NCBI GenBank assembly: GCA_002256025.1
Contig: NKIB01000497.1
Span: 1 to 32,266, forward strand
DNA from: Asterionella formosa
Lineage: Eukaryota
Direction: 5' to 3'
DNA: 32,266 nucleotides
Of this stretch, positions 1-32,266 are shown piece by piece. Every line of letters begins with the position of its first letter. The first letter of the stretch is position 1. Position numbers and translations under genes: made by a program. The notes beneath the pieces are model-generated. The model was not told the origin of the DNA, did no database searches, and saw only the letters and a list, made by a program, of their open reading frames with translations.

Positions 1-10
1 ATAAAATTAA

Positions 11-289
11 CTTAGGACTAGTATAAGGGAAATCTCTTCATTGTCCTGGACCCCCCTTAAGTAAAATCAGTCAAATTCAGTCACGGCAGTGTACATTGGG
101 GGGTCCAGGACAATGAAGTATACGGTACATCTTAGAAAAATGTGGGCTATCCTGTAGAACTAAAGAAATTTACTTAGGTCCATTATAAGGGAAATCTCTT
201 CATTGTCCTGGGCCCCCCTTAAGTAAAATCAGTCAAATTCAGTCACGGCAGTGTACATTGGGGGGTCCAGGACAATGAAGTATACGGTA
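11..289. repeat. Tandem duplication (period 162 bp) of a pogo/Tc2-type transposon end with an internal inverted copy of the TIR core
   Basis: Units 11-127 and 173-289 are near-identical. Each ends TGGGGGGTCCAGGACAATGAAGTATACGG|TA and carries the inverted core CTTCATTGTCCTGG(A/G)CCCCCC (36-56, 198-218). The same TIR occurs at 16807-16835. Confidence 0.85.
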
Positions 290-1642
290 AGCAAGACTTG
301 CTTACTTTTGTTTCACTCAGGCAGCCCCTCTCCTATTGCCCCGGTCATTGCGATTTTGGTAAGGAGTATGGGAGTCGAATGCAACAATTGGTTCTCAAAA
401 AAATTGCGCAAGTCGAACCTCATAACCTCAGATCAAACAAGGCAACGTGCTAAACCAATAAGCCATTCCCTTGCTTTTGCTGAATAGATATATAGATTTT
501 CTACATCGCTCTATGTGTATATACCCTATACTACAATCAACATATATGTGTCATATGAACCGGTGGGTTGGCAAATATTTGAATGTGCATTCTAGTGTTG
601 GGATGCATACAATCAATAATGAACAGCTACCTGCTACCTGGCTGGTACCTGGTACCAGCAGTGGCCGGCATAATTTTGCGACGCCTTGCAGATCAGGCCA
701 ATTGAATGGAGGTAAGTAATTCACATTGAACAATCATACTATATATTTGAACTTACAATGAAATTTTTTGTACAGGAGATTTTAGGTGGGCTAAAAATTC
801 CGGAGCACAACTACTATTCTGATTGTAACGTTTCGGTTCATACTAGTCATCATTCCCTCTGATTCCGATATTTTGGCAACCATAGACAACAAGGCCGATT
901 TTGTCGAATTTTTGGGCGACAATAGCTCAACCTTGCATGGGTTTGAAGGCGATTTAAATACATAGATACCTTTAAATAACATCAGTATATATCTTCGGGC
1001 AAGAAACGAACTTCGGTTTTACTACTACTATGCCAAATAGACAGATTTCTCCCGAATTTTCGAGTCTTTTTAGCATAGTAAAAAAGTCGAAGTTTCTTTC
1101 TGCAGTTTCTTGCCAGATCCTATATCCTGACGATACATAGAGTGGACCTACACCCCCCCCCCTACTTTGACAGAAGACTGTATCTAAGCACATGGAAAGG
1201 GTGTTCATTGGTGAAAGCGCCGTTGAGCAAATTTTTTTGTGCGTGAAAAGTACGTGATTGATTAGTCTGAATCAATATTGATTTTAACCCTACCTCGAAA
1301 AGCTAGGGGTTCAAATGCAACAACCCTAAGCAATATTTTAATTTTTTCTAGGGATGCAAATCCAGGAACCTTAAAAGTATATACGTGTGGTATCATACTA
1401 GTATACCAGATCTATAGTAAGTAGTCGATGTATGTACTTCACATAGTCTGCCGGTCACCCAGAGACTCCTCTGGCTTTTACTAGCATGGGCCAGCCACTC
1501 GTAGTAGTTATTTATTTTTATCCTGGCATCGGTAGAGTACCTGTTACCTTTGACCAGGTACCTGGTACCTGGTACCCAGTACCATCTGAGCAATCCTGCG
1601 CATCAATAAAGATGCATATAGGGTTAGAGTTATATCATATAT

Positions 1643-1767
1643 ATCAGAACTAAATAATGAGGGAACTCGACTAACATCTGTACTTTGGTGTGAACTGAGA
1701 GCACGAGTTGCATATCAAGATTTAAAAAAACTCAACAAACATTACTACTTCTAGTTAGATGCTTCAC
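1643..1767 (+). repeat. LTR-like direct repeat, upstream copy (the LTR may extend to about 2490)
   Basis: ATCAGAACTAAATAATGAGGGAACTCGACTA...TACTTCTAGTTAGATGCTTCAC aligns with 3815-3960 plus 12645-12660. The two copies bracket Gypsy pol fragments. Confidence 0.65.
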
Positions 1768-2491
1768 TTTGAATTCAAAAAGCGTCGAATTAGAATTAAG
1801 AATGTTGATGTATTCTCAAGTCTCAGTAGTCCCATGCATGATTGATAAGGGATAACAACATACTAAAAATCAAGACTCAGATCTCTTTGTGTATCCATAT
1901 CAGGTCGACATTTAAAACCTTTCAGCCAAGATATAATCAATGGACACTCAGTGGAAGCTTGTTGATTGATTTCAGAAAATCCTGTGGTGATATGGCTAAC
2001 ACATGTATGTCTATGAATAAAGTTTTCATTAGATCTAATGTATTAATTAGCATATGTTTAAAAATTAATTGATTAAGCAAAAATTTTGTTATACTACTAC
2101 CGATAAATTTTTGATAAATCAACTACTTTTTCTGTTTGATCAGTCAAATTCACCTCTCAGGTTATAATTTTTCTTACACATGTCACGTTATGCATATATA
2201 CAAACTTAACTATCTTATGTACCAAAAATCATTGATTGAAATTTTGATTGATCAACAGCTTTTTATTTTTTCTATCACTACAAACCCTGTTCCTATTCCT
2301 CCTCTTGCGTAAAAATTCTAGCTACCCAGAGCGAATTTTCAGACTGACACGCTAACCCTGTTCATGTTTTTCTTGCGTAAAAGTTTTCTACAGGCAAATC
2401 CATGAGATAACCTTATGATGATGTCTGGTTAGGGTACTGTGCCGAGGGCCATACATACCGACTTTTATCAATCTACCCAGGAATTTTAAGT

Positions 2492-2503
2492 GGTTATGAG
2501 CCC
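2492..2503 (+). promoter_or_regulatory. Putative primer-binding site complementary to the anticodon arm of initiator tRNA-Met
   Basis: GGTTATGAGCCC is the reverse complement of GGGCTCATAACC, the half-tRNA-iMet type of priming site, and lies upstream of the pol fragments. Confidence 0.45.
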
Positions 2504-2775
2504 TCCTGTTGGTCATTGAACATTCACGCTGCTAGCTGTACATATACAGACAGCTACTGCTGTTATGGCTGCGACAAATTTTATTTAACCGCAAATCATC
2601 AAGAACAATTCCAAATGAAATGGCTTGTTGCAATCATTGGGATATCAATAAACTGACTCATTAAGATATCGATGAACTTCAAATGACCTCAAATTAAGTC
2701 TTAAAAATTAAAAAGGGATTTAATTGGAACTGGTCCATTTGTCTGGTTACCTATACATCAACAAGTTTTTGAGCA

Positions 2776-3814
2776 ATGAAAGCATTTTTAGTTGCAAATA
2801 CACTCATGCGTTATCCTGCTCATAATCTTCCCTTCCAAAGTTTTGCTGATGCTTCTGATTATCAATTAGGGTCAGTCATTATGCAAAATGATCTCCCGGT
2901 TGCTTATTATTCTCTCAAATTATCGGCTGCCCAGAAAAATTATGCCATTATTGACAAAGCAATACTTTATGTCTTAAAATCTGTCAAAGAATTTCTCTCT
3001 ATACTATTGGGTGCGGTTCTACATGTTAACACTGATCATCGTAATTTTATTTATAATACCTTTCAAATTCAACGTGTTCTCCGGTGGAGGCTTTATATTG
3101 AAGAATATTAATCTACTTTTCACGGTGTGAAGGAGACTGATAATGCTATTGCAAATTATTCCATCTCTTGCTTCCCGAGGCTTGAGTCTTTGGTGGGGGA
3201 TAATATTGGATCGAAATCTTCAGCATCAACCTCCACTTCTATTTTCACTATTGAATTAGATGATGAACCTCTGTTTACCTGTTTCCTCAATCATCCAGTT
3301 TTGACAGAAAATATTCAATATACTCTGGATTATAAATCATTACATGATAGACAATTGCTGGATATAAAATTGATTCTCAATCAACAAACACGTCCGTTTG
3401 TATTTCCATTCTTTCAATTTCATGAAATACATTTGATATGTTTTGTGAAGAATCCAGGAGATTTTTGGCGTATTGCTATTCCTACATCATTATTGGATCC
3501 CATTATTAGTCGGTATCATCAGATGTTCTCTCATTTGGGTATGAAAAAATTATATGATACAATCTCTACGCATTTTTATCACTCCATATTAAAAGCAAGA
3601 GTGGAACATGCTGTAAGCATGCATAGGTGAAACATGTCAACGTTCAAAATTACCTGGAGCTGGTTTTGGTGAATTTCCACCTAGGAATGCATTGTTATTA
3701 CTATGGTCAGAAATCGCAGTGGATTTAATTGGTACATGGACGATGACAGTGGCTGCACAAGCAATTGAATTTCGTGATCTAAATTGTGTTGACACAGTCA
3801 CCTATTTACCAGAA
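2776..3814 (+). pseudogene. Ty3/Gypsy pol remnant (RNase H region, integrase zinc-binding domain, start of integrase core)
   Basis: Motifs ADASDYQLGSVIMQ, PVAYYSLKLSAAQKNY, NTDHRN, RVLRWRLYIEEY, YHQMFSHLGMKKLYDTISTHFY and WSEIAVDLIGTW, broken by stops and frameshifts. Confidence 0.9.
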
Positions 3815-3964
3815 ATCAGAACTCAATAATGAGAGAACTCGACTAGCTAGTCTACCGGGTAACACCTATTGTATACTTTGGTGTCAACTAAGAGAACGAG
3901 TTTTATATTAAGATTAAGAAATGAAATCATATACGGTTTTTAACAAATATATTACTTCTATGTC
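3815..3964 (+). repeat. LTR-like direct repeat, downstream copy, interrupted by the Harbinger nest and resuming at 12641-12660
   Basis: Aligns to 1643-1753. The missing tail GTTAGAT(G/A)CTTCAC reappears just after the TTA at 12638-12640. Confidence 0.65.
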
Positions 3965-4769
3965 TTAGGGCCGTTCTTATCATTTTGTCATTGATCGTTT
4001 TTTTGGTCTGATCACCGGTGTATCATGGGTGTGTCACTGATACAGTTTTTGGACCCCTGACCTGTGCTGTATCAGTGATACAGCCGTTGATCGCTGTGTA
4101 TCACGTCCGTTGCCACTGATAAAATAACTGTAGACATGCCAGCGCCAACCATATAATTTATTTTGTGAATGGAAAATCAACATCATCAGCAACACAGCGC
4201 AACAAGAAAGCATCACCGGTGGTGCAATCAATGATTGATCTGATAGCGTCTATAATTCAAATTCTACCCACACCACTTTTGCAAGCCCTTTTCTTATATA
4301 ATAGTATTGTTGTAGTCGTATTAGCAGTCAAAGATTTAGTTGTTGCTGTAACAAATCAATAGTTCTATTTGCGATCCTATAGATTGACGAATGTTTTTCT
4401 ACATTGTAGATTCGTAATTTCTTATGCAATTTTAAAGATGTATCTATATTTCCTTTTCTATTGCATTGTTAATACAATGATATCGTAGACCGCAAAGGCG
4501 CGGCGACTCCTTTGCCATTTTGATAGAGAAATAGCCGATTATCAACATTGTCAGTGTGTTGACAACAACATGTTGACGAGTCTCTCAATACCTGGTACCA
4601 GGGTACTAGTAGCCTGTACACACAGGCTCCGTAAGGGCCAATCTTAACAGAGATACAACTTTTTTTTGTTGTATCTTCAGAAAAAAATGAATCTTTACAG
4701 AGATACATTTCACAAATATATATCTCTAACGGCAAAACAGTTAGCCGTTTTCTTTATGTCTCTGCAAAC

Positions 4770-6079
4770 ATGTGCATCAGACTCAGCAAAAATATTTGCA
4801 ATGTGCGCTTCAATTATTCAATGTGTCTGACCATTATAATTACTGTAACGACAATGACAAGTATACCGGAAGAGCCTGACAGTTGGGAAGACTTCATTGA
4901 CAATCTTGATATAGAAGCGGAACAACAGAGCCTTTTGTTAATTGCAGCAGTTGCATTATCACTTTTGGAGTCCTATGAACGAAACTCAAAGCCAGTGCAA
5001 ATTCCAAAATGGGAGCATCAACGAATTGACTGGAATGAGCATGTCACAAAGCTTCTTCATGAGAATAGATTTCATTGTGAATATCGCATGTCTCTTGAAG
5101 CTTTCAATCAACTACTGGAACTCCTTCGACCTTCCATCACAGTTAATGTTGTTAAATCAAATGCAAGTTCCAGTTTATACAGCTAAAATCAGCATATTTA
5201 TCCTGAGTTGATCCTTACCATCGGAATTCGCTGGCCTGCAGGCGGAAACCTCATAGACATTTGTCATCTCTGTGGAATTTCTTATCCATCTGTTTATGCC
5301 ATCACTAAAACATTCCTTGATGCGGTGAAATCCTGCACAGCATTATCAATAAAATTCCCTTCAACAAACAAGGAGAAACAAACACTGATGAATGGATTCC
5401 TTGAAAATAGCGAGCAGCAACTATTTTGTGGATGCATTGGTGCTATGGATGGATATTTACAGTCTATTTCTAAACCAAGAATAAATGATTGTGATGTCTT
5501 CCCTCAAGCATATTGGTCTGGGCATTATATGTCATATGGATTGAATGTTCAAGCTGTTTGCGACAGCAATTGTTGTTTCCTATACTTTGGTGTCGTGGCA
5601 CCAGGAAAATGTCCAGATCAGAAGGCATTTGAAAGAACAAAACTTTTTCAGATTGTATCCAACCTTTGTCCAGGACAATACATAGTAGTTGATGCTGCGT
5701 ACACATTGACTGATCAAGGAGTGCTCTGTCCATTTTTGGAAGTCAAAGGGAATCAACAAACAAAGATGCATACAACTATTTCCTTTCACAACTCCGCATT
5801 AGAGTTGAGATGACGTTTGTATTGCTCAATAATAAATGAAGGATCCTGAGGACATCTTTGTCCTTCAGGATGAAGAAATCAGTTGCAATTCTTTCTGCTT
5901 GTGCCCGCTTCCACAATTTTTGCCTACTCATGGATGATGATAAAAAGAAGGAACTTGCTAATGCTATGGAATTTCTGACTAACTTGGAGCTTGCTGATCC
6001 AAAGTCCAATGCTCCTCTTGGGTGGGCTTCTCTTCCATGTAGTAGAAGGTACTTCACAGATTTGGCAAATTATTCTTGA
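4770..6079 (+). pseudogene. PIF/Harbinger (HARBI1-like) DDE transposase, frameshifted
   Basis: Motifs FHCEYRMSLEAFNQLLELLRP, GCIGAMDG, GLNVQAVCD, YIVVDAAY, SQLRIRVEMTF and ACARFHNFC, spread over several frames with stops. Confidence 0.92.
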
Positions 6080-6231
6080 TGTTGTCACCAACAATAGTAG
6101 GTTTAGGCGACCTCCGTCTAATGTGTTGCACCAATGGCATGAACTGACTGAAATAGGATTAATGTAGCAAATAACTACAACTGGAAGGAACTAGGTAATA
6201 ACAAGAACTAAGTAGAAATATAATTGTTAGC

Positions 6232-7162
6232 CTAATTATGATTAGATGTATTTTCTTCAGCCATTAGTATGAGAGCTACAGAATTCTTGGTCAGTGCATC
6301 CATATCTTCAAAACATTTGGCTTCAAAAGATTCAACAAAACTGACATTCTGGCGCCTCTTGATACTCTTCACCATCACATTTTTGTGACACTTCATTGCT
6401 TGCTACTTCAGTTCGAGCTTCCTTTAACTTTTCGCGGTACATAATTACAACATCCATTAGTTCCTTCTCTCGTTTTACAAGAAAAGCTGCTCGAGCAAAT
6501 TCTGCATTGGAACTTTGAAAGGCAAGTGTCATTTTTGTACGGCGCTCATTTGCTTTTGAAAGTTCTATAAGCGCATCGACCACTTGTTTGGATGTGTTTT
6601 CAAACTCATTGCTGCATTTTTCTACCTTTTCTTCATTGAACAGGTAGCTTGGCAACATCATCCTCTGCAGGAATGTAAATAAGACGGTCCATAGCAACAC
6701 CATCACTTAAACTTGGTACTGCATAGCCACGGAAATGTGGCACCTGTTGAAGCCATAAATGATAGTACAAACAATGAGGCCGGTTTTGAGTGAAATTGTC
6801 AAAGGTTATTGTGTTGACCAGAAACTTTGTTATTATTGAAACAAATCTTGTAATGCGCATTGAGAAATTCTATAACCTCTGAAAATTGTTTGCTATCCAC
6901 CAATATATAAAAAATGAGGGGATAGTTATCATCAATTCCGTGGTATTCAAACTGGGTGTGTTTGCATGCCATGGATCCAACTGTATCATCATCTATGTCC
7001 ATGTAGGTATCCAATAACTTTTCCCAAACTGCTTTATGAGGAAATTTCCTTGCATCCAACTCACACATAGTTGGTGTATTCCCAAGACACAAAACATCTT
7101 GCCGATGTTTCTCATCGAAGAAGACATTAATTACTCGATAGTATGTGCCATGCTTCTTAATA
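6232..7162 (-). pseudogene. Harbinger ORF2 (accessory protein), C-terminal part
   Basis: Convergent with the transposase inside the TIRs. Reads KKHGTYYRVINVFFDEKHRQDVLCLG...KVSGQHNN/FDNFTQNRPHCLYYHLWLQQVP, then a predicted coiled-coil tail, with frameshifts. Confidence 0.7.
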
Positions 7163-9289
7163 TACTATTTACGTCTGCAAAAATAAATGCCATCATATTC
7201 CTATGATGCATCATAGGATTATGATCATCTGATCATAATTTTTCGTTGTATCATCTAATAATTGTGATAAATGCCCTTGTAATTTAAATAGTAACCCTTT
7301 TGACTATGGAAATTTAATTATTATTTGTATTGTTGCTTTTAATTCCTTTATTTAAATTTCTTGGTAGGATAATGTACCAGTATAAGTAATGTGGTTTGGC
7401 TCATCATCCTTGCCAGTCCTCACTCTGATTCTTGCAACAACGACAAAGCAGCCATTTCGAGAGGAACGAGTGTTTGTGATAAAATCTTCATTTGTCGTTC
7501 AAGTCATCATATGTCTTCGATGAATCATCATCTGCATTGCACACTATGTTCGTATGCAATCCGTTAAAAGCATATCCAATAAAAACGAAATGGCTCATCA
7601 CATAAGACGAATATTTCCGGCCGGTCTGTCACCAGAGCATCAATCAGTGTTACAACCTCAATCATAGCTAGTAAACAACATCCATTATAGAACAGCACAA
7701 TCTACTTCTCTGTAACATCGTCTCTCTAACAAGAACGTAATACATCTACAATTTAAACGCAGCATAGCAGGCGATATGCACAAAGAAGCATTAGACTGTG
7801 CCGTATATTTATAGTAACAGAGTGATTCTGGTTTCGTAATTTTCATGTCTCATTAGATTTCCTTTGTCATCGTACTAGTTCCTTACCTTTGAAGACAGGA
7901 GCGTAGCTATTCTTTGATGTATCTGGAATATTTCAATGGATGGCAGCAGTTGGATTTAGACACAAACCTCGACAAAAGCACTAGTACTTTGTAGATGTTC
8001 ATGAAAAGCGAGACACTTTGCTTGGCCTATCGTCCACCAGCCAGTCTATACTGCAAAAATGCAAGAAGCAAGCACAAGTTGAATGCCCATTTATGGATTC
8101 AAGTTTCAGTAGTGCAACAATGTAAAATATTAGAAACCGGAAGTCACATTTCATCTAATTACGGTTTTCATTAGCTATACTAGCTAGTATTGATTGAGAG
8201 GAAGCAATGGTAGAATGGCTGCCAAACGGGCGGGGCAAACACAGAGAATCCTACTAATTTTTCTCCCCAATGATCCCAGACCCTTCTTGAATGTCAATTG
8301 CTACAGAAAACGGAGAAGAGCCGCCATGATCTGTTGATTGTTGCTGTATGGTGCCACTGACCGAGACCTCCAGAAATCTCAATGAGTTGCTTGTTTCTTG
8401 ACTTGAGTGCCAAAGGGATCATCGAAACCAGTGGAAAAATCAAAACAAGGGAACTAAAAATGCTCTGAAAACATCGCATCAGGACCATTGTGAAAGAGAA
8501 ATGAAGGTTCTTGGGAGGAGAAGTAAAGGGATAATAGCTTCTGGTCTTGCGGGAACAAGAATGGATTGGCCCAAACAATAATGACAAATTGGGACCTACC
8601 CGAAAAGGAAGCAATGCTTTCGGCATCATCAATCTATACACAAGCCTGCGCCACCTGACATCAATATAGCTACCTCGACTTCATCAATGAAGAAGTCAAT
8701 GGGTGGAGCATGTGAGGAAAATCAGGGTTGAGGTTTTCTTGACGCCAACGTGGGCCTGATTGGCTGAACTCCTTGCAGATGAAGGCATTGAGAAACCTGG
8801 GCCTGTGAAGCCGAAGGATAAAGAAAAATCTATAACAAAGGTGATGAGATATTGTTTAGGAGGGGGGGGGAGAAAAAGTTATCATAGCTGAATGCATTCG
8901 TAACTCGAATAGACAATAAATGGTGTTATACCATGGCTGCTCTTGGCTGACAGTTGCCAAGTCAAGTACAAACACAACAAGGGAGCACAAAAGACAGTCC
9001 CATTTTAATCAACTGGCTGATAATTAGTTGTGAGACTCACCATTCTCCAATGGGGTGGAATTGGATCATTGCTTCGTTAGAAGCTCAATCAATTCGAATG
9101 CTGTCCAGTGAAACAGCCAATGAAAACAATTGTGGCGAAAAAGCGCAGAACAGATCAAGAGATTTCATAGGAATTAAAATAACAGGGCATATATGATGCA
9201 CTGCTCCTTTTGTAGACTATATTTGATCATTTCCATATTTCATATCATACAGGTGCATGGATGACTCCTCCCGCCCTTTCATTAGATAT

Positions 9290-9490
9290 GCAGCCATGTT
9301 GCGATAATTCTACAGGACCCGCCTATAGGATTGCTAGTCTGGTGGTCATCATTTCCGCATTGTCTATACCAGTAGGATTCATGTATGCATGCTTGCTGCG
9401 ATAATTCTTACAAGACATACAAATTTGGTAGCTTGGGGGTTATCATTTCCGTACTGTATACAAGGGAAAGGGGTTGCATGCATGAGCACC
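9290..9490. repeat. Degenerate tandem repeat, period about 90-95 bp
   Basis: Recurrent TGCGATAATTCT (about 9300 and 9397) and TCATTTCCG(C/T)A(T/C)TGT (about 9348 and 9443). Confidence 0.55.
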
Positions 9491-10109
9491 TACTCCGGAA
9501 TAAACTATGATCTTTAATCATCAAATTTTGATTCGTTTATCCAATACCTTTGATCATAACATATTGATCATGTGATAAACGGTGTCGTTGATGAGAAAAT
9601 GAAAGATCAAATTTTATTTTCAGGAAACAGGATTAATTGATCTTAAAAATATGATCAAATGATCCTAAACACATAAGCATATTCAGTTTTCCGCTGCACT
9701 ATTTTAATATTTCCATGATAGAAGTAATTACCAGCAAGTATACAGTACTACCGGTAGGCCATGTGAGTTTTGGTCAATATGTCTATATACATAAATGTAT
9801 GATTTCGACCATTTGAAAAATTGGTGATGACTCCCGTTTATTAAGGGGCTTAATTGAATCAGCCACTGAGTTGTAGGTACAAGAATTGACACAAAACAAA
9901 TTGAAAAAAATTCAACAGGTTGTGGAAAACTATGAACGCAGCCATCATTCATTGTATATATTTGAATTATGTATAATCAAAATTTATATTAGTATACACA
10001 GGATGTGCCGTAGTATAATGAGCGTTAATTTTCAACTATAGCTTTATAGATTTATACTTACAAATCTTTATATATATGTATTCATGGCTGAATCATTTGA
10101 AATCATGTT

Positions 10110-10390
10110 TTCATGTTCCTTGGCTGTCATGCATACACTTTGCTCCTTAGGCTAAATGAAGGATCAACACACATGATGATGCGGAAAACGAATGTAAATA
10201 TACAGCACAAAGATACTTGCGGCTTAGAAGAGAAGGGCGGAATCAATTGATGGTAAGTCAAGAGCAAATGCCTTCATGTTCCTTGCTTGTCATGCATCCA
10301 CTTCCTGAAATGAAGGATCTCAAGCAACACATGATGCGAAAAACTGAAGTAACAATACAACACGATGATACACCATGCGGCTAGAAGGAG
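10110..10390. repeat. Degenerate direct duplication, period 163 bp
   Basis: TTCATGTTCCTTG..TGTCATGCAT.CACTT...AAATGAAGGATC...CACATGATG...TGCGGCT.AGAAG starts at both 10110 and 10273. Confidence 0.8.
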
Positions 10391-11412
10391 TGAATATGAT
10401 GGAGAAGAGCGTAATCAACAAGCTGTGCATAGCATCACGGTTTCTCAAGAGCAAAAGCCAGGATGATCAATTGCTGGGATTAGAAATATGGAATGACTTG
10501 TCCCCTTTCAATGATTCAATAGCTCCTTTTCGATTTGGTGGTTTACCAACCATTAATGTGGAAAAAAGAAATCGGTAAGTGCTATCATCTTTGGATCAAT
10601 CCACATCTGATAGGAAAACTGACACATAGACTATCTGTTGCTTCTTTCAGGATAATGGTAGACAAACAGTATTTGCAAGATACAAACAGCAGTGTTGGAG
10701 CCCATTTATTGATCGATACTTTTTTTATTCAATCTTCAACTGACACATTCTTTTACAGAAATATGCATCAGTTGCTTCCTCACTTTTGGGTAAGTGAAGA
10801 TAGAAGCAAGTGAAATGCATGTTGTTGTGTAAGCAAAACATGAACAGCTAACAATGAATTGCTTCTCTTTGTTAGTATGGCTGATTGGAACATCGAAACG
10901 GGGTCAATAGTAATAGGCAAATGCGTGAATGCAAATTCAGATCCTTCAGGAGTAAATGGAACAAAGCAGGGGAACAACGGCAAGGCAACCAGTACAACAA
11001 CCTTCAGAATTGAATGGGGGGGAAGGTGGAAGCAAGTAAAAGCTGAAGCACCAATCATTGCGATGAGAGAATTGTAGAACATTCTGTAGCCACTCAAGAT
11101 AAAGATACATAGAACCATTCTTAGGTAAATATAGTTCTAAATTTCGATCAATTTCATCCTATTTTAGACAGTGATATCGATGAGAATTACGATCATGCTT
11201 AGATAGATGCATGACAAAAGTGTACACATCATATGACCATGTTTAACTAATTATATGATGCAATAGTATTATAGCTACTATGATAGTATCATCACATTTC
11301 AAGCTCGGTAAAAGTTTACTGCATGATCATAATTATATGATACATTGATCATATTTTTGATGGAAAAACTGTCATCTATCATATATGTAAAAATCCTGTG
11401 CCACTTGGCGTA

Positions 11413-12042
11413 TAATACTCTTGATCCTATATTCATGATAGTTTTTTTCCAGATGTAGGAGGAGTTGAAGCATTTCTTTTCCTCTGATTCTTGGGAGGTT
11501 ATCCCTGTTTCTTAGTAGTCTGGTGGGATCTTTCAGAATCGTCATCCAATAAAATATTAGCAGGAACTGGAGATGTAAATGCAGACAATTGGGAAAGAGA
11601 TAATTTGGAATCTTTACTTGAGTCATTGACAATATCTTCTCTGGTAGTAGAAAGTTGCTTTGATAGTAGCAGGCAAGGAGACTTCCTTGTTGATGATTCA
11701 GGAGTTAAGGGAGCACCGTTTCTTTTGAGCTACTTCTTTGGTTCTTTTGATGACTTTTTTGTACCCCATCATGTCTCGAAGATCAAGTATCTTTAACCAA
11801 TTCTTAATGAGTGTAATTGTTATCATCTTTGTTTTCTTTCTGTATCCGACGATTTTAAAGTTAACGCAAATACGACGAAGTCGTTGTAGCAATATCTGTT
11901 GAATGAGCATGTCTTTTATTGTCATCAAAAACCCTTCGTTGTCAATGAAATAATCAGCAGGAGTGATACTTGCAACCCACTAGTCATCCTGTTTCCTTGC
12001 TGCAGAGTAAATTTCATTGTTCCAAGATTCAAATGATACCAT
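11413..12042 (-). pseudogene. Harbinger ORF2, N-terminal part
   Basis: ATG at 12042 (MVSFESWNNEIYSAARK...LRRICVNFKIVGYRKKTK...). Frameshifted. Joins the 7162 fragment in frame across the TAATA duplication. Confidence 0.6.
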
Positions 12043-12679
12043 TGCGCAAGTCATTTACAAGTGATGAAAAGCATTATTCCATGAGTAGCTACCGGTAGTG
12101 ATAATAATTATTGCTGCTGAGAATCCCTCCATTAGAGATAAAAATGGTGTCTTTGTTGATTAATTTAATTAGATGACAAATATAAAATTTATAAAATTAG
12201 TATTGTTAAACACTGTATCTGCAGCAATACACACAGATACACATTTTGGAGCAACAAAAAATGTGTTGCTGGAAGCAACATATCACCCGGATATGTGAGA
12301 TACAAAAAATTGGGCCAAGCAACATTTTTTTGATTTTTGTATCTCTGTTAAGATTGGCCCAAAGATGATATGATATTTGTAATTATTTTCCGGTCCAGTT
12401 ATTTTTATTTAGGCTATGCATATGCATATTACTGCTCAGGTATATCTAGATGTTCGTAGCTGGCCTGTCACTATTGACAATCCTTGTTGCTCCATGATAC
12501 ACTGTGATACAAATTAGTGATACAGTGTCAAGTTTGGAATGAATGAAATTCAGTTCAAATCAAGTTACTGTTGCTGATACATGTTCAAAAAATTTCAAAA
12601 TTTCTGTGATTCACGAAAAAAATGATTAGAACGGCCCTTACCGGTAGTTAGATACTTCACCATCACGTGGTACCTGGTA

Positions 12680-12775
12680 CCTTCAAGTTGCGGTAATTTT
12701 GCTGAAACTAAAGATTTAGCTATCTTTATTCTAGATTAAAATGTTAGTTAAAGCAAAATGACCGCAACTTGCTGG
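12680..12775 (-). mobile_element. MITE family A, copy 1 (Tc1/mariner-type, TA-flanked)
   Basis: TA|CCTTCAAGTTGCGGTAATTTTGCT ... AGCAAAATGACCGCAACTTGCTGG|TA. Its reverse complement aligns along its whole length with 15553-15651. Confidence 0.88.
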
Positions 12776-13588
12776 TACTAGGTTATTAGGCACACGGACC
12801 ATCATCAGTTTTACCGGCTCTCAGGTACTGTATACCGGTAGTTTTCTGTAGCCAGTACAATACCGGTAGGCGGTAAATACATCCTGCAGCAAGGAGTACC
12901 GGGTAGCCGTGTTTTTGGCGAAGGCTGACAAATTCGACGGCTTCGATGAAGTTCCTTCAGGAGTCAAAACATACGGTACCACATGGTCGTTATGCCCGCC
13001 CACCATCTGCATTTTTCTCTCCAATTCTAACAAAACAATGTTGGTGGCGTGGTCGTACATACTTGCTACGAGTAACTGTTGGACAATTTCACATCACCAG
13101 GCACACCAGCACATTTACCAAAGATGCTTGTACAATATGTGGAACGAGTCGTTTCGTTCATTTACAGTAACGGGGTAAGTGTGGTTATTTCGTGTATTCA
13201 TCATTACTCCGAATCACAAAATTAGTACCGGAAGCAAATATTTGAAGTCATGATGAAAGCATACCAGAGCTACATGAAAGGGAAAAATACTAGTATACCG
13301 GTAGTTGACACTTCGGAGTAATTACTTTATGTTCTTCAGTACGCACAGGAAGTAAAGGCATTGCTTGTTCTCGCGGTAAGGCGAGATTACAGCGCTAGAT
13401 TTCGTTCTGTTGCTAGATGTTGTTTATACCGGATAGCTGCTTTGATTAATCCCTATAGTCATCATAACCGAGCCCGAGCAACATCTCGTGTGCTATCTAA
13501 AGACCTTCAAAATCGCAAATATTGGTAGAAATATTGGTAGCTAGGTCCATCCGATAACTCACAAGCCAGCGATCTATGTACATTACAG

Positions 13589-14758
13589 TTAATTTCCCAT
13601 CTCAATTTGAAGAGATAGCGACTCATTTTCCAATTGCATGTGTTGAGATTTGCCTAGTTTGTAGGCCTCATTCAGCGCTTCGGATGCCCCCATGTTCAGG
13701 GCTCTGGTTCGAACGTCATCGCATCGTACCAAAGCCTTGAGAGATTTAGCAGCTTCACAAGCATTGTGAGGACGAAAGTCAGCCTCGCGAACTTCTTTGA
13801 TCAGGCTATTAAGGCATTCGTCTGACACAGGTGGGATGTCATAAAGAGTAAGTGATGTCAGACAATTGGCCAGAACGACAAGAGCGTAACGATGCATCTT
13901 GGTCGAGTAATCCTGACGGTCTACAAATTGATCCTCGACGCCATCAAAAACAATCCAGTGCAGAAGATTCGTCAATAGTGGGCCATTGACCACAGCTTTC
14001 GCAGCGGCGGAATTAGTCTTGGTAAGCGACGCAAGAGATTCCATTGCAAGTAAACGACAATCAAATCTACAACTTTGCAACATGGTCCATGCAATGTCCA
14101 GGGCTTCTGTTGTAGCCTCTCTCTCTTCCGATTCCGACATGATAACAGGAGGAATGGTAAGTTCCATACAAGGTACAGCTTCTTGGCCGAGTGCAGCCTT
14201 GAGTAAATTCTTCGCGGCTTGGTGAAAGATGTAACAGCAACCCGAGAGCCTCTGAATTTCAACCACAACTCTGTCGTCCGCAGTAAAGATGCGAATGATG
14301 AACTTCACATGCTCACGAGTTTCGCATCGTGCGAGGGACTGCAGGAGCAAGCAGTGAGTGAGTGCAATCTTCTTTGCGGGAGCCGCAAGTCGTACGAAAG
14401 GGGACGGGACTGCCATCGACTTCTTCGCGGTTCTTACCTCGTCGAACTGAGCAACAACTGACTGCACCCGCAGAGATTCCGCCAAGCGATTGGACACTTG
14501 CTGGTGAGATGCGTTTTCGATGTAAACATGAGTTCGTTCCAATGGATGCGCTGTTGGCAAGGGAGAGACATTTTTCGGGTTCCATTGCTTTGCGCGCTGA
14601 ATTTCACGCTGTTGAAAATCAAGCTGACTTTTCTCGGACCGCACGACTTGAGACTTCTCGGAAATAAGAGTCCGCGGCGCTGGCAACTCCGTTAATGGCC
14701 TAAGCATGACACTGCGCATTTCAGGACGATCGGGGGTGATGTTATTAGAGGACGACAT
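13589..14758 (-). CDS. Hypothetical protein with a KA1-like domain and C-terminal ARM/HEAT-like helices; probable intron 14437-14339 (about 356 aa spliced)
   Basis: 389-codon ORF containing an in-frame 99-nt GTAAGA...CTCAC...CTGCAG intron candidate. HVKFIIRIF...VVVEIQRLSGCCYIFHQAAKNLL resembles KA1. RLLAMESLASLT and HRYALVVLANCL resemble ARM helices. Confidence 0.85.
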   Translation of the reverse strand: MSSSNNITPDRPEMRSVMLRPLTELPAPRTLISEKSQVVRSEKSQLDFQQREIQRAKQWNPKNVSPLPTAHPLERTHVYIENASHQQVSNRLAESLRVQSVVAQFDEVRTAKKSMAVPSPFVRLAAPAKKIALTHCLLLQSLARCETREHVKFIIRIFTADDRVVVEIQRLSGCCYIFHQAAKNLLKAALGQEAVPCMELTIPPVIMSESEEREATTEALDIAWTMLQSCRFDCRLLAMESLASLTKTNSAAAKAVVNGPLLTNLLHWIVFDGVEDQFVDRQDYSTKMHRYALVVLANCLTSLTLYDIPPVSDECLNSLIKEVREADFRPHNACEAAKSLKALVRCDDVRTRALNMGASEALNEAYKLGKSQHMQLENESLSLQIEMGN

Positions 14759-15552
14759 GGTGAAGAAAGGAAGATAATGTTAAATAGTTGGACAGTAGCC
14801 GTTCGGAGCAAAATGTCGTTGTTGCGGCCTTATGATTGGTTTTATGGCTCATCCTTCAGGATGCTCTGTTCGGATTTTCTTGTTCGTGGGAATTCATTGC
14901 TGACGTTCGGAGGACAGACGGTCGGCGGACCGAGGCGATCTTCATTACCGGGGTATATTTACTCTATGTATGCAACAGGACTCGTGAAGAAAGGACGCTG
15001 CCTCATACATATACACTTATAAATATTGGTACCTGGTACCAGGGTACCAGGTAATAGGTATCGGTTTAAGTAGCCAGTATACCGGTGTGTAAATAATTTC
15101 TATTCCTCACCCAGTAATTTAAAAAGCCGACTGACCAGCCAACATTCATGTATTCTGATACAAGGGAGAAAGTAATGGTACCTGGTACCAGGTACCATTA
15201 CCAGGGTACCAGGGGTGGTACTGGTACCCACCGTGGTAGCTTCAAGATCGTGGAAGCACGTCGACCATCACATCATAAGTATCCACCATGTGTGCTGGTA
15301 CGTACACATTCAAACACTTCCTCAAACGAGGATGCATTTATATGAATAGTACTGTACCATGGGACCAGGTACGTATGTACCGGTAGTGAGTTGCAAAACT
15401 ATTTCCCTCGACTCACCTGACTAGATTCGCGTGATCCCGAAATATTAATCCCCTTTGGCTGATTGATCTTACCAGGTAACCTTAACCTGGTACCTATGTA
15501 CCGCCAGGCAGGCCGGTACCAGTGCCAGCAGGTACTCCGAGTACTGTATATA

Positions 15553-15651
15553 CCAGCAAGTTGCGGTCATTTTGCTTAAAGTAACATTTTAATCTTGGAT
15601 AAAATTAGCTCAATCTTTAGTTTCAGCAAAATTACCGCAACCACTTGCAGG
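15553..15651 (+). mobile_element. MITE family A, copy 2
   Basis: TA|CCAGCAAGTTGCGGTCATTTTGCT ... AGCAAAATTACCGCAACCACTTGCAGG|TA. Confidence 0.88.
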
Positions 15652-15679
15652 TAAGGTACCTGGTACTGGTACCAGGGTA

Positions 15680-16640
15680 CCACCTAAAACCTGAGAGTCA
15701 TCCTTATTTTACCCCATGTTACGACTCAAATTATTTCAGTCCGATTACATGGTAATGTTGAAGCAACTACGAAGGTAAAAAGTTTGTTATGTCATCGTTT
15801 TGCCTCATGGATAAGGATGACTCTCAGTATATTGGTTTTTAAATCATACATGAGGAAATTTTAATCTTCCATTTTTTCCCGATTACCCTATTGTTGCCAC
15901 AAAATTATTAGTCCATTACAGATTACTACACTTTATTTATTGTCCCTTTCGATGTTTTCTTCCCATAATAATAGTCGGTTTCGCTCGATGATACTCCACT
16001 ACCCCGGTACCGGTATTAATATTTGGTATCGGGTCAAACACAACTTAAGTTATTTATTTTAGTGACGGTTTCAGTAATATTCAATTACAGTACCGGTACA
16101 TCTATTGCGTCACAGCATATACTAGCAAATAATCTATTCTACTCAGAGGGCTTATAATAGCATAACTTCATGTTAGAAAATCAACAAATTTCAGTTGTTT
16201 CAATGGTTGTAATGATAATGTCAGTGTGTACATACCGGTAAACTGATCGCTGCCTTTAATCAATGCGTGGTGAACAGGACGGAGCAACAGCACTCATGTG
16301 ACATTGATGATCAATCTAAGTCAATAAATATAGAAACAAAAGACAGTAAATAATTAAATTAGCTGAAATGTGATCTAAGTGTCAAAAATGCATTGCCGGG
16401 TCAACAGGGTAATCTGATTTGACCCGAATTTTTGTGACAGCTAACTTTCGACCTATTTATCTCAAGAACGGCAACGAGAGCTCAACTTACAAGTTTGAAC
16501 ATTGCTCTTCCATACATTTCAAGGAACAACTTTGTCTGAAACAGAATCGTATCTCCAATATTCGTCCCAAAACGTGTGATTACCCTGTTTAAGGATGATT
16601 CTCAGTAAAAAAAGGAAGACTCTCAGTTTTTAGTAGGTGG
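15680..16640. mobile_element. 961-bp non-autonomous TA-flanked DNA transposon
   Basis: TA|CCACCTAAAACCTGAGAGTCATCCTT ... AAGGAAGACTCTCAGTTTTTAGTAGGTGG|TA. The motif CTGAGAGTCATCCTTA (15691) recurs inverted at 15812, 16590 and 16611. Confidence 0.8.
16403..16589. mobile_element. Possible small nested MITE
   Basis: 12-bp perfect inverted repeat AACAGGGTAATC / GATTACCCTGTT. No clean TA duplication. Confidence 0.35.
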
Positions 16641-16649
16641 TACGAGGTA

Positions 16650-16730
16650 CCAGCAAGTTGAGGTCATTTTGCTTAACTAAACAATTTCAAATTGGATACT
16701 AAAGTAAGCAAAATTGACACAACTTGTAGG
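16650..16730 (+). mobile_element. MITE family A-related copy 3 (same TIRs, shorter and diverged interior)
   Basis: TA|CCAGCAAGTTGAGGTCATTTTGCTT ... AAGCAAAATTGACACAACTTGTAGG. Confidence 0.75.
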
Positions 16731-17329
16731 TCCCTGTGTCCTGTACCAGCCAGGTACCCTGGTACGTGATAGTAAGTACCAGTACCTGGTATCTGGTACA
16801 GCAGTACCGAATACTTCATTGTCCTGGACCCCCCATGGTTGCTGCCCCTATCACATTTTTCTCGAGGTGGCACCAAACACACAATAATTTTCTAAACATC
16901 ACAGGCAGAGTAATGTGCTATAGTTCTGAATTCTGTGGTGGATTTTAAGTGATGCTGCCTACCATTTAAAAATTATGACACTACTGGGACTACAACTAAA
17001 TAATAGTAGTAAAAGAAAATTTTAGAGTACACTATTATTGAAATTCGAATGTATCGGAGTACGTGTAGTCACACTAGAGCCCATATGGGCTCAATGATGA
17101 TGAGTGAGGGTGAGTCCATTGTGGGACTCTTAGGAGTTGCAGTTTCGAGGTAGAACAACCATAATGGGCAAGGCAGGGCAAGGAGCTCATTATGAGCAGG
17201 TTAGGTGGTTGGAATCATGTGTAGATCAGTGTAGTGAATAGGGAGGAGAGTCGAAGGCGAGCAATCAAAGAATAGAAAGCAATAATGAAAACACTGCAAG
17301 GCCACAATCATGTAAACAACAATAAAAAT

Positions 17330-17730
17330 CAATCAACTGTCTGCGATGGCAAGTTGCTTAGCTAGTCTGAATGCTCCCAACAATATGCACTCTTGTGAAA
17401 AACATGAATGCTGTGGTAAGGCGCTGAAGCCAGGTGATGTGATCAGGTTCAAGCTGGCTGTTTTGGAGGATATTTCAGGTAAGCCATTGGAGACCGCCAA
17501 GGACATCACCATTAAGGATGGAACAGAACAGCTTGGCACTGTTGGGTTTCTGGGCAAGGAAGTTGTTGCATTGACTTCTTCGCAAATGCTCAAGTATATT
17601 GACAAGTTTGCGCAGGTGCTAGAAATCTGGCTATGATATGCATGAAAGTTCTATGATGACAAAGACGAGCAAGACAAAGGCCAGAATAGCTTCTTCATTC
17701 CACTTGATGGAAGATATCAAGGCTAGGAGT
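17330..17730 (+). pseudogene. Accessory ORF inside the pogo element, unknown function
   Basis: NAPNNMHSCEKHECCGKALKPGDVIRFK...IKDGTEQLGTVGFLGKE...FAQVLE. Protein-like, frameshifted at both ends, convergent with the transposase. Confidence 0.55.
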
Positions 17731-18049
17731 AGCCTCTTTTGTAGCAGTCTTCAATAAAGCTACTATGCATAGGTAGAAATGCATTCCATACATTATAACG
17801 TGGTATAACAGTAAATAAAACTTAGAATCATTTCCTTTAGCACCACCATGCATATATAGTGATTCACATCAACTATAGTTCTAGTAGTATCTTCACCATG
17901 AAAAAATTGAGAATTACTATTTGAGCTATTTCACATTATTGATGCTATGGAATTACTTCTACAAATCATTAATATACAATAGAGCATGCTTAAACAGACA
18001 ATAAAATTATATGTCTAGTCACATGCTACACTTTTTGACCAATATTTAC

Positions 18050-19110
18050 TCGTCAATCACTTACAAGCAATGTAACCAACTGAATTCCAAATGTTTAAAT
18101 TGGTGGATTGAGAGACACTTTCCCAAGCTGCCCAAACGCACTAAGCGACGTCCTGTCGCTTCATCTTTGATCCATGAGGATGGGTAACCATCATCCAGTC
18201 GTCTTCAAAGGGTTCCCTAACAGAAAACCTTGAAAGGGCTTCTTGTTTACCCCAATGTACAAAAATTTTGAAAAAGATTGGAGGTGTGCATGACATCCAG
18301 AAATGAAGTCCACAGCTGTGCCACAATCCTTACTTGCATTGAGGATAATCGCCATCAAATGCACCTGGAACTCATCCATCAGTAGGTAGCTTGGTTGAGA
18401 ATCATGACTGATTTTCTATGGCTTCCAAACTTTCCAAATCCAAAGCGCGAACACTGACTCATTGACCCACGCCTTTGCCTGACAACAAGAAACCAACTGT
18501 GGGTGATAAGCAAACTCTTGATTGTTACATTCTTGCTGAATCCTGGCGTCAGGCACTCCTTTGAAAACAACTGGAGGATTAAGCTTCTCCCCAGACATTG
18601 AAACGCCCAACAACAATGTGCAAGGCATGCTGCTGCCATTGGTGTGCAAACTGATGCTGGTTTTCGCACCTTTATCAGATAGTGTGAGTCCGCCCGCCTT
18701 CATATTGAAATAATGTTTGTCTCAGAATCTATATTTACGATACTAGAACGATGATATGACCCTTCAAGAAACTGGGCGTCTATGTACTGGAGATACTCCT
18801 GTGTGACCCTCAATGCATGGCGCGTGTTTTGCACCTTGTGGGTGATACAATGATACAAAATGCTTTGAGATGTGTACAAACTAGCTACACACTGTTGCAT
18901 GATGCTCAAGCTAACATCATGTACCAAAAAGCGCTTCAGCTTGGCAGCAAGCAACATGATCGAACATGTGTGAGCATCAGCATGAAGCTGATCATACACA
19001 AGACGTATTGAATCAAAATCAGCTTTACTTTGCTAAAGGGTTTGCCTTGTTGTTGTAAATGGAACATCTGTTTTTTCAGTATAAAACGATCTTCATCTGA
19101 CAATAAACCT
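18050..19110 (-). pseudogene. pogo/CENP-B-family (DDE_1) transposase, degraded
   Basis: Motifs IVNIDSETNI, CTLLLGVSMSGEKLNPPVVFKG, QAKAWVNESVFALWIWKVWKP, YLLMDEFQVH, IGVNKKPF and VWAAWESVS. Confidence 0.9.
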
Positions 19111-19199
19111 TCTACAGTGGAAAAAAGGGCCTCGAAAGCATGAAAGTTATAAAGGTTGGAAAGAAGTCAGTGGCAAAAGTAGTGCTCGGCGCAACTTAC

Positions 19200-20930
19200 A
19201 ACTTGATGAGAAGGAAAAAGAATCAATTGAAGATTTAGATTATGCTGAAGTAGGCATTCAAGAAAATGATGAACTGTTTCAAATTGAAGAAGGAATAGAG
19301 AGGTCCTATGCTGCGTATTCTACTACTACTCTTGCATCAGATCCTGGGGAGCTAAGGCATTGTTACAAGGAGGCTATGAAAGGAGATGAGAGCAAGCAAT
19401 GGAGCGTTGCTTTTAAAAATAAAATCAACAAATTCTACAAGCGAAATGTTTGGAAAATGGTTTCTCGTGACAATCTCAATGGCAGAAAACCGTTAAACAC
19501 ACGTTGGGTACTATTCAAAAAGAAGTCCAAACAGGATAAAATTGTTCGATACCAATGATGTATTGTAGTGAAAGGCTATATTCAGATCCCTGGACTAGAT
19601 TTCATTGATTCATTTGTTCCAGTTGCAACAGATGCTTCAATGCGTATGATATTTGCACTCTTGCTATACAAATGGGATAAGTTTAAAGACAAACGATGTG
19701 TGTGTGAAATCATTGATGTCGAAGCTGCTTTTTTTGTTGAAGGAGATATGGATGAGCAAATATATATTGAATTGCCAGATGGGGTTTTCGACTTTGGTTT
19801 CGAAACACAAGAAACAATGAAAAACAAAAGCATAAGGTTGGAGAAGGCCCTGTATGGCACAGTTCAAGCAGTACTACAATTCTTCAAGAAAATGGTTCAA
19901 AACCTAACCAAAAGTGGATTGCAGCAAAGCAAGGTCGATCTGTGTGTATTCTTCATCAAGGATAACAACGCACTGATCCTAAAATTGCTACACATGTTGA
20001 TGATTGTTCAATTGCTAGAAAGCCAAAAATATTAAATGGTTCAAAAATGAAATCAAGAAACAGCCACTGCACAATCAAGGAGCTTGATCACTTGAAAAAA
20101 CATTTGGGAGTGTGGTACAATTAGTGCCAAGATAAAGTGGGACGCTACTTGGAGTCTAGAATGGAAGATTTTGTGCATGTTTTGCTCAAAGATTATCATG
20201 ATATTTTTGGAATGTATTCAAGCGATGCATCGACCCCAGCATTTCCAGGAATTGTTCTCAGAAAGAATCCAGACAAAGTGTCTCTCCATAAAGAATATCG
20301 TTCTTTGTTCTGTAAAATGTTGTGTTTTGTGAAGAAATTTTGACCAGTATGTGCAAATTCATGCCAGTAACTTTCCCAACATTTATAAAATCCAGGGGAG
20401 GCCCATTGTAATGCTATTGAACGTTTGTTAGGATTCATTGCAACTGATGAAAGAAACAGAAAATTAAAAATGAGACCACCGCATGAATTACGAGTGCAAG
20501 ACGTGGTAGAAAGCTCATTTGGTGATAATCCAGATACCAGGAAATCGACAAGTGCATATTTGGGCACAATTGGTGGTGCATGCCTAGTGACTTGGATTTC
20601 TAAAGGAAAAAATTGTTACTGTCTCCAGTACTGAGGCAGAGTAGTGGCACTATCAGATGGATCAAAGTAAACAACGTTTATAATGAATCTATTCAATGAA
20701 GTTGAATATGTGGAAATGACCAGTATTATTGTTGAAGACAATGCAGGTGCAATATTTTATCAAAGAATCAACAGGTTGGTTCACAAACCAAGCACATTGA
20801 TGTGGTGAGATATCATATCATTCTTCAAGAAAGGCTGGGGATATTAGCTAGAGTTGATTATGTGAATACTGGTACTTGGAAGAATCCAGCAGACCTACTC
20901 TCAAAGAATGTCATTCATGCAACTCGCTCA
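19200..20930 (+). pseudogene. Ty1/Copia reverse transcriptase and RNase H remnant
   Basis: Motifs YKEAMKG, NVWKMV, RWVLFKKK, KGYIQIPGLDF, IIDVEAAF, LEKALYG, HVDDC, TRKSTSAY, SSTEAE, EDNAGAI, TKHIDV and NPADLLSKN, with many stops and frameshifts. Confidence 0.93.
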
Positions 20931-21645
20931 CATTATGAATGCTGTGACTATGGATTGTTGGTTTTGAGATCAGGGATGACGATAAAATATATGAAATCCA
21001 ACAAGTCGAGGATTGCTATTTTTAGTGAGCGATTAGAAACCAAGACATGCAATACTTATTGACAAATGAATTGAGATGCTTATTCATTGTCAAAGCAAAA
21101 GCAAGATCATATTGACATGATCAAGGAAAGTCTGAGATGTCTTGTTCAGGATTAGCTACTTGAGTAATCAGGCAAGAACAAGACTGATAGACTATTAATA
21201 GATGGAGTAGCTCAAAAATATTACAAATTGTAAAGTGAAAATACGTTTTCAGCTTTAGTGATCTTAAAAGTAAGATCTGTGATATTCTCAATGAAAAAAG
21301 CTAGACAATTTAACAAGTGGTCAGTACAGTACCGGGTACTGTTACTTATTATCAACCACAGGTACATGATGATGCCTGGGTGATGGAAGGATGGAGCGAG
21401 GACATGGCTTGTAAAAACCCAGTATGGGTAATATTTGGCGACAAAGCAAACTACCTGTATATACGGTGCATAACCAGTGGTAGGGAAAAGTTCCTGGTGA
21501 GAAAAATCTTTGATATATTTATTTTAGTCATACTGTAGTACCGGTAACTGTTGCCAGGCTTATGTGTGGTAGCAACAAGCTGATGTTCCTTCAAGCAGTC
21601 ATGGAAGCGGCAAGATTAAAGATAATGGATCCATAAATCTACATT

Positions 21646-22197
21646 ATGGGTCTATTTAGCAAGAAGAATCGCGAAACGGCAGGAGTTATGGCTCCCGATA
21701 GTGCTCCACAAGGACGAGGGTTTGTTCCTTCTTCTATTCCCATGAATCAGGCTGTCGAACTCGGGACAATCAACTATGTGAATCTTACGCCTGACGGTCG
21801 CCATGGCGAATTTGAGAAGGCACTCGAAGTTGCTCGTCTTACTGGCAAGCCAATTTTCGCCAATTTCGTTGAGTGGTCTGGATGAGCCGGGTGCAAGGAC
21901 GCGGGAGCGATTTTCGCTGACCCTTCTATCAAGAGGGCCGCCGAAGAATTGTTTGTACCGTGCGCCTTTAACACCTGGGACCGGAGCAACCGTACCCACG
22001 ACATGGCTATGCGAAGGTGGGGTGCTGGTCTCGCATCCAGCTGATGGGGGTACCTCCGGATTGTCAATCCGGAGGGTACTGCAGTGGTTACTGGGACTCG
22101 ACAAATCACTGGTCGAAAGAATTTGAATGATGTCAAACAAGTAATGCGTGAGGGCTTGGAAGACTTGGGCATTGATGTTCCAGATTATTTGCTATAA
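21646..22197 (+). CDS. Thioredoxin-fold selenoprotein (resembles the VPGUxxT thioredoxin-like family), 183 aa with in-frame TGA at codons 80 and 133
   Basis: The frame continues past TGA 21883-21885 as ...GKPIFANFVEWSG-U-AGC-KDAGAIFADPSIKRAAEELFVPCAFN... A second TGA at 22042-22044 (SS*WGYLRIVNPEG) precedes the end ...LEDLGIDVPDYLL-TAA. SECIS-like hairpins follow. Confidence 0.85.
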
Positions 22198-22223
22198 ATA
22201 TAAGAAGCTGTGGGAGTGCCGGA

Positions 22224-22275
22224 GGCAACGGAATGACCCGGTTCAAAATATTTGAATTGGTGACAACTCGTAGTC
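22224..22275 (+). promoter_or_regulatory. SECIS-like element 1 (short apical helix)
   Basis: Core ATGAC (22233) / TGAC (22261), helix CCGGTTCAAA/TTTGAATTGG with an A-rich apex, lower helix GGCAACGG/TCGTAGTC. Confidence 0.55.
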
Positions 22276-22326
22276 ACTTTCTTCCACAAACGAGAAAACA
22301 TGCTTGGAAATAGTTTTGAAAGGAAA

Positions 22327-22382
22327 TTTGCGAATGACTGGATCGAAATGCAAGACTTTTGCGTTTCTCCACGAAATGCAGG
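22327..22382 (+). promoter_or_regulatory. SECIS-like element 2
   Basis: Core ATGAC (22334) / CGAA (22372), helix TGGA-(TC)-GAAATGC / GCGTTTC-TCCA (11 bp), AA at 22352-22353, lower helix TTTGCG/TGCAGG. Confidence 0.7.
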
Positions 22383-22934
22383 GCTTCTTGAGAAGCTCTC
22401 CAATTTAGTAGTTATAAGTAGTGTGAATTGCAAATCTGGACTTAACTAGGTGGCATAGCTTTGTCACATTCGTCTGCCTAATTCAGAGGAGATCGACCAT
22501 CATCACTTTCCAAGGATCAATATATGGTACAATCTTTTGAATTGCAGTTGATGACATGGCCCATCATTGCTTCGAGACTTGGCTATACTGATATGTATAG
22601 GATCATATCTGGACAGATTTAAAACTTGGAGGCAGGGCTTCAAATACCATCGTGTGGTCGACAAAACTACTGGTACCAGGTGCCTTTGTAGGAGGTATAA
22701 TACCCGGTACTGTATACCTTATACGACCAGATGTATACCGGTACGGTAAAAAGAAAAAGACGCACATGTGACGATGAACACTCTAGCTGTCATACCGGGT
22801 ACATCATAAATCATCGTCACAATCAGAGTTCGCGACGATGCGTGTGATGGGGATTTACTTTTCACCTTCCACGCATCACACATTTTCTTCCGATAACATC
22901 TCACAACTAAGTATAATAAAATTGCTGTTACGCC

Positions 22935-25070
22935 ATGACGAAGGCAGTGCCGCTCCTGAATGTGCTGCTGCTCCTGTTGGTAATACTGCAGGGAATCTTC
23001 CCTTTTGCTCCCCATGGCAGACAACGACCAACATTTTCGTCCAAAGCCGAAGGCATTGTTTTGTTGGCAGCGAAGAAGGAACCAAACATCGGCAAGGACG
23101 GTGAAGTTGGGAAAGGAGAAAATTGGATTGAACGAACCTTCCCTGTCGACTTTGATGGATCCCAAGATGGAGGCTCGCGTCAGCTGAAAAAGGTGGAAGA
23201 CTACAATCTCGGAATTTCTGGAAAGGCATTCCAAACAGGACCTCTGTCGGCTCGCATGTATGATGCCATGGTGAACAACAATAAGCAAGTGGGAATGTCA
23301 CCAGAGATTATAAAGGCGTTCAAATTGTATGCTATGGACTTCACTGCTAGAGAAGCAACCAAGGCTGCTTTGAAGCAGAATGGACTTGAGATGGAGCTAT
23401 CTGAGGAAGAAATGGATGAAGGTATGTGGGGAGAAATGGATAACATCCAAATTTTGGATGCTCGCCACAAACCTGTGGGGCCTTTATATGAAGGTGTTGA
23501 TGATGTTGTTGAGGTATGGGCGCCTGGGCAGCCCTTTAGCTTTGTCGTCAGAAATGTTCCAGCAAAGATTCGCGAGTTGTCGTTGGAAGAATTAATGACA
23601 GCCTTGGATCCAAAGGGGGAAAATACTGACCAAGCGAAACAAGCAGGGATACCCATTCCTTTCGAAGAGATTCGATCACTCAAAGACTTGGCCAACGACA
23701 ATGTAAGGCGCACGGAAGCTGCACCACGAGGGGCTACCGAAGAAGCGAAAGCATACAGCGGCAAAGATCAGCGGGGATACCGCGTTATTTCCAGAAGTGA
23801 CCTCCTTTTAGACAGTGTTGACGCTAATGGTGCCGAAAACGAGAAAAGTAAGTCTTTTGCCGCTTAGCATGCATGTCAACATCCGCACGATAAATTCGGT
23901 TCTATCTCAACTATTTTTGTTTCTTTGCTTTTTTTACCAGCCCTCATGCATGTCATGGATGCCTTGGTCTCTCACGGCGTCTTGATCGTAGATTTGACAG
24001 ACAAGGGTACGACGTTCAAATTGGCAGTCGAAGTTGCAAAAATGTGGGACGCATCCAATGCATTATTTGGATCTATCGACAATGAACCAACCATAGAACA
24101 AACCTTACCAGAAATGGTATCTATTCCATCATCGCCGTATGCCAAAGTTGGTTATGCGAACTACAACAATGGGATGCAATTCCTCGAAACTAGATTGGCT
24201 CGCGACGGAAGCGGTGTATTACCCGTTGAGGCTCGGGATCTGCTTGGTACGGATGGATCAAGTAATTTATCTAAAGCCTTTGGGACCATCGCGGATGTTG
24301 GAAAAGATGTGGTTCGCATCGTGACTGCCGCAAGTACAATTGAATACGAAGGATTTGAGTCCGAAGGGCCATCCTTATCGGGACTACCATTTGTTGGGAA
24401 AGCTGAATTGGGAAGTGACTATGGTATGGGAGAGATCCTGGCCTCTCGGGCCGCCGCCAAACTCGTGGACGAACTCATCGATGATGGAACATTGTCGGCG
24501 GTTTCCACTTCAGGTCAGGGAACTGTCAGTATGAGCCCACACCGCCTTTGCCGATACAAGAACGTCAACGACGATGCCCCCAAGGAAATTTTTGGAGCTC
24601 ATACTGATTCGACGTTTGTGACGATTGTGCCAGTCGCTGCTGTGAGCGGACTGGAAGTGTACGATGAAGCGGCAGAAAAATGGTACAGACCTGAACTGAT
24701 GGCTCGACTTCAATGGCAGCTCGAACAAGTCGCCAAGGACAAGGACAAGGATGCATTCTACGAAACGATTTCATCTGTGGACGATGGTGTTGATGATATT
24801 ACCATTCCCTGGCATGCTAGGTACATCCTTGTTATGCCTGGTGAATTTCTACAGATTGTTTCCAGGAACGAGGTGTCCGCAGCAGTGCATCGAGTGGTCG
24901 CCGGAGGCCCACCAAGACTGAGTGCGCCTATTTTGCTTCGGGGGAGACCAGGGATGGCACTTGACGTGCCAAAATATCTTGGTGAAGTCAACAATGAGTT
25001 ACTTGAGGAAGTAAATGGGATGGAGATGCAACAAATTCACGAAGCCATGCAGCCATCCTCATTTGATTGA
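22935..25070 (+). CDS. 2-oxoglutarate/Fe(II) oxygenase (IPNS-like), 680 aa, probable plastid presequence; exons 22935-23847 and 23941-25070
   Basis: A 93-nt GTAAGT...TTTTTACCAG intron joins the two ORFs in frame. Motifs AHTDS (HxD), VHRV (H) and RLS. The hydrophobic signal peptide is followed by FPFAP. Confidence 0.88.
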
Positions 25071-25153
25071 CATATTTTTAATTTAGCATAAAATTTAGAC
25101 GCAGAAATCCATTCTATAGAAGGTTGCAGACTGTCTGCTTTAGAATTTAGATA

Positions 25154-27028
25154 CTACACGAATGAAGCACCACCAAAAGGCTTTCGTCGGAGGATGCGAT
25201 GATCTCTAGCTTCACCACTGCTCGGTCGAACACTATCGTGACGTCGTTTTGTTCTCTTGTTTTGAGGTGGGGAGACCCAATCCAAAAACGCACTCCTAAT
25301 AGAACTTTCACCTTCTTCAAGCATGGGATCCTTTCTACATCCACCTCGATATTTGCGCCGCTCGAGTTCTCTGTTGAACCTGTCTTCTCGATCTAGTTCG
25401 TCATATTTAAGGTCCGACAATTCACTGAGATCGCGTTTCTTTTCGTCCTGCACAAGCTCACGAGTCCCGTGCAGTAAGCTAGGAACTAATAACTCTCTTC
25501 TCTCATCCAAAGCTCGACGAAATGTCGGCGTCCGGCACATATCAGTCACACCACGAGGTCCTCGCTGTAGGACCAGCGACATCGCCGATTTTCGAAGCTT
25601 CGTCAAGGGATTTCCGGTCAATTTTTCTTGTACTGTACATAGATTTAGTGCTTCCACAATATCATGTGTTGTTTCAATAAGGAGTGAAGCTGCAATTTCG
25701 CACATAAGCGATAAGCGAGGAATACCAGCTTCTTCGGCAATAGAAATCCCAGAAAGTGCAACAGAGAAGGAAAGCTTTGGCTTCCCGCCATCGGGCCATT
25801 TCCGAGAGATAGGAGGCACAGGTGAATTTTCTTCACCCGAAATTGGATTACTGGCTCCTTCAAATGCAAGTCGACCAAGCGAGATTACTCGGTTGGTGTA
25901 GCAATACTCGAGTAGAAGTTTGACAGCATCTGTGGTATGGTGTTGAATGTTGACGAACAAAAGGGTGGAGTTACCAATCGACGTTGTAAAAACAGGGGAG
26001 CCTGAACGACTTGTTCCAGTCATGGAGAGGGAATCTTCTTCTTCCTCGTCATTTTCAATTTGCGCTGCACCAGATTCTTGCTGACTGGGTTGGTTGACTT
26101 GATAATTCAAAACGGGTTCGATGCCATCATCATCCTCAAAGCTCCGCAGTCTCGCGGCTTCACCTTCCTTAGATTGGGCTTGGATATCATGGTCAGGAAT
26201 ACTTACAACTGATCGCCTATCAAAATCATTCCTAGCAGCTCGGATAAGTCCATCCAACCATTTGCATCTTTTTGTCAAAATTGCTGAATGAGCTCTGACA
26301 CTGGTTCTGAGAACTTCCTGATTTAGTCCATCCGCGCCAATAGTTTTCCCCCTACAATCGAATAAAATATCAGCGTAGGAGGAGGATGGGAAGTCGGGCA
26401 TCAGATTTCGCATTTGCTGAAAGTAAATTCTATCAGATTCCGTTTGCATTCTCTTTGCTTCGGCCAATTGCTCTCTTGCGCCCTTTCGAATATGCTGCAC
26501 CTTGATGAGGTCATTCTTCATCAACGCACTCGATTCTGCAGTATCATGTTCATCTAGAACCGCACAATGGATGAATTCGACGTTCGTCAAGCGTAGCACA
26601 TTCGTCGACACGGTAGCAACTTCGGTATTAGCGTGTTCGTTGCAGAACTCTACGTATCTAGAAAAAACATTGAACAACTTTGTTGCCTTCTCCATCCCTA
26701 TCATAACCTTGACGCCAACTTTCAACATGGGATGGTCTTCAAAGTTATCAAATTCTTCAGTGCACTCAAAGGCCAAAATCTTGAAAAAGGGGCATGAGGT
26801 ATATACGTAGAAAGTATGTAGAACTTGGTATATAGACAAACTTACCAAATCGCATTCCGAAGCTTTCGATTTGCCTTTGATATCCGTTGCAACGCCTCCA
26901 TCGAAAGAACCATCCTCATTGACACGAAGATTGCCAACTTGATCTTCTTCTTCCTCCTCCTCCTCCGCTTCCAATAGTTGATTCATTGGTCCCCAATCTG
27001 CATTTGGTTCGATTTCGGGGTGCTCCAT
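25154..27028 (-). CDS. BTB/POZ-domain protein with an N-terminal SUMO/ubiquitin-like segment; probable intron 26845-26780 (about 602 aa spliced)
   Basis: BTB motifs ADILFDC, VRAHSAILTKRCKWL, AVKLLLEYCYTN and AEEAGIPRLSLMCE. In-frame 66-nt GTAAGT...TTTCAAG intron candidate. Confidence 0.85.
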   Translation of the reverse strand: MEHPEIEPNADWGPMNQLLEAEEEEEEEDQVGNLRVNEDGSFDGGVATDIKGKSKASECDLVSLSIYQVLHTFYVYTSCPFFKILAFECTEEFDNFEDHPMLKVGVKVMIGMEKATKLFNVFSRYVEFCNEHANTEVATVSTNVLRLTNVEFIHCAVLDEHDTAESSALMKNDLIKVQHIRKGAREQLAEAKRMQTESDRIYFQQMRNLMPDFPSSSYADILFDCRGKTIGADGLNQEVLRTSVRAHSAILTKRCKWLDGLIRAARNDFDRRSVVSIPDHDIQAQSKEGEAARLRSFEDDDGIEPVLNYQVNQPSQQESGAAQIENDEEEEDSLSMTGTSRSGSPVFTTSIGNSTLLFVNIQHHTTDAVKLLLEYCYTNRVISLGRLAFEGASNPISGEENSPVPPISRKWPDGGKPKLSFSVALSGISIAEEAGIPRLSLMCEIAASLLIETTHDIVEALNLCTVQEKLTGNPLTKLRKSAMSLVLQRGPRGVTDMCRTPTFRRALDERRELLVPSLLHGTRELVQDEKKRDLSELSDLKYDELDREDRFNRELERRKYRGGCRKDPMLEEGESSIRSAFLDWVSPPQNKRTKRRHDSVRPSSGEARDHRILRRKPFGGASFV

Positions 27029-27858
27029 TTGGGATTTCTCGATATATTTCTAGTTTCAAACGAAAAGATCGACGATGCGATGCGAAAGGGCACTCTCTTG
27101 CGAATAGAGAATAAGTGGACAATGTGTCAAGCGCAATAGATTACGACTGGCACAAGAAAAAGTCAACACAACAGAACACTTCGGCCGTTGATTAGCTTTC
27201 TACTTTTTTGTTCGTTGCGGTTTCTTACCCCTCCTTCTGCTGCCGTTCCGGCCTTTCTGTGCTTCGTCGGATGGATGACATGACTTTTATTTGGCTGGTT
27301 CGTTTTCAAAGCGTCGATGACGTCACCAATGGTCATTTGTGCATGACGCACGAGTGATCCAAACCCAACGAAGATACTCCAAAAATCGAAGGAGTACCAG
27401 TAGCTACGTAGTCTACTACCAACCGGTAGGCGGACAGGAATGACTACTTGTAGTTGTACATTTACAGTAGACTACTGGTACCTGGTACTGGTACAAAGTA
27501 TCCTGGTAGAATGATACTGAAAATTCTTGTCTAAATGCATAGATATATACCGGTACTTCTATTTACTGACTCAACATACATAACATTTGTAAATTATATA
27601 TAGATAGTGCCGGTACTGGTACTTAAATAATTAACGAACAGCCAAGAACTCGTTCCCTCCCCGTGGTCGTCTCCTCTTCTGCGAACAAGCGGAGACATAA
27701 AACTATATAAAAACTGCCGGAAAGGCCCGAGGGTCGAATCATCAACAACTTTGTCCATTTGTCTTTGTGCAAAATGTCAAATGCAAATCTCTTGCCAGCA
27801 ACATCGATCATTACCATCCACATAAAGCAGGAACTGTCAATATGCACCAGGAGGCAAG

Positions 27859-28695
27859 ATGACCACAGTCGTTGTACTGATGGGCCTACCTGGATCTGGA
27901 AAGTCTACATTGTCCAACAGGATTCTGAATGCTCTTACTGGAGTCATCCATTTGGAATATGATGCAGTGGCTCAAGAGGGGAATTTGCACGAGGAGAATG
28001 AACGATTATTGGCTTGGCGATTATCACGGCGCATCGTTTTGCAGCGGTTGGTGGAGAAACTGCATAGGCCAGGTATTATACTCCTGGATGATAATTTTCA
28101 CCTATCGTCCATGAGAAAGCAAGTCTACCAAGTCTGTCAGGAGGGAAGCTTGGACCAGACGACTACTATTAGGTTTGGTATTTTGTGGGTGGATACACCT
28201 GTTTCCGTTTGCTTGGAGCGCAACCGGTTGCGATCACTCCAACGAAGAGTTTCAGACGAGATTATTCACAAGATGCAAACTACTTTGGAACCTCCAAAAT
28301 GTAATTGGGAGACTACTTGTTTTATGAAAATCAATGACCACACCAGTACCGACAGTATAGTACACTTTTTGTATTCACTTTCCATCGTCCAACCCCCTCC
28401 GCATCCTCAAGACCCCACCAAATTGGAAGAAGAACAACGAAGCACAAGAGAGAATCGATTCCATCAATTAGATCAACTTCTGCGAACATGGGTAGGCTTT
28501 GTGGCGCAAGTTCGTCGTTGCTCCGTGATCAAGGCGAACGCGTTAAGAAAAGATCAGCTCGCCAAGTTTCGGATTGCAGACAAAGAGTTGGATAAGACCG
28601 TGCTCGTAGCTGTTTTTATGGATTCGGTGACGGAGGATTGGACTGAAGATGAGATCGAATCTTTGTATACCAGACTTCAAGGCACGTTGGCTTAG
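27859..28695 (+). CDS. PSTK: O-phosphoseryl-tRNA(Sec) kinase
   Basis: P-loop GLPGSGKST, LLDDNFHLSSMR, VSVCLERN.LR, KMQTTLEPP..NWE and C-terminal HQLDQLLR, which favour PSTK over KTI12. Confidence 0.85.
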   Translation: MTTVVVLMGLPGSGKSTLSNRILNALTGVIHLEYDAVAQEGNLHEENERLLAWRLSRRIVLQRLVEKLHRPGIILLDDNFHLSSMRKQVYQVCQEGSLDQTTTIRFGILWVDTPVSVCLERNRLRSLQRRVSDEIIHKMQTTLEPPKCNWETTCFMKINDHTSTDSIVHFLYSLSIVQPPPHPQDPTKLEEEQRSTRENRFHQLDQLLRTWVGFVAQVRRCSVIKANALRKDQLAKFRIADKELDKTVLVAVFMDSVTEDWTEDEIESLYTRLQGTLA

Positions 28696-28752
28696 CTAGT
28701 AGCATGTGCAGATCAAGCATGTTGAATTAGGGTCTGGGCGTCGTGAGCCAAG

Positions 28753-29535
28753 TTATATACTACTGTTTTCATTATTGTGCCACGCCACCACCTCGTTATA
28801 TGACAATAAACCTCCAAAACAATCAAGTGCACTTCCAATCGTTAAATCAACCTTGCCCTTTCCCAATTTTTTTACTAGCTCCATGTCCTCAATCGATCTC
28901 ACTCCGCCAGCATACGTCACTGGCACCGGCGACGACTCTCCCAACATGACAACCAAGTCTTCCAAAATTCCACATTGCTTCCCTTCCACTTCAACACCAT
29001 GAACTAGAAATTCGTCACAATAACTACCTAACTTCCTTAGTGTCTCTGCGTTCACAGCAACATTGGTATATGTTTGCCATCGATCTGTCACCACATAGTA
29101 ATCACCGTCGGGCTCCTCTGGCTTGCGCCGACAACTCAAATCCAGAACAAGTCGATCCTTTCCCACCATTGCCACTAGTGCCTCGAGGCGCTCATAGTGA
29201 ATCTGTCCCTGTTGAAAGACATGTGACGTGACAATCACATGCGACGCTCCCGCTTCCAGCCACTCGGTGGCATTTTGGTCAGTGATGCCTCCTCCGACTT
29301 GTAGCCCTCCCGGATAGGCCTCAAGTGCTGCCTTAGCTGCTTCGTTATTCCCAGGACCCAGGAGAATGACATGACCTCCTGTGAGGGCGTCTTCGCGATA
29401 CTGTTGGGCAAACGCGGCAGGTGGACGGTCGGTGGAAAAGTTTTCAGCGGGACTGGCGCCGTCGTTGGAGAGCGTAGAACCCACAATTTGCTTGACCATG
29501 CCAGAATGCAAGTCAATGCAAGGACGGAATTTCAT
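28753..29535 (-). CDS. HIS6: ProFAR isomerase, eukaryotic His6 type (histidine biosynthesis)
   Basis: Motifs FRPCIDLHSGMVKQIVGSTL, GGHVILLG, LQVGGGI, LVLDLSCR, EFLVHGVEVEG, VTYAGG and LTIGSALD. Confidence 0.97.
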   Translation of the reverse strand: MKFRPCIDLHSGMVKQIVGSTLSNDGASPAENFSTDRPPAAFAQQYREDALTGGHVILLGPGNNEAAKAALEAYPGGLQVGGGITDQNATEWLEAGASHVIVTSHVFQQGQIHYERLEALVAMVGKDRLVLDLSCRRKPEEPDGDYYVVTDRWQTYTNVAVNAETLRKLGSYCDEFLVHGVEVEGKQCGILEDLVVMLGESSPVPVTYAGGVRSIEDMELVKKLGKGKVDLTIGSALDCFGGLLSYNEVVAWHNNENSSI

Positions 29536-31826
29536 TGCGAATGTAGAAATATAAGGAGGTGATGAAGGGGTTGAACTAGCTGGAACTGCCAGTTAACATA
29601 AGGGTTTGATGGTCTTGCAAGTGATTTTAAATTGAGCAACAATGCTTTAGGTCTTAAGTCTGAATATCACTACCATGTACGGTACATACAGCCCTGTACG
29701 TAAACTCTGGAAAGTAGCCACACGCTCACCAGCCACAACAATCCACGTGTAACTAAGATTAGTGTGCTGAACAACATACCGGTAGCAAGATACAAATGCA
29801 ACCTTTTGTGCTTCAAATGCTAGTTGATAAAATGGGCAATTGAAAATCATTGTATAAAGAATCCTAATCAATCATGTGCTTTCATAGCTAAATAAATTTT
29901 GTTTTTCATGATGCTGATTGACCAAAGCGAAATGAGAGGTTGATCGCTGTCGTTTCGATTTTCGACCTCTTCATCTCTCATCAAATCTTGGCAGCATTCC
30001 AGACTTAACCTTTCTTGTGAGAAAGCTACCAAGATTCACCAAGAGATGAAGAAGTTGAAAATCGCAAAGCGCGTTGATTTCATAATTTCGGAGATTCATC
30101 ACTTGTATATTCTCATGTAGAAACCTTTGTAGATCTAGTCCTCTCTCTGAGAATAACACGGTAAAGCTAGTTAGCACATATGCACAGCGAACAATGCAAG
30201 ATCACGCACCATAAACATTCGTTTGTCACACATCACACAAATCATCGTCGTTGTCATCCTTGTCAACTACCATCTTGTTTGTATTGTTTGATGTCTCACA
30301 ACATCAGACCGGTTGATTGTTGGGTTTAGGTAGTAGCAGCTTGGAGGTGAGGGAATTGTCGCCGTTGTCCCTCATGTGCCAAAAAAACTGAGGTACCCCA
30401 TCTAACAGTAAGTGATGACCAGCAGACCGGATATTGAAACATAACTTTGTCTACAAGAATCTCACTCATATTTTCCTTTTAATTCCTTTAGTTTGTTGTC
30501 ATTTTACTTGTTCATTACTTCGCCAAGCTCAAGGCAACAAAAAGCCGCACCACCATAGTCGATCAGCTGGTTAATTTAACATTGCTAGTGGTTGTCTCGT
30601 GCTATATTGTGCTTGAGGGGTATCTCAATGGCCGAATTTTCCCAAATAAGCAAGGAGTAACATAAAGTACTAAGTATCAGCCATCATATACCAGTAAAAA
30701 ATATCGTTCTTTCATGTAGTCCCTAGTAGGGTTCTGGGGCGTGTGGTTGAAAAGGAGACAGGGCCCATAATACTGTAAGGACAAATAAAATGGATACTAA
30801 TTGTGTCCATTTATGTGGGCACAAGTGCGATTATCGGATAGAGCTGTAATTCACTATAAGATTTAATTGACAATTTCATACGAGAGTCTGTCAATGGCCA
30901 ACAATCCGGCGTTGGTGTATACACACATACATACCATATGGTTGCATCAATTTGATGCATGAGGAATGCGAAAAACACAACACTCTGTGTGCATATCACA
31001 ATCGACTTCTCTACATACAAGTCAACATTTCCCTCGCAACAGCGTGTAGCACATTGTATGTGCTGAAACATTTCATATGATCAGCTATCTAGCTAGTATG
31101 ATGTTGAAATGGTCCGTACTCCTTCCCGCGGGTTGGGTCTCTCTTCACGTAGACTCTTACGTGATCGTAGTACTACCTAGTACCACTTACTTTCTCTCTT
31201 GTCTCTGCTTCTAGCCTTCCTGCTAGATAGACTTATTGACCTTCCTGTCAATTAACACACTGTTTCCTCGATTGATAATCTGAACTCAAATTAAATTAAA
31301 AGCTAAACTAAATGTTTCCTTCCCATAAATCTTTGCTTCCCGCAAAGTCGTTCTAAGACTCTCTTCGAGTTTCCACTTAACATTGCTTTCCATAGAAATC
31401 TTCAATCTTTGATCTCATTAGACAGCTGATTGACGTGGTAATGCAATATTCGACTCGTTTGATTACAATCGAGTCCACAATCCTTGTGACTCGGGCTAAT
31501 ATTCTTGACAGTTGAGTGCGATCATATAATGTGTATACCAGCAGTTGTGTTCATACCGGAATGAATTTATCATGCTATTTCATTCCGAGGTAGGAGTTGT
31601 TGGTACCATATACCGGTTACTCCGTATATCCTACCAAGATTCCTGTAAGTGCTTAATTCCCGTGAGTACTGGTCCCTCTACAGCTAGTTAAATACTACTT
31701 TAGAATCTCAGTTCCTTGTTAATGTAGCTGCCGCTGGCATCCGTTGCAAGCGTTTCTCCCTCTCAACACACACAGGTTACTGATCCCTTACCAGACTTCC
31801 CTCCATCATGCGATCTCCATCGCCTC

Positions 31827-32266
31827 ATGATGCCAATGACACTGATGCAGCTGCATTCAGTGGCGAATTGGCTGCATGGCAACAACACAATGCTGGTGCA
31901 TTATTTCCCCATCCCCATGGTGAACTTTTGGTGGCACCGCTTTAACCCTAACCCTAACCAGAACCCTAACCAGAACCCTAACCAGAACCCTAACCAGAAC
32001 CCTAACCCTACCTGCCATCACCAGTTCTCCACTAATGCTCAACTTCCGCATTTTGTCCCGCCCTCATCATCCGAGTTCGCTATGAACCCCCGCACGTCTG
32101 CGCCTCCTCTTCGCTATTCAGCCCCGTATTCTATGAGTCCCTACCCACCACCCCATATTTCACCCCGGGCTCTGCCTTCGGCTTCCCCGGCATCCTATCT
32201 ACACCTTTCTGACCATGCCTCTGCCTGGTCTGCCCTTTCCGGCCCTTCCTCCCACTCCCACAGCTC
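31827..32266 (+). CDS. Possible partial Pro/Ser-rich ORF running off the window end
   Basis: No stop from ATG 31827 to the window end. The hexamer array reads as NPNQ repeats in this frame. No recognisable domain. Confidence 0.3.
   Translation, partial: MMPMTLMQLHSVANWLHGNNTMLVHYFPIPMVNFWWHRFNPNPNQNPNQNPNQNPNQNPNPTCHHQFSTNAQLPHFVPPSSSEFAMNPRTSAPPLRYSAPYSMSPYPPPHISPRALPSASPASYLHLSDHASAWSALSGPSSHSHS
31944..32009 (+). repeat. Telomere-like hexamer array (7 AACCCT, 4 AACCAG)
   Basis: (AACCCT)2 followed by (AACCAG AACCCT)4 and a final AACCCT. Confidence 0.9.

Follow-up and report, generated by a model that had tools for sequence, protein, structure and literature searches.

The gene and its two in-frame UGA codons

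The window referred to throughout is the complete 32,266-nt contig NKIB01000497.1 of the Asterionella formosa assembly GCA_002256025.1. Its sequence has the look of eukaryotic nuclear DNA. Between positions 21646 and 22197 it holds a diatom gene that probably encodes a small thioredoxin-like protein with two selenocysteine (Sec) codons. The features of the coding region are as follows.

21646–22197, forward strand: intron-less coding sequence of a 183-aa thioredoxin-fold selenoprotein, translated with TGA as U and closed by the stop codon TAA at 22195–22197
21883–21885, forward strand: first in-frame UGA (U80), within W-S-G-U-A-G-C, a UxxC motif at the start of helix 81–90
22042–22044, forward strand: second in-frame UGA (U133), within S-S-U-W-G-Y
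22053–22075, forward strand: 10-bp SRE-like stem-loop in the coding sequence, 8 nt downstream of the second UGA, identified by folding and by comparison of loci

The product of the open reading frame gave a weak Pfam match to Thioredoxin_7 (E = 0.0043) and an NCBIfam match to the VPGUxxT thioredoxin-like selenoprotein type 2 entry (E = 1.2e-9), both below the cut-off. AlphaFold returned a model with a pLDDT of 86.8, and the best PDB folds for this model were thioredoxin domains of the DsbD-C/DsbH/AGR/ERp19 type. A search of PDB sequences with the family profile identified zero matches at E up to 1. In the model, U80-x-x-C83 occupies the usual thioredoxin active-site place at the head of its helix, and U133 is positioned just ahead of strand 135–140. 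From fold topology, we take the region before this strand to be the cis-Pro loop beside the active site; thus, U80 and U133 may be neighbors in space.

Homologues were found as 36 proteins, the sole named one being a hypothetical protein from the diatom Epithemia clementina; one relative, P0030, stands at 81% identity. When 30 of these were aligned with the window protein, most had W at both Sec positions. This W would be a TGA that gene callers translated as W, as the DNA of 11 related metagenome loci (L001 to L011) confirms: each of the 11 carries TGA at the two positions, and the coding sequence downstream of either codon is conserved. The 50 residues that follow U133 are conserved among the homologues, hence read-through is required. 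Three homologues (P0020, P0023 and P0025) have Cys in place of U80. In the protein alignment the second position of P0020 and P0023 is Asp, not Cys, and P0025 ends there. The family may already have been listed as a selenoprotein: in the main texts of two surveys, the candidate entries are a "thioredoxin-fold protein" (Lobanov 2007) and "TlpA" (Jiang 2020).

Several smaller features were seen around the gene. A short upstream open reading frame (ATG, ten further codons, TAA) was noticed by eye at 21601–21636, within the 5' leader. The amino terminus M-G-L-F-S-K-K (21646–21670, residues 1–8) resembles an N-myristoylation site with a basic patch behind it, and several homologues start alike with M-G-x-F-G-(K/R)-K. 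Elsewhere in the window, the palindrome TACC(N0-1)GGTA occurs at 32 sites versus 0.38 expected, a number reached in 0 of 100 shuffles. The sites cluster between genes, for example at 12090–13303, 15030–16791, 21330–21546, 22701–22801 and 27479–27555, and they are present on both flanks of the selenoprotein gene. The translation of a mechanically called open reading frame at 19568–20035 resembles, by eye, a fragment of a copia-type reverse transcriptase.

Two SECIS-like hairpins in the mature 3' UTR

Public runs containing at least part of this stretch amounted to 20 rows, 17 of them recorded as RNA, and the RNA runs are lake, freshwater or algal metatranscriptomes. Transcript contigs from four runs, X1, X4, X5 and X6 among them, were compared. 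In X6, a poly(A) transcriptome run, an 863-nt contig is colinear and gapless over 21588–22440 and is then followed by 10 A. Since the genome reads ACTTAACTAG at 22440, the 10-A tail is non-templated; since the tail is attached downstream of the second hairpin, both hairpins are present in the mature mRNA. The X6 transcript form is intron-less and includes both UGA codons and both hairpins. The first-pass annotation had raised the prospect of polyadenylation upstream of the second hairpin, and in this transcript form the poly(A) site lies beyond it. The contigs from X1 and X5 continue into the next gene (ATG at 22935). Contig depths from X4, which are blind to an extra upstream poly(A) site, drop between 22264 and 22388. 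A variant RNA contig covering 22235–22357 differs at five positions, of which the four specified (22265, 22281, 22289 and 22309) fall outside the stems and cores and would offer weak support for the hairpins. The untranslated region and its hairpins may be laid out as follows.

22198–22440, forward strand: 3' UTR of 243 nt, to the poly(A) addition site given by the end of the X6 contig
22224–22275, forward strand: H1, the proximal SECIS-like hairpin of ATGACC type, from sequence and folding; aligns with the proximal elements of L001, L003 and L002
22327–22382, forward strand: H2, the distal SECIS-like hairpin, in the minimum-free-energy fold of its own segment and of the whole UTR

Two hairpins with cores 101 nt apart, each with an ATGAC core and an upper and a lower helix, had been described in the first-pass annotation, which also held that they were not a simple duplication. 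Sequence and folding bear out the first statement, and the second agrees with the finding that the two sequences differ outside GAAUGAC.

H1 lies 35 nt after the stop codon. Its helix I pairs 22224–22231 with 22268–22275 (GGC.ACGG / UCGU.GUC) in seven pairs and one A.A mismatch, and its core places AUGA (22233–22236) opposite the 3' GA (22262–22263), with AUGAC facing UGAC. Helix II joins 22238–22247 to 22251–22260 in 10 pairs, the last three of them A-U, below a loop of AUA. At 7–10 bp overall this helix is at the lower size limit, and the earlier remark that the upper helix is atypically short was correct. The minimum-free-energy fold contains the upper stem only. Helix I is absent from it: its ensemble probability is about 0.38, and a GUGAC/GUCAC hairpin competes with it. 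The SECIS-like fold is calculated at -12.7 kcal/mol and the optimal structure of these 52 nt at -14.5; the fold z-score is unremarkable (-0.75). The apical loop is 3–5 nt (3 nt in the minimum-free-energy fold) and A-rich, with four A at the stem top that begin 8 nt past AUGA. In the centroid fold, an AA is unpaired 10 nt past AUGA, only 13 nt before the 3' GA and thus below the 15–39 nt range of Lobanov 2007.

H2 lies 136 nt after the stop codon. Helix I is 6 bp (22327–22332 with 22377–22382), and two further helices lengthen the lower stem to 22312–22397, the pair probabilities of this lower part being 0.69–0.92; the whole fold has pair probabilities of 0.69–0.99 and an unremarkable z-score of -1.64. 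The core is formed by AUGA (22334–22337) and GA (22373–22374), with AUGAC facing CGAA. Helix II (22339–22353 with 22359–22371) is composed of 4 bp, a UC bulge and 9 bp, for 13 bp in all, and is capped by the 5-nt loop GACUU. An AAG is located at the top, its AA 14 nt from AUGA, or 13 after the N of the core, which is the upper limit of the pattern. By geometry, H2 is a near-canonical type-I SECIS.

For a comparison with formal definitions, the four SECISearch1 patterns and the SECISearch3 filter were taken from the supplement of Mariotti 2013, the patterns being re-implemented by the author. The same paper gives a core consensus of UGAN/KGAW and filter limits of 7–15 bp for stem 2, 8–30 nt for the apical part and a bending of at most 2; in the methods of Lobanov 2007, an unpaired AA (or CC) is placed 10–13 nt after the core and 15–39 nt before the 3' GA. 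The context of both hairpins is that of a SECIS, namely the 3' UTR of a mature mRNA whose open reading frame has in-frame UGA at a conserved Sec/Cys position, and both can form the tandem G.A/A.G core. The 3' cores, UGAC in H1 and CGAA in H2, are each one position off KGAW, as is the CGAG of the pattern-matching elements of L007 and L009. Helix I with an internal loop below the core is present in H2 and in H1, the loop of H1 being small and its probability about 0.38. Judged by hand, the minimum-free-energy loops (10 bp and 3 nt in H1; 13 bp and 5 nt in H2) are too short for the SECISearch3 filter, and with the terminal A-U pairs open both hairpins fall within it (7 bp and 9 nt in H1; 11 bp and 9 nt in H2). 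They fit the filter only with these pairs open, and the pair probabilities are 0.54–0.93 in H1 and 0.92–0.99 in H2.

Neither hairpin matched the re-implemented strict, default or loose SECISearch1 patterns in the window UTR, where the sole loose+ match combined a different 5' core (TTGA at 22316) with the 3' GA of H2. H1 fails because of its size, that is, the spacing of its AA to the core and to the 3' GA. H2 fails only on its 2-nt bulge, which takes two deletions when the pattern permits a single one. Among the related loci, the strict pattern matched the distal element of L002 and the single elements of L007 and L009, from which it follows that standard SECIS elements are in use in the family at these sites. 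The L001 distal element was a loose+ match only, and the proximal element of L001 and both elements of L003 gave none. Rfam models at the gathering score identified no match in the whole window, SECIS included, and at E up to 10 over 22100–22900 there were three weak unrelated matches and no SECIS. On seven related loci, Rfam gave no SECIS match even for the pattern-matching elements. Since it also misses the canonical elements of the relatives, the Rfam negative says little.

These failed calls by Rfam and by the three patterns are what would be expected if neither hairpin were a SECIS, with UGA being read through or reassigned in another way, or the gene being a pseudogene. Such a reading is hardly credible against the rest of the evidence. 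Both UGA codons are kept in all the related loci with conserved coding sequence after each, the UxxC falls where a thioredoxin has its active site, some homologues having Cys there, the mRNA is expressed, one neighboring mechanically called open reading frame ends in TGA, and relatives have pattern-matching SECIS elements at the same places. That at least one of H1 and H2 is the SECIS of this mRNA is close to certain.

How often such hairpins arise by chance was assessed with a scanner that takes an ATGA, a GA 16–70 nt further on, an unbranched helix anchored at both cores with an energy of at most -8, and a flanking duplex of at most -6 near the core; the thresholds were set once the H1 values were known, which flatters H1 somewhat. 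From 470 ATGA in 2 x 32,266 nt, the scanner returned 10 candidates at nine distinct sites, H1 and H2 included. The two best-scoring of the others (14295/14298 and 29371) are inside long opposite-strand open reading frames. The 243-nt UTR has exactly two ATGA, and both are inside ATGA/GA hairpins. In 100 dinucleotide shuffles of this UTR the mean was 0.01 sites, and two sites were reached in 0 of 100. Over the UTRs of eight loci, nine sites were found versus 0.67 expected.

Further candidates were rejected on inspection. One at 22551–22630 in the window is downstream of the poly(A) site, and its 74-nt inner part is weak. A candidate in L009 (908–971) has a GGC repeat as its pairing partner and lacks a conserved counterpart in L007, and one in L007 (921–971) has its helix II 6 nt from the GA. 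The fourth, in L005 (3094–3133), matches the strict pattern but is of low complexity and overlaps the candidate at 3131.

Related loci and the stem-loop after the second UGA

The comparison of untranslated regions was based on eight distinct loci including the window. L006 duplicates L005 and L008 duplicates L007 in the 3' part, each pair being counted once, and L010 and L011 were left out of the UTR counts because they are interrupted after the second UGA. When 12 elements were anchored on AUGA and GA, they presented a common plan in which helix II begins one position after AUGA (two in the proximal element of L002). Helix II has at least 4 consecutive pairs in 12 of 12 elements and at least 6 in nine of the 12, with sequences that differ between elements. 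A non-Watson-Crick N.N pair stands beside the tandem G.A in 11 of the 12.

A proximal element is found 35–100 nt past the stop with the core ATGACC in the window, L001, L002, L003, L007 and L009, and with ATGACT in L004. A distal element in a GAAUGA context is located 136–250 nt past the stop in the window, L001, L003 and L002, and the UGGA/UCCA at the base of helix II is identical in H2 and in the distal element of L003. The two-element layout is thus present in four of the eight loci, namely the window, L001, L003 and, less cleanly, L002. L004, L005, L007 and L009 keep both UGA codons with one convincing element each, and two SECIS elements are therefore not required for double recoding. The UTRs of L007 and L009 resemble each other only around the single element and over about 40 nt beyond it, and none of the other candidates in these two loci is conserved. 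In both, the single SECIS is immediately followed by a conserved block of about 40 nt that includes a short palindrome (776–821 in L007 and 845–889 in L009). The protein tree is poorly resolved; of its two main clades, one contains the two-element loci, and L007 and L009 sit within it on a long branch.

Structural conservation in orthologous UTRs had been put forward by the first-pass annotation as a check of the pair. It was found in part: the proximal and distal ATGA/GA hairpins recur in L001 and L003, and less cleanly in L002, and the other half of the loci have a single element. The argument that two SECIS elements with two UGA codons make double recoding more plausible fared similarly. 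The UGA codons are kept in 11 of 11 related loci and the layout in four of eight, but four loci manage with one element.

A covariance model for the whole family was not built since a MAFFT alignment of 10 elements left the 3' halves out of register. A model named R1 was made from the distal elements of L001 and L003. With default filters it found no match in 44.6 kb. With the filters off, it gave eight matches at E up to 10 over 20000–25000, of which H1 ranked at the top with 9.9 bits (E = 0.6) and H2 was third with 8.7 bits (E = 1.1), neither score being significant. On the related loci, true-looking elements and noise alike scored 8–13 bits.

With these comparisons in hand, the possibility that only H1, in the ancestral position, works as a SECIS may be considered. 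H2 would then be some other structured UTR element, for example one for stability or localisation, with an ATGA/GA by chance. An ATGACC-type proximal element is common to seven of the eight loci (counting the ATGACT of L004) and is a canonical SECIS in L007 and L009, as this reading would have it. Yet H2 has the better SECIS geometry and stability, distal elements in the GAAUGA context recur in L001, L003 and L002, the last with a strict-pattern match, and chance ATGA/GA hairpins are as rare as 0.01 per shuffled UTR. The proposal is very unlikely.

The opposite proposal, that only H2 works and that H1 is the shrunken original SECIS, now vestigial or an auxiliary kink-turn (for example one that binds protein without Sec insertion), is a stronger competitor, even if it is still rather unlikely. 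H2 is stable, forms the minimum-free-energy fold, has a long lower stem and places its AA as far out as the pattern spacing permits. H1, whose loop has 3–5 nt, does not satisfy the spacing rules, and the proximal homologues in L001 and L003 have no unpaired AA, so that in this clade the ATGACC elements may fall short of a full SECIS. The published statements available on the AAR motif describe it as needed for synthesis and not for SBP2 binding, and the upstream SECIS-like element of human Sep15 is reported as non-functional. Against an idle H1 stands its conservation. The proximal ATGACC cores are the only part of the UTR that MAFFT aligned among the window, L001, L003 and L002, and these four lineages retain the proximal core together with helices I and II in UTRs that are otherwise unalignable, which argues for selection. 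Moreover, an ATGACC- or ATGACT-type element is the sole candidate in L007, L009 and L004 and must work there, and H1 itself has its four A at the stem top.

The coding region adds a third structure. The SRE of SELENON/SEPN1 is a stable stem-loop in the coding sequence, a few nucleotides downstream of the Sec UGA. The 10-bp stem-loop at 22053–22075 is likewise a conserved stem-loop shortly 3' of a Sec UGA. In the window, L001, L002 and L003, 39 of 40 cells are paired. The pair 24–34 is G-C in two of these loci, C-G in one and A-U in one, and double-sided changes are also present at 27–31. The covarying pair involves the third base of an Arg codon and the first base of a variable codon (Pro, Ala or Ser). 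A hairpin is present in L004 and L005 with the register shifted by one, and L007 and L009 have none. Over the eight loci, 75% of cells are paired compared to 35–61% with slid partners. Nothing comparable was found in the sequence after the first UGA. From this analysis, the stem-loop looks like a candidate SRE-like redefinition element. It differs from the SRE of SELENON/SEPN1 in that it follows only the second of two UGA codons, is kept through covarying codons, and has an activity that is putative.

Interpretation and comparison with known systems

The reading we favor, by a modest lean, is that both H1 and H2 are SECIS elements kept by selection, H1 as a shrunken ancestral counterpart and H2 as an added near-canonical type-I element, with the stem-loop aiding the second UGA. 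H1 would be the counterpart of the ancestral ATGACC-type SECIS of the family and H2 a second SECIS common to its nearest relatives. The tandem G.A/A.G kink-turn cores of both would recruit a SECIS-binding protein and the Sec-specific elongation factor, by which both in-frame UGA codons would be decoded as selenocysteine, and the stem-loop 8 nt past the second UGA would probably help recoding locally in the manner of an SRE. We infer SECIS function for both hairpins, the binding of protein and any division of labor between them from sequence, folding and comparison of loci.

A variant with such a division is improbable. The pair would be non-redundant: the proximal ATGACC kink-turn, minimal here and without its former AA motif in L001 and L003, would only load the SECIS-binding protein, the distal element would serve as the full SECIS, and the stem-loop in the coding sequence would time recoding at the second UGA. 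If true, this would be a compact system of three parts, dedicated to exactly two Sec codons, that evolved independently of SELENOP. A small, intron-less gene with two UGA codons, two different hairpins 101 nt apart and a conserved stem-loop after the second UGA, with relatives that have one hairpin or two, would provide a simple system for the matching of SECIS elements to UGA codons and for asking why a second SECIS was ever selected. Elements of this lineage escape standard SECIS predictors, a point of relevance to how algal selenoproteins are counted.

When compared to eukaryotic SECIS elements in general (Rfam SECIS_1; types I and II), the hairpins share the location in the 3' UTR, a helix I, an internal loop, an AUGA/GA core, a helix II and A residues at the top. 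They differ in the 7–10 bp helix II and 3–9 nt apical part of H1, and in the 2-nt bulge and small loop of H2.

Two SECIS elements in one mRNA have been called unique to SELENOP in the portions of the literature at hand, where the only other potential double SECIS arrangements reported are those of human Sep15, with its non-functional upstream element, and Ciona SelW1. These two share with the present gene a pair of SECIS-like hairpins in the 3' UTR of an mRNA other than SELENOP. They have one Sec codon, however, whereas the present gene has two and its pair of elements recurs in diverged relatives. Among titles and the opening lines of abstracts, no literature report of a double SECIS in an alga was found. 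The main texts of Jiang 2020 and Lobanov 2007 have no mention of "two SECIS".

The arrangement of two SECIS-like hairpins in an mRNA with two Sec codons is real, is conserved in four of the eight distinct loci and lies outside SELENOP. In terms of structure, the mRNA has the composition of the SELENOP type, with two or more Sec UGA codons and two SECIS-like elements in the mature 3' UTR. As in vertebrate SELENOP, there is more than one Sec codon, the two elements are non-identical, and the layout recurs in some of the relatives. Homology to SELENOP was not found, the product having a weak Thioredoxin_7 match and a fold of the DsbD-C/DsbH/AGR type. Unlike vertebrate SELENOP, this is an unrelated 183-aa thioredoxin-fold UxxC protein with two UGA codons and a UTR of 243 nt in which the cores are 101 nt apart, and some members of its family manage with one element. 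In the literature as far as it was available, a two-SECIS mRNA is the hallmark of SELENOP and the exceptions are rare and doubtful; the present protist gene stands outside SELENOP.
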